From contig CANQSZ010000001.1 in the NCBI GenBank assembly GCA_947626645.1, positions 1-47,067 on the forward strand: a DNA stretch of 47,067 bases, read 5' to 3'. Position numbers and translations under genes: made by a program. Below are positions 1 to 47,067 of this stretch, piece after piece. The stretch comes from Candidatus Gastranaerophilales bacterium. Lineage in GTDB: Bacteria; Cyanobacteriota; Vampirovibrionia; Gastranaerophilales; Gastranaerophilaceae. Numbering within the stretch: the stretch's first letter is position 1; every line of letters starts with the position of its first letter. Under the pieces are notes generated by a model. That model did not search any database. It was not told the origin of the DNA and worked only from the letters and a program-made list of their open reading frames with translations.

Positions 1-163
1 CCACACACGGATTATCTTTGACAACCTGAATGCCCTTATCCCCGACAAGCCAGCTCACTTCATATCCCGCATCTTTTAAGGCATTTGCCAACGGAATATT
101 AAATATTACATCTCCCAGTGATGACAATTTTATCAATAAAACTTTTTGCTTTTTTTCCGTCAT
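1..163 (-). CDS. Glycosyltransferase family 9 (LPS heptosyltransferase-like), N-terminal fragment running off the window
   Basis: Hand translation of the minus strand from ATG (161-163): MTEKKQKVLLIKLSSLGDVIFNIPLANALKDAGYEVSWLVGDKGIQVVKDNPCV. The LLIxLSSLGDV..P...ALK....WLV pattern is the typical GT9 N-terminus. It is absent from the ORF track because the window edge truncates it. Confidence 0.55.
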   Translation of the reverse strand, partial: MTEKKQKVLLIKLSSLGDVIFNIPLANALKDAGYEVSWLVGDKGIQVVKDNPCV

Positions 164-224
164 AAATCCGATTCCTGTTATAATTAGGTTAATTATAACT
201 TAATCGATAAAAGTAATCCAATTT

Positions 225-749
225 TTAACTTTTTCTTAAAAAAGTCAAAAATTTGTCGCCGTATTTTTTTTGTTTAATTACCTCAAATCCGCTAAAATCA
301 ACATCAATAACATGTTCCAAAATTACAACATCGAAAGACAAATTTTTAATCGAGTCCAAACTTTTTTCATAAATCCCCGAAAAATAGGGCGGGTCAATGA
401 ATATAACATTAAATTTTTCATTAAGAGTTTTGCAAATTTTTAAGCTGTCACCCGCTAAAAGCCTGATGTTACAATATTTTTCAAATTTTTTCAAATTGGA
501 TTTTGTAACATTAAAAACTTTTCTGTTATTTTCTATGGCAACGGCTTTTGAAAAACCTCTTGACAGAGCCTCAACAGACATAATACCGGAACCTGCAAAC
601 ATATCAAGAAAACTTGAACCGTCAAAATCAATCATAGCTTGCAAAGTATTAAAAACACTCATTCTTACTTTTGATAAAGTCGGACGGGTAATATTTTCAT
701 CCGGAGCCGTAATTTTCTGACCTTTGAATTTTCCTGACGTAATATTCAT
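225..749 (-). CDS. rsmD: 16S rRNA (guanine966-N2)-methyltransferase RsmD
   Basis: 174 aa. Has RPTLSKVRMSVFN, the SAM-binding LDMFAGSGIMSVEALSRG, and the DPPY catalytic motif typical of RsmD-family N-methylases. Confidence 0.85.
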   Translation of the reverse strand: MNITSGKFKGQKITAPDENITRPTLSKVRMSVFNTLQAMIDFDGSSFLDMFAGSGIMSVEALSRGFSKAVAIENNRKVFNVTKSNLKKFEKYCNIRLLAGDSLKICKTLNEKFNVIFIDPPYFSGIYEKSLDSIKNLSFDVVILEHVIDVDFSGFEVIKQKKYGDKFLTFLRKS

Positions 750-770
750 GGTTATAATTTAACATAAAAA

Positions 771-791
771 GACCCGAAAAGCATTCGGGTC
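771..791 (-). terminator. Rho-independent terminator downstream of tpiA (bidirectional shape)
   Basis: GACCCGAA-aagca-TTCGGGTC, a perfect 8-bp stem flanked by an A-run (766-770) and a T-run (792-795). Confidence 0.6.
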
Positions 792-819
792 TTTTGTTCG
801 ACTGTCAATCAAAATTTTA

Positions 820-1620
820 TTAAGATGCAACGGCAACTTTCATAGTTTTTTCAATAATTTCATTGAAACTGTCGGCTTTTAAAGAAGCACCGCCGATTAA
901 AGCGCCGTCAATGTCTGATTTTGACATTTGTTCTTCGATGGTTGAAGGTTTAACCGAACCGCCGTACAAAATTCTGATAGAATCAGCGGCATTAGCACCC
1001 GCAACTTCCGATACAACACTTCTAATCATTTTGATAACTCTGTTAGCTTCGTCAGCATCGCAAGATTTTCCTGTTCCGATTGCCCAGATAGGTTCATAGG
1101 CGATAACCGATTTTGCAACATCTTCTGATGAAATACCGTCTAAAGCTGCTCTGATTTGGGAAGCGATATGAGAATCGGTAATACCCTGTTCTCTTTGTTC
1201 TAATGTTTCACCGCAGCAGATAATAGGTATTAAACCGCCCGCTAAAATTGCTTTTGCTTTTTTGTTAATCATTTCATCGGTTTCGGAAAAATACTGTCTT
1301 CTTTCGGAGTGTCCGATAATAACAAAAGAACAACCCGCATCTTTAAGCATTTCAACGGAAATTTCACCCGTGTAAGCACCCGAAGATTCCCAATGACAAT
1401 TTTGTGCGGCAACATAGAGTTTATTTCCGCCGCATCCGCATGAACAAGGAATTTCCGATACCTGATTTAATGATGTAAATACCGGCGCAATAACTACCGT
1501 CGGCAATTGAGGTGCCGTATAATTTGATACAAATGATTTAATCCCTTCATACAACGCTTTTGCATCGCTTTGTACAAGGTTCATTTTCCAGTTTCCTGCA
1601 ATAATTGGTTTTCTTGACAT
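820..1620 (-). CDS. tpiA: Triosephosphate isomerase
   Basis: 266 aa. Has IIAGNWKMN, AAQNCHW..SGAYTGEIS, IIGHSERR, AYEPIWAIGTG and LYGGSV, which are canonical TIM motifs. A short Cys-rich insert (PCSCGCGGN) precedes the AAQN motif. Confidence 0.95.
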   Translation of the reverse strand: MSRKPIIAGNWKMNLVQSDAKALYEGIKSFVSNYTAPQLPTVVIAPVFTSLNQVSEIPCSCGCGGNKLYVAAQNCHWESSGAYTGEISVEMLKDAGCSFVIIGHSERRQYFSETDEMINKKAKAILAGGLIPIICCGETLEQREQGITDSHIASQIRAALDGISSEDVAKSVIAYEPIWAIGTGKSCDADEANRVIKMIRSVVSEVAGANAADSIRILYGGSVKPSTIEEQMSKSDIDGALIGGASLKADSFNEIIEKTMKVAVAS

Positions 1621-1759
1621 AATATAATCTCCTTTTTTTACCTCGTTTCAAGTGAAATTCTATTACAAATACGGATTTTGTTCAAGAAAATATTTATCCG
1701 CCGAATATTTCAATTATAACTATTTCAAAAACAATAGAAATGATGTTATAATATCTGAT

Positions 1760-4700
1760 ATGTTCACGATAAACGAAGACGATATCACCTCAAATTACGA
1801 AATTTTCAGAACAAAAATAAAAGACGGCAACTCCTTTGCCGTAACAGGTTTAACCTCTGTTCTCAGACTTTTTCTGTTGTCTAAAATTAAAACTTATTCA
1901 AAGAAAAAAGTTCTTTTTGTAACATCAACGGAGCAAAACGCACTCAAATACCAAAGTGATTTAACTTCCGTTTTCGGCTTAAAATCATCGGTTATGCCGT
2001 TTCAAAACATTTCCATGTACGAAACAATCCCGCAAAATTTGTACGACTATTCCGAACAACTGGAAATTTTAAATTCAAAACCCGATATTGTAATTTGTCC
2101 GGTGAAATCTCTTTTGGAAAAATTTCCGAACGAAGATTTTTTCAAAAAAAACAGCCTTAAAATAAAAATCGGCGATACGATAGATTTAAAAGACCTTTCC
2201 CGAAAACTTACCGATTTGGGATACAAAAAATCCACTATGGTATCTGATATATCAGAGTTTAGTATCAGAGGCGACATCGCAGATATTTATTCACTCAACC
2301 CCAAACCCGTAAGAATTGAGCTTTGGGGCGATGAAGTCGTTGATATAAGATATTTTGACAATCAAACCCAAAAATCCGTTGAAAAAGCAACCCAAACAAC
2401 CATTTTACCCGTTTACAAATTTATTACCGCAGGACAGGAAGATACCGTTAAAAAAATTCAGCAAAATTTAATCGATATTGATAATGAAATTCCCGAAGAA
2501 AACTACTTTGAAGGGATTGAAGTTTATCAAAACTTTTTCAACAAAAACCTTGTATCCGTTTTGGATTATTTTGAAGATTATATTCTTGTTTTGGATGAAA
2601 CTGCCGAAATTTATTCAAAATACGAATTTTTGGATGACGGTTTCAACAAAGAACTTGAAGAAAATACCAAGTTGGATTTAATTAAAGAAACAAAAGGAAA
2701 AAACCATTACACCTACGAGGAATTTTTACGCAAAACAACCTATTTTCAAAAAATCGGATTTAACAATTTCATCGACGGAAGTACAAATGATTTAATCGAA
2801 TTTAATGCTCAGCCGTTGAGAAATTTTGAGGCAAATATTGATTTAATCACCGAATTTATTAACGAACATAAAGGCTACAAAATAATTATAGCAACCGATT
2901 ACCCCGAAAGAGTAAAAGAAATTCTTTCCGAAAAGGAAATTTTCAATGTTGAATACTCCGAAAGTATTGTACATTGCGGATGTATCTTGGAAGATTTCAA
3001 AACAATCATAATCACCGACCGAGAGCTTTTCAACAAGCGTTCAAAAGAAATAACGGCTTCAAAAAAATCATACTTCAAGGAAAAGCCCGAATATATCGAA
3101 AATATTAACGATATAAAACCGGGAGAGTATGTTGTGCATACAATACACGGTTTGGGGATATATAAAGGGCTTTCAAAACAGGAAATAGACGGGCAATTAA
3201 AAGATTATTTAACGATAGAATACGCAAACAAAGACAAATTACACATTCCGGCGGAGCAAATAAACCTGCTTTGCCGATACAGAGGCTCCGGAACCGTCAG
3301 ACCGAAACTTTCAAGAATGGGCGGCAAAGATTGGGAAAGCACGAAAGCAAAAGTTAAAAAAGCGGTTGAAGTTGTCGCCTACGACTTGTTAAGACTTTAT
3401 GCAAGACGTAAAATGCAACAAGGAATTGCCTTTTTGCCTGATACAACTTGGCAAATCGAAATGGAAGAAGCGTTTGAATTTGTTGAAACTCCCGACCAAT
3501 TAAAAGCAATTTCGCAGGTGAAAAACGATATGGAATCCGAACAACCGATGGATAGGCTGATTTGCGGGGATGTAGGTTTTGGAAAAACGGAAGTTGCAAT
3601 GCGGGCAATATTTAAAGCCATTACATCGGGAAAACAAGCCGCCGTGATTGTTCCGACAACAATTCTTGCTTTGCAGCACTATCAAACCATGAGCGAAAGA
3701 TTTAAGCCTTTCGGGGTCGGAGTTGAGCTTTTATCAAGATTTAGAACAACTAAAGAGCAAAAAGAAACAATCAAAAACCTTGCAATCGGAAAATGTGATT
3801 TGGTAATAGGTACACACAGACTTTTACAAGACGGTATTGTTTTTAAAGATTTAGGGTTGCTTGTTATTGATGAGGAGCATCGTTTCGGGGTTCGGCACAA
3901 GGAAAAAATCAAACAATTGAGAGAAAATATTGATATACTTTCCATGTCGGCAACACCAATTCCCAGAACATTATATATGTCGCTATCGGGAATTAAAGAC
4001 ATGTCCGTAATCAACACTCCGCCTCAAAACCGCCTGCCGATAAAAACTTTTGTCGGCGAATGGAATGAAACCATGGTTAAAAATGCCATAAACCACGAAA
4101 TTGACAGAGAAGGACAGATTTTTTATCTTTATAACAGGGTTGAAACCATACAGGAATTTAAAAACCAATTGCAAAAAATAGTTCCTAACGCACGAATTGC
4201 AGTCGGGCATGGTCAAATGGACGAAAAAACATTGGAAAATGTAATTGTTGACTTTGCAAATCACGAATATGACGTACTGTTAGCCACAACAATTATTGAA
4301 AACGGTATTGATATTCCGAATGCAAACACAATGATAATCCACGATTCGGACAGGTTCGGACTTGCGCAGTTGTACCAGTTAAGAGGAAGGGTCGGACGTT
4401 CTCAAAGGCAGGCATACTGTTACTGTTTCTACAAAAAAAGTAAAGAAATTTCAAAAGATGCGGTTGACAGATTGAAAGCTATAAAAGAATTTACAACCTT
4501 AGGCAGCGGTTATCAAATTGCATTAAGAGATATTGAAATAAGAGGGGTCGGGAATATTCTGGGTACAAAGCAGCACGGACACATGGTAAACGTCGGGTTT
4601 GACACGTATTGTGAACTTTTGGAAGAAACCGTACAAGAATTACAGGGGGAAAAAATTCAAAAAACAATTCCGACGATTGTTGATATAAATGTTACGGCGT

Positions 4701-5143
4701 ATATCCCGGATGATTGGGTAGGTTCTTCGGAGCAAAAAATGATTGAATATAAGCGATTAGCCGATGTAAAATCTTCCGTTGAACTGGATTATATTGTTGA
4801 GGAGTGGAAAGACCGATTTGCAAAACCGCCTGAGTGTGTTGAAAATTTGATAAAATTAATTCGTTTACGGCTTTGTGCAACCGAAATCAGAATTTCCGCC
4901 ATAAGAGAATCCGGAAACTGTTTGAGAATTTACACCCCCTATTCAAAACCCGAATGGAATATTATTCAAAAGGTTTTACCGTTAAATCTTTCAAAAAAAA
5001 TCAAATTTACTCAAGCCCCGAATACTTGTCAGGAAGGTTGTTCTATCTTGATTTTAGACATTTCTTATGTAAATTTTGATGAAGTAGTTAACATTTTGAC
5101 AGATTTGTTTTATTATATACATAAAGTCAGTCACGAGTATTAA
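1760..5143 (+). CDS. mfd: Transcription-repair coupling factor Mfd
   Basis: The ORF is open from GTG 1652; I prefer ATG 1760 (MFTINEDD). It has a UvrB-like N-terminal region, a CarD-like segment (GEYVVHTIHGLGIY), an SF2 helicase core (GDVGFGKTEVAMRA, DEEHRFGV, SATPIPRT, QLRGRVGR) and a TRCF C-terminal domain. Confidence 0.93.
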   Translation: MFTINEDDITSNYEIFRTKIKDGNSFAVTGLTSVLRLFLLSKIKTYSKKKVLFVTSTEQNALKYQSDLTSVFGLKSSVMPFQNISMYETIPQNLYDYSEQLEILNSKPDIVICPVKSLLEKFPNEDFFKKNSLKIKIGDTIDLKDLSRKLTDLGYKKSTMVSDISEFSIRGDIADIYSLNPKPVRIELWGDEVVDIRYFDNQTQKSVEKATQTTILPVYKFITAGQEDTVKKIQQNLIDIDNEIPEENYFEGIEVYQNFFNKNLVSVLDYFEDYILVLDETAEIYSKYEFLDDGFNKELEENTKLDLIKETKGKNHYTYEEFLRKTTYFQKIGFNNFIDGSTNDLIEFNAQPLRNFEANIDLITEFINEHKGYKIIIATDYPERVKEILSEKEIFNVEYSESIVHCGCILEDFKTIIITDRELFNKRSKEITASKKSYFKEKPEYIENINDIKPGEYVVHTIHGLGIYKGLSKQEIDGQLKDYLTIEYANKDKLHIPAEQINLLCRYRGSGTVRPKLSRMGGKDWESTKAKVKKAVEVVAYDLLRLYARRKMQQGIAFLPDTTWQIEMEEAFEFVETPDQLKAISQVKNDMESEQPMDRLICGDVGFGKTEVAMRAIFKAITSGKQAAVIVPTTILALQHYQTMSERFKPFGVGVELLSRFRTTKEQKETIKNLAIGKCDLVIGTHRLLQDGIVFKDLGLLVIDEEHRFGVRHKEKIKQLRENIDILSMSATPIPRTLYMSLSGIKDMSVINTPPQNRLPIKTFVGEWNETMVKNAINHEIDREGQIFYLYNRVETIQEFKNQLQKIVPNARIAVGHGQMDEKTLENVIVDFANHEYDVLLATTIIENGIDIPNANTMIIHDSDRFGLAQLYQLRGRVGRSQRQAYCYCFYKKSKEISKDAVDRLKAIKEFTTLGSGYQIALRDIEIRGVGNILGTKQHGHMVNVGFDTYCELLEETVQELQGEKIQKTIPTIVDINVTAYIPDDWVGSSEQKMIEYKRLADVKSSVELDYIVEEWKDRFAKPPECVENLIKLIRLRLCATEIRISAIRESGNCLRIYTPYSKPEWNIIQKVLPLNLSKKIKFTQAPNTCQEGCSILILDISYVNFDEVVNILTDLFYYIHKVSHEY

Positions 5144-5160
5144 AAAAAGAGGGAGAAAAA

Positions 5161-6300
5161 ATGAACGGAAAAAAAATAATTACGACATTAATGTTATCGA
5201 CATTATTGTTTAGCGGTTGCGGTGTAAAAAACAATTACATCATAAAAGTTAACGACGGCGGAGTAACAATGAAAGAGTACAATCAAATGATGGATAAGGC
5301 AATTGCCCAAGCTCCGTATGCAAAAATGGGATTAGGTGATTTAAAAGGAAACAAAGACGGTTTTCTTTACCTTATGACAGAACAAAGAGTAATAAATCAG
5401 TTGATTATTCAAGAGTTGTTGGAACAAGAGGCTCAAGCAAGAGAAATCAAAGTTACCAACCAAGAAGTTGACGAGGCGGTAAAAGAATTAATCGACAAAA
5501 TGGGCGGAAAAGACTTGTTAACAAAGACTTTAAGACAAAACGGCGTTTCCGTTGCCGATTTTAAAAAAGATGTAAAAAATCAGGTAAAAATGGAAAAATT
5601 AGCTAACGCTTACGGAAAAATTAACATCACCGACAACGATTGCAAAAAATATTACACAAAAAATCCTGACAAATTTAAACATGGCAATCAGGTAAGAGCA
5701 TCTCACATCTTGATTTCCGCTAATCCTTACCAAATTCAAGAGGAATTGAAAGCTAACTCAAAAAATAAATTAACCGATGAACAAATAAAAGCCGAAGTTG
5801 AAAAAGTAATGGCCGATAAAAAAGCCGAGGCTGAAAAACTTGCAAACGAATTGAAAGCAGACAATTCAAAATTTGCACAGTATGCAAAAAAATACTCGGA
5901 TGATGAAGGCTCAGCGGTACGAGGCGGGGACTTAGGATTTTTTGCAAAGGATAAAATGGTTCCCGAGTTTGCAAATGCGGCATTTAGCGCAAAACCAAAC
6001 ACCGTAACCGACCCCGTTAAATCACAATTCGGATATCATATCATTATGGTTACGGACAGACGTGAAGCGGGTATCGTTCCTTATGAAAAAGTTAAAAACG
6101 ATATCAAAGACTTTTTAACAAGCGAAAAACAAATCGTTGCTCTTGACGAAATTATCCAAGCCGCAAAGAAAAAATCAAAAATTGAATACCTTGATGAAAG
6201 ATACAATCCTGATGTAATAGGCGACAAACTTCACAAACAGGTAAATGACGCTACTAACGGCGCGGCTGACAAAGTTAAAAATCAAAAAAATAAAAAATAA
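5161..6300 (+). CDS. Parvulin-type peptidyl-prolyl isomerase lipoprotein (PrsA/SurA-like)
   Basis: 379 aa. Lipobox LLFSGC near the N-terminus. PpiC/parvulin core (VRASHILI ... GGDLGFF ... FGYHIIMV). RBS GAGGGAG lies upstream. Confidence 0.8.
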   Translation: MNGKKIITTLMLSTLLFSGCGVKNNYIIKVNDGGVTMKEYNQMMDKAIAQAPYAKMGLGDLKGNKDGFLYLMTEQRVINQLIIQELLEQEAQAREIKVTNQEVDEAVKELIDKMGGKDLLTKTLRQNGVSVADFKKDVKNQVKMEKLANAYGKINITDNDCKKYYTKNPDKFKHGNQVRASHILISANPYQIQEELKANSKNKLTDEQIKAEVEKVMADKKAEAEKLANELKADNSKFAQYAKKYSDDEGSAVRGGDLGFFAKDKMVPEFANAAFSAKPNTVTDPVKSQFGYHIIMVTDRREAGIVPYEKVKNDIKDFLTSEKQIVALDEIIQAAKKKSKIEYLDERYNPDVIGDKLHKQVNDATNGAADKVKNQKNKK

Positions 6301-6318
6301 ATTTCTTTTTAATATAAA

Positions 6319-6346
6319 GACCTTCCAAAATCGGAAGGTCTTTTAT
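6319..6346 (+). terminator. Rho-independent terminator after the PPIase gene
   Basis: GACCTTCC-aaaatc-GGAAGGTC (6319-6340) followed by TTTTATT. Confidence 0.65.
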
Positions 6347-6405
6347 TGAAAAAAATCATACAAATGTTTTATTATTTATTTAATAACCTTTGGTATAATT
6401 ATCTT

Positions 6406-7620
6406 ATGTTTGATTTAACGTCTCCAACTGTATATATTCCGACAACATTTATAATTTTGGTTGCAATTTTTGTATCGATACTTCAAAAAGATGCAAAAAA
6501 ACTTGTACACGAAAACACCAAAGACTTGCCGTATTACGGTGAAATTAAGTTGTCTATGAATTACATAAACAACGCCGTTTTAGACGACGGAAGATTTCAA
6601 TACAGAAAGAATGTTTCATCAGACATTACCTACGACAACAACGTATATAATTCCCTAAGACATGCCGGAACATTGTATTCAATGTATATGTATGAAAAAC
6701 TGGGTTTGGAAAATAAATTTCACGAATCAAGAATCAAAGCCTCAAAATACTTTGTACAACGGTACATCAAAAAAATCGGCAGAGGCAAATATGCCGTAAT
6801 TTCAATCCCCGAAGAAGAAGGATTTAACTTTAAGATAGCAAAATCAGGAGCCGCAGGGGTTGCATTGTGTGCTTTATCAAATCTTTATAAAGAAGGTGAA
6901 ATCGAACTTGAAATACTGCAAGGTTTGGGTGAGTTTATACTGTCATTACAAGACAGAGAAGGCAACGTTTACGCATATTACGATATGGAAAATAAAACCA
7001 TAGACAAAGATGCCGAAGCGGTATTTTACCCCGGGGAAGCGGCAGCGGGGCTTTTGTATCTGTATGAAGCAGATCCTCAGCAAAAATGGATTGACGGCGC
7101 TAAAAAAACTCTTTCATACCTTGCAAAAAACAGAAAAAAAATGGACATGGATATACCGTTTGACAATTGGTCTGTTTTAGCGATAGAAAAACTCTTTGCA
7201 CAAAACCTTCTGACCCCCGAAGAAACCAACACCTATAGAGCCTACGCGGAGCAAATGGCAATCCCGATGTTAAGCAACCAAATTACCAATTCCAAAAACA
7301 GCTATTTCGGTGCGTTTAAAGACAATATTCGCCCTTGCAGCTTGGGAACAATTATGGAAGGGCTTTGCTCGATATATTTTTGTACCGACAATAAACAACT
7401 AAGAGAAATAATATTCAAATCGCTTTCCATCGGCTGCATATTTTTAAGCAAAGTACAGGTAAAAACGGGAGAACAAGCAGGCGGTCTGCCAAATTCGGCA
7501 AACTGGGTTAAAGCCGGTGTCACACCGAATGCAAGCGTTATAAGAATTGACAACGTTCAACACGTTGCAACAGGTTGGTTAAAATTCCAAAATATACTTA
7601 AAATTACGGGGAATTACTAA
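6406..7620 (+). CDS. Hypothetical membrane-anchored protein (possible alpha/alpha-toroid fold)
   Basis: The ORF is open from TTG 6346, which sits inside the upstream terminator. ATG 6406 is followed by one TM helix (PTVYIPTTFIILVAIFVSILQ). Repeated helical G/A-rich segments (SGAAGVALCAL, YPGEAAAGLLYLY) recall alpha/alpha-barrel enzymes, but I recognise no family. Confidence 0.55.
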   Translation: MFDLTSPTVYIPTTFIILVAIFVSILQKDAKKLVHENTKDLPYYGEIKLSMNYINNAVLDDGRFQYRKNVSSDITYDNNVYNSLRHAGTLYSMYMYEKLGLENKFHESRIKASKYFVQRYIKKIGRGKYAVISIPEEEGFNFKIAKSGAAGVALCALSNLYKEGEIELEILQGLGEFILSLQDREGNVYAYYDMENKTIDKDAEAVFYPGEAAAGLLYLYEADPQQKWIDGAKKTLSYLAKNRKKMDMDIPFDNWSVLAIEKLFAQNLLTPEETNTYRAYAEQMAIPMLSNQITNSKNSYFGAFKDNIRPCSLGTIMEGLCSIYFCTDNKQLREIIFKSLSIGCIFLSKVQVKTGEQAGGLPNSANWVKAGVTPNASVIRIDNVQHVATGWLKFQNILKITGNY

Positions 7621-8273
7621 TTACCGCAAACCGTTTTATTTCTTCCGGAATTTTTCGCCTCATACAGAGCCATATCCGTTCTTTCCAGTAATTGTTCTTT
7701 CGTTTTAATTTCGTCGGTCAGTTGGTATGCGCCGATACTAACGGTGATGTGCAATTTTTCCCGTTGATATTCAAGAAAGAGCGTATCTATTGTCTTTCTA
7801 AACCTTTCTAAAGGGATAACGGCTTGGTTGATATCGGTTTCGGTCAAGATTACAATAAATTCTTCTCCCCCAAATCTATAAACGGTATCTGTTTTTCTGA
7901 AAGTTTGCAACGCGGCATTTGATACCTGTTTTAAAACATAATCACCGCATTGATGACCGTATTTGTCGTTAAATTGTTTAAAATAGTCTATATCAAACAT
8001 TACGAGCGTTAATTTGTTGTTATAACGCTTTGCCCTTAAAAATTCCTTTTCAAAATCGTTTTCAAAACTTCTTCTGTTGGGCAATCGGGTTAATTCGTCG
8101 GTCAAGGACAGGTATTTTGTTCTTGAATACATAAAATTAATCTGTCTTATAACTTCCATTTTATTTTCTTCGGGAATATCGAAGGTGTTGATTACATGCT
8201 CGATATTGTGTTGAATTTCGTCCAACACAGTTTCGGGAATATCAAAAGACATATCATCAGAATTATTAACCAT
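7617..8273 (-). CDS. Diguanylate cyclase (GGDEF domain protein)
   Basis: 218 aa. Has DELTRLPNRR, the DIDYFKQFNDKYGHQCGD Mg/GTP site, the active-site motif RFGGEEF, and ALYEAKNSGRN. Confidence 0.85.
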   Translation of the reverse strand: MVNNSDDMSFDIPETVLDEIQHNIEHVINTFDIPEENKMEVIRQINFMYSRTKYLSLTDELTRLPNRRSFENDFEKEFLRAKRYNNKLTLVMFDIDYFKQFNDKYGHQCGDYVLKQVSNAALQTFRKTDTVYRFGGEEFIVILTETDINQAVIPLERFRKTIDTLFLEYQREKLHITVSIGAYQLTDEIKTKEQLLERTDMALYEAKNSGRNKTVCGN

Positions 8274-8333
8274 ACTCTCCTCTAAAGTTATTTTACCATA
8301 AAATCTTACTGTATAAAAGTATTTACGGCAAAA

Positions 8334-9911
8334 TTAATTTGCGGGATTTTTGTCGTTTTTAAACAGGAATAATAACGGAATTAAGAAGAAACATAAAATT
8401 CCGAAAATTCTGAAAGAATCAGTGAAAGCCCAAAGAGTGGATTGTTTCAAAAGAGTTCCGTATTGAGAATATTCCGCCATGTGCTTAGCGACCGAAATAT
8501 TTGTATATTGAGATAAAGCCGCCGTTGTTGCCTGAACTCTTTCAACAAAAGCCGGATTTAATTCGGTGAGCTTACCGACCATCATATACTGGTGCATTTG
8601 AGAAAATCTTGTTAACATTGTTGCAACAAGCGACGTTCCTATTGCACTTCCGATATTTTTAAACAAATTCTGCAACCCGGCGGCATTGGTCATTTGTGTA
8701 TTTGAAAGCGTTTCCATAGACAGATTTATAATAGGAACAAACGACATGCCCATGCCAAATCCCATAATGCAGTTAGGAATCATAATATTTAACGGAGCAA
8801 TCTGCAAATTCAAAAATCCGAAAAACAATCCCGCAACCCCGATACAAAGCAATCCGAAAATAACAAGTATTCTTTTATCGACCTTGTCGGCAATAAAAGC
8901 ACAAACAATGGTTGCCGATAAACTTCCGATACCGCGGGGCATCATGGACAAACCGCTTAAAAACGCCGTATATCCCATCATGCTTTGCAAAAATTGCGGC
9001 AAGATTGCAACCGATGCGTACAAAACCGCCATCATAACAACTTGGATAAATGTTCCCATTACAAATTCTTTGTTTTTAAATACGCTTAAATCAACTAAAG
9101 TTTCACCTTTACGTAATTGTGATAAGAAAAAGCAAATTCCCGAAAAACAAGATATTGCAAAAATCCACCTTATCCATGTTGCATTAAACCAATCGGCGTT
9201 GTTACCTTTATCAAAAAATACCTGCAAGCAACACAACCACAATACCAAGAAGAAAAATCCTCTTTTGTCGAGTTTGACATTTTTTTGACGTCTTGAGTAT
9301 GGAGGATTAAACAGTAAATGTTTTGCCAAAATAGCAGCCACGCAGCCCATAGGAACATTTATGAAGAAAATCCAAGGCCAAGTCCAATTATCGGTAATCC
9401 AACCGCCCAAAACAGGACCTACAATCGGGGCAATAATTATACCCATACCGAAAATTGCCATAGCCGAACCGCGTTTTTCTTTCGGGAAACTTTCCATCAT
9501 AATCGCTTGCGACAACGGAACGATTCCGCCTCCGCCCGCGCCTTGCAAAACTCTGAATAACACCATTGCACCGAGCGATTTTGCCATTCCGCACAATAAC
9601 GATGCCAATGAAAATATTAATATGCTTAAGATATAGAAGTTTTTTCTTCCGAAAAGTTTGCTGAAATATCCGACAGACGGAATTACAATCCCAGAAGATA
9701 TTAAATAACTCGTTAAAATCCAAATACTTTCATCTCTTGTAGCCGAAAAGCTGCCCGCCATGTGCGGCAGGGCAACGTTGGCAATCGTTCCGTCCATTAC
9801 ATAAACGAATACTGCCAGCATTAGCGGGATACAACATATCCACGGATTTTTAGGAAGGTATTTTTCTTCATCTTCCGGAGTTATTACATTTTCTTCTATA
9901 TTTTCAGACAT
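8334..9911 (-). CDS. MFS drug efflux transporter, DHA2 (EmrB/QacA) family
   Basis: 525 aa, about 14 predicted TM segments. DHA2 signatures (DGTIANVALPHM, LFGRKN, LRVLQGAGGG). Directly downstream of a HlyD-family gene. Confidence 0.85.
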   Translation of the reverse strand: MSENIEENVITPEDEEKYLPKNPWICCIPLMLAVFVYVMDGTIANVALPHMAGSFSATRDESIWILTSYLISSGIVIPSVGYFSKLFGRKNFYILSILIFSLASLLCGMAKSLGAMVLFRVLQGAGGGGIVPLSQAIMMESFPKEKRGSAMAIFGMGIIIAPIVGPVLGGWITDNWTWPWIFFINVPMGCVAAILAKHLLFNPPYSRRQKNVKLDKRGFFFLVLWLCCLQVFFDKGNNADWFNATWIRWIFAISCFSGICFFLSQLRKGETLVDLSVFKNKEFVMGTFIQVVMMAVLYASVAILPQFLQSMMGYTAFLSGLSMMPRGIGSLSATIVCAFIADKVDKRILVIFGLLCIGVAGLFFGFLNLQIAPLNIMIPNCIMGFGMGMSFVPIINLSMETLSNTQMTNAAGLQNLFKNIGSAIGTSLVATMLTRFSQMHQYMMVGKLTELNPAFVERVQATTAALSQYTNISVAKHMAEYSQYGTLLKQSTLWAFTDSFRIFGILCFFLIPLLFLFKNDKNPAN

Positions 9912-9926
9912 TTTTAATTCTTTTTG

Positions 9927-10904
9927 CTATTTAACTTTAACTTTAGGTACTACTGACATTCCGGGGACAATATTATATTGTTCGGAATCTATTTCTTCGG
10001 TGAAAACGATTTTAACCGGTATTCTTTGTACGATTTTTACGAAAGAACCGACCGCATTCTCAGGCGGGAACAAACTCGATTTTGCACCCGATGCTCTTTG
10101 GATACTGTCGATTTTTCCTTTAAAAGTTTTATTCGGATAAGTGTCAATTTTGATATCAACCGACTGACCGACTTTCATTTCACGAAGTTGGTTTTCTTTG
10201 AAATTGGCAACAACCCAAACATTTTCCGGAACCAGTGTAAACAAAGGAGAACCGGCAGTTACATACATGCCTTTTTCAACTCGTCTTGAAGATACCGTTC
10301 CCGATTGCGGCGCATAAACTCTTGTATAAGACAAATCCAATGCGGCTTTGTCTTTTGCGGCTTTTGCCGTTCTTAAATTTGCATCGGCAACCGTTTTACC
10401 GCTATCGGAAAATAACGACTGTTCCGCTTGGGTTAATCCCGCTTGTGCCGTATCATATTTTACCTGTGCGCTGTCAAATGTTTGTTTTGAAACTGCACCT
10501 TGTTCATACAAGTTTCTGTATCTTTCCAAATCTTTTTTTGCTAATGCGATGTTTGATTCTGCCGCAATCAAGTTTGCTTTTGCGTTTGATTGGTCAAGTT
10601 TTATTTTTTCATAAGTCGAATCCGCTTGCTCCAAACGAACTTTATAATCAGCATCATCAATTATTGCAACCAAATCACCCTCTTTTATAAACTGATTATC
10701 CGTAACATAAACTTCTTCAATTTGTCCCGAAACTTTTGGTGAAACATTTACCGTTGTTGTTTCAACGTAAGCATCGTCTGTTGATTGATATTGCATTTCG
10801 TTTACAAAATAAACTCCGCCTGCTGCTATTACTGCGATTAAGGCTATCAATCCAAGGGTTCGTTTTATTCCTTTCGGTTTTTCTTTTTTATCCTGTTCTT
10901 CCAT
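9927..10904 (-). CDS. HlyD/EmrA-family membrane fusion (periplasmic adaptor) protein
   Basis: 325 aa. N-terminal TM anchor, biotinyl-lipoyl-like hairpin (VSPKVSGQIEEVYVTDNQFIKEGDLV), a coiled-coil middle region and a beta-barrel C-terminus (VGQSVDIKIDTYP). Confidence 0.85.
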   Translation of the reverse strand: MEEQDKKEKPKGIKRTLGLIALIAVIAAGGVYFVNEMQYQSTDDAYVETTTVNVSPKVSGQIEEVYVTDNQFIKEGDLVAIIDDADYKVRLEQADSTYEKIKLDQSNAKANLIAAESNIALAKKDLERYRNLYEQGAVSKQTFDSAQVKYDTAQAGLTQAEQSLFSDSGKTVADANLRTAKAAKDKAALDLSYTRVYAPQSGTVSSRRVEKGMYVTAGSPLFTLVPENVWVVANFKENQLREMKVGQSVDIKIDTYPNKTFKGKIDSIQRASGAKSSLFPPENAVGSFVKIVQRIPVKIVFTEEIDSEQYNIVPGMSVVPKVKVK

Positions 10905-10913
10905 TTTTACCTC

Positions 10914-11375
10914 TTATATTTTCATTTCTACTTCTTTTTCTAAATATATTCTGAATTTTTTTAATAATTCCATCAAGTTTTTCTTATCATCTTCGGAAAA
11001 AACTTTGGGGATTTTTGATATGTGTTCTCTCAATTTTTCGGATGTTTCGAATGTACATTTAATACCTTCGGGGGTGGGTTTCATTTTTCTTACCAATCTG
11101 TTGTTTTTTGTGTCTGCCATCCGTTCAATATAACCTTTATTTTCAAGGCTTTTTAAAATTCTTCCGGTGTTTGCCCTGTCTTTTAGAATTATTTTTGCCA
11201 ATTCTCTTTGACAAATTCCGTCATTTGCGGTTATTACGTCCATTGCGGCAAATTCTTCCACACTCATCGGTATATTGAATTTTTGGAAAAGTTGTATTCC
11301 CAAATATCTGCAATACTTCGCAGTTTGTTCCAGTTTATAATATATTGAATCTGTAAAATGTTCTTCCTTATACAT
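10914..11375 (-). CDS. MarR-family transcriptional regulator
   Basis: 153 aa. Winged-HTH pattern (ICQRELAKIILKDRANTGRILKSLENKGYIER..D..D.R). First gene of the marR-emrA-emrB string. Confidence 0.85.
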   Translation of the reverse strand: MYKEEHFTDSIYYKLEQTAKYCRYLGIQLFQKFNIPMSVEEFAAMDVITANDGICQRELAKIILKDRANTGRILKSLENKGYIERMADTKNNRLVRKMKPTPEGIKCTFETSEKLREHISKIPKVFSEDDKKNLMELLKKFRIYLEKEVEMKI

Positions 11376-11415
11376 CTTTAGATTGAGTAATTATCTATTT
11401 GTAGTAAAAAATAAT

Positions 11416-11433
11416 TTGTTGCATTTGCAACAA
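11416..11433. promoter_or_regulatory. Perfect palindrome TTGTTGCA-tt-TGCAACAA, candidate MarR operator in the divergent promoter region
   Basis: 8-bp arms with a 2-bp spacer. It lies in the 120-bp gap between the marR-emrAB string (minus) and the OMF gene (plus). Confidence 0.45.
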
Positions 11434-11495
11434 TAATATGTTATCATATTGCTATATAAAATGCAAGCAGAATAATTTAAAAAGAGGACTGAATT

Positions 11496-12899
11496 TTGAA
11501 AAAGAAGATAACAACCCTACTATTGGCATGTTTTATGATTGCAAATGTTTGCCCTGTTTCATGTTTTGCAATCAGCGATAAAACCTCATCAAAACAATCC
11601 AAAAAGGTTTCCATAACAAAATCACACAAGCAAAGAGCCAAAAGTGATGCTTTTAAATACGAATATATCAACTACGATTGGTGGAAAAATTTTAATGACG
11701 ATTTATTAAGCGGGTACATAGATTCGGCAATAAAAAACAACTACGATTTAAAAATGGCGACGATTGCGGTTGATGAATATTATCAAGCGGTAAAAATTCA
11801 GTTTGCGGATGAACTTCCTCAAGCCACTGTCGGATTTTCTCCGGCTTTTACAAAAATGCCCAATTCATCAAGCTCCGATTGGACTTTTGCAACTCCCGCT
11901 TTTGCAAATTATGAGTTGGATTTATTCTTAAAAAACAGAGATAAAACAAAATCTTCAAAAAAACAGTATGAAGCATCATTGCAAGATGAAAGAGCCGTTT
12001 ATATTTCTATCGCTTCCACTGTCGGCACAACTTATTTCAATATAGTTAAACTTGACAAAATGATTGCTTTGCAAGAACAAATTGTTCAAGACAGAAAAGA
12101 TATCTACAACTTGATGCTTGCAAGAAATAAAGAAGGTTTAACTTCAACCTCCGACACCGTAAAAGCCAACAAATCTTACATTGCGGGAACTACTGAATTG
12201 ACGGAATACAAAAAACAAAGAACGAAACTTCTTAATCAGTTGGCGGTTTTAATCGGTGAAACTCCCGAAAAATCAGACGAATTATCAAGGATTAATTTTG
12301 ATGAAATAAACTTTTCGGGAAATATTCCAAGCGAGATATCCTCGGAAGTTATTTCTCAAAGACCGGATTATTTAAAAGCGGAAAAACTGGTTGAAAAAGC
12401 GGGAATTGATGTCAGAGTAGCAAAAAAAGAATTTTTGCCGACAATTAATATAACGGGTATTGCATTTATGTTCGCTAAAGATTTCGGCAGTATTTGGACA
12501 ACAAAGAATGCTTTGGCGGCTTTGGCAGGCGGTGCGATGCTTCCGATTTTTACCGGAGGAAAAAGAGTTGCCAATTTAAGGCTTAAAAAAGATACTTACG
12601 AAAGAGTTTTGAATAACTATTACAAAACAAATCTGACCGCTATTCAAGAAGTTAACGATGCTTTGGTTTCGATAAAACTTGACACGGAAAAATTTACCAA
12701 CACCGAAAAACAAGCACAGCTTGAACGTGAGGATTTCGGTTACAGTACAAACAAATTTGATGAAGGTATCATTTCTAAACTTGACTTAATCCAAGTCAGA
12801 GAAAATGTTTTATTCACCGACAAACAAGTCGTAAATGATAAAATTGACTGCCTTGTTGACTATATTGGTCTTTATAAGGCAGTAGGAACAAGATTATAA
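11496..12899 (+). CDS. Outer-membrane efflux factor (TolC/NodT-like OMF)
   Basis: 467 aa, TTG start with AGAGGA RBS and a signal peptide (LLLACFMIANVCPVSCFA). Two OEP-type repeats (RPDYLKAE, LPTINITG, GG.R.ANL). Divergent from the EmrAB-like pump. Confidence 0.8.
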   Translation: MKKKITTLLLACFMIANVCPVSCFAISDKTSSKQSKKVSITKSHKQRAKSDAFKYEYINYDWWKNFNDDLLSGYIDSAIKNNYDLKMATIAVDEYYQAVKIQFADELPQATVGFSPAFTKMPNSSSSDWTFATPAFANYELDLFLKNRDKTKSSKKQYEASLQDERAVYISIASTVGTTYFNIVKLDKMIALQEQIVQDRKDIYNLMLARNKEGLTSTSDTVKANKSYIAGTTELTEYKKQRTKLLNQLAVLIGETPEKSDELSRINFDEINFSGNIPSEISSEVISQRPDYLKAEKLVEKAGIDVRVAKKEFLPTINITGIAFMFAKDFGSIWTTKNALAALAGGAMLPIFTGGKRVANLRLKKDTYERVLNNYYKTNLTAIQEVNDALVSIKLDTEKFTNTEKQAQLEREDFGYSTNKFDEGIISKLDLIQVRENVLFTDKQVVNDKIDCLVDYIGLYKAVGTRL

Positions 12900-12928
12900 G
12901 TCTTTACATCTTAATCATACTTCAAATC

Positions 12929-12957
12929 AAGCAGATATTATTAAAATATCTGCTTTT
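12929..12957. terminator. Bidirectional terminator between convergent OMF and ilvE genes
   Basis: GCAGATAT-tattaaa-ATATCTGC followed by TTTTC, with an A-rich 5' flank. Confidence 0.6.
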
Positions 12958-12987
12958 CATTAATTAATTTATTTGTTTTTTTATTTT

Positions 12988-14034
12988 TTAATCAACAACC
13001 TTTATCCACCCGTCGGGTGCTTTGATTTTTCCGTATTGAATACCGGTTAAGGTGTCATAAAGTTTTTTGGAAATTTCACCCGCAGAGTCCATTCCTGTCG
13101 GGAAACATATTTCTTTTCCGTTATCAACAATTTTACCGACAGGTGAAATAACGGCAGCCGTTCCGCAAAGACCGCATTCTTTAAATTCACTAAGCTCTGT
13201 CAAGTAAATTTCACGTTCGACTACTTCTAAACCCAAATACTCTTTTGCAACATGTAATAATGATTTTCGGGTAATTGAGGGTAAAATCGTCGATGATTTC
13301 GGGGTAACGATTTTGTTATCTTTTGTTACAAAAAAGATATTCGCACCGCCTGTTTCTTCGACTTTTGTTCGTGTTTTTGCATCAGGATACAGGTTTTCAT
13401 TGTATCCTTCATTGTGTGCCGTAACGATAGCGTGTAAACTCATTGCGTAATTTAAACCGGCTTTTACATGACCTGTTCCGTTTGGTGCGGCGCGGTCAAA
13501 ATCGGATATTTTAAGTGTTAACGGTTTCATACCGCCTTTAAAATATGGTCCGACAGGAGATACAAAAACTCTGAATTGATATTCTTCCGCGGGTTTTACA
13601 CCCATAACAGGCGATGAACCGAACATAAACGGTCTTATATAAAGCGATGCACCTGTTCCGTAAGGCGGTACGTATTTTAGGTTTGCTTTTACAACTTTAC
13701 AAACAGCATCAACAAACTTATCAACGGGATATGGAGGCATTTCTAGTCTTTTTGCCGATTCATACATTCTATGTGCGTTCATATCGGGTCTGAATATCAC
13801 AACTTTTCCGTCTTGAGTTGTGTATGCTTTCATACCCTCAAAACAAGTCTGAGCATACTGCAAAACCCCCGCACTTTCATTCATTGTAATATTTTCATCT
13901 TCGGTTAAACAACCCTCGTCCCATTGTCCGTCTTTATAGTTGGAATAAAATCTTTTATCGGTTTTGTAATATCCGAAACCCAAATTTGACCAATCAATAT
14001 TTGCTTTTTCAATTGTTTCCATAAATTCTCCCAT
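12988..14034 (-). CDS. ilvE: Branched-chain amino acid aminotransferase
   Basis: 348 aa (alternative start at Met5). Class IV aminotransferase pattern: FEGMKAY, IFRPDMNAHRM, LYIRPF, VKAGLNYA, ETGGANIFFV, LPSITR, CGTAAVISPV. Confidence 0.9.
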   Translation of the reverse strand: MGEFMETIEKANIDWSNLGFGYYKTDKRFYSNYKDGQWDEGCLTEDENITMNESAGVLQYAQTCFEGMKAYTTQDGKVVIFRPDMNAHRMYESAKRLEMPPYPVDKFVDAVCKVVKANLKYVPPYGTGASLYIRPFMFGSSPVMGVKPAEEYQFRVFVSPVGPYFKGGMKPLTLKISDFDRAAPNGTGHVKAGLNYAMSLHAIVTAHNEGYNENLYPDAKTRTKVEETGGANIFFVTKDNKIVTPKSSTILPSITRKSLLHVAKEYLGLEVVEREIYLTELSEFKECGLCGTAAVISPVGKIVDNGKEICFPTGMDSAGEISKKLYDTLTGIQYGKIKAPDGWIKVVD

Positions 14035-14084
14035 TTTTTTATTATTTATAATTATAGAATAAAAAAAATTAATAGTTGTTTTTT

Positions 14085-14294
14085 TTATTCAATCCCTTTA
14101 AAAAGTTCGTTTATATCGACTTTCAAAACTTTGGCAATCATATAAAGATTAATTGCGCTTGGTATTTGCCTGCCTTTTTCGATTGAGGTTATTGAATTTG
14201 TGCTCAAATCAACCAATTCGGCAAGTTCCTCTTGGGACAAATCCCTTCTGTTTCTTTCTGCTTTTATATTTAACCCTAGTGCCCTAATATTCAT
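14085..14294 (-). CDS. XRE-family HTH transcriptional regulator
   Basis: 69 aa. Has LSQEELAELVDLSTNSITSIEKGRQIPS, the canonical Cro/C1 HTH. Confidence 0.8.
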   Translation of the reverse strand: MNIRALGLNIKAERNRRDLSQEELAELVDLSTNSITSIEKGRQIPSAINLYMIAKVLKVDINELFKGIE

Positions 14295-14311
14295 ATTTTT
14301 ATTATTATCTA

Positions 14312-14371
14312 TTGACTTAACATTTTCAACACCCTATAATTGGATAAAATACAAATACTTTTGTATTTTAT
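14312..14371 (+). promoter_or_regulatory. Near-consensus sigma70 promoter plus a 12-bp-arm palindrome (candidate XRE operator)
   Basis: TTGACT (14312-14317), 17-nt spacer, TATAAT (14335-14340). Immediately downstream is ATAAAATACAAA-tact-TTTGTATTTTAT (14344-14371). Confidence 0.5.
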
Positions 14372-14402
14372 AGAAGTATTTATTTGTGAGGTTGTTTTTT
14401 TT

Positions 14403-14633
14403 ATGAAAAATATTTCTTTATTAACGGATAAAATCGGAGAAAAATTAACGGAAATAGGCGAGCTTTCAAAGTGTTTGTTTAAGGTCATAGAAAGCGGGGT
14501 TGAAAATTGTGAAGATATTTCTTATATCGCACCGCTTGCAAAAATTGTCAGCCAAAAAACCGACAAAATATTGAAATATTATGACGAACTGGAGTTTGAG
14601 ATATCTGAAATTGTTTATGCCGACAGGTTATGA
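14403..14633 (+). CDS. Small hypothetical protein (76 aa) divergent from the XRE gene
   Basis: The ORF track starts at TTG 14340, inside the promoter. ATG 14403 has a GAGG RBS about 10 nt upstream. No recognisable domain. Confidence 0.5.
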   Translation: MKNISLLTDKIGEKLTEIGELSKCLFKVIESGVENCEDISYIAPLAKIVSQKTDKILKYYDELEFEISEIVYADRL

Positions 14634-14636
14634 AAA

Positions 14637-15758
14637 TTATCTTATTTGAACCGGCATAATTAAGCAAACAAAATCGTCTTCGCTTTTGGGTTTCAAAACT
14701 GTTGCCGAAAGACTTGCGTTCAATCCGATTATTACTTCATCACTTTCAATAATCCTCAGTGCATCCAAAACGAATTTGTAATTAAAAGCGATGACTAATT
14801 CTTCCGCGGTGTAATCGATATCAATTTTATCTTCAGATTTACCGGAATCGGGAGTGTCGCCTGAAAGTGTCAATTCGTTATCGGCAAAGTGCATTTTTAC
14901 AATACAAGTTTTTTCGTTTACCAAAACGGAAACTCTTTCAAGTGCCGAAATCAACTGTGATACGTTTACAATAGCTTGTTTCGGGCTATCCGAGGGGATA
15001 AGCTGGTTATATTTCGGGAATTGACCTTCCAAAAGCCGAGATATTGTTAAAGTTTTTTCTGTTTTGAGTATTATTGTTGATTTATCTTTGCAAATTTTTA
15101 TACTTTCTTCGTCAATAAACGAACTCATCTTCAAAAATTCATTTAATGTTCTTGACGGAATAATCAACTGGGTGGGTTCCGTTATTCCGCTTGTAATTTT
15201 TTCTCTGACTCTTGCAAGTCTGTTTCCGTCGGTGGAAGCTATTTCCAAAACGCCGTCGGAAAATTCGCACACAATACCGGATAAAAGGTTGCTGACTTCA
15301 TAGCTTGCGGCTGCAAAACCGGCTTGTTTTATCGCTTTTAAAAACGGTTTTAATTCAACATCAAAACATTTTGTTTCGTCTATGGTGTATGTTGTAACGT
15401 CTGTCGGAAATTCGTTTGCGGAAATTCCTATTATATCGAATTTTGATTTATTACAGGTTATGTTGACGGTTGTTCCGTTTTCTTCTGTTTCGACGGTTAT
15501 CAAGTCGTTGGTCAATTTTGAAACTATTTCATTGAGGGTTCTTGCGGGGAGTGTAATTTTTCCCGCGTCTTGAACTTGTGCGTCAATTGTTGTTATAACA
15601 GTGAGAACCGTATCTGTTGCAGTCAAACGAATCTTGTTATTTTCAAGTGTTTCAATAAGTATATTATACAAAACCGGTTGAACAGCTTTTTGGGAAGTTG
15701 CTCTTTCTACAATTTTTATACCTTCATACAAATCTTCTTTTCTTACAATAAATTTCAT
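14637..15758 (-). CDS. dnaN: DNA polymerase III beta sliding clamp
   Basis: About 373 aa with three-domain clamp length and pattern (MKFIVRKEDL..., PVLYNILIE, EGQFPKY, LIMPVQI). ATG 15758 has an AAGGAG RBS 8 nt upstream. The track start GTG 15767 lies inside that RBS. Confidence 0.9.
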   Translation of the reverse strand: MKFIVRKEDLYEGIKIVERATSQKAVQPVLYNILIETLENNKIRLTATDTVLTVITTIDAQVQDAGKITLPARTLNEIVSKLTNDLITVETEENGTTVNITCNKSKFDIIGISANEFPTDVTTYTIDETKCFDVELKPFLKAIKQAGFAAASYEVSNLLSGIVCEFSDGVLEIASTDGNRLARVREKITSGITEPTQLIIPSRTLNEFLKMSSFIDEESIKICKDKSTIILKTEKTLTISRLLEGQFPKYNQLIPSDSPKQAIVNVSQLISALERVSVLVNEKTCIVKMHFADNELTLSGDTPDSGKSEDKIDIDYTAEELVIAFNYKFVLDALRIIESDEVIIGLNASLSATVLKPKSEDDFVCLIMPVQIR

Positions 15759-15973
15759 ACCCTTCACTCCTTAAAATCTTTCTTATATTATAGAATAAAG
15801 TTAATCAAAATAAAACACTTGCCGACAATTCTACTACACGATTTGTTACATTATGGAAAATTAAACTATTTAAAATAAATATAAATTAAATAATTAATAA
15901 AATTAATCATGATAGTAACCCCAAAATATTTGTAAAAAACCCAAGAAAGTATAATTATAATTGAATTGTCGCT

Positions 15974-16207
15974 TGTAGAAAAATTGTAGAAAAAAATAAA
16001 TAAATTCTGTATAAAATGTAGTAAATTTAGATAACATATAATAGTAATGATTTTTATGTAGAAAACTCATTGAGTTTTCTACAAAAACCACGAACACGAT
16101 GTATAAAAATAAAAAATAATTTTTAAATATAAAAAAACCAATAAATAAAAGAATTAAATAATTGTATCATAGTGTTTTATGTAGAAAACTTTTTAAGTTT
16201 TCTACAT
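15974..16207. repeat. Cluster of TGTAGAAAA / TTTTCTACA 9-mers (6 perfect, 1 degenerate), including two 11-12-bp-arm palindromes; candidate oriC DnaA-box array
   Basis: Perfect copies on the plus strand at 15974-15982, 15985-15993, 16057-16065 and 16180-16188. Perfect copies on the minus strand at 16075-16083 and 16198-16206. Degenerate TGTAGTAAA at 16017-16025. Located in the 543-bp AT-rich gap upstream of dnaN. Confidence 0.4.
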
Positions 16208-16310
16208 AAACGATGAATATTGAGTTAATAAAAATAAAGTTAAAAAAAATTAAAATAATTGTTTTTGAAAAATTAACATAACGTAATGATATTTTGTGGT
16301 ATAAGTTTTA

Positions 16311-18029
16311 TTGAATGAAAGAATTATGGACAGAGTAAAAAACGTTGTAAATAAAATAAAAGAGTTTTGTAATAACCACAAAGAAGCCGTAACACTAATA
16401 AGTTTGGCTGTAGCTTTTTATTACATATTTTTCCATAATATAGGAACATATCCTCTGATGGACGTTGATGAAACCAGATATGTTGCAATGTCAAGAGATA
16501 TGTTTTTATCCAAAAACTACCTGACACTTTATTTAAACGGTCAATATTTCTTTGAAAAACCGCCATTATATTTTTGGCAGGAATGTTTGTCGTTTACAAT
16601 ATTCGGGAAAATAAACGAGTGGACTGCAAGATTTCCGGTTGCTTTGTTGGGGTTTGTTTTTTCGTTCGTTGTATATTTTTTGCTGCGGCTTAGAATAAAC
16701 AGAAAATTTGCGATACTTACATCATTGATTATGGCAACGTCTTTAGAATTTATCATGCTTTCAAAGTATGCGATACTTGATATTGTATTGACATTTTATA
16801 TAGGATTAGCGCTTGTTTGTTATTGTTCGGTGTATTTTTGCAGGGAAAAGAATAAAAAATATTACTGGTGGGCATTTTATCTGTTTTCGGGGTTGGCGGT
16901 TATGGCAAAAGGAATCCCAGGGATTGCAATACCTTTTGGCACGGTGTTTTTTACATCGATTGCCGCAAGAAAGTTTAAAGAAGTTTTTAAACCGATAAAT
17001 ATAATCCCCGGAATTTTGATATTTTCGTTGATTGTTTTGCCGTGGCATATATATATGCTAAAAGAGTACAACCCGCAGTTTTTTAACGAATATATCGTAA
17101 AACACCATTTACACAGATTTTTGAATACCCAAAATAACGAAATAGGAAGAAAACACTCGGTTTATTACTATTTTGCGGTTATTTTGTGGGGATTTATACC
17201 ATGGATATTTTCTTTGATTTCGGTCGGAATTGAAAAAATTATCAACTGGAGTAAACAACAGTACGTTGAAAAAGCAAGAAATTTCAATTTTGACACGTTG
17301 GATAATATCCATAAAATACTGTTTTTGGCATGGATAACGACTGTGTGGATTATTTTGTTTTTCTCATTATCGACAACAAAACTTGCAACATATATTCTGC
17401 CGGTTTATTTCCCGCTTTCAATAATTGCGGGGTTGATGTGGAACGATTATACCGACGGAAAAAAACATGAAAAAGCGATAAATATTTCAACAAAAGTATT
17501 CGGTTGGTTTTGTTTAACAGCGGGAATTATTGCAATATTTACACCGCTTTATTTACCCGAACAATTGAATAATGATATATCAGAAATTAAATGGTTCAGC
17601 ATAATTTGTTTGATTGTTTTTGGTTTGTGTTCAATTCTTTTTGAAAAGTATAAAAAATACACCGCAATATTTGTTTTGTATGTAGTATTTATGGCGGTGG
17701 TTTCAGCTTTTGCAACGGAAGAATTTTTTGAAACGGATTATAAATTCGGACAAAATGATTTAATCGAATTTGCAAAATACGCAAAAGAAAATGATTACAC
17801 AATTTCTGCTAACGGTTTGAGCAGAAAATATTCACTGCTTTATTACAACGATGAAATTGTCGATTATAACGACGAAGATAATGATATTAACATAATCAAA
17901 AACGATTTGAAAAAAGATAAAAATGTTGTTATCGTAAAAAATAAAGTGATGAATAAAATTCAAAACAAAGTAAAATTTGTAGTTATCAAAAAAGGCAGAC
18001 GATACACAATGATAAGGGGTATAAAATAA
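16311..18029 (+). CDS. GT39/GT83-type (ArnT/PMT-like) polyprenol-phosphate-sugar-dependent glycosyltransferase
   Basis: 572 aa (alternative ATG at 16326), more than 10 TM helices. N-terminal loop motif DETRYVAMSRDM ... FEKPPLYFW is typical of the PMT_2/ArnT family. Confidence 0.8.
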   Translation: MNERIMDRVKNVVNKIKEFCNNHKEAVTLISLAVAFYYIFFHNIGTYPLMDVDETRYVAMSRDMFLSKNYLTLYLNGQYFFEKPPLYFWQECLSFTIFGKINEWTARFPVALLGFVFSFVVYFLLRLRINRKFAILTSLIMATSLEFIMLSKYAILDIVLTFYIGLALVCYCSVYFCREKNKKYYWWAFYLFSGLAVMAKGIPGIAIPFGTVFFTSIAARKFKEVFKPINIIPGILIFSLIVLPWHIYMLKEYNPQFFNEYIVKHHLHRFLNTQNNEIGRKHSVYYYFAVILWGFIPWIFSLISVGIEKIINWSKQQYVEKARNFNFDTLDNIHKILFLAWITTVWIILFFSLSTTKLATYILPVYFPLSIIAGLMWNDYTDGKKHEKAINISTKVFGWFCLTAGIIAIFTPLYLPEQLNNDISEIKWFSIICLIVFGLCSILFEKYKKYTAIFVLYVVFMAVVSAFATEEFFETDYKFGQNDLIEFAKYAKENDYTISANGLSRKYSLLYYNDEIVDYNDEDNDINIIKNDLKKDKNVVIVKNKVMNKIQNKVKFVVIKKGRRYTMIRGIK

Positions 18030-18034
18030 AAACA

Positions 18035-18592
18035 GTGCTGCAACAATACGAAAAATTTTTATCGGATTTTGATACCGTATTAAAACTGTTGTTTGAAAAC
18101 CACAAAAAATATATAAAATGTCAAAAAGGTTGTACAAAGTGTTGTGAAAAAGGTAATTATCCGCTTTCACAATTAGAATTTGCATATTTGACCAAAGGGT
18201 TTATAAATTTACCCGATGAAATCAAAAGAAAAGTTCAAATTGCAATAAAAGAATTACAAAAAGAAAAAGAGCAAACAAATTCCAAAACATTTGAACACAG
18301 ATGTCCCTTTTTGGTTGATGATGAATGTGTTGTTTATGACTACAGGGCAATAATATGCAGGGTTTTCGGGATTTGTTATTGGGATGATGAAAACAGGTAT
18401 GTAAGACTTCCGGATTGTGTGAATGAGGGTTTGAATTATGCAAAATATTATAATAAAAAAGACAAAACATTGAATATAGAGGATGTTTTGAAGATAAATC
18501 TGCGAACGGACAGAGTTTTGAACAGTGAATTAGCAAAACGATATGAACTTGAAATCGGTGAAATTCGCCCGATGCTTGATTGGATAAAATAA
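18035..18592 (+). CDS. YkgJ-family cysteine-cluster protein (CxxCxxCC)
   Basis: 185 aa, GTG start. CQKGCTKCCEKG matches the CxxCxxCC zinc/iron-chelating domain signature; a second Cys group is HRCPFLVDDECVVY. Confidence 0.7.
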   Translation: MLQQYEKFLSDFDTVLKLLFENHKKYIKCQKGCTKCCEKGNYPLSQLEFAYLTKGFINLPDEIKRKVQIAIKELQKEKEQTNSKTFEHRCPFLVDDECVVYDYRAIICRVFGICYWDDENRYVRLPDCVNEGLNYAKYYNKKDKTLNIEDVLKINLRTDRVLNSELAKRYELEIGEIRPMLDWIK

Positions 18593-18595
18593 AAA

Positions 18596-18616
18596 AGACC
18601 GAAAATATTTCGGTCT
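18596..18616. terminator. Bidirectional rho-independent terminator
   Basis: AGACCGAAA-ata-TTTCGGTCT flanked by an A-run and a T/A-run, between convergent genes. Confidence 0.6.
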
Positions 18617-18642
18617 TAAAAATTGGTATATAAAAATTATTA

Positions 18643-18831
18643 TTATTTAACGTCGTCTTTAATAACAATAAGATTGTTCATAATTTTCATCGCACAGGTG
18701 GGAAGAACGACGTGTTCTAAACCTTCTGCGATACCGATAATTTTACCCGCGCCTAAAACAACTTCTTCACCTTTATAAGTGAATTTGTAGTCTGTTTTTC
18801 TGTCTGAACGAATAGTGATTTTTTCTGCCAT
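18643..18831 (-). CDS. Small hypothetical protein (62 aa)
   Basis: AAGGGG RBS 8 nt before the ATG. Own near-consensus promoter upstream. No recognisable domain. Confidence 0.6.
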   Translation of the reverse strand: MAEKITIRSDRKTDYKFTYKGEEVVLGAGKIIGIAEGLEHVVLPTCAMKIMNNLIVIKDDVK

Positions 18832-18866
18832 AAAATTTACCCCTTACATATTGATTACATCATGGT

Positions 18867-18895
18867 ATTATACACCAAAACCCGCTAAAAATCAA
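18867..18895 (-). promoter_or_regulatory. Near-consensus sigma70 promoter for the 62-aa gene
   Basis: Minus strand reads TTGATT (18890-18895), 17-nt spacer, TATAAT (18867-18872). Confidence 0.45.
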
Positions 18896-18907
18896 GGCAT
18901 ATAATGT

Positions 18908-19783
18908 TTATAATACATATTTTTTGCTAAACTTTTGCTTTTTCGAACATTTAATTTTTATAAAGTTTAGGAAACTGTATGTTGTTGTATCTCCTTTGGT
19001 TTTACTTTTAAATACCGTTAACCCGAATATTTTATTTTTTTTAGTGATAACTTTTAGTTTAGATACATCTATATTATGTTCTTTGAAATATTCATCAGTC
19101 CTTTTCACTGCTTCTTCATGATGATCACCAAATTTTCCTTGGGCTACTATAGATTTTGAATGCCGCCAGTAGTAATAATATACTCCCGTAACGGTTACAA
19201 GTTTTTTCAGATTATACAACACTTGTGGAGTGTATATTAAATCTTCATATAAAATACCTTCTTCAAATTTTAAATTAAATTCTTTGAGTTTTTCGATTTT
19301 GTATATTTTATTTACTACATAAGATTTTTCGGGAACATCACAAATCTCAAATTTTTTGTTTGTATCTTCCGTAACAACTTCATCTTCTATTTTTAAATGA
19401 TATTTTTTGTTATGTTTGTTAAGTTTGATTATTCCTGCAACGGCAATGTCGGCATCGTGTTTTTTAGCTGTATTATACAATTTTTCGTAAAAATCCAAAT
19501 CAATCCAATCATCGCTATCGACAAATCCTATATATTCACCTGTTGCAATATCTATGCCTTTATTTCTTGCTGCAGATACCCCTGCGTTTTCTTGATTAAT
19601 AATAATTATTCTGTTGTCTTTTGTTTTAAATTCCTCTAGGATTTGTTCGGACTTATCTGTTGAGCCGTCGTTTACGCAAATAATCTCAATGTCTTTTAAT
19701 GTTTGATTGATGATACTTTCCAAGCATCTTTCGAGAAATTTTTCGACATTATAAACGGGAACTATTACTGAAACTTTTGTCAT
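18908..19783 (-). CDS. Glycosyltransferase family 2
   Basis: 291 aa. Has VSVIVPVYNVEKFLERCLESIINQTLKDIEIICVNDGSTD ... GEYIGFVDSDDW (DxD). Close paralog of the product of 41365-42237. Confidence 0.85.
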   Translation of the reverse strand: MTKVSVIVPVYNVEKFLERCLESIINQTLKDIEIICVNDGSTDKSEQILEEFKTKDNRIIIINQENAGVSAARNKGIDIATGEYIGFVDSDDWIDLDFYEKLYNTAKKHDADIAVAGIIKLNKHNKKYHLKIEDEVVTEDTNKKFEICDVPEKSYVVNKIYKIEKLKEFNLKFEEGILYEDLIYTPQVLYNLKKLVTVTGVYYYYWRHSKSIVAQGKFGDHHEEAVKRTDEYFKEHNIDVSKLKVITKKNKIFGLTVFKSKTKGDTTTYSFLNFIKIKCSKKQKFSKKYVL

Positions 19784-19784
19784 T

Positions 19785-21020
19785 TTATAAAATCTCCATT
19801 ATATATTCCCGCTTAACCGTCTTTTGTTCGCCTGTTGAAAGGTTTTTCACCGATACAACACCGGCATTAATTTCGTCTTCACCCAAGATTACCGCGTAAT
19901 TTGCAACCTTAGATGCTTTTTCTAATTGTTTTGTGAATTTTTTATTCGATAAATCCATTTCGGTTGTATATCCCATATTGCGCAATTCTTCCGCCAAAAT
20001 AAATGCCTCTTGTGTGTTGTTTGAAACAATGAAACAATCGAGTTTAGCCGCCTCTTTTTTATCCAACAGAGAAATTAACCTTTCCATACCCATTGCAAAC
20101 CCGACCGCCGGAGTTGATTCTCCGCCCAGTTGTTCGACAAGATTATCGTATCTTCCGCCGCCGCAAACCGCATTTTGCGAACCCAAATTGTTTGATTTTA
20201 TTTCAAACACCGTTCGATTGTAATAGTCTAAACCCCTTACAAGAAGTTTGTTTTCAACGTATTTGATATTTGCTCTGTCAAGATAGGTTTTTAATTCGTT
20301 ATAATGCTGAGCGCATTCCTCACAAATAAAATCCGAATTGATAACCGCTTGAACTTCCGGTTTTTCAAAAATCTTTTTACAATCTTCAACCTTGCAATCC
20401 AAAAGCCTTAAAGGATTTTTTTCATATCTGTTTTGACAATCCTCGCACAAATCGTTGTAATAAGGTTTTAAAACGGATTTGAGCTTGGTTTTAAATTCCT
20501 CACGACATTTCGGGCAGCCTAAAGAGTTTATCTCAACTTCCAAATCGCAAAGCCCGAGGGATTTAAGGAAATTAACCGCCATAAGGATAACTTCGGCATC
20601 CGCTGCGGGTTGTTTAATCCCGAACATTTCAACCCCGACTTGGTGAAACTGTCTTTGACGTCCGGCTTGCGGGCGTTCGTAACGAAACATTGCACCTTTA
20701 TACCAAAGTTTGACGGGAGCCGACAGTCTTGACATACCGTTTTCAATGTATGAACGCACAACCCCTGCCGTATTTTCAGGTCTTAATGTAATAGAACGGT
20801 CGCTTTTTTCAAAAGAATACATTTCTTTGTTTACGATGTCTGTCGTATCGCCAACACCTCTTGCAAACAGTTCCGTAACTTCAATTATAGGGGTTCTGAT
20901 TTCTTTAAATCCGTATTTTGAAAAAACTTCCCATGCTTTTTTTTCGGTAAATTGCCACATGTCAACGTCTTGCGGCAATATATCCTTCGTTCCTTTTAAA
21001 ACTTTTATTATCTCAGACAT
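19785..21020 (-). CDS. hisS: Histidine--tRNA ligase
   Basis: 411 aa. Class II motifs (LRPENTAGVVR, FRYERPQAGRQRQFHQ, GGGRYDNL) and an anticodon-binding C-terminal domain. Confidence 0.95.
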   Translation of the reverse strand: MSEIIKVLKGTKDILPQDVDMWQFTEKKAWEVFSKYGFKEIRTPIIEVTELFARGVGDTTDIVNKEMYSFEKSDRSITLRPENTAGVVRSYIENGMSRLSAPVKLWYKGAMFRYERPQAGRQRQFHQVGVEMFGIKQPAADAEVILMAVNFLKSLGLCDLEVEINSLGCPKCREEFKTKLKSVLKPYYNDLCEDCQNRYEKNPLRLLDCKVEDCKKIFEKPEVQAVINSDFICEECAQHYNELKTYLDRANIKYVENKLLVRGLDYYNRTVFEIKSNNLGSQNAVCGGGRYDNLVEQLGGESTPAVGFAMGMERLISLLDKKEAAKLDCFIVSNNTQEAFILAEELRNMGYTTEMDLSNKKFTKQLEKASKVANYAVILGEDEINAGVVSVKNLSTGEQKTVKREYIMEIL

Positions 21021-21110
21021 ATCAAAATTATATTATTTCAATATCTAATGTCAAAGCCTGCGGTTTAAAATTTTATAAATTTAAACAATCCGTGAAAAAA
21101 CCGCTAAAGA

Positions 21111-23315
21111 TTAAATAATTTGTGTTAAGACCAATCCGCAATTATTTTCCGCAACTTTATCAAGCGGTATTTCAAATTCAACCGCCGGAAATTCCGGATC
21201 GGTATATGTAACCGTTTTGGTTTCGGGGTTGTATGATTTTATTGATGTTGTATGACCGGTATTTTTATGCGTGCGAAAGTTGCGATTTATTATATATCGC
21301 GGATTGTTGGCATAATTTTGTATTGTATATTCAATTTGATTTTTGTCTTTAACGGTTTTTATAAAAGCTCTTTTTTGCTGTATTCTTTCCGGTAAAAATT
21401 CTTTTATAACATCAGTTTCATGCCCTCCGCCAATTCTTTTTTGTAAAAAATCATAATTTTTAGTAGAAAAAGGATTTTCGTCAACAGGAATACGTGAACC
21501 TTTTCTTAAGGCAACTCTTGAATAACAACGTTCAATCATTTGAATATGTTTTGCGGCATTTGCGTTTGCATCAACGGTCTTAATTTTCCCGTTAGAGAAC
21601 CTTCTTGTTCCTCTGAAATTTGAATATGCAGGAATTGTAACAAAGATGTCATCACCTTTTTGTTTAAACATTTTGTAGTAGTCACCTCGGGTTTTGGGGT
21701 TTTGGTATAGTGAATTAAGGACTGTAATTAAATAACAATCATCGACCCCTTGGATTGTCGAAAATCTATCTGCAAGCGGGAATAGCTCGTTAAATTTTTC
21801 TTCTGTCATTTGCCATGGTTCAAGTCTGCCGTTGTTGTTGATGTACAGTTTATTATTTACCGAAACAACATCGCCTGCTTGTGTTTTTTGCAAGATATTT
21901 TCCATTGAAGTAAATTTTTTTATGATACTTTCACCTTTATTTAATTTTTCAATATCGGCAAGTATTTCGGGAATAAAAACAGGGCTTAGGTCGTAAACCG
22001 TAAGTATTCTCGGGTTTATTTTCTTTTCTTTTATCAAAGATAATATGTTCAAATCTTCCAATACTTTATATTTCTGCGGATTAGATAATTTTAATGAAAC
22101 AAGATTGTCTATAAGATAATTCATATTATCATAAGATACGTTTTCTTTTAGTGCCTCTTTCCAAGGTATAAACACTTGTTCATATAATTTTTCCAAAGAT
22201 TCTTCACTTTGCGATTTGGATATCGGATCCATTAATGTTCTAAATTTAAAGCAAGATTTTTCATCAAATTTTCCCTCTTGTAAAAATTTTTCTAAAAATT
22301 TGATGTTATCTTTACCTGCCGAATTAAGAACAAGAAAAATATCTTCCGGAATTTTTCCTTCTTTTACAAGTATAATAATTTGTTCTAACGATTTTTCATT
22401 TCCGCCTTCTTTGAGAAACGTATTGATACCTTGAAGATATCTCGGATGAATGGTTTGGGGATATTTTTTTGACAAATTTATAAAAATGTTATAATTTTCA
22501 TCTGTTACAACTTTATCTGCAAGAAGTTTTGTATTTTTGTTAAGAATGAAAGCGTCTGAATTTTTAATCATCAGAGCCTTTTGAGCTGCTTGCGGATTTT
22601 CTTCGGCAGCTTTTAAAAAGTCGAGGAAGTATTGATTTTCTTTTTCTACAAATTTCGGTGTAAATTTAAAATGTCTTAAAATACTGTTTGCAATTTCGGG
22701 ATTATTGATATGCTCTAACGAGCTTACAAAACCCTCTATAAACTGCGGATTTTTACAAACTTCTTTATCCATTGCTTTAATGTATCCGTTTGCAGCGTCT
22801 AAATCAATTCCCGCTTTAAACAGTCTTTCGTTTGTTTTATTTTCAATACTTTCAAATAATTTATAAAAGAAATTTTCATCAATTTTATCCGACGATTTAA
22901 GGTTTTTCAAATAAGAAATACTTAAATTTCCCTTTATAATTTCTTTCATTCCTTTTGAATCCCATAAAGTTTTAAAACTGCGTGAATCTCTAAATAACAT
23001 AGCAGAAAGATTAACAATAACAGCTTCTTTATCTTCCGAATAAGAAATGTTTTTAAAATCCTCTCTAATTTGCTTTACTATTTTGACATACCTGTTTGAA
23101 TATACATTATTTTTTAAAATGGCGTTTACGAGGTTTTTATCTTCACAATATTTTATGAGATGTCCGGCATAAGAATCTGCTGCGTAAGTAACCGGTTTTA
23201 CGGCAGATGATGCTGCAACGGCAGCTTTTGGTGCCGTTTTTTGTACAATGGTTTTTGAGTTTTTTTCAACTGCTTTTACGGTTGCAGTTAATATTTTTCC
23301 TATTTCTATTGCCAT
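21111..23315 (-). CDS. Large hypothetical protein with a C-terminal calpain-like (clan CA) cysteine peptidase signature
   Basis: 734 aa with no signal peptide. About 500 aa of helical N-terminal region without recognisable domains. The C-terminus has IQGVDDCYLITVLNSL (Cys527, codon at 21735-21737), resembling the calpain QGxxGDCWLLAAxxSL active site, and later NTGHTTSIKSYNPE, a possible His/Asn pair. Confidence 0.6.
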   Translation of the reverse strand: MAIEIGKILTATVKAVEKNSKTIVQKTAPKAAVAASSAVKPVTYAADSYAGHLIKYCEDKNLVNAILKNNVYSNRYVKIVKQIREDFKNISYSEDKEAVIVNLSAMLFRDSRSFKTLWDSKGMKEIIKGNLSISYLKNLKSSDKIDENFFYKLFESIENKTNERLFKAGIDLDAANGYIKAMDKEVCKNPQFIEGFVSSLEHINNPEIANSILRHFKFTPKFVEKENQYFLDFLKAAEENPQAAQKALMIKNSDAFILNKNTKLLADKVVTDENYNIFINLSKKYPQTIHPRYLQGINTFLKEGGNEKSLEQIIILVKEGKIPEDIFLVLNSAGKDNIKFLEKFLQEGKFDEKSCFKFRTLMDPISKSQSEESLEKLYEQVFIPWKEALKENVSYDNMNYLIDNLVSLKLSNPQKYKVLEDLNILSLIKEKKINPRILTVYDLSPVFIPEILADIEKLNKGESIIKKFTSMENILQKTQAGDVVSVNNKLYINNNGRLEPWQMTEEKFNELFPLADRFSTIQGVDDCYLITVLNSLYQNPKTRGDYYKMFKQKGDDIFVTIPAYSNFRGTRRFSNGKIKTVDANANAAKHIQMIERCYSRVALRKGSRIPVDENPFSTKNYDFLQKRIGGGHETDVIKEFLPERIQQKRAFIKTVKDKNQIEYTIQNYANNPRYIINRNFRTHKNTGHTTSIKSYNPETKTVTYTDPEFPAVEFEIPLDKVAENNCGLVLTQII

Positions 23316-23479
23316 AATTTTCCCTTACATGAATATAAAAAATTTTTCGCGGGAAAAATGCCAAATTGTTCGGAAAAATTATCGTTTTCTTTACATATTG
23401 TAATTTATTTACATCAAATTAATCTGATTGTATTATTATATATAGTAAGATATGATTAGGATTTCTTTCGGAGGCTAAA

Positions 23480-24799
23480 TTGGTAGAAAGATATTACATA
23501 AAAGGCGGAATCCCATTAAAAGGCGAAGTATCAATAGGCGGGGCAAAAAACTCGGTTTTAAAACTTATGGCTGCGGCTATTCTTGCTAAAGGGGAATCAA
23601 AAATATACAATGTTCCCGATTTGACGGATGTTGAAATAATGCTGAATGTTATTGCGCAATTGGGTGCAAAAACAGCTTATAATAAAGAAGAAAAATCTCT
23701 GACAATCGATGCAACAGATATAACAAGCATTACCGCAAGTTATGAACTTGTAAGCAAAATGCGAGCATCGTTTATTGTTTTAGGCGCATTAATATCAAGA
23801 TGTAAAGAAGCGCGTGTTGCACTCCCCGGTGGTTGTGCAATCGGCGAAAGACGTGTGGATTTCCATATAAGAGGTCTTGAAGCGCTCGGTGCCAAAATAA
23901 AAATCGAAAACGGCTATGTCCATGCTAAAACCAACAAATTGATAGGTTCTGATGTGTATTTGGATATCCCGTCAGTCGGCGCAACAGAAAATATCATGCT
24001 TGCCTCGGTTTTGGCGGAAGGTTCAACCCGTATCCAAAACGCCGCACAAGAACCCGAGATTGTCGATTTGGCAAACTTTTTAAATACAATGGGTGCTGAT
24101 ATTTCAGGCGCGGGAACCTCCGAAATTATCATAAACGGTGTAAAACAAGACCAATTACATCCGATTGAATACACAACAATTCCCGACAGAATTGAAGCCG
24201 GTACGTTTATGACCGCAATTATCGCTACAAAAGGGAAAGGGATTATAAGAAATATTTATCCCGCTCATTTAACGTTCTTTACCGATAAATTGCTTAAGAT
24301 GGGCGCAAATATTAAGCTCTTAGACCCTACATCAATGGAAGTAAGCTGTAAAAACAGGCTCAATTCAATAAACTTTGTAACCCAGCCCTATCCGGGGTTT
24401 CCGACAGACTTGCAGTCTATGGCAATGACCCTTCTGACAACGGCAAACGGTGTCGGAATTATTACCGAAAGTCTTTATGAAAACAGATTTATGCAAGTTC
24501 CCGATTTGAACAGAATGGGTGCCGACATTCACCAAGACAGAAACCACGCGATTATAAAAGGGGTGAAAAAATTATCAGGCGCTATCCTAACCGCAAGCGA
24601 CTTAAGAGCCGGCGCATCTTTAGTGGTTGCTGCTCTTATGGCTGACGGAAATTCCGTTGTGGAAAAATTACATCATATAGATAGAGGATACGAAAATTTT
24701 GAAAATAAGATAAGATTGTTAGGAGGGAAAATTGAACGCAAAGATGAAGATTCCCCGAAAAACCTAACGGAGGGTACACATAATGAGTCCTACTTATAA
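23480..24799 (+). CDS. murA: UDP-N-acetylglucosamine 1-carboxyvinyltransferase
   Basis: 439 aa, TTG start with a GGAGG RBS. Has GGAKNSVLKLMAAAILA, the active-site loop LPGGCAIGERRVDFH, and HHIDRGYENFENK. Short non-conserved C-terminal tail. Confidence 0.95.
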   Translation: MVERYYIKGGIPLKGEVSIGGAKNSVLKLMAAAILAKGESKIYNVPDLTDVEIMLNVIAQLGAKTAYNKEEKSLTIDATDITSITASYELVSKMRASFIVLGALISRCKEARVALPGGCAIGERRVDFHIRGLEALGAKIKIENGYVHAKTNKLIGSDVYLDIPSVGATENIMLASVLAEGSTRIQNAAQEPEIVDLANFLNTMGADISGAGTSEIIINGVKQDQLHPIEYTTIPDRIEAGTFMTAIIATKGKGIIRNIYPAHLTFFTDKLLKMGANIKLLDPTSMEVSCKNRLNSINFVTQPYPGFPTDLQSMAMTLLTTANGVGIITESLYENRFMQVPDLNRMGADIHQDRNHAIIKGVKKLSGAILTASDLRAGASLVVAALMADGNSVVEKLHHIDRGYENFENKIRLLGGKIERKDEDSPKNLTEGTHNESYL

Positions 24800-25118
24800 A
24801 CGTTGGTATGATCATGACCCGTTATTATTGGAAGTAATTGAGCTTTTGAGAAATTACCAAACGGAATTGAAAGCCCAAGCAGAGATTTTTCTGCAAAAAA
24901 TTGAAGAAAAAGTTTCCAAAGAAACTATCGATAAATTTTATGCAATGGTAAAACCCGTAAATGCAAACAACCGCTGGTATGATAAAGATCCGGTTATTTC
25001 CAAAACAGTAGAAATTTTGAGAATAGTACCCCCTGAAGCTCAAAGAATTTGCGCTCAAAACTTTATCAAAACCCTTAAAGAAATGGGTATTGATTACCAA
25101 AGCCCCAATGTAAAATAA
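24783..25118 (+). CDS. Hypothetical protein with an internal tandem duplication (2 x RWYDxDP module)
   Basis: 111 aa. KRWYDHDPLLLEVIELLRNYQTELKAQAEIFLQKI aligns with NRWYDKDPVISKTVEILRIVPPEAQRICAQNFIKTL. Overlaps the murA 3' end by 17 nt. Confidence 0.6.
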   Translation: MSPTYKRWYDHDPLLLEVIELLRNYQTELKAQAEIFLQKIEEKVSKETIDKFYAMVKPVNANNRWYDKDPVISKTVEILRIVPPEAQRICAQNFIKTLKEMGIDYQSPNVK

Positions 25119-25384
25119 CTTTCCTGCAATAAAAATAGCCGTCGTAACGGCTTATTCGTAAAAGGTTAGTGTAGGAGAAAATAAAGAAAAAGAAAATGAT
25201 TGTGTACACACTATATATACCCTTTTTTACCTAAAAAGTAACACAATCTGAGAAAACTTTTACAATTCTTAATGTTTTTATAATTATTGAGCTTTTTAAA
25301 ATATCAAGTACGTCTTATGTTGTGTAATATTTGCAATTTGCTTTTTTTTTGATTAGAATGAAGATAAAAAAATGAGGGGATAAG

Positions 25385-26110
25385 ATGAGAATTGAGGCAA
25401 GAAATTTAGTAAAGATTTACGGAGACCGCAGTGTTGTAAATGACGTTTCTTTTAATGTAAATAAAGGGGAAGTGGTTTGTCTTTTAGGACCGAACGGTGC
25501 GGGTAAAACGACTACGTTTTATATGATTGTCGGACTGATTAAGCCCAATAAAGGACATGTTTTGTTAAACGGCGAAGAAATTTCAAATATGCCCATGCAC
25601 TTAAGAGCAAAAGCAGGAATTGGGTATTTGCCTCAAGAAGCATCGAGTTTCAGAAGTTTGTCCGTAGAAGATAATATAAAATTAGTTTTACAGATGAATG
25701 ATAAATTAACGGAAGATGAGAAGAAGAAAAAACTTGAAGAATTATTATCGGAATTTGGGATGACAAGATTGCGTTCGGCTACAGCCATATCGTTATCGGG
25801 CGGTGAAAGACGCCGTGTGGAGCTTGCAAGAGCTTTGGCGGCAAGTCCTGATTTTATCTTACTTGATGAACCGTTTACGGGAATTGACCCTATTGCAATA
25901 GGCGAAATTAAAGAAAATATCCGTAAACTGTCCGATGATAAAGGTTTAGGGGTTTTAATCACCGATCACAACCCTAAAGCTACTCTGTCCATTACAGACA
26001 GAGCCTACGTTATTTTTGACGGCAAGATTAAAATTCAGGGAAGAAGTGAAGAAGTTGCTAACAATCCGATTGCTAAAGAATTTTATTTAGGAAAGGATTT
26101 CACGCTGTAA
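25385..26110 (+). CDS. lptB: LPS export ABC transporter ATP-binding protein LptB
   Basis: 241 aa. Walker A GPNGAGKTT, LPQEASSFR, signature LSGGERRR, Walker B ILLDEP, and an LptB-type C-terminus (NPIAKEFYLG). Confidence 0.9.
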   Translation: MRIEARNLVKIYGDRSVVNDVSFNVNKGEVVCLLGPNGAGKTTTFYMIVGLIKPNKGHVLLNGEEISNMPMHLRAKAGIGYLPQEASSFRSLSVEDNIKLVLQMNDKLTEDEKKKKLEELLSEFGMTRLRSATAISLSGGERRRVELARALAASPDFILLDEPFTGIDPIAIGEIKENIRKLSDDKGLGVLITDHNPKATLSITDRAYVIFDGKIKIQGRSEEVANNPIAKEFYLGKDFTL

Positions 26111-27228
26111 TGACGTTTAAATTTCCTAAAATTACGATATATGACAGGTATATTTTCAGACAGGTAACTTTATCGTCTTTAGTTGCAATATTGTTGTTTA
26201 CAATCGTTTGGATAGCTCCCGAGATTTTATTGAACACGGTAAAAGACGCTTTAGCGGGGCAATACGGTTTGAAAACGGCAATGCTTCTTTTGTTTTATGA
26301 ATTGCCTAAAATTTTGGATAAAGCATTTCCTGTAGGGTTGTTGTTGGGAACGTTATTCACGTTCGACAAATTGAGTAAGGATTCGGAAATAACGATATTC
26401 AGAGCGGTAGGAATGTCTTTTCCGCGAATAATAGCACCGGTTATGGTTTTGAGTATAATATTTACTTTTTTGTGCTTTATAACGGGCGATAAGGGAACTC
26501 CGATGGCGGCGGTTAAAATGGACGAAATTTTCGGCTCGGTTCGTACGGCTCAATACATTTATACTCAGAAAAATGATGACGGGCTGCCTTTAATGTCGGT
26601 TATTGTATCAAAATCGGCAAACAGAAAACTTCAAAATGTCATAGTTCTTGATTTTTCCAATCAGGTTTATCAGGATGTACACCAGCTTTCAAACATTTAT
26701 TCGGCAAAAAGCGGGTACGCTTATGATGATAAGTGGGTTTTGGATGATATTGTTAATTATGTTATCTCCAATGACGGAGTTTATATAGACATAAAAAAAT
26801 TGAAAAAAATGGAAATATTAAACGGAGAATCGGCAAAGAACGCTTATATTCTTATGACATATTCGTCGATGAAAGAAAGAAATATTACAAACAAAGATTT
26901 GAAAGAATATGTAAGGCTTTTGAAGAAAGAAAATCTTTCCGAGGAATATAACGGAAAATTGAATAAATATTTGCAAAGATTTTTCCACCCGTTGGTGTGC
27001 ATATTGTTAGCGATATTGGGTTGTTTGTTAGGTTTCAGCAAGCCCAGAGAACAGCGTTTGATAGGTTTTACAATAGCGATTGGGTGTATTTTTGTTTATT
27101 ACATAACGCTGCCGTTTTTTGATTTATTGGCGGAAAAAGGAATATTATCACCGTATATCACGGCAACATTTCCTATAATTGCTTTTACGGCGGCTATTTG
27201 CGGGTTTTACAAGTCAAAGGATTTATAG
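26110..27228 (+). CDS. LptF/LptG-family LPS export permease
   Basis: 372 aa. YjgP/YjgQ architecture: 3 TM helices, a large periplasmic beta-jellyroll region, then 3 TM helices. N-terminus DRYIFRQV. Start overlaps the lptB stop (TAATG). Confidence 0.8.
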   Translation: MTFKFPKITIYDRYIFRQVTLSSLVAILLFTIVWIAPEILLNTVKDALAGQYGLKTAMLLLFYELPKILDKAFPVGLLLGTLFTFDKLSKDSEITIFRAVGMSFPRIIAPVMVLSIIFTFLCFITGDKGTPMAAVKMDEIFGSVRTAQYIYTQKNDDGLPLMSVIVSKSANRKLQNVIVLDFSNQVYQDVHQLSNIYSAKSGYAYDDKWVLDDIVNYVISNDGVYIDIKKLKKMEILNGESAKNAYILMTYSSMKERNITNKDLKEYVRLLKKENLSEEYNGKLNKYLQRFFHPLVCILLAILGCLLGFSKPREQRLIGFTIAIGCIFVYYITLPFFDLLAEKGILSPYITATFPIIAFTAAICGFYKSKDL

Positions 27229-27230
27229 TT

Positions 27231-28037
27231 ATGAAATTATTTAAACTGATTATTCCGATTTTATTTATTTTTATGTTGTGTGTTCCGGCAAATGCCAATG
27301 ACATTTCAATCAGTCATGACAACGGAATTTACCATATAATTCTCAAGGGTGAAAAAATTAAAAAGAAGATTAAATTTATAACATCCGAAGATTTAATAAC
27401 AAACAGAGAAGCGCATGTAAAAAGCAATGCTCAACTGACTGTCAATGCGGGATTTTTCGACCCCAAAAACGGTAAAACGATATCATACATTGTTACGGAC
27501 AGAATGACATCGGCTGATCCGATGTTTAACAGCGCGTTATTAGCCAATCCTTTTTTCAGAAAAAATATGAATACGATTTTAAACAGAACGGAATTCAGAA
27601 TAATGCAATGCGGGAACAAATTTCAATATGAAATCGTTTCGCACAAATCGAATGTGCCTTTCGGGTGCGCCTTAATAACTTCGGCACAAGCAGGACCATT
27701 GATTTATCCCGAACTTCATCTGGAAGAAGAAGGATTTATTGTCAAAAACGAAGACGGTGAGGTTATTAGAGAATCTTCCTCGGTTTTGCATAAGACTTCA
27801 AGAACAATTATCGGTCTGAAAGGAACGGATGAATGTCATATTCTGATAATCACAGACGAAAACCCGATGGATATGTACGAAGTTCAAAAATTATGCAAAA
27901 GTTTGGGATTAGACAGAGCAATGGGCTTTGACGGCGGCAGCTCAACTTCCATGAATTACAAAAATAAGTTGGAAGTTGTTTCAAATAAAGGCGATGGTGG
28001 CGGCAGAATGCTCAAATCATTTATGGTTGTATATTAA
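27231..28037 (+). CDS. Phosphodiester glycosidase family protein (DUF2233/NAGPA-like), secreted
   Basis: ATG 27231 gives a signal peptide MKLFKLIIPILFIFMLCVPANA; the track start at 27198 overlaps lptF/G. The C-terminal GFDGGSSTSM motif is typical of the family. Confidence 0.65.
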   Translation: MKLFKLIIPILFIFMLCVPANANDISISHDNGIYHIILKGEKIKKKIKFITSEDLITNREAHVKSNAQLTVNAGFFDPKNGKTISYIVTDRMTSADPMFNSALLANPFFRKNMNTILNRTEFRIMQCGNKFQYEIVSHKSNVPFGCALITSAQAGPLIYPELHLEEEGFIVKNEDGEVIRESSSVLHKTSRTIIGLKGTDECHILIITDENPMDMYEVQKLCKSLGLDRAMGFDGGSSTSMNYKNKLEVVSNKGDGGGRMLKSFMVVY

Positions 28038-28095
28038 TTTTAAAATATCTTTACTTGTAGGCAAAAAAATTTTTTTTCTGCTTTATAATAATAGT

Positions 28096-28515
28096 ATGGT
28101 AATGATATCTTCCATAAAACCTTATAATGTTGTATCTTTCACCTCTCACCAAAATCCGGCGGTGAAAGAGGCAATTGATGTTTCTCAAATGCTTGAAGAT
28201 AACGGTTTTGAGCATACGGAAGAATCTTATTACAGATTTATCAATTCCGAGATAAACGAACTTCGCCAAGCCAGAAAAAATAATGATTTTGAAAATATGA
28301 AAGAAGAATTGGGCGATGTGTTGTTTGACACGATTATGCTCGCAAATTACTACGGAATAGACCCTGTTACGGCATTGAAATCTTCAAGCAAAAAAATCCG
28401 AACAAGGATAGAAAAAGCACGTGAAATTGCACAGGCACCGTTGACTTATTACCCTTTTAATCAACGCTTAATTTTTTGGGATATGGCAAAAAAAGAGTTA
28501 AAAAATAATAAATAA
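28096..28515 (+). CDS. MazG-like nucleotide pyrophosphohydrolase
   Basis: ATG 28096 (139 aa). EINELRQA ... EELGDVLFDTIMLANYYGIDP matches the MazG EExxE/D helix pair. Confidence 0.7.
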   Translation: MVMISSIKPYNVVSFTSHQNPAVKEAIDVSQMLEDNGFEHTEESYYRFINSEINELRQARKNNDFENMKEELGDVLFDTIMLANYYGIDPVTALKSSSKKIRTRIEKAREIAQAPLTYYPFNQRLIFWDMAKKELKNNK

Positions 28516-28522
28516 TCAAAAG

Positions 28523-30514
28523 TTAAACGCTTGTTGTAAGAGAGGGAGCAATAGAGATAAATCTTCTGACTAAATCAGCATCCCATTGAACACCGGCACC
28601 TTCTTTTAAGATTGCACATGCTTTTTCAATCGGCATGCCCTTTCTGTAAGGTCTGTCGCTGACAAGAGCATGGTAAGCATCGGCAACCGATACAATTCTT
28701 GCCGACAACGGAATTTCATTACCCTTAAGTCCTTCGGGGTAACCTTTTCCGTCAAGTCTTTCATGGTGATATTTAACGATAGGGATTAAATCTTTCAAGG
28801 CTTCGTTAGGTGCCAATACTTTTTCTGCACCGATTACGGGGTGCTGCTTCATAATTTCCCATTCTTCGTCATTCAATTTGCCCGGTTTTTTCAATACGCT
28901 TTCGGGGATACCGATTTTTCCGACATCGTGCAACATTGCACCGATTTTTATTCTTTCCACTTCGGATTCGGGCAGGTTAATTGCGCGTGCAAGTGCTTCC
29001 GAGTACCTTGAAACCGATGTCGAATGACCTTTTGTGTATGGGTCTTTTGCATCGATAGCTCCCGCTAAAGACGTTACCATTTCCATCAGGTGGTTATGGT
29101 TAATTATTTCTTCGTTGTTGAACTTGTGGACAAGTTCTTCTTCAAAGTTTATGCCGATTTGCGAATGACGTTTTGCAAGAACTTCGGCAAACGAGTTAAG
29201 AGCAACATCATCCCAGAAATTAAAATCTGATGAGCTGACAATTGCGGACATCCCTTCTTTGTAGCCTCTTGCTTGGGAAATGAACATGGCTTGTTCTGCC
29301 AGAATAAGCAGTTTTTCCTGATCGCTTGTGCATTCGGGGAATGTTGAAATTCCGACCGAAACTTTGACAGGTCCGACATCATCGACAAAACAACACGATA
29401 AACAGTAGGTTATATATTCGGCAAGATATTTCGCATCTCTTGTGTCGGTATCGGGCATGATGATAGCAATTTCATCCCCGCCGTATCTTCCGGCAGAGTC
29501 GTTTGTTCTCATGTTTTGTTTTACTTTTTCGGCAATTATCTTGATAACTTCATCACCTTTTGCATGCCCCAATTCTCTGTTGATTTTTGAAATGTTGTTC
29601 ACGTCAAACATAACAACAGATAGCGGTGTGTTTTTGTGTTTGGCTCGTGCAAGTTCTTTTGCAAGCACCTCTTGAAATCCTCTGTGGTTATACAGTGAGG
29701 TCAGTGTGTCCGAGTTTGCAAATTTGTTGGTTTGTTCCAAAAGTTGGGCGTTGTGAACAAACATTCCCATATAATTTGATAAAAATGTCATTAAATTGAC
29801 GTTCAAATTGGCAATATGTTGTCCCGCAAGCATTACACCGATACATTTGTTGACCGATATCATCGGGAATATTACCGAATTTGTTTTTGTCAAATAGGGA
29901 TTGTTCAGGTAATTGATGTTGTCTGTGTCAATGATTGTTTTAGTGTTAAAGCTCTTGATTATGGGGTTTTTTTCGTCTGATAAGAATACTTTAGACGAAT
30001 AAGAATTTCCGGAATTGCTGAAAATTTTGAGGTTTAAGCATTTTGATTTTTCATGGAACAGTGCAAAACCGATAAAGCCCCATTTAAGTTTGTTTAAGAA
30101 AATATCGTTCAGTTTTGAAAACAAATCAACCATGTTGTGGTGATATTGAAAAGCATCGGCAACACTTTTCATAATATCAAAATAATTGATATTTCTGCTT
30201 ATTCCGGTGTTATCATCGGTGTTTTTGTAGGTTTTAAGTTTTGATTTTGTCGTATTAAAGTTGTTAATTGTTTCAACAATACTTTCCAAGCTCGATTCTT
30301 CGGCAACGGATATAGGTTTGATGACATCGCTGTTATTTAATGTTTGGATAAGCGTTTTGGGAGCAGGTTGATTTTCGGCGGGGGCATCTTTCGGAACGGA
30401 AATCATTTCAGCACCCTTAATCGGACTTTTTACTTTTCCGATTGGATTTGAGCTCAAGGCTTTTTTAACCTTTTTCTCGGTCTTGTTCTGTTGTTTGTTA
30501 TCAAGTTTTTTCAA
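28523..30514 (-). CDS. Composite c-di-GMP protein: N-terminal GAF-like region, GGDEF domain and HD-GYP domain
   Basis: 663 aa, TTG start. GGDEF domain (DTLTSLYNHRGF, FDVNNISKINRELGHAKGD, RYGGDEIAIIM). HD-GYP domain (GHSTSVSRY, MLHDVGKIGIP, HHERLDGKGYPEGL). Confidence 0.85.
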   Translation of the reverse strand: MKKLDNKQQNKTEKKVKKALSSNPIGKVKSPIKGAEMISVPKDAPAENQPAPKTLIQTLNNSDVIKPISVAEESSLESIVETINNFNTTKSKLKTYKNTDDNTGISRNINYFDIMKSVADAFQYHHNMVDLFSKLNDIFLNKLKWGFIGFALFHEKSKCLNLKIFSNSGNSYSSKVFLSDEKNPIIKSFNTKTIIDTDNINYLNNPYLTKTNSVIFPMISVNKCIGVMLAGQHIANLNVNLMTFLSNYMGMFVHNAQLLEQTNKFANSDTLTSLYNHRGFQEVLAKELARAKHKNTPLSVVMFDVNNISKINRELGHAKGDEVIKIIAEKVKQNMRTNDSAGRYGGDEIAIIMPDTDTRDAKYLAEYITYCLSCCFVDDVGPVKVSVGISTFPECTSDQEKLLILAEQAMFISQARGYKEGMSAIVSSSDFNFWDDVALNSFAEVLAKRHSQIGINFEEELVHKFNNEEIINHNHLMEMVTSLAGAIDAKDPYTKGHSTSVSRYSEALARAINLPESEVERIKIGAMLHDVGKIGIPESVLKKPGKLNDEEWEIMKQHPVIGAEKVLAPNEALKDLIPIVKYHHERLDGKGYPEGLKGNEIPLSARIVSVADAYHALVSDRPYRKGMPIEKACAILKEGAGVQWDADLVRRFISIAPSLTTSV

Positions 30515-30960
30515 AACGCCATCTACCTACTGTTATCTTTATAAACCGTATAGTCAAAAAATTTTGCCAAAATGTTAAATTTTTTTTACATTCTTATACA
30601 ATTTTACCCCCTTTTTCGGTAAAATCAATACTTCAAAAAGATGGAAAACCTTCTTTTCCGTTATTTTTTTGCTAAACCTACTCATTAGAATACTATACCC
30701 ATAGTATAAACTATTTTTTCAAATTTTACCAGTGTTTTTAATACAATTTATAAAATCTCACACCATTGTTTATTTTTTAAATTTATTAAAAAACACCCCA
30801 AAACCGCTCATAAAAATAAATTCGGCAGAAAAATGCGTCTGCTTGAATATGAATTGTGTTAATAAATGTTACAAATTCCGATTTTTTCCTAAAGTTTTTC
30901 ACAAATATTCCGATAACAAATTTGTAAATGTATTACATAAGTTTAAGGAGTGTAGTAAAA

Positions 30961-31170
30961 ATGTCTGACAAAAAAATTATGGATATTGAAGATTTAATGA
31001 TTGATTATGCCGAGATGACCAGCTTTGATTTCGGATCATTATCAAAAGAAGAAATGGACACGTTAAATAAAATTACTAACAGTGAGTATGCAAAAAAACC
31101 ATACGCATTTAAATACGGTAATTTTAAACTAATGGATTTTTTCCATTCGTTATTAACGGATGAAGGATAA
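30961..31170 (+). CDS. Small acidic hypothetical protein (69 aa)
   Basis: ATG 30961 preceded by an AAGGAG RBS. No recognisable domain. Confidence 0.5.
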   Translation: MSDKKIMDIEDLMIDYAEMTSFDFGSLSKEEMDTLNKITNSEYAKKPYAFKYGNFKLMDFFHSLLTDEG

Positions 31171-31197
31171 TAGCTGAAGATTTTGGAGATATGTAAA

Positions 31198-31425
31198 ATG
31201 AACGAGAAAGAATTGTTTGAAGCAGGATGTTTTTTACCGAGTTGGACTGAAGATACCGAAAGTGAAATTCAGGTATTGCAAGTTCACACACGAAAGAATA
31301 AAGACCTTCAAACACTGTTGACCGAATTGTGTGAAATCAAGGAAAGACTCCAAGATATTCAACAACGGCAATGGGATTTAGCAAAATTAGTACATTACCA
31401 CAAAAATAATTTTGCTAAAGATTAA
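31198..31425 (+). CDS. Small hypothetical protein (75 aa)
   Basis: ATG 31198 with a GGAG RBS, 27 nt after the previous stop. Predicted helical or coiled C-terminal half. Confidence 0.5.
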   Translation: MNEKELFEAGCFLPSWTEDTESEIQVLQVHTRKNKDLQTLLTELCEIKERLQDIQQRQWDLAKLVHYHKNNFAKD

Positions 31426-31455
31426 AAAAACGACTACCGGACAGTCTGAACTAAT

Positions 31456-31487
31456 AGCCATAAAAAGTAATTTTTATGGCTTTTTTG
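31456..31487 (+). terminator. Rho-independent terminator after the two small genes
   Basis: AGCCATAAAAA-gtaa-TTTTTATGGCT followed by TTTTTT. A second, weaker bidirectional hairpin lies at about 31499-31527. Confidence 0.6.
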
Positions 31488-31591
31488 TTGCAAAATAAAA
31501 GCCAATCTTTAAGATTAGCTTTTTTTTAAAAATTTGTTCGAAATTCGATTACACTGCCTTCGAACATCATATCCCCCAATGTCCGGTTTAT

Positions 31592-31828
31592 TTAAGCTGT
31601 TTTTAGTTGTTTATCGGGTTCACCTACTGTTTCAAGCAAGGTGTCAATTACTTTGGGCATTTGGCAGATGAACGAATAATTTCCTTGTGCTAAAGAACAT
31701 CTTTTGCAATCGCAGTTAATTGAATAACATTCCAACGCCTGTTCTGTCCAATTTTGGGTTATTGAATCCGACATTCCTTCATTTGCGGGTGAATATAATT
31801 CAATATTCTCGGATATAATTCTGTCCAT
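31592..31828 (-). CDS. Small Cys-rich hypothetical protein (78 aa)
   Basis: GGAGGG RBS upstream of the ATG. Has a CYSINCDCKRCS ... C cluster. No recognisable family. Confidence 0.55.
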   Translation of the reverse strand: MDRIISENIELYSPANEGMSDSITQNWTEQALECYSINCDCKRCSLAQGNYSFICQMPKVIDTLLETVGEPDKQLKTA

Positions 31829-31965
31829 AAACCCTCCGCCGTTCTTATTTTAATACCTGCCCACTATCATTTTAACCGCTCAAGAAAATCTTTTAATCCT
31901 CTATACGTATGAAATTTTTTTGTTATTTATGTTAGAATATTATTTAAGAGCGGGGGTAAAATGTT

Positions 31966-32616
31966 ATGTGGGACAAACTGAAAGAACAGTTTAACTTATT
32001 AAAACTTGAAAAAAAGAAACTATATTTGGTAACAAATTCCGACAAATTTTTATCAAAGGATATATTTGTGGATGCGACGGCATCGGCTTTGCAAGGCGGT
32101 GTTGATATTGTTCAGCTTAATGAATATTCAATTCCCGACAATGTAACGGTTGAAATCGGGCGTAAATTCAGGACTTTGTGCGATGAATTCGGCGCAACTT
32201 ATCTTGTCAATAACAGAGTTGATATTGCAAGAATTACCGAAGCCGACGGAGTTCACTTAGAGCAAGGAGGTATCAGTATTAAAGATGCCAAAGAAATTTT
32301 GGATGAAAATGCAATTATCGGAAAAACCGTTCACAATACACAAGAAGCCTACACCGCCGCTAAAGAAGGCGCAGATTACCTCATCTTAAGACCCGTTTAT
32401 ATCAATCCGTCCGAGTCTGAAACCTTTGATGATAATTGTATTTATGAGGTTAAGAAAAATATTGAAATTCCGATATTTCTTTCTTGTGATATAACTTTAA
32501 ACAACGTAGAGCGGATAGTGCAAAACAACGACATTCACAAAATTGTCGTAACGGATTCCGTTATGTATGCAAAAGTTCCCGAGTTGGCGGCAAGAAAATT
32601 CCTCACATACCTCTAG
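31966..32616 (+). CDS. Thiamine-phosphate synthase-like (ThiE/TMP-TENI family) protein
   Basis: 216 aa. LYLVTNSD, ALQGGVDIVQL and GADYLIL are arranged as in the ThiE TIM barrel. No other thi genes are nearby, and I did not see the conserved TPP-riboswitch core in the upstream gap. Confidence 0.55.
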   Translation: MWDKLKEQFNLLKLEKKKLYLVTNSDKFLSKDIFVDATASALQGGVDIVQLNEYSIPDNVTVEIGRKFRTLCDEFGATYLVNNRVDIARITEADGVHLEQGGISIKDAKEILDENAIIGKTVHNTQEAYTAAKEGADYLILRPVYINPSESETFDDNCIYEVKKNIEIPIFLSCDITLNNVERIVQNNDIHKIVVTDSVMYAKVPELAARKFLTYL

Positions 32617-32690
32617 TTCACTGTTTTTAAGTTTGTTAATAATAATTTTTTATGTATAATGAAAGAAAGTAATATTAAAAAGGAGCGTAA

Positions 32691-34061
32691 ATGTTTGGAG
32701 TAATATTAACGGGCGGGTCAGGCAGCAGGTTGTGGCCTTTATCCAGAGAGTTGTATCCTAAACAGTTTTTGAATTTCAACAATAAAAGCAGCTTGTTAAA
32801 ATCAGCTTTTGAACGCTTGAATAAATTTATACCCGATAACAAAATTATCAGCATAACCAATGTTAAACACCAATCAAACGTCAAAATGCAATTGGGCGAA
32901 ATCGGTAAAAATTCGATTATATTATCCGAACCGGTTTCAAAAAATACTGCACCTGCAATTGCTCTTTGTGTCAAATATATTACCGAAAACAACAAAGACG
33001 ACGAAACAATCCTCGTTATTCCGTCGGATTTGCTTATCGAAAACGACGAAAAATTTATTGACTCAATAAAAAAAGCACAGGATTTTGTAAATCAAGGTTA
33101 TATCGTAACCTTTGGGGTAAAACCGACTTATCCCGAAACGGGATTTGGCTATATTCATTGCGAAAACGGCGAAGTTTCGGAGTTTATTGAAAAACCCGAC
33201 AGTGATACGGCTCAAAAATTTATTCAAAGCGGTGATTATTATTGGAATAGCGGGATTTTTATGTTTAAAGTTTCCGCTGTTGTAAATGAATTTAAAATCC
33301 ATGCCCCCGAAATTTTCGATATTATTCAAAATATAAATTGTTCGGATAAAGCGATTTCTTTTACGGAATTTGACAAAATGCCCAATATTTCTTTTGATTA
33401 TGCCGTAATGGAAAAAAGTAAAAATATTGCAATGGTTGAATTGCAATCGGATTGGACAGATGTGGGTTCGTGGAAATCCATTTATGAAATCAGCCCAAAA
33501 GACGCTAATAACAATGTTTTTATCGGGCATGTTCTTGATAAAGATTCAAAAAATTCTTTTGTATATTCATCATCAAAATTGGTGGCAACAATAGGGTTGG
33601 AAGACACGATAGTTGTGGAAACGGAAGATGCGATTTTAGCTTGCAAAAAAGACCGTTCTCAAGATGTAAAACAGATTTATGAAACACTAAAAGAACAAAA
33701 TGACGACACACAAAAAGTTCATAAAACGGTTTACCGCCCGTGGGGTTTTTATACGGTAATTGCCGCCGGAAAAGGGTTTCAAACAAAAATTATCCATGTA
33801 AATCCGGGGCAGAAATTGTCCGTTCAATCTCATAATTACAGAAGTGAACATTGGGTGGTGCTTTCCGGTACGGCTAAAGTTGTTTTGGAAGGAAAAAATC
33901 ACATCCTTTCTTCGGGGCACAGTATCGATATCGCAATTAAGGCAATCCACTCGCTCCAAAACCCTTATGATGAAGATTTGGAGATTATCGAAGTCCAAAA
34001 AGGCGACATTCTCTCGGAAGATGATATTATCCGATATGAAGATATCTACGGCAGAGTTTAG
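32691..34061 (+). CDS. manC: Mannose-1-phosphate guanylyltransferase / mannose-6-phosphate isomerase (type II PMI)
   Basis: 456 aa. N-terminal ILTGGSGSRLWPLSR nucleotidyltransferase domain. C-terminal cupin (VYRPWGFY ..., QSHNYRSEHWVVLSGTA). Confidence 0.9.
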   Translation: MFGVILTGGSGSRLWPLSRELYPKQFLNFNNKSSLLKSAFERLNKFIPDNKIISITNVKHQSNVKMQLGEIGKNSIILSEPVSKNTAPAIALCVKYITENNKDDETILVIPSDLLIENDEKFIDSIKKAQDFVNQGYIVTFGVKPTYPETGFGYIHCENGEVSEFIEKPDSDTAQKFIQSGDYYWNSGIFMFKVSAVVNEFKIHAPEIFDIIQNINCSDKAISFTEFDKMPNISFDYAVMEKSKNIAMVELQSDWTDVGSWKSIYEISPKDANNNVFIGHVLDKDSKNSFVYSSSKLVATIGLEDTIVVETEDAILACKKDRSQDVKQIYETLKEQNDDTQKVHKTVYRPWGFYTVIAAGKGFQTKIIHVNPGQKLSVQSHNYRSEHWVVLSGTAKVVLEGKNHILSSGHSIDIAIKAIHSLQNPYDEDLEIIEVQKGDILSEDDIIRYEDIYGRV

Positions 34062-34062
34062 C

Positions 34063-34293
34063 TTATGTCCATGTAATCTTATAATCCAGCACTTCTGCTA
34101 TTCTGATTACATCTATATATTTTATTGAACCTCGTGAAAGTTTGTTGTTAATACTTTGCGGGGTAACGGATTTTCCGTATTTTTTGGTCAGCTTTTGCGC
34201 TAAAGATTCATAAGTTAATCCTCTCATCCTTATGTATCCTTTTATTTGATTTCGCATGTTATTTAATAATTTGTCTTTGCTATTCCTAATCAT
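34063..34293 (-). CDS. Small HTH DNA-binding protein (XRE-like)
   Basis: 76 aa (alternative start at Met13). GLTYESLAQKLTKKYGKSVTPQSINNKLSRGS resembles a Cro/C1-type HTH. Start codon uncertain. Confidence 0.5.
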   Translation of the reverse strand: MIRNSKDKLLNNMRNQIKGYIRMRGLTYESLAQKLTKKYGKSVTPQSINNKLSRGSIKYIDVIRIAEVLDYKITWT

Positions 34294-34358
34294 ATTAAAA
34301 TATTATTCGTTTTCATTTATAATGTAAACGAATACAGATAATTTTTTTACTAAATATA

Positions 34359-34490
34359 TTGACTTATATATAAAAACGTGTATAATATAAACGTAACTTA
34401 AATAATTTGTTAATGTAATTTTTTCATTAACAAAATTCTATTATAAAATCCGTTAACAAAGCGAATAGTATTATTCGCTTTTTATTTTTA
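34359..34490 (+). ncRNA. Candidate small RNA: promoter-like site, internal hairpin and plus-oriented intrinsic terminator, with no ORF
   Basis: TTGACT (34359-34364), 16-nt spacer, TATAAT (34381-34386). 9-bp hairpin TTGTTAATG/CATTAACAA. Terminator AGCGAATA-gtat-TATTCGCT (34460-34479) followed by TTTTATTTTT. The T-run is on the plus strand, opposite to recJ. Confidence 0.3.
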
Positions 34491-34494
34491 CGGG

Positions 34495-36849
34495 CTAAAC
34501 GGCAAGAATTTGAGATAAATCGTCTTCCAACAGACTTTTTTGAAATTCTTCACATTCCAAAATTAAATCGAAAATTTGAGAATATTTTTCATTGTGCAAA
34601 ATTTTTGATAAATTATCAACTTTAAAAAATTCAATCGAATAAAAAGCACTGTTTTTGTCCTTAATTTTTAGAAATCCGCTTTCTTCAAAAAGGGTTAAGA
34701 GTTTTTCTACTATATTAACGGAAATTCCCAAAAATCCGGAACACTTGATTAAATCAAACTTTCCGTTGTTATTGTTGGCACAGAATTTGAGCATACCGCA
34801 GAAAGTTTTTAACAATTCCGATTCATCAAGACTTTTCGGCTCGTAATTCATAAAGTGCAGCCCTTTAGGTTGGGCGGTTTCAAGAATTTTATCAAGCGTT
34901 ACTCTGTCCGGCGGATAATCAAAAAACATAACGACATCACATTTGGGAACATCGTTGCGGGTAAAGGTTTTTGAGTAAATTTCGGGATAGGGTTTTATGG
35001 TATCTAAAATATACTTACTTTCCGCAAAAACTTTAATGTTTAATTTTGATGTTTTTATATAGTCGTTAACATTGGGCAAAATGCCTGTTTTAGAGCGATT
35101 GTCGTAGATTTTGTATAAACTTTGCCGCAAAGGTTCTTCATCAATCGCATCGGAATGGATATCGTTAACAACCAGTTGGAGCGTGGTTTCGCCGTTATAT
35201 TCGTTTATTTGAGGATGAAAAGCCAAATCGATGATGTCCCCTTGTTTAAGGTTAACATAACCTTTTTGCCACCATACGGCAGTAAATTCGTACCCGTCAG
35301 CTTGTAAAATCAGTTTCAGATGTGAATTATCGTTACCTAAAAGTATTTTTTGAATGACTTTAAGGTTATTTACGGCAAAAATCGGGGAAGGATTAGATGC
35401 GCCGAAGGGTTCAAGTTTTGCAATTATGTTAGGCAAATCAAATGTTATATCTGCGGGTTCAAGGATTAAATCAATTTTTATAAACGGGTTAAGGTCTTTT
35501 GATGAAGTGTATTCTTTTATAGTATCGCACAGGGCTTTTTTGACTGTTTCAAAAGATGTTTTCTCACCTGAGAAGAACAGACCGGCAGCCATTTTGTGCC
35601 CGCCAAAACCGTCAAAAAGTTCCGAGTTGGCACTGATTACATCATACAACCCCACTCCTTCAATACTTCTTGCCGAACAGCGATATTGGTTTTTTTCTTT
35701 TGAATACGACATTAAGAATACGGGTTTGTAGTATTTTTCAACGAGTTTTGAGGCGACAATACCGATAATTCCGATATGCCAGTTTTCATCATACAAAACG
35801 ATAGCGGGATAGCGGTTGCCTTCTTTTTGAACCATTTTGTCTGCCTGTTCAAAAATTTCCTGACAGAGAGTTTGGCGGACTAAGTTAAGTTCGTTCAGGG
35901 TTGTAATCGCCATTTGGACTTCTTGGGGATTGTCCGAGATGAGGACTTTTAGGGCGGCATCAACGGTGTCAAGCCTTCCTGAGGCATTGATTCTGGGTGC
36001 AACCCCGAAGGCAATATTTTCGGATGTAACCCCTTTTGATACGTTACATCCGGAACTTTCCAAAAGTTTTTTCAATCCTTCGTGTTTTCCTTTGGAAATT
36101 AAATCCAAACCTTTGGTAACAAAATATCTGTTTTCGCCTAAAAGCGGGACAATATCGGCAACGGTTCCGACAGCAACGAATGGGAGCAGCTCGTTTATGA
36201 GTTCGGTTTTTTCATATTTTGCCAAAAGAGCTTGAGCAACTTTGAATGCCACACCGCAGCCTGCCAAATATGTTAAATATTCTATTTGTTTTGCACAAAG
36301 GGTTTCGTTTAAAGCATTGGGGGCTTTTGGGTTAATTATTGCATAGGCATCGGGTAAGATGTCGGGTGCTTCGTGGTGGTCTGTTATAATGACGTCGATA
36401 ATTTTAAAACTGTTGATGAATTTAACCGCTTCGACATCGGAAATCCCGCAATCTACGGAGATGATGACTTTTGGTTTAACGGTTGTCATAAGTTTAATGA
36501 GTGCTTTGTTGTCAAACCCGTGACCTTCGTTTTCTCTGTCGGGAATGAAATAGTGGACATTTGCTTGAAGGTATTTGAGAGTTTTATACAGGATTGAGGT
36601 TGAGGTAACTCCGTCTGCATCAAAATCGCCGTAGATTACAATGGTTTCGTTGTTGTCGATGGCTGATTTGAGCCTTTCGACGGCTTTTTCCATGTCGTTA
36701 AAAACGTAAGGGGATGTAATTTCCATATCTAAAGGGTTAAGAAATTCGTTCATTTCCTGTTCGGTCTTAATCCCGCGAGATAGCAGTAATCTTTTTACCA
36801 ACGATTTTTCTGTTGTTTGAGTTGTATCAAAAATCCATTCTTTTTTCAT
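34495..36849 (-). CDS. recJ: Single-stranded-DNA-specific exonuclease RecJ
   Basis: About 784 aa from ATG 36849 (MKKEWIF). DHH motifs (IYGDFDADGVTS, VDCGIS, ITDHH), DHHA1 (GGHKMAAG), an OB-fold and an extended C-terminal domain. Confidence 0.9.
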   Translation of the reverse strand: MKKEWIFDTTQTTEKSLVKRLLLSRGIKTEQEMNEFLNPLDMEITSPYVFNDMEKAVERLKSAIDNNETIVIYGDFDADGVTSTSILYKTLKYLQANVHYFIPDRENEGHGFDNKALIKLMTTVKPKVIISVDCGISDVEAVKFINSFKIIDVIITDHHEAPDILPDAYAIINPKAPNALNETLCAKQIEYLTYLAGCGVAFKVAQALLAKYEKTELINELLPFVAVGTVADIVPLLGENRYFVTKGLDLISKGKHEGLKKLLESSGCNVSKGVTSENIAFGVAPRINASGRLDTVDAALKVLISDNPQEVQMAITTLNELNLVRQTLCQEIFEQADKMVQKEGNRYPAIVLYDENWHIGIIGIVASKLVEKYYKPVFLMSYSKEKNQYRCSARSIEGVGLYDVISANSELFDGFGGHKMAAGLFFSGEKTSFETVKKALCDTIKEYTSSKDLNPFIKIDLILEPADITFDLPNIIAKLEPFGASNPSPIFAVNNLKVIQKILLGNDNSHLKLILQADGYEFTAVWWQKGYVNLKQGDIIDLAFHPQINEYNGETTLQLVVNDIHSDAIDEEPLRQSLYKIYDNRSKTGILPNVNDYIKTSKLNIKVFAESKYILDTIKPYPEIYSKTFTRNDVPKCDVVMFFDYPPDRVTLDKILETAQPKGLHFMNYEPKSLDESELLKTFCGMLKFCANNNNGKFDLIKCSGFLGISVNIVEKLLTLFEESGFLKIKDKNSAFYSIEFFKVDNLSKILHNEKYSQIFDLILECEEFQKSLLEDDLSQILAV

Positions 36850-36979
36850 AATCCCAAGTCCTTTAAGAAAATAATAGCACATAATTGTTGCATATTAAAT
36901 TATGTAAATTTCTTTTTTATTTATAAAACATGGGCTAATATGATAGAGTGGGAAAAAATCACAAGGAGGAAAAGAAAAT

Positions 36980-37411
36980 ATGAAAAGATTACAAAAAACA
37001 ATATCAATAGCTATGTTAATAATAATGACGACAAGCACAATAGCAATGGCGGAGACGAAATTTACACCGTTGGAGTTTGACGATACGCAGACCCTAAATT
37101 CGACATCGACTACCTATGCAACATCACCGGCAGAACCGAAGGGAACCGATTTGTTGGCACCTGCACAGGTAACGGGCGGAACAAAGATGCAGAATGCTAT
37201 TTTGCAGATAGACAATGCACAGGTCGATGTAAGAAACAGATTGTTGCAGTACAATAACGAATATAACGAAGTAAATTCGAGATACAATTCTACGAAAGAA
37301 GAAAGAAAAGCTGCAAAAAGAAAAGTAAAATTGGCGGAAAAGAAGATAAAAAATTTGGAAAAAACGAAAAAACAGATACAGAAGAATTTTCAAAGAAAGA
37401 ATAATATCTAG
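36980..37411 (+). CDS. Secreted coiled-coil hypothetical protein
   Basis: 143 aa with an AAGGAGG RBS. Signal peptide MKRLQKTISIAMLIIMTTSTIAMA. Lys/Glu-rich helical C-terminus. Confidence 0.6.
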   Translation: MKRLQKTISIAMLIIMTTSTIAMAETKFTPLEFDDTQTLNSTSTTYATSPAEPKGTDLLAPAQVTGGTKMQNAILQIDNAQVDVRNRLLQYNNEYNEVNSRYNSTKEERKAAKRKVKLAEKKIKNLEKTKKQIQKNFQRKNNI

Positions 37412-37436
37412 TTGAAGATAAACAAAAACGGGAGAG

Positions 37437-37469
37437 AAGGACTGTTGATTTTTCGACAGTTCTTTTTTT
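37437..37469 (+). terminator. Probable intrinsic terminator
   Basis: Imperfect hairpin AGGACTGTTGA-tttt-TCGACAGTTCT followed by TTTTTTT. Confidence 0.5.
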
Positions 37470-37747
37470 AATAAACGAACTTGATTTTAAAAAATGTTTA
37501 TAGTAGATTAATTCATGCGAAGCCTATGGAAGCGAGCAAATGGCACTCTGCCGAGCGCAAGCGAGCTGAGGGCGGAAGGTCAAGGCGATGAGCCTTGCCT
37601 GAAGACCCGTTTAATGCGAGCGCAGCAAGACCGGAAAACGATTAAGTATCGTTTTCTGAGAGGCCTGATAAGGGTCTTAAATGCTCAAGAGTTGAAAAAA
37701 GAATATAGATGTGAGAGAATGCAAAAGAAAGCATTTTACACGAATAC

Positions 37748-37821
<74 letters not shown>

Positions 37822-37825
37822 TATT

Positions 37826-37883
37826 AAAAAAAAGACTCCGAAAGGGGTCTTTTTTTAATGATTGCAGTAGGACGAGAACCACA
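37826..37883 (+). repeat. Copy 1 of an approximately 57-bp direct repeat (terminator hairpin plus GCAGTAGGAC...GAACCACA tail)
   Basis: AAAAAAAAGACTCCGAAAGGGGTCTTTTTTTAATGATTGCAGTAGGACGAGAACCACA. Contains the tRNA terminator AGACTCC-GAAA-GGGGTCT (37833-37850) plus its T-run. Confidence 0.85.
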
Positions 37884-38023
37884 TTTGTGGTGGGTCGGCG
37901 GATTTGCGGACGGACGGAGCGGAGCGAGTCCGGATAGCGAGTGAATTGAGCCAACTGCGGCGAAGTCCGCAAAGGCGAAACTTCACGAGCACGGAGCAAA
38001 TCCAAGACAGCGCAAGCGAGCAT

Positions 38024-38078
38024 AAAAAAGACTCCGAAAGGGGTCTTTTTTAATATCAGCAGTAGGACAAGAACCACA
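38024..38078 (+). repeat. Copy 2 of the approximately 57-bp direct repeat; its hairpin (38029-38046) also serves as terminator for the minus-strand TA genes
   Basis: AAAAAAGACTCCGAAAGGGGTCTTTTTTAATATCAGCAGTAGGACAAGAACCACA. Roughly 50 of 57 positions are identical to copy 1. Confidence 0.85.
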
Positions 38079-38085
38079 ATATTTA

Positions 38086-38439
38086 CTAAGCTGATTTTAA
38101 TTGTATTTTATAGCCTAAGCCATTTATGAGTTTTAGTGTTGTGCTGATTTTAGGTTGAACTTTACCGTTTAAAATATCTGATAAATTACCTCTATCCATT
38201 TTTAATTCACGTGCAAGAGAAGAAATTGCTCCGCGTCCGCGAGCTTTTACGACATATTGCAGAGAACGAATAAAAGCATCGATGTTACCGTCTTTTGCAA
38301 ATTCTTCCAATGATGTTTCTAAGTAAACCCTTTGATAATCTTTATCTTGTAAATGTTTTTGCATTAAATCATCATGACTGACAGTATCAGACATAACTTT
38401 ATCCATATCTAAATTTAATTTTTCTGAAGAATTTTTCAT
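38086..38439 (-). CDS. HigA-family addiction-module antidote protein (HTH), with no adjacent killer gene
   Basis: 117 aa. YLETSLEEF..DGNIDAFIRSLQYVVKARGRGAISSLARELKMDRGNLSDILNGKVQPKISTTLKLINGLGYKIQL matches the COG3636-type antidote pattern. Confidence 0.7.
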   Translation of the reverse strand: MKNSSEKLNLDMDKVMSDTVSHDDLMQKHLQDKDYQRVYLETSLEEFAKDGNIDAFIRSLQYVVKARGRGAISSLARELKMDRGNLSDILNGKVQPKISTTLKLINGLGYKIQLKSA

Positions 38440-38494
38440 TTTTATATTATTTGTTTTAGGCGTTCATTTTTCGACATAAATATTACCTGATTAT

Positions 38495-38522
38495 ATTGTA
38501 GGGTATAACCGACAAAAGTCAA
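38495..38522 (-). promoter_or_regulatory. Sigma70-like promoter for the higA-like gene
   Basis: Minus strand reads TTGACT (38517-38522), 16-nt spacer, TACAAT (38495-38500). It lies in the 110-nt gap after the hipA stop. Confidence 0.45.
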
Positions 38523-38549
38523 GGTGTTGAATTTTATAATTTCTAAATA

Positions 38550-39788
38550 CTAAAATTCTTTTAATAATTTAGTACAATTCTTTTGCACAACGGATAAAAT
38601 ATCTTTTCCTATGTTATTTTCAAAACTGTTTATAACAATATTTACAATACTTGGAAGAATTTCGCACTGATTTTTTATAACTTTTTTTAGTTGAGTAAAG
38701 CTGATATCATTTTCGTTTGCTAATTTTTCAAAGTGTCTTAATAAAATCTCATTGTGTTTATAATGCCCGCCGATTTTCATAGCCATTTTATTTGACAATT
38801 CAGGATATACTTGAGAACAAAGAATATCGTATGCCGGTGCAAATCTTATTTTAGAGGTGTCATAATGCAGAATAGAAAAATTCTTGCCATGAGCATCATT
38901 ATTTCCGATTAAGTAGTTGAAAATCATTAGTTGAATAAATTGACTAATTGCAACAGCAGGTTGAGATGTCATTCTTAAAATTTCAAAACATCTTTTATAA
39001 TCAACGCCTCCTTCTGCTTGGTATTTGTATGCGCTTGAAATATCGGATGCCTGACAAAAATCTTCCTGATGAATTCTTTTTATTTTGTTATCAATTATTG
39101 TTCTGTCGTATCTTTGAATTAACAAGTATTTTGTTTTATTAGCATACCCGATTTTGAAATCAGGCACATTGATTCCTAACCCTTGAGCTGATTTTAAGCA
39201 TATAAATTCATTTTCAATTGTTTCATTAAATCCGTTTATTGCAGGTTTTAAGATATGACTTGTAGGCACATTATTTTTTGGAAGTCCAATTTGTCCGTTT
39301 ACAACAATTACGGAAGTTTTGTCCTGTGCACCGGCTAAAGATAATCGCATATCTTCAAACCCCGTTGCTAATGGTTTTTGAGGAAGTTCATTTATAAGTT
39401 TTTCAAGTTCGTTTTCCGATAATGGCGTATAATTTATTTGATAAGTTTCTTGCAAGTATTTTGAAGGTGTTTGTTTATCCCCGTTGTCAAAAAATGAAAC
39501 AGCACCTGCGCAATCATAACCTATTGCTTGCAGCATTGAAAAATCATTTTTAGAATTAATTCCGTATTTTTTCCCGATAGCAATTCTTGTATGTTCGCTC
39601 TCGGGTAATAAACCGTTAAAAAACCCTTTGCATTGCCTGTTGTCAAAAGGTTCTTTTTGAATGGGCAAACTTAAAGACAAGATTCTGTCGGTATTGTCAG
39701 AATATTGAAAAATCATGCCGCCATTACCGTCTTTTTCTAATGTTCCGATATATTTATCATTCAAAAATACGTTCAATGAATTACTCAA
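38550..39788 (-). CDS. hipA: HipA-family Ser/Thr kinase toxin
   Basis: 412 aa. HipA N-terminal coupling domain (LNVFLNDKYIGTLEKDGNGGMIFQYS), SLAGAQDKTSV, and the catalytic loop GNNDAHGKNFSIL followed by APAYD. Confidence 0.9.
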   Translation of the reverse strand: MSNSLNVFLNDKYIGTLEKDGNGGMIFQYSDNTDRILSLSLPIQKEPFDNRQCKGFFNGLLPESEHTRIAIGKKYGINSKNDFSMLQAIGYDCAGAVSFFDNGDKQTPSKYLQETYQINYTPLSENELEKLINELPQKPLATGFEDMRLSLAGAQDKTSVIVVNGQIGLPKNNVPTSHILKPAINGFNETIENEFICLKSAQGLGINVPDFKIGYANKTKYLLIQRYDRTIIDNKIKRIHQEDFCQASDISSAYKYQAEGGVDYKRCFEILRMTSQPAVAISQFIQLMIFNYLIGNNDAHGKNFSILHYDTSKIRFAPAYDILCSQVYPELSNKMAMKIGGHYKHNEILLRHFEKLANENDISFTQLKKVIKNQCEILPSIVNIVINSFENNIGKDILSVVQKNCTKLLKEF

Positions 39789-40020
39789 TATCTACCCCAC
39801 TACTTTTATCAAAACCGGACTTCATATCTATTATGATACCTAAAGCGTTGCAAACATCTATAACTTTTCCGATTTGAGCGGTTTTTTTGCCGTTTTCCAA
39901 ATCAACAAGAAACCTTATTCCAACATTAGCTGCAATTGCCAAGTCAGCTTGCGTAAGATGCTGGGCTTTGCGCATTTTTTTTACATAATCTCCTAATTTT
40001 TTAGTATTTGAAATGTTCAT
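39781..40020 (-). CDS. hipB: HipB-like XRE-family antitoxin
   Basis: 79 aa. HTH LTQADLAIAANVGIRFLVDLENGKKTAQIGKV. Its 3' end overlaps the hipA start by 8 nt. Confidence 0.8.
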   Translation of the reverse strand: MNISNTKKLGDYVKKMRKAQHLTQADLAIAANVGIRFLVDLENGKKTAQIGKVIDVCNALGIIIDMKSGFDKSSGVDIE

Positions 40021-40023
40021 TTT

Positions 40024-40138
40024 TTTACCTATCGGTAAAATTTTACAACATTTCTAATAAAAAATCAAGATTTTTTACCGAGCGGTAAAAATATTGGCTT
40101 AGAGATTAATTTATCATCGAAATTTACCGTACGGTAAA
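40024..40138. promoter_or_regulatory. Three TTTACC-N4-GGTAAA operator palindromes framing the hipB promoter
   Basis: Palindromes at 40024-40039, 40074-40089 and 40123-40138, with centre spacing of 50 and 49 bp. Minus-strand promoter TTGATT (40063-40068), 17-nt spacer, TAAAAT (40040-40045) lies between sites 1 and 2. Confidence 0.6.
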
Positions 40139-40307
40139 TTTTATAAAGTACTCCTTTTGAAAACTAACCAAACCTTAACAAAAATTAATATTTAAAAGAA
40201 AAAAGACAAAATTTAAAGGTATTCATGTGTTATAATAATTAAACACAATTTTTATTGTGGCAGTAGGACTCAGAATGAAAAATTCGATTCGGAAAGGTGT
40301 GTAAATT

Positions 40308-41228
40308 ATGGTAGATGCTGTTAAACCGTTCAATAAAGAAATAACCGGTGTCAATATTGATAAACAAAAATATATAAAACCCGATGCGGAAGATATTATT
40401 GGTGGAGTTGTTGCGGGTTCTGCGGTGCAAAGTTTAACCGCCATGCCACTTAATAAAGCTGCATCTAAAATTACGAAAAAAGCAAGAAAAATCAGTAATT
40501 CTCTTTCGGCAGATGAATTTACTCAAATTGAAAAAGCTGTTGCGGATACGATTAAAAATTCGGGTTTAGAAGCCAAAGGAGTAGGTATAATCAAAGCTAC
40601 GACAGAAAATGCCGAAGAATTGTCAAAAATAGCAGCAAAAGAAGCAAATAGAGGTATTCTTAAATATTTGCCGCATAAGGTTAAAGAAATACTTGGCAGT
40701 ATCTTTTCAATGCAAGTGAAATCAGGTAACAATGCTTTTTATACTTTTGCAAGTAAAAAAATTATTATGCCTGAAAAGGGACTCGGACTTGCGCTTTTCC
40801 ATGAAACAGGTCATGCAATGAATGCAAATTTAAGCAAATTCGGTAAAGCACTTCAAAAATGTCGCCCGATGGCATTTTTGGCATTGCCCGTTTCATTAAT
40901 CGCATTATTGAAAACAAAGAAAGCTCCCGGTGAAGAACCTAAAAACGGTTTAGATAAAACGACAACATTTATAAAAAATAACGCAGGGAAATTATCATTT
41001 GCAGCATTTTTACCAATGTTAGTTGAAGAAGGTATGGCAAGTGCAAAAGGGAATAAATTTGCAAAACAACTTTTAAGCCCCGAATTGGCGAAAAAAGTTG
41101 CAAAGGCAAATGCTTTAGGATTTTCGACTTATGTACTTTTGGCAGCATTGAGTGGTTTGGGTATTTGTTTGGGTACAAAAGTTAAAGATGCTGTTGCAAG
41201 TAAAGAATTAGCCGCTGAAAGCAAATAA
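40308..41228 (+). CDS. Membrane-associated HExxH protein, possible YugP/Zn_peptidase_2-like zinc metallopeptidase
   Basis: 306 aa. NAFYTFASKKIIMPEKGLGLALFHETGHAMN (HETGH at 40800-40814) resembles the YugP-family active-site region. Hydrophobic segments follow it. An extended -10 TGTTATAAT lies upstream. Confidence 0.5.
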   Translation: MVDAVKPFNKEITGVNIDKQKYIKPDAEDIIGGVVAGSAVQSLTAMPLNKAASKITKKARKISNSLSADEFTQIEKAVADTIKNSGLEAKGVGIIKATTENAEELSKIAAKEANRGILKYLPHKVKEILGSIFSMQVKSGNNAFYTFASKKIIMPEKGLGLALFHETGHAMNANLSKFGKALQKCRPMAFLALPVSLIALLKTKKAPGEEPKNGLDKTTTFIKNNAGKLSFAAFLPMLVEEGMASAKGNKFAKQLLSPELAKKVAKANALGFSTYVLLAALSGLGICLGTKVKDAVASKELAAESK

Positions 41229-41364
41229 AACAGTACATAAAAATTTTATAAAAGTAACCAAAACTTAACATAATATTGATTTGTTAGCATGCCGGTATTA
41301 GTATAATTTAGGTGTTAAAAGTTAAGGAACAGCGAATTTATTATAAAAAATCGGAGGATTTATT

Positions 41365-42237
41365 TTGACGGAAATTTTGGTATCGGTAATTGTTCCTTTT
41401 TACAATCGTGAAAATTATCTTGAAAAATGTTTAACGAGTTTGGTTAATCAGACATTAAAAGATATTGAAATCATTTGCGTTGATGACGGTTCTTCGGATA
41501 ATTCCATGGAAATTGTACGGGGTTTTGCCTCAAAAGACGCTCGTATAAAAATCATTCAACAGAAGAATTTAAAACAGGGAGCAGCCAGAAATGCCGGAGT
41601 TAATATAGCGCAAGGCGAATACATCGGGTTTGTAGATTCTGATGATTGGGTAGATTCTGATTATTTCGAAAAACTCTATAACACCGCCAAAAAATATGAT
41701 TCGGATATTTCGCTTGCCGACGTGATTAGGGTCGGAAACGGAAAATCCAAAAGGCGTTTCAATATTACCGACGAAAAATTTTACACCTCTTTGCAAGACA
41801 AAACGGATATCAATAAACAATGGAAAGAGGGTTGTCCGACAAACAAATTGTACAGAAAAAGTTTGCTGGACAAATACGATATAAAATTTCCCGAAGGGGT
41901 TTATTACGAAGATAAAATCTACACGACAAAAGCAATATACTATGCCAACGGGATTGTAACCGTTCCGTCGGTTGCATATTACTATTGGAGAACTCCCGAT
42001 TCAACCGTTAAAAGTAACAATTCAAAAAAACTGCTTGACAAAAATAACGCGCGGCTTGAGGTTTTGAAGTTTTTGAAAGAAAACAACGCCCAATTAAGAG
42101 ATAAAGATTTTTGGGCGGTAACGGATGAAAAAAAGATTTTTGGTATTCCGATAATTACCGAAAAAAGCAGCTTAAAAACAAAAAGATATTATCTGTTTTC
42201 CTTTATAAAAATTTTTGAAAGGAGAACGGATGCCTGA
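41365..42237 (+). CDS. Glycosyltransferase family 2
   Basis: 290 aa, TTG start with a GGAGGA RBS. Has VSVIVPFYNRENYLEKCLTSLVNQTLKDIEIICVDDGSSD ... GEYIGFVDSDDW. Confidence 0.85.
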   Translation: MTEILVSVIVPFYNRENYLEKCLTSLVNQTLKDIEIICVDDGSSDNSMEIVRGFASKDARIKIIQQKNLKQGAARNAGVNIAQGEYIGFVDSDDWVDSDYFEKLYNTAKKYDSDISLADVIRVGNGKSKRRFNITDEKFYTSLQDKTDINKQWKEGCPTNKLYRKSLLDKYDIKFPEGVYYEDKIYTTKAIYYANGIVTVPSVAYYYWRTPDSTVKSNNSKKLLDKNNARLEVLKFLKENNAQLRDKDFWAVTDEKKIFGIPIITEKSSLKTKRYYLFSFIKIFERRTDA

Positions 42238-43327
42238 AAACGAGATTAGACCGAAAGTATCGGTCGTGATACCTTCATATAAAATGGAAAAATATCTTTC
42301 CAAATGTTTGGATAGCGTCGTTAATCAAACGCTAAAAGATATTGAAATAATAGTTGTTGATGAAGGGGATATGGATGAAAGCAGGGCAATCACTGATTTA
42401 TACAAGGAAAAAGACCCCAGAATAGTCGGGCTGCACGCAAAACATGGCGGTTACGGTGCGTCTATGAATGCCGCTTTTGATATTGCTAAGGGCGAATACA
42501 TCGGAATAGTTGAGGCAGACGATTTTGCGGATGTCAATATGTTTGAAGATTTGTACAAAATCGCGGATAAAACGGGTGCCGATATTGTAAAATCCGATTA
42601 CAATTTTTATGCTCACAAAACTTCACAATCCCGAAAAGTCGGCATGATTTCAAAAGCCAGAAATAACAAAGTTTTGAATATAAAACAGGATTCTACAATT
42701 CTGCGGATGCGACCGACAATTTGGACTGCCATTTATAAAAATGAATTTTTAAAAGAAAACAATATTAAATTTCTAACCACCAAAGGCGGGAGTTATCAAG
42801 ATACTTCTTTTGCTTTTAAAACATTAGCTTTGGCACAAAAAATAGCATTTACAACCAAATCTTATTTGTACTATAATACCGATAACGAAAATTCATCCGT
42901 CAAATCCAAAGGAAAAGTTTATGCAATATGTGATGAATTTGCCGAATTGACGAATTTTATTAACGAACATTCCGAAATAAAACAGTACGCCAATACCGAA
43001 AAATTAATTAAACAATACAATGCGTACATCTGGAATATCATCAGAATCGATGAAAATTACAGGGAAGAATTTGTATCAAGATTTGCGAACGAATTTAAAG
43101 AATTTTATAAAAACGGCGAAATAACCGAAGATTTTTATAAAAATGTAAATAAAAAAGATTTCAATTTTCTTATAAATGATAAAAAAAGATTTATGGAAAA
43201 GATGAAAAAGAAAATAAAAAGACATGAATTACATGAAAAAAGGAATAAGAAATTTTCAATAAGAATAAATACAACACGAATTAGTATAGTATTATTCGGA
43301 AAACAAGTATTACATTTAGAATATTAA
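42230..43327 (+). CDS. Glycosyltransferase family 2 with an extended C-terminal region
   Basis: ATG 42230 (MPENEIRPKVSVVIPSY) with an AAAGGAG RBS, overlapping the previous stop. Has NQTLKDIEIIVVDEG ... GEYIGIVEADDF. Confidence 0.85.
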   Translation: MPENEIRPKVSVVIPSYKMEKYLSKCLDSVVNQTLKDIEIIVVDEGDMDESRAITDLYKEKDPRIVGLHAKHGGYGASMNAAFDIAKGEYIGIVEADDFADVNMFEDLYKIADKTGADIVKSDYNFYAHKTSQSRKVGMISKARNNKVLNIKQDSTILRMRPTIWTAIYKNEFLKENNIKFLTTKGGSYQDTSFAFKTLALAQKIAFTTKSYLYYNTDNENSSVKSKGKVYAICDEFAELTNFINEHSEIKQYANTEKLIKQYNAYIWNIIRIDENYREEFVSRFANEFKEFYKNGEITEDFYKNVNKKDFNFLINDKKRFMEKMKKKIKRHELHEKRNKKFSIRINTTRISIVLFGKQVLHLEY

Positions 43328-43340
43328 AAAGGAGAAATAT

Positions 43341-44294
43341 ATGAGAATATTATTAACCGGCGGAGCAGGATTTATCGGAAGTCATTTGGCTGACGAACTT
43401 TTAAACCAAGGAAATGAAGTAGTTATTTTTGATAACTTGTCTTTGGGCAGAATGAGCAATATTGAAACCGCTTTGAAAAATCCGAACTGCAAATTTATCA
43501 AAGGCGATATACTCAATAAAGAAGAATTATTTTCCGTATTTGCGGACAACAATTTTGATGTGGTATTTCACATGGCTGCAAATTCCGATATAGCAAAAAG
43601 CCATGCAAATCCTGACGTGGATTTTGGGAATACTCTTACAACAACGTATAACGTATTGTTAGGGATGAAAGAATACGGAGTAAAAAGTATAGTATTTGCA
43701 TCAACATCGGCAATATACGGCGATGCGGGAGTGAGCGTTGATGAAGATTTCGGACCTTTATTCCCGATTTCTCATTATGGTGCATCAAAATTAGCGTCTG
43801 AAGCGTTTATTTCAAGTTTCTGCGAAAATTACGGGATAAAAGCATGGATTACAAGATTTCCGAATGTAGTCGGCGAACGTGCAACACACGGTGCTATTTA
43901 TGATTTTATAAACAAATTGAAGAAAAATCCGAACGAATTGGAAGTTTTAGGCGACGGAACACAAATAAAACCGTATTTGTACGTAAAAGATTTGGTTGAA
44001 GCAATTATTACTGTTTGGAAGAATACAAACGAACAGGTAAATTATTTTAATATCGGAGTAGAATCAAGAACGACGGTAAAAGAAATGGCAGAAATGGTAA
44101 TAGAAGAAATGAAATTGCCCGCAACAATAAGATATACCGGCGGAAATAAAGGCTGGGTAGGCGATGTACCTCAGTTCAGCTATAGTCTTGATAAAATCCA
44201 TAATTTGGGTTGGAGCGCGAAAGTTTCTTCAAACGAAGCCGTCAGAAAATCTATTCAATACATATTGGAGCAAGATTTATGCAAACAGTTATAA
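43341..44294 (+). CDS. NAD-dependent epimerase/dehydratase (extended SDR)
   Basis: 317 aa. Rossmann motif GGAGFIGSHL and catalytic YGASKLASE (YxxxK). Sits immediately upstream of the heptose-nucleotide genes. Confidence 0.85.
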   Translation: MRILLTGGAGFIGSHLADELLNQGNEVVIFDNLSLGRMSNIETALKNPNCKFIKGDILNKEELFSVFADNNFDVVFHMAANSDIAKSHANPDVDFGNTLTTTYNVLLGMKEYGVKSIVFASTSAIYGDAGVSVDEDFGPLFPISHYGASKLASEAFISSFCENYGIKAWITRFPNVVGERATHGAIYDFINKLKKNPNELEVLGDGTQIKPYLYVKDLVEAIITVWKNTNEQVNYFNIGVESRTTVKEMAEMVIEEMKLPATIRYTGGNKGWVGDVPQFSYSLDKIHNLGWSAKVSSNEAVRKSIQYILEQDLCKQL

Positions 44295-45550
44295 TCGCCG
44301 GCGGAAAAGGTACACGCTTAGGGTTGAAAGATATCCCGAAACCGATGGTAAAAATTGCCGATAAACCGCTTTTGGAACATCAAATAGAGTTGGCAAAAAG
44401 ATACGGAAGTGATGAAATATTTATTTTGTCGGGTCATTTGGCTGATGTTATAACCGATTATTTCGGGAACGGTGAAAAATTCGGGGTAAAAATTCATCAT
44501 GTGATTGAACCGTATCCTTTGGGTACGGCAGGAAGCCTTAAACTTTTGGAAGGAAAACTTGATGAAAGGTTCATGGTATTTTACGGCGATGTTGTAATGG
44601 ATTTTGATTTGGACAGTTTTATCGCATTTGATAAACAACATGATTCTGTTGGTACAACATTGGTTCACCCCAATGACCACCCTTATGACAGTGATTTGTT
44701 GGAAGTTGACGAAAATTGTAAAGTTACAAGAGTAATCCCAAAACCGCATAATGACGGTGAATATTATCAAAATCTCGTGAATGCGGCGGTTTATATTTTT
44801 TCCGATAAAGTATTTCGTTATATAGAAGAAGGTGTTTCACAAGATTTCGGGAAACGTATTTTGCCAAAAATTGTATCACAAGGGGGTGAATTGTACGCTT
44901 ATAAAACACCGGAATACATAAAAGATATGGGAACGGCGGAAAGGTTTGAAAAGGTTAAAGACGATTTTGTATGCGGAAAAGTCGCAAGATTAAATAAGAA
45001 AAATAAACGTTCCTGCATATTTTTAGACAGAGACGGTGTTATAAACAAAAACATGGACACCAATCCTACGGTTAAAGATTTTGAACTGTTAGACGGGGTT
45101 GCACAAGCAATACACAAAATCAACAAAAGCGACTATTTGTCTGTCGTTGTAACAAATCAACCTATGATTGCCAAGGGTTTTGTAACTTTTGAACAGGTTA
45201 ATGAAACACATAAAAAAATGGAAACATTACTTGGTGAACAGGGCGCGTTTTTAAATGCGATATATTATTGCCCTCATCACCCCGATAAAGGTTTTGAAGG
45301 TGAGGTTAAGGAATTAAAAATCGATTGTGAATGCAGAAAACCAAAGCCGGGGATGTTGTTAAAAGCCGCCGAGGATATGAATATAGATTTAAAAAATTCG
45401 TGGATGATAGGAGACAGCAAAAGAGATATCGACGCGGGTAAAAATGCGGGATGTAAAACGATTTTCATTTCGCAAGAGAACACGACGGGAGCTGATTTTG
45501 TCGCGAAGAATTTGGAACAGGCAGTGAAGATTATTTTGGAGGAAAATTAA
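44279..45550 (+). CDS. Fused D-glycero-alpha-D-manno-heptose 1-phosphate guanylyltransferase (HddC-like) / D,D-heptose 1,7-bisphosphate phosphatase (GmhB-like)
   Basis: ATG 44279 (MQTVIIAGGKGTRLG), which overlaps the SDR gene by 16 nt. N-terminal nucleotidyltransferase domain. C-terminal HAD domain with FLDRDGVIN, VVTNQP, the Zn-site pattern CPHHPD...CECRKPKPGM, and GDSKRDIDAG. Confidence 0.85.
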   Translation: MQTVIIAGGKGTRLGLKDIPKPMVKIADKPLLEHQIELAKRYGSDEIFILSGHLADVITDYFGNGEKFGVKIHHVIEPYPLGTAGSLKLLEGKLDERFMVFYGDVVMDFDLDSFIAFDKQHDSVGTTLVHPNDHPYDSDLLEVDENCKVTRVIPKPHNDGEYYQNLVNAAVYIFSDKVFRYIEEGVSQDFGKRILPKIVSQGGELYAYKTPEYIKDMGTAERFEKVKDDFVCGKVARLNKKNKRSCIFLDRDGVINKNMDTNPTVKDFELLDGVAQAIHKINKSDYLSVVVTNQPMIAKGFVTFEQVNETHKKMETLLGEQGAFLNAIYYCPHHPDKGFEGEVKELKIDCECRKPKPGMLLKAAEDMNIDLKNSWMIGDSKRDIDAGKNAGCKTIFISQENTTGADFVAKNLEQAVKIILEEN

Positions 45551-46554
45551 TGATAATAACACGAACACCATTTAGAATAAGTTTTGCGGGCGGCGGAAGT
45601 GATTTGAAAAATTACTATGAAAAATACGGCGGCTCCGTACTCAGTGTTTCAATTAATAAGTATATTTATTTGTCGATGCACCCTTATTTTGATGAAAACG
45701 GATACTTGTTAAAATATTCAAAAACGGAGCAGCCCAATAGTGTTGATGAAATACAACATAAAATTATAAAAGACGTATTCAAAAAATATGATATCAAAGG
45801 TGTTGATTTTAATTCAAGTGCAGATATCCCGTCGGGTACGGGGTTGGCATCATCGTCTGCGTTTACTGTCGGGTTGATTAATTTGTGTAATGCTTATACG
45901 GATAAGTATATGAATAAACAGGATATAGCGGATTTGGCATGTAAGATTGAAATAGAAGATTTAAAAGAACCGATAGGCAAACAGGATCAATACGCTTGTG
46001 CTTGCGGAGGGTTGAATTTTATCGAGTTTTATAAAGACGGGGTTGTGGATGTGGAAAAGTTATATCTTCAATCCGATGCGTACCATGTTTTGGAGAAAAA
46101 TCTTTTGATGTTTTATACGGGTCAAACTCGTGCGGCGGGAAGCATATTGGCAGAGCAAAAGAAAAATACAACCGATGATGAGGCAAAAATTAAGAACTTG
46201 CATAAAATGGTACAACTTTCCAAGGACTTAAAATCAGAGTTGTTGAGGGGTAATACCAATGCGATGGGTGAAATATTGCATGCCGGTTGGATGTATAAAA
46301 AAGAATTGGCAAAAGGAATAACAAATCCCGAAATAGATGAAGCGTATCAAACAGCCTTGGATAACGGAGCAAGGGGCGGAAAACTGCTGGGTGCCGGCGG
46401 CTGCGGATTTTTATTGTTTTATGTGGAAGAACAACACCGCACACGTGTAAGACGTGCGTTAAAGGATTTAAAAGAAATCGATTTTAAATTTGACAATAAG
46501 GGTACCAGTATAGTTTACTATAACAAGTTGAATTTATATAGGAGCGCAAAATAA
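45550..46554 (+). CDS. hddA: GHMP-family D-glycero-alpha-D-manno-heptose 7-phosphate kinase
   Basis: 334 aa. RTPFRISFAGGGSDL N-terminus, GHMP motif PSGTGLASSSAF, and GGKLLGAGGCGF. Start overlaps the previous stop. Confidence 0.85.
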   Translation: MIITRTPFRISFAGGGSDLKNYYEKYGGSVLSVSINKYIYLSMHPYFDENGYLLKYSKTEQPNSVDEIQHKIIKDVFKKYDIKGVDFNSSADIPSGTGLASSSAFTVGLINLCNAYTDKYMNKQDIADLACKIEIEDLKEPIGKQDQYACACGGLNFIEFYKDGVVDVEKLYLQSDAYHVLEKNLLMFYTGQTRAAGSILAEQKKNTTDDEAKIKNLHKMVQLSKDLKSELLRGNTNAMGEILHAGWMYKKELAKGITNPEIDEAYQTALDNGARGGKLLGAGGCGFLLFYVEEQHRTRVRRALKDLKEIDFKFDNKGTSIVYYNKLNLYRSAK

Positions 46555-47067
46555 TGATAAATAAGGCGAATGTGTATTTCAGCAGGTTAAAAGAGTGCAT
46601 AGACAATTTAGACAGGAATGAGGTTGACGAATTTATCAATGTAATGTTGAAAGCAAGAGACAGAGGCAGTCATATTTATACAATGGGTAATGGCGGTTCT
46701 GCTGCGACGGCAAGCCATTTTTGCTGCGATTTTAATAAAGGCATGAGCTATAAACAGGATAAAAAGTTCAGATTGATATGCTTAAATGATAATATACCGA
46801 CGATGATGGCTTATGCAAACGATGTGAGTTACGAGAATGTATTTGTGGAGCAGTTAAAGAATTTTTTGAGAGCAGACGATGTTGTGATTGGGATATCGGG
46901 CAGCGGGAACAGTAAGAATATAATAAACGCGATTGACTGGGCGAATAAGAATGGCGGAATAACGGTCGGATTAACGGGTTTTGGCGGCGGTAAGCTAAAA
47001 CAGATTGCAAAACACAGTGTCAATACGAATATTGAAGATATGCAAATAACTGAAGATGTACACATGA
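46554..47067 (+). CDS. gmhA: SIS-domain sedoheptulose 7-phosphate isomerase (GmhA-like), 3' end beyond the window
   Basis: Hand translation from ATG 46554 (TAATG overlap with hddA): MINKANVYFSRL...HIYTMGNGGSAATASHFCCDFNKG...VVIGISGSGNSKNIINAI...GLTGFGGGKL. It stays open to the window end and is not in the ORF track. Confidence 0.8.
   Translation, partial: MINKANVYFSRLKECIDNLDRNEVDEFINVMLKARDRGSHIYTMGNGGSAATASHFCCDFNKGMSYKQDKKFRLICLNDNIPTMMAYANDVSYENVFVEQLKNFLRADDVVIGISGSGNSKNIINAIDWANKNGGITVGLTGFGGGKLKQIAKHSVNTNIEDMQITEDVHM

Follow-up and report, generated by a model that had tools for sequence, protein, structure and literature searches.

A GC-rich element upstream of a melainabacterial tRNA-Ile gene as a probable composite of a partial tRNA copy and palindromic inserts

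The GC-rich stretch in the tRNA-Ile leader

What kind of sequence separates the tRNA-Ile gene of this Candidatus Gastranaerophilales bacterium from its predicted promoter, and is it an RNA gene in its own right? In the 47,067-nt stretch of DNA analysed here (the window), positions 37521-37680 have a G+C content of 53.7% as compared with 34.9% for the whole window, in agreement with the hand count of about 54% in a first-pass annotation made from the letters alone, and only the tRNA and a downstream partner region rank higher among 2346 sliding 160-nt windows. The element and its downstream partner fold with z-scores of -4.3 and -4.1, respectively. The features reported in that annotation are real in position and sequence: the CAAGGC/GCCTTG helix lies at 37581-37597, a perfect 9-bp hairpin at 37634-37656, and the exact 12-mer CCTGATAAGGGT at 37664-37675, with a second copy at 37779-37790 within tRNA-Ile. 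A word of at least 12 nt common to element and tRNA was found in 0.04% of 5000 shuffles (p ~4e-4). Two interpretations did not survive, however. The strands AAGACCC (37602-37608) and GGGTCTT (37672-37678), described as an enclosing pairing, are present but belong to two different elements: AAGACCC is part of an inner element, here named G, where its CCC pairs with GGG at 37570-37572, and GGGTCTT is part of the outer unit. Likewise, GAGCGCA (37618-37624) exists but fails as a relic of the D-stem, being part of the GCGAGC motif of the G element; by homology, the true D-arm remnant is the "GCA" within GGCACTCTGCC at 37543-37545. Neither the enclosing helix nor the D-stem match is a homologous feature. 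The (A/G)GCGAG hexamers, counted as six across the element and its downstream partner, occur five times on the forward strand within 37531-38020, and the supposed sixth is TGCGAG (37615-37620). Since the eight RGCGAG of the whole window are not above expectation, their clustering is the notable point.

The tRNA-Ile gene (anticodon GAT) occupies 37748-37821 on the forward strand, as do all features described below, and was recognised by ARAGORN and by the Rfam tRNA model (63.6 bits). Its neighbours in the window encode RecJ, a 143-aa protein of no assigned family, HigA-like and HipBA modules, and glycosyltransferases. A conserved promoter-like block at 37481-37509 (TTGATT, 17 nt, TAGATT), assigned as the putative tRNA-Ile promoter from its consensus, shares 80-95% identity with about 30 related genomes. 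In approximately 28 relatives this block lies 47-97 nt from the tRNA, as opposed to 267 nt in the window, and about 30 sister genomes align at the promoter block and at the tRNA without any match to 37522-37742 in between. Thus, the element is an insertion relative to its sisters, a point that the first-pass annotation had not seen. The leader remnant at 37510-37542 contains one of the hexamers (AGCGAG, 37531-37536); the initial TTCATGCGAA corresponds to sequence of the native leader in the relatives, and no homolog was found for the rest. This remnant is the site where the tRNA 5' half of the intact units described below was lost. A second, internal promoter-like site is predicted at 37692-37720 (TTGAAA, 17 nt, (TG)GAGAAT), which was the only sigma-70-like call in a scan of 37350-38150 and whose TTGAMA box is kept in homologous units. 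Directly before the tRNA, a leader hairpin (ATGC-AAAAGAAA-GCAT, 37719-37734) has an equivalent, (A)TGC..GCATTT, in homologous units as well as in relatives whose leaders are plain.

The outer unit and its resemblance to tRNA-Ile

According to sequence comparison, the outer part of the element (37543-37554 plus 37633-37747) is homologous to a unit found beside tRNA-Ile in many Melainabacteria. Intact units consist of a tRNA-Ile 5' half, a palindromic segment named X, CCTGATAAGGGT, a tail, and a second promoter. Without G, the window copy can be aligned with them over its entire length (83% column identity), and it lacks the tRNA 5' half. In L026 and in 24 contigs from metagenomes, the complete tRNA-Ile 5' half (GGGCTGCTAGCTCAGGTGGTTAGAGCA, 27 nt) is followed by the core CTCTGCCGA-hairpin-GAGAGG-CCTGATAAGGGT, a contiguous stretch of tRNA-Ile sequence in the same order as in the gene. 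Because these homologs keep the tRNA 5' half before the same core, the anticodon 12-mer of the window was inherited from tRNA-Ile. The suggestion that the element is a decayed or expanded tRNA-Ile copy is therefore essentially right for its outer part.

The conserved blocks of the unit are readily located in the window. The 5' block GCACTCTGCCGA (37543-37554) belongs to the X-bearing unit, includes the last bases of the D-stem 3' strand, and is invariant in 27 of 29 units (alignment A1) and in all A4 rows. The X hairpin with its closing pairs (GAAAACGAT-TAAGT-ATCGTTTTC, 37633-37657) occurs in all units with many compensatory changes, as at columns 50/82, where 12 GC, nine AU, two UA, and one CG pair were counted; the corresponding model, CM R2, matches 37630-37690 with 42.6 bits (E=2.5e-8), and the only parts that it shares with tRNA-Ile are the 5' half and the anticodon loop. 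The segment GAGAGG-CCTGATAAGGGT (37658-37675), which contains the exact repeat of 37779-37790, is invariant across units that retain the tRNA 5' half. It is followed by a "type 1" tail, CTTAAATGCTC (37676-37686), which aligns with the CTCAAATGCTC tail carried by the units of L026, L150, L151, L158, L167, and L174; in single-sequence folds this tail pairs with GAGGCC and GAGCA, and the pairing shows no variation. Despite the tRNA-derived parts, the element was not recognised as a functional tRNA or a tRNA pseudogene: ARAGORN and the Rfam tRNA model called only 37748-37821, and the intact units in L022, L046, L149, and others were not called as tRNAs either. Rfam 15, searched at the gathering threshold and at E<=10 with the window, L149, and L191, returned no family but tRNA, all other matches being at chance level.

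These features may also be read in terms of function. The unit could be a functional RNA derived from tRNA-Ile, such as a mimic, decoy, leader regulator, or small RNA, with the window copy as a damaged or deviating example. Its conserved core and anticodon-loop sequence might then be bound by a partner specific for tRNA-Ile, for example IleRS, an enzyme that modifies the tRNA, or an anticodon nuclease, or else they might switch between alternative folds and so control tRNA-Ile output. The X core (GAGCACTCTGCCGA .. GAGAGGCCTGATAAGGG) is nearly invariant across lineages with very different RecJ proteins, and in combination with a hairpin that covaries over many lineages this also fits a functional RNA. 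In distant lineages, units are found on either side of tRNA-Ile (L148/L164 and L149); they contain promoter-like boxes and are not accounted for by any Rfam family. Some downstream (D-type) units, such as that of L149 (z=-7.0), have a strong three-helix fold and promoter-like and terminator-like signals of their own, and in the L149 fold the anticodon-like strand is predicted to pair with an upstream complement containing AUC-A. However, the distribution is patchy, with a unit in only about 8-10 of about 33 syntenic sister genomes, truncated units are frequent, and the tails, the 5' parts, and the pairing of CCUGAUAAGGG differ among unit types. Moreover, X is also found in partial copies of tRNA-Ala and, antisense, of tRNA-Glu, none of which contains an Ile anticodon, and the copy in the window has neither a tRNA 5' half nor an uninterrupted sequence, as 78 nt are inserted in it. 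On balance, we consider it unlikely that the unit is a working RNA of this kind.

RNAs that resemble tRNAs or mimic anticodon arms include the tRNA-like domain of tmRNA, YrlA, the thrS operator, and the partners of T-boxes. Like these, intact units contain the tRNA-Ile acceptor 5' strand, D-arm, and anticodon-loop sequence. Unlike them, the units have no T-arm and no aminoacyl-tRNA synthetase gene downstream, and they cannot form an anticodon stem, since another sequence stands in place of its 5' strand; in the window, the 5' half is missing as well.

The annotation also proposed an att-type scar from integration at the anticodon loop. On this reading, an integrative element that brought along a promoter and a tRNA 5' half would have recombined with tRNA-Ile at the anticodon loop or the D-arm and later lost its cargo, so that the native 5' part, now displaced, was left fused to element DNA. 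Integrating elements commonly leave partial tRNA genes at attL/attR in prokaryotes (PMC9897764; Williams, 2002, cited therein), and the unit resembles these in that a partial copy lies beside an intact tRNA at a locus used by other integrating elements. Indeed, integration at the tRNA-Ile locus is frequent: in L175, the tRNA 3' end adjoins a large island with a serine recombinase, and different terminator variants are also stacked after the tRNA, and an island in L163 ends in a partial copy of the tRNA-Ile 3' part. The tandem arrays of two units with a period of about 140-145 nt in L026, L151, L154, L174, and L179 would be in line with such events, too. In the window, however, the arrangement expected of a scar was not found. 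No recombinase is encoded near the tRNA, more than 20 contigs contain no cargo between unit and tRNA, and, in contrast to attL/attR remnants, the duplicate lies on the 5' side with its own promoter and leader, has a palindromic insert inside the partial copy and neither island nor integrase between the copies, and where duplicates occur on the 3' side they span the terminator and about 25 nt beyond. X furthermore separates the tRNA 5' half from the core at which crossover is supposed to have taken place, an order that would not result from a simple exchange at the anticodon loop; all hairpin alleles are palindromic, with no hybrids among them, and the analogous tRNA-Ala unit ends in the D-arm instead of the anticodon loop. 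An att-type origin thus appears highly improbable.

BLAST of 37500-38085 against plasmid and phage collections returned the tRNA match only, and a viral scan for the pattern of X plus the 12-mer had no matches; a scan of viral sequences with the 15-mer CTCTAAGTATTCAGT yielded 76 matches, none of them in the right context, so that all must be due to chance. A full-text literature search found no description of X or G. A group I intron of the cyanobacterial type in the tRNA anticodon loop (at least 200 nt) was rejected, as X (about 40 nt) and G (60-100 nt) are too short, a T-arm or a 5' half is missing from the host copies, and there is no Rfam intron match. On reading of the sequences, resemblances to hammerhead and hairpin-ribozyme cores (GAYGAGAAC, ACA|GUCC) were dismissed because the needed loops are base-paired or key bases differ, and a K-turn because its tandem G.A pairs are replaced by Watson-Crick pairs in some copies and do not lie beside a 3-nt bulge. 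For an integron attC site, GTTWAAY fits R' in some copies only and has no R'' partner. AGAGG and CCGUU motifs suggested a T-box, but an Rfam match and an aminoacyl-tRNA synthetase gene are lacking. A CRISPR-transposon homing spacer does not agree with the absence of cas genes and the excessive length of the repeats. Finally, the duplicates run past the terminator and include promoters; they are thus DNA-level copies, which argues against retrovirus-like priming from the tRNA 3' end or another RNA-mediated origin.

The nested G element

The GC-rich core of the element is a separate mobile element nested in the outer unit, which had escaped the first-pass annotation. This G element is a GC-rich palindrome of 78 nt (37555-37632; apical hairpin CAAGGC/GCCTTG at 37581-37597) without an ORF, and folds on the sense strand as a long irregular hairpin. 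It was detected by nhmmer (E=5e-17) and by CM R1 (66.5 bits, E=7e-15, with the window copy being part of the seed alignment), and shares 86% identity over 72 nt with a copy at a different position in L010. The structure is conserved, with 95.6% of the alignment cells paired compared to 80.7% in shuffles and 26 instead of seven double-change cells, a value reached in none of 500 shuffles; one G.U pair is invariant and the internal loops are conserved. Copies of 60-100 nt are found in many host loci, and two to three per short phage contig, whereas 76 unrelated viral loci contain none at E below 0.1. The mobility of G is evident from two Mu-like prophages with 98.5% identity, L188 and L192, the former of which contains three precise in-frame G insertions (60, 75, and 75 nt) that the latter lacks. 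Such in-frame copies reside in portal and DNA methyltransferase genes, and the resulting 20-aa portal insert is missing from 10 of 11 homologs, one of them 97% identical. The contig of a related strain (L001) ends within a G element, as expected for a repeat.

Because these copies have lengths that are multiples of three and contain no stop codon, G is tolerated in frame inside genes; those in ORFs are stop-free in the frames used, in either orientation. This property bears on the possibility that the features upstream of tRNA-Ile arose by chance or belong to a small protein-coding gene, namely the stop-free 80-aa ORF that spans the region (37515-37757). That ORF, which the annotation had already judged not credible, has no Pfam match and runs into the tRNA gene. 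Stop-free frames are typical of G copies inside ORFs, and two G copies have a common reading frame only in the 5' arm. Chance, in turn, is hard to reconcile with the shuffling result for the 12-mer and with the existence of homologs. In our view, the homology and covariation results refute both variants, which we regard as having a negligible probability.

In its architecture, but apparently not in its sequence, G is reminiscent of the Rickettsia palindromic elements (RPEs). Like these, it is a short, ORF-less, multi-copy palindrome that occurs in intergenic spacers and in frame within genes, and its presence differs between near-identical genomes. It differs from RPEs in being shorter (60-100 nt), in its hosts (Melainabacteria and their Mu-like and other tailed phages), in its conserved internal loops and invariant G.U pair, and in its recurrence in the T-loops of partial tRNA copies. 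G also has features of MITEs and REP/REPIN sequences, as it is small, non-autonomous, and hairpin-forming, lacks ORFs, and exists in more than one copy in either orientation. However, its closing helix varies between copies, suggesting that the structure is kept rather than an inverted repeat for transposase binding, and unlike MITEs it shows no target-site duplication at three clean insertion sites. No partner transposase or RAYT gene was seen with G, in contrast to REP/REPIN, and in host DNA it is sparse and associated with tRNA genes. Among the copies of X and G sampled in about 1.1 Mb of loci, neither element revealed a transposase, a target-site duplication, or a conserved terminal repeat. 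Yeast mitochondria contain GC-rich hairpin clusters, and Magnusiomyces mitochondria harbour "byp" elements that ribosomes skip. Like these, G is a GC-rich mobile hairpin in an AT-rich genome that can reside inside coding sequence; unlike byp, its stop-free copies in multiples of three need no translational bypassing.

Taken together, the element is quite likely a composite insertion, specific to this lineage, in the tRNA-Ile(GAT) 5' leader and not a separate RNA gene. Its first layer would be the 3' two-thirds of a partial tandem tRNA-Ile duplicate. In other Melainabacteria, the intact form has its own promoter and leader, continues with tRNA positions 1-26 and the palindromic X of about 40 nt (CTCTGCCGA, the variable hairpin, and GAGAGG), which replaces the 5' strand of the anticodon stem, and then comprises the anticodon loop and 3' stem CCTGATAAGGGT, the short tail, and the second promoter before the complete tRNA gene; from the window copy, the tRNA 5' half would have been deleted. 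As a second layer, the 78-nt G element, apparently a small selfish DNA common to Melainabacteria and their (Mu-like) phages, would have inserted into X directly after ..GCCGA. The upstream promoter may transcribe the whole region as a long structured leader that is removed by RNase P, and the internal promoter could drive the tRNA directly. The window copy would have no function of its own. A partial tRNA copy with two hairpin-forming insertion elements, one of which also occurs in phage genes, looks like genomic debris.

X and G beside other tRNA genes

The region behind the tRNA has a related layout. A terminator-like hairpin (37827-37856; inverted repeat I14 followed by a T run), missed by a simple terminator scan, is kept after tRNA-Ile in several relatives. 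It is followed by a T-arm-like motif, CAGTAGGACGAGAACCACA (37865-37883), of the type that precedes G-type elements after tRNAs; this motif (AGTRGACGAGAASCAC) is found after the tRNA-Ile terminators of L006, L007, L010, L017, and L176, and tRNA-specific variants exist after tRNA-Leu and tRNA-Met. The downstream GC-rich partner (37884-38021) has the frame of the G family with a different, two-hairpin interior. Its closing helix is formed by GGATTTGC (37900-37907) and GCAAATCC (37996-38003), followed by AAGACA (38004-38009), and its termini, GCGGATTT..AATCCAAGAC, and two-hairpin fold are common to insertions in L002, L018, and L065. CM R1 does not match this partner at E<=1, and its termini and position place it in a putative sister subfamily. 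A 107-aa ORF has no Pfam match. Behind the partner lies a second terminator copy with the motif CAGTAGGACAAGAACCACA (38023-38078), a 56-nt direct repeat of 37828-37883 with 89% identity; a terminator duplicated around a G element was also observed in L010, L176, L149, and L156. A long target-site duplication was considered as the origin of the repeat and rejected, as G lies inside the second repeat copy and not between the copies.

X and G are not restricted to tRNA-Ile but recur in the loops of partial duplicates of tRNA-Ile, -Ala, -Glu, -Leu, and -Met. In L005 and L028, a partial tRNA-Ala duplicate carries X in its D-loop, and in L152 a partial tRNA-Glu duplicate carries it in antisense orientation in its T-loop; X is thus an insert itself. 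G occurs in the T-loops (after ..TTCGA) of partial tRNA-Ile, tRNA-Leu, and tRNA-Met copies and of one further tRNA copy, and also at non-tRNA sites. Among the tRNA genes other than tRNA-Ile that happened to be present in the melainabacterial loci sampled, approximately half adjoin a partial duplicate with X or G, which suggests a regular process at tRNA loci. More speculatively, X and G may represent an undescribed class of small structured elements that specifically colonise tRNA loops (at positions 26/27, in the D-loop, and in the T-loop at 58/59), with insertion being mechanistically coupled to a partial tandem duplication that spares the intact tRNA; and/or the U- and D-type units derived from tRNA-Ile, where intact, may function as RNAs that mimic tRNA-Ile and are conserved across Melainabacteria. 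This broader proposal is rather doubtful at present. If it were true, tRNA loci would be remodelled in a general way that has so far escaped notice, with the window copy as a single decayed case.

As a probable composite insertion, the odd GC-rich "structured RNA" in front of tRNA-Ile would be explained as layered selfish DNA, and this explanation guards against its annotation as a new RNA gene or a small ORF. It also brings forward two families of elements: the RPE-like G, common to Melainabacteria and their prophages, and X, a palindromic insert associated with tRNAs.

A GC-rich insertion in the leader of tRNA-Ile

The sole tRNA of the window, tRNA-Ile(GAT) at 37748-37821, is preceded by a GC-rich element (37515-37747), directly upstream of which lies RecJ (34495-36882, minus strand). 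Re-reading of the sequence found the features listed in the first-pass annotation in place. Its high G+C content was borne out, 37521-37680 reaching 53.7% versus 34.9% window-wide; of 2346 sliding 160-nt windows, it is surpassed only by those over the region of the tRNA and the downstream partner, a second GC-rich stretch at 37884-38021. Element and partner also fold far better than shuffled controls (z = -4.3 and -4.1, respectively). The 12-mer CCTGATAAGGGT (37664-37675) is indeed an exact repeat of the anticodon loop and 3' stem of tRNA-Ile, and a shared word of this length occurs in 0.04% of shuffles. The heptamer GAGCGCA, proposed as the counterpart of the D-stem, is not homologous to it; the true D-arm remnant is the GCA of GGCACTCTGCC. 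RGCGAG hexamers do cluster (five of the eight on the plus strand fall in 37531-38020) but are not enriched window-wide, and they recur because GCGAGC segments occur on both arms of an inner element, G, described below. Rfam searches of the element matched nothing but the tRNA, even at E<=10, and the 80-aa ORF, already said to lack recognisable content, has no Pfam match. Chance and a small protein are considered excluded as explanations of the element.

The closest RecJ relatives (75-77% identity) occur in Gastranaerophilales/Melainabacteria genomes from gut metagenomes. A promoter-like block (37464-37521; TTGATT, 17 nt, TAGATT or TACATT) and the tRNA align in about 30 syntenic loci, in which 37522-37742 has no alignment, and the promoter-to-tRNA distance is 267 nt in the window versus 47-97 nt in 28 relatives. 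Judged by this alignment pattern and spacing, the element is an insertion in the tRNA leader that is absent from most sister genomes.

The outer layer, a tRNA-Ile-derived unit

In the comparison locus L026, two tandem units follow the same promoter, presumably with its tRNA beyond them. Each comprises, in order, GGGCTGCTAGCTCAGGTGGTTAGAGCA (tRNA-Ile positions 1-26), CTCTGCCGA, a hairpin bordered by an A run on one side and a T run on the other, GAGAGG, CCTGATAAGGGT, and then CTCAAATGC. A metagenome scan with the pattern GCACTCTGCCG..CCTGATAAGGG yielded 37 loci of two types. U-type units are located between the promoter and the intact tRNA-Ile and have a spacer with a second, often strong, promoter box of the TTGACA/TTGAAA type, and D-type units follow the tRNA-Ile terminator and have a tRNA-like 5' part with an enlarged D-loop. 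The unit core hardly varies, and compensatory changes are numerous in the hairpin. Once 37555-37632 is set aside, window positions 37541-37747 align end to end with the U-type units, from GCACTCTGCCGA to the first tRNA base (mean column identity 83%), and a covariance model of the units matches 37630-37690 (E=2.5e-8). Both results identify the window copy as a U-type unit that has lost the tRNA 5' half, its anticodon 12-mer being inherited from tRNA-Ile.

The CTCTGCCGA-hairpin-GAGAGG module, termed X, was found in two further settings. In L005 (reverse complement, 7800-8070) and L028 (reverse complement, 7850-8070), tRNA-Ala(GGC) is preceded by a partial 5' duplicate of itself, made up of its leader and first 27 nt, and X occupies the D-loop of this duplicate; the order runs leader, GGGGCGTTAGC, A, X, GGTAGCGCAC, and then leader and intact tRNA-Ala. 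In L152 (317-524), tRNA-Glu(CTC) has a partial 3' duplicate whose T-loop contains X, antisense to the tRNA. Thus, X is not specific to tRNA-Ile and is an insertion element in its own right. A third kind of unit, in L149 (5283-5400), consists of tRNA-Ile positions 1-17 followed in the D-loop by an X-related insert 'Y' of about 85 nt, which is closed by ACCTGAG, complementary to CTCAGGT.

It is possible that intact units act as a functional mimic or regulator of tRNA-Ile, as their core is highly conserved, they occur on both sides of tRNA-Ile in distant lineages, and the D-type unit of L149 folds with z=-7.0. However, their distribution is patchy, their tails are variable, many are truncated, and X also resides in Ala and Glu contexts. 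The L149 D-type unit (5560-5690; also found in L148/L164 and L163) lies 3' of the tRNA-Ile terminator and carries promoter-like and terminator-like signals. Its predicted fold is a three-helix junction in which CCCUGAUAAUGGUG, the anticodon-like strand, is paired with CACCCUUAUCAGGG, a complementary stretch upstream of it that contains the Ile codon AUC followed by A. This unit is a candidate small RNA.

The first-pass annotation had also proposed an att-type scar. The tRNA-Ile locus is a real integration hot spot: in L175 (610-8340), an island of about 7.6 kb that encodes a large serine recombinase (531 aa) and a resolvase (228 aa) has inserted precisely at the tRNA-Ile 3' end (..GCGGCCCA|), the recombinase ORF extending on the opposite strand into the tRNA gene, and an island in L163 terminates in a partial tRNA. 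Nevertheless, the architecture in the window differs from that of a simple crossover and neither recombinase nor cargo is present at the locus, so that an att scar is not supported. The earlier observation thus stands in part, as does its interpretation, from which descent from tRNA-Ile is retained. Downstream of the L175 island is a stack of three distinct variants of the terminator, together with a G element and a D-type unit.

The inner layer, a palindromic element shared with phages

The 78 nt set aside from the unit alignment (37555-37632) constitute G, which has counterparts downstream of tRNA-Ile in L006, L007, L010, and L176, after tRNA-Leu in L149, after tRNA-Met in L156, and, with no tRNA nearby, in L011. 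In the tRNA-linked cases, the adjacent tRNA has a partial 3' copy whose T-loop contains the element, placed after ..TTCGA and ahead of the T-stem 3' strand, and behind it the terminator of that tRNA occurs a second time. The motif R-GAGAA-(T-stem 3' strand), which precedes G elements, is present at window positions 37865-37883 and 38060-38078 and in L149, L156, and L189; it is complementary to the next copy of the T-stem 5' strand plus UUC and varies with the tRNA (Ile GAACCAC/GTGGTTC, Leu GAATTCC/GGAGTTC, Met GAACT/AGTTC).

G folds into a long irregular hairpin. In the alignment of its copies, 95.6% of the cells are paired versus 80.7% in shuffles and 26 versus 7 cells show double changes, with none of 500 shuffles as good; slid controls reach 29-40% pairing. 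One invariant G.U pair places the structure on the sense strand. The facing GCGAGC segments of the two arms form G-C, C-G, G.A, A.G, G-C, and C-G, for which some copies have Watson-Crick pairs. The apical hairpin of the window copy, whose length is a multiple of three, is near-identical to those in L010 and the phage contig L185, although the three sites are unrelated. Contig L001 (Logan DRR849014_13196), from a related strain (95.6% identity over the last 160 nt), ends in the G 5' arm at window position 37571, as expected if G is repeated in that genome.

A viral scan found G in tailed-phage contigs, and the G covariance model detected two to three copies, in both orientations, on each short phage contig, whereas 76 unrelated viral loci had no copy with E below 0.1. 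Phage copies lie inside ORFs or fit closely into the gap separating a stop codon from the next ribosome-binding site. Two Mu-like prophages, L188 and L192, are 98.5% identical, and L188 has three extra precise G insertions: one of 60 nt in the portal gene (504-563) and two of 75 nt in a single C5 DNA methyltransferase gene, the first close to its start (1027-1101), reversed and still without a stop codon, and the second at its end (2182-2256). All three are multiples of three, in frame, and stop-free, and none has a target-site duplication. The 20-aa portal insert is absent in 10 of 11 homologs, one of these 97% identical. Such behaviour most resembles that of Rickettsia palindromic elements (PMC1779305).

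The downstream partner (37884-38021) lies between two copies of a 56-nt block (terminator plus CAGTAGGACRAGAACCACA), the position that G elements occupy after tRNAs elsewhere. It has the frame of the G family (5' arm GCGGATTT.., 3' arm ..AAATCC, then AAGACA) and, as in the insertions of L002, L018, and L065, two interior hairpins. The G model did not detect it, and on weaker grounds it may represent a sister subfamily of G. Directly downstream of the tRNA-Ile region, three minus-strand genes (38086-40020) encode a 117-aa HI1420-type/HTH antidote-like protein, a HipA kinase (412 aa), and an HTH (HipB-like) protein (79 aa). Three RecJ-fetched loci (L017, L019, L031) show weak matches to the region of the 117-aa gene only. 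The short sister-genome stretch downstream of tRNA-Ile contains no match to HipA/HipB or to the genes that follow them, and for this reason the region to the right of tRNA-Ile looks variable. A conserved block starting with TAATAGGTTTCTGGGACATTGAGAC downstream of tRNA-Ile (L002, L008, L012, L017-L020, L065) adjoins sequences that differ among genomes, in L008 directly after the CTCTGCCGAG of a D-type unit. It contains G-family insertions in some genomes and lacks them in others, and probably marks where a larger element that has integrated ends.

Nested insertions around tRNA genes

The comparisons show DNA insertions nested one within another in a tRNA leader. A transcript starting at the conserved promoter upstream would carry a structured leader of about 235 nt, to be removed by RNase P. 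The internal promoter-like site TTGAAA, 17 nt, GAGAAT, conserved in homologous units, could drive the tRNA directly. We think that the window copy has no function of its own, because it is truncated and interrupted. Rfam and the literature searched contained neither the X and G families nor their association with tRNA loops nor their occurrence in both Melainabacteria and Mu-like prophages; partial duplicates of tRNAs are of a kind already known, as are selfish palindromic elements that genes tolerate within their sequence. Four or five of the approximately nine non-Ile tRNA genes in the fetched melainabacterial loci adjoin a partial duplicate bearing X or G, the tRNAs concerned being Ala-GGC, Leu-TAG, Met, and Glu. 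X and G may sit in such duplicates because, for instance, only a redundant copy of an essential tRNA tolerates an insertion, or because the duplicate is made in the course of insertion.

Follow-up and report, generated by a model that had tools for sequence, protein, structure and literature searches.

tRNA genes are classic landing sites of integrative elements. Several families of small repeats, including REP/REPIN, ERIC, Correia and Rickettsia palindromic elements and MITEs, are short, GC-rich relative to their genomes and hairpin-forming, and are dispersed in transcribed intergenic regions and sometimes inside RNA genes; REP/REPIN families are recognized by tens to hundreds of copies per genome and by a RAYT transposase. 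Recombination sites that fold from a single strand are exemplified by integron attC and by the attP of CTXphi. cis-Mobilizable elements (CIMEs) have been defined, and their tandem accretion described, in connection with the tRNA att sites of ICEs, IMEs and prophages (PMC5704250). The tycheposon islands of Prochlorococcus contain tRNA-targeting integrative elements that leave partial tRNAs behind, each new integration moving older ones outward (10.1101/2020.12.28.424599).

In the stretch of DNA analysed here (the window, 47,067 nt), a tRNA-Ile gene is flanked by small, highly structured insertion units that have no ORF, of one kind on its 5′ side and of another on its 3′ side. They are members of a family directed at tRNA genes of gut Melainabacteria (Gastranaerophilales) and present in their phages too. 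Like CIMEs, they have no integration genes, at the homologous loci are bounded by direct repeats with the 3′ end of the target tRNA, and form tandem arrays with decayed copies at one site. Unlike CIMEs, they are only ∼190–220 nt long and have a stereotyped, conserved and structured content rather than being random decay products. Units of one kind occur at tRNAs of ∼17 kinds, and every unit includes the T-arm of its target in antisense; those on the 5′ side form a mirror-image class, and no partner integrase was found beside the units. The cyanobacterial-lineage host, the tRNA hotspots and the flanking partial tRNA repeats recall tycheposons, but those elements are kilobase-sized and carry integrases and cargo, whereas the units have no ORF and are mostly a conserved folded module. 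Literature searches for earlier descriptions of such a motif or element returned only general work on att sites and accretion, and the family of structured mini-units at tRNA genes is apparently undescribed.

The window has a G+C content of 34.9% and encodes a RecJ up to 77% identical to RecJ of Gastranaerophilales MAGs; its source is a gut Melainabacterium. The features described below lie on the plus strand. An intact tRNA-Ile(GAT) gene occupies 37748–37821 (detected by ARAGORN and, with 63.6 bits, by the Rfam tRNA model) and is 100% identical in at least 30 syntenic loci. Its promoter, read from the sequence at 37481–37509, consists of a −35 element TTGATT, a 17-nt spacer and a −10 element TAGATT. 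This promoter scores under the cut-off of a consensus scan; ∼40 nt around it are kept in all syntenic relatives, and a CTTGATTTTAAAAAATGTTTATAGTACATT block is present 5′ of tRNA-Ile in 29 loci. Downstream of the tRNA, the terminator module is present twice (37826–37883 and 38022–38078), in agreement with the duplication around an insert proposed in the original prediction. Positions 37828–37883 match 38024–38078 at 50 of 56 positions (89% identity, E = 2e-13, BLAST within the window), a gapped global alignment gives 53/59, and the copies are 195 nt apart. In each, the hairpin GACTCC-GAAA-GGGGTC and a T-run are followed by GCAGTAGGAC(G/A)AGAACCACA. Trailer and terminator copy 1 (37822–37866) comprise an A-run, the hairpin at 37834–37849, T7 and AATGATTGCA, and copy 2 (38022–38061) has an A-run, the hairpin at 38030–38045, T6 and AATATCAGCA. 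ViennaRNA folding predicts both hairpins; a simple consensus terminator scan called none.

The second copy continues into an antisense T-arm hairpin, GTAGG-ACAAGAA-CCACA (38062–38078, read from the sequence), that abuts the 3′ end of an antitoxin gene. This hairpin is the stub of a further unit. It adjoins the same antitoxin gene in sister strains (L002–L004), and comparable stubs occur in L132 and L013. The gene-proximal terminator of the sister strains matches window copy 1 at 40 of 44 positions and the window's own gene-proximal copy 2 at 37 of 47. Because it is copy 1 that is nearer to the sister strains' gene-proximal copy, this comparison counts against a simple model in which an incoming unit brings its own terminator.

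Between the two terminator copies lies a GC-rich insert (37884–38023) of 140 nt and 59.3% G+C, close to the 141 nt and ∼59% first estimated. The 3′-side unit begins just before it with an antisense T-arm hairpin, GTAGG-ACGAGAA-CCACA (GTAGGACGAGAACCACA, 37867–37883), which agrees with the tRNA-Ile T-arm, read as its reverse complement, at 11 of 17 positions. A relic of the T-stem 5′ strand and the 5′ half of the T-loop follows at 37889–37899 (GGTGGGTCGGC compared with GGTGGTTCGAGC), in the position taken by CTGGGTTCAAGC in the metagenome contig L121 and by GGTTCGAGC in more than 20 loci. The core of the insert is a folded element, module B (37898–38010), recognized by homology to L121, a common fold and its z-score. 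It is built from a P0 helix (GGAUUUGC/GCAAAUCC), a CGGAC...GUCCG hairpin, a long arm GCGAG-UGAA...UUCA-CGAGC, and the terminal sequence CAAGACAG (38003–38010).

Immediately after module B come the first 11 nt, CGCAAGCGAGC (38011–38021), of a second type of element, module A, which is cut off at this point. The junction contains the exact 13-mer AGCGCAAGCGAGC, found at 37554–37566 in the block upstream of the tRNA and again at 38009–38021 as originally noted; this 13-mer is the 5′ edge of module A, and the GC-rich blocks upstream and downstream of the tRNA are related. The window has CGCAAGCGAGCAT at 38011–38023, the first 11–13 nt of a module A, where a repeated tRNA 3′ part would be expected, and where such a part occupies the equivalent position in L121, L013 and 21 metagenome loci. 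In L158, tandem modules are connected by the same type of junction, with CAAGACAG joined to CGCGAGCGAGC. The 3′-side unit of the window is a degenerate, rearranged member of the family: the beginning of a module A has taken the place of the repeated tRNA 3′ part. Since the window has no repeated tRNA 3′ part, its membership in the family rests on the homology to L121 and on the flanking features.

The original prediction had read the insert as a relic of the tRNA-Ile 3′ half, from three short colinear matches, and the upstream block as a decayed 5′ half. Short matches do exist, including 16 of the 21 positions of 37941–37961 aligned to the T-arm and acceptor, and an exact 12-mer, CCTGATAAGGGT, is common to 37664–37675 and the anticodon loop. 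However, the similarity of the insert to the tRNA does not rise above chance: the best local alignment score, 11, is equalled by 139 of 1000 shuffles, and the three shared 7-mers (0.64 expected) are reached by 60 of 1000. For two of the proposed relics, CGAGTCC and ACTGCGGC, the helices or loops that contain them have a different sequence in L121. The matching positions are not kept there, and the homologue of the insert sits at a tRNA-Leu gene. ARAGORN and the Rfam tRNA model match nothing in the window but 37748–37821, leaving the GC-rich blocks on either side unmatched. The upstream block is instead a defined 5′-side unit, whose core is present also at tRNA-Leu genes. The antisense T-arm copy (37867–37883) and the T-stem 5′/T-loop 5′ relic (37889–37899) are the only tRNA-derived pieces of the insert, and descent of the two blocks from tRNA halves is barely credible.

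L121, a single metagenome contig, carries module B inside a canonical 3′-side unit at tRNA-Leu(GAG). The order in this unit is trailer, GGGGAGCAGAACCCC (the antisense T-arm), a second hairpin, CTGGGTTCAAGC, the module, AAGACA, and then GTCCCCCCGTCGACA and the trailer again; its long repeat consists of the tRNA 3′ end, the trailer and the start of the hairpin. The two modules are identical at 90 of 113 positions (79.6%) and share a fold with six compensatory pairs, and the window copy folds with a z-score of −4.1. Against R1, the covariance model of module A made in this analysis, positions 37923–38004 score 5 bits (E = 0.24 in 800 nt), and the insert is accordingly not a detectable member of module A. 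Module B is known from two copies, the window and L121, and exact-pattern scans added none. BLAST of the insert and the terminator module against the window found no further copies, and BLAST of the insert against 74 RecJ-syntenic loci gave no match. An exact 20-mer from the insert had no matches in the metagenome and viral contigs scanned, and a gapped module B pattern had none in viral contigs and identified L121 alone among the fetched loci. The two-anchor pattern GACGAGAACCACA..CAAGACAG matched viral contigs once, by chance, in a coding region, and blastn against phage GenBank records matched only the tRNA.

The homology to L121 also bears on whether the duplicated terminator records a neutral local event, in which slippage or unequal crossing-over duplicated the 3′ flank of the tRNA and unrelated GC-rich filler drifted between the copies. 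Two copies lying 195 nt apart with 89% identity are what such an event could leave, but it is contradicted by a homologue of the insert that has the same layout at a different tRNA gene, by the recurrence of this layout at ∼17 tRNA kinds and by a fold with compensatory changes. We consider it very improbable. A 195-nt tandem duplication that took in the tRNA was rejected because the match offsets first reported are inconsistent with it and the insert has a homologue elsewhere.

The layout in which L121 holds its module was seen at ∼17 kinds of tRNA in gut metagenomes. A canonical 3′-side unit follows an intact tRNA and its trailer/terminator, and begins with an antisense copy of the cognate T-arm (loop A(C/T)GAGAA) and an optional second hairpin. 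The T-stem 5′ strand with the T-loop 5′ half (TTCGAG), a GC-rich module, CAAGAC(A/G), a tRNA repeat extending from the T-loop 3′ half to the 3′ end, and the trailer then follow. With module A as the GC-rich module, this arrangement is present at 21 non-redundant metagenome loci (Glu, Arg with two anticodons, Ser, Met, Asn, Gln, Gly with two anticodons, Val, Asp, Leu, Tyr and Pro), at tRNA-Ile in L013, L009 and L010, at tRNA-Ala in L039, and at a prophage end in L099. In the three tRNA-Ile loci, the GC-rich insert lies past the terminator and ends in CAAGACAG, followed by TCCACTGCGGCCCA, which is the T-stem 3′ and acceptor 3′ sequence of the tRNA, and then by a second copy of the locus's own terminator. 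The core of an L013-type insert is homologous to the upstream block of the window.

In most cases the direct repeat begins 17 nt short of the tRNA end, where it also stops, and the flanks past the two repeats differ, which is an attL/attR layout. Repeats in homologous units are 14–27 nt long and end at the tRNA end, whereas that of the window covers the trailer and hairpin without the tRNA part. Long repeats running through the trailer are also found in L132 (72 nt), L157 (93 nt, with two units in tandem) and L160 (54 nt). The antisense T-arm is specific for the tRNA beside which it lies: over 28 loci it matches the cognate tRNA at a mean of 10.96 of 17 positions, compared with 8.96 ± 1.23 for non-cognate tRNAs, and no permutation out of 2000 reproduced this specificity. 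Matches of at least 12/17 occur in 10 of the 28 loci, against 1.8%. In MFE folds, a three-way-junction closing helix formed from the unit's own tRNA pieces in 14 of 26 cases against 44% in a swapped control; the two gave similar results, and the helix is not claimed here.

The block upstream of the window's tRNA belongs to the mirror-image class. At 5′-side units, the first 11–26 nt of the tRNA are repeated and followed by ACTCTGCCGAG, an optional module A, a hairpin AAAAC...GTTTT, GAGAGG, a promoter-like spacer and the real tRNA. Such units are found at tRNA-Ile in L029 and L041 and at tRNA-Leu(GAG) in at least seven loci, at times twice in tandem. In the window, the 5′-side unit lies in the tRNA leader (37543–37691) in the order GCACTCTGCCGAG, module A, hairpin AAAACGATTAAGTATCGTTTT (37635–37655), CTGAGAGG, CCTGATAAGGGT and CTTAAATGCTCAAGAG, where CCTGATAAGGGT is a copy of the anticodon loop; its fold has a z-score of −3.8. 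The spacer contains a promoter-like site (TTGAAA, 17 nt, GAGAAT, with a preceding TG; 37692–37720), identified by consensus match only, and the equivalent spacer of L029 reads TTGAAA-17-TAGTAT. The block at 37543–37691 is a 5′-side unit into which a module A has been inserted and from which the 5′ tRNA repeat has been lost. The nearest relative (L100, with a neighbouring protein 87% identical) has a promoter, 30 nt and the tRNA, without the upstream block. Given this plain leader, the 150-nt block 5′ of the window's tRNA is an insertion.

Module A is a GC-rich irregular hairpin located in the window at 37550–37636, where a score of 76.8 bits with R1 identifies the block as a member. Its P1 helix, GCGAGC/GCGAGC with tandem G·A pairs, is replaced in some copies by GUCGGC/GCCGAC, and beyond P1 are AGAGGGC/GCCCGUUU, a variable hairpin and a ...CAAGAC tail. 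In a consensus fold built from ten copies, 10 of the 17 pairs show compensatory changes. R1 found 84 copies, 80 of them distinct, and in these 80 the cells of the model are paired in 95.4% of cases compared with 76.3% in shuffles, with 251 double-change cells compared with 74; none of 500 shuffles reaches the observed pairing or covariation, although these figures lean to the model structure because the alignment was fitted to it. Slid controls are 29–48% paired. The invariant G·U and G·A pairs indicate that the fold is specific to the tRNA-sense strand. A search of Rfam 15 with the window and six relatives, made as had been suggested for the insert region, brought only the tRNA to threshold, and at E values up to 10 there was nothing relevant in 37400–38200 or in L082, L085, L029 and L099. 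HDV-like/theta, hammerhead, twister, pistol and hatchet ribozymes and several riboswitches were rejected as identities, as the order of their conserved elements does not fit by eye and Rfam gives no match.

A pattern scan of metagenome contigs for module A returned 92 stretches in three contexts: 3′-side units, 5′-side units, and 5′ UTRs or intergenic regions. In the third context, module A lies directly 5′ of the ribosome-binding sites of unrelated genes, including those for ribosomal proteins S16 and L20, a PLP-dependent enzyme, and phage Mu-F-like, GPO-like and baseplate genes. Its presence in housekeeping and phage 5′ UTRs means that module A can spread, or be kept, independently of tRNA att sites.

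This dispersal raises the question of whether the modules are palindromic MITE- or REP-like elements, moved as single-stranded hairpins by an HUH-type or other transposase, preferentially into the CGAG of non-essential partial tRNA copies that earlier integrations left, in which case the terminator duplication would be older than the module. Module A does follow CGAG in three different scaffolds (after TTCGAG, after CCGAG and in 5′ UTRs), its ends are hairpin-forming, modules stand in tandem in L158, and L176 has a module A with a 35-nt spacer within the 5′ part of a tRNA-Pro. The units are also short, GC-rich relative to the genome, hairpin-forming and dispersed, as palindromic repeats and MITEs are. 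Unlike those elements, however, they have a low copy density (one module A in the 47-kb window and ∼25 in 1.1 Mb of related loci) and their sequence is strongly conserved between species and in phages. Short target-site duplications were not observed; the flanking repeats are tRNA-specific, reach the tRNA end and measure 14–27 nt or longer. Assignment of the units as MITEs was rejected on the same grounds: the ends pair as a hairpin, yet the repeats of 14–93 nt are set by the tRNA end, where a duplication of 2–10 bp would be expected. No candidate transposase was found, and hairpin transposition accounts for the CGAG junctions but leaves the repeats and the cognate antisense T-arm copy unexplained. 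We therefore consider this explanation quite improbable.

The conserved folds are also what would be expected if the unit were a small RNA gene with a tRNA-linked function (processing, stability, decoy or T-arm antisense), its transcript ended by the second terminator and its spread due to selection rather than mobility. The folds are strand-specific and conserved, with invariant G·U and tandem G·A pairs and compensatory changes in module B; the z-scores are −4.1 and −3.8; 3′-side units are always in the tRNA orientation with a terminator after them; and module A is placed directly 5′ of ribosome-binding sites. On the other hand, the interval from terminator 1 to the unit shows no evident promoter, and a strong terminator precedes the unit. 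The units are also sporadic, being found at 4 of 43 tRNAs and lacking from the closest relatives, and the window copy is truncated and rearranged. An RNA gene without mobility is possible but unlikely. A function at the RNA level could, however, be compatible with mobility of the units.

Comparison of relatives shows how variable the locus is. For this purpose, 70 RecJ-syntenic loci were fetched; the same-species comparison was narrow, as the species is rare and relatives of the neighbouring protein were available only at 100%, 87% and 73% identity, all on short contigs. Plain loci are common among the relatives, with a conserved promoter (TTGATT, 17 nt, TACATT), a leader of ∼30–45 nt, the tRNA, one terminator and the next gene. 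The presence/absence polymorphism that had been proposed as a check is thus found, L100 and many MAGs having the plain promoter–tRNA–terminator arrangement. Among 71 Gastranaerophilales loci, a canonical module A lies within 450 nt downstream of the tRNA for 4 of 43 tRNAs. Short-read contigs of sister strains end inside the GC-rich blocks, as repeats would cause. In L014, L024, L105 and L192, the tRNA-Ile is overlapped on the antisense strand by the final 20 codons of a gene for a large serine recombinase; in this clade, tRNA-Ile clearly serves as a hotspot of integration. Beside the mini units themselves, neither a recombinase nor a transposase was found, and tblastn for serine recombinase homologues near the units returned none.

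The comparisons demonstrate a common architecture and homology across loci and tRNA kinds, a strand-specific conserved fold, repeats extending from the insertion point to the tRNA end, tandem arrays, and presence or absence between relatives. The best interpretation, and one that we consider probable, is that att-type recombination at the tRNA added the units as non-autonomous cassettes, which were rearranged later, with a worn copy in the window. Insertion would occur by site-specific recombination at the T-loop for 3′-side units and at the D-arm for 5′-side units, with a recombinase supplied in trans, and each insertion would rebuild a functional tRNA, as integrative elements do. Subsequent accretion and deletion, following the CIME/accretion model (PMC5704250), could then yield arrays like that of the window. 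The duplicated 57-nt terminator module would be the direct repeat that brackets one unit; its extension through the trailer and antisense hairpin could be due to a second unit, added in tandem and later truncated, and the repeated tRNA 3′ part would then have been replaced by the start of module A. Weighing against this interpretation are the lack of a recombinase or transposase next to the mini units, the missing tRNA 3′ repeat of the window copy, the small number of module B copies (two), the terminator comparison with the sister strains, the occurrence of module A away from tRNAs and the outcome of the closing-helix test. Both suggestions of the original prediction concerning origin hold up in this light: recombination or insertion at the tRNA has repeatedly altered the locus, which is best described as a small non-autonomous element with a terminator copy as its bracket.

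The paired sense and antisense pieces suggest a more specific version of site recognition, which we put forward as speculative and rather doubtful. A single strand, either RNA or ssDNA, would fold with its antisense T-arm paired to the split sense T-arm, mimicking the T-arm duplex of the tRNA gene with a CGAG:CGAG tandem G·A center at the point where the repeat begins. The unit would then contain a folded or guide-type attachment site, comparable to attC, the CTXphi attP or bridge RNAs; the cassette would be re-templated on each new tRNA, and modules A and B would be the protein-binding or catalytic core. As in attC and the CTXphi attP, sense and antisense copies of the target lie in one strand that could fold into a target-mimicking duplex, with the CGAG:CGAG mismatches central and beside the start of the repeat. 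The resemblance to these sites is an analogy only.

Integrative-element scars at tRNA genes are usually taken as random decay, but here they include a uniform class of ∼200-nt ORF-less units. The class combines a conserved, covarying fold with a cognate antisense T-arm and is found on both sides of tRNA genes, and also in phages, in a gut lineage that has received little study. Mobile units would be the smallest tRNA-targeting cassettes described and would imply a recombination system that has so far escaped notice. Should the units instead act as RNAs, modules A and B would represent new structured RNA classes of ∼90–110 nt each that are absent from Rfam. Either reading provides an annotation rule for the GC-rich islands and assembly breaks beside tRNA genes in Melainabacteria MAGs.

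Module A, the GC-rich covarying hairpin module of the tRNA insertion units, is also found away from tRNA genes, where it lies directly 5' of ribosome-binding sites in several comparison loci from relatives, MAGs, metagenomes or phages (L182, L153/L104, L130, the L103 group, L114 and L082). The genes that it immediately precedes include rpsP (S16), rplT (L20) and one encoding a PLP enzyme, as well as the phage genes for Mu-F, GPO-like and baseplate proteins. Because these genes are unrelated, module A is not confined to one gene family. Two identical copies form a direct tandem at L158 1599-1753, joined at the junction of CAAGACAG with CGCGAGCGAGC, with no tRNA in view. The prophage contig L099 carries both a 3'-side unit, in which the module is followed by a repeated tRNA 3' part and trailer, and a match to the Rfam RT-18 RNA (7279-7355, minus strand) that exceeds the gathering score at 46.7 bits.

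At four loci (L014, L024, L105 and L192), a gene for a large serine recombinase (7014-8660 in L014) has its final 20 codons within tRNA-Ile, on the antisense strand. The att site is therefore placed inside the 3' end of the recombinase gene. Adjoining it in this group are another serine recombinase gene and one for a DUF927 protein, and a module A is located between the two recombinase genes.

Other sequences occur downstream of tRNA-Ile in the relatives. A conserved, non-coding block, TAATAGGTTTCTGAGACATTGAGAC...CAGACAGCCGATTTGAGGCTGTTTTTTAGTATTGAGATGTA, lies about 60-420 nt downstream in several MAGs (L005, L011, L015, L023 and L068) and contains a module A variant whose first helix, P1, is GUCGGC/GCCGAC; this block probably represents the end of a different integrative element. 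Six MAGs (L025, L049, L006, L060, L061 and L011) share a full-length tRNA-Ile-like sequence in this region, with ACTCTAAGTATTCAGTAYG in place of the D-arm and extra hairpins, for which ARAGORN made no call. The sequence is followed by a second terminator copy in L025 and L049.

In the window, a simple terminator scan returned no site at either copy of the duplicated hairpin (37834-37856 and 38030-38051), even though each has GACTCC-GAAA-GGGGTC and then a T-run (T7 or T6), which seems to meet the scan's stated rule. Upstream of tRNA-Ile, a gene at 36980-37411 encodes a 143-aa lysine-rich protein that has no Pfam match and more than 150 homologues, and a homologous reading frame occupies the same place in the syntenic relatives read. 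The toxin-antitoxin region (window 38086-40020; L002 4775-5469) contains, in the window and in the sister strains L002, L003 and L004, an antitoxin-like HTH gene (117 aa, PF21716). Its partner in the sister strains is a 114-aa gene. In the window it is instead succeeded by hipA, whose product has 412 aa, and an HTH gene resembling hipB. Immediately beside the tRNA units, a toxin-antitoxin cassette has been swapped.
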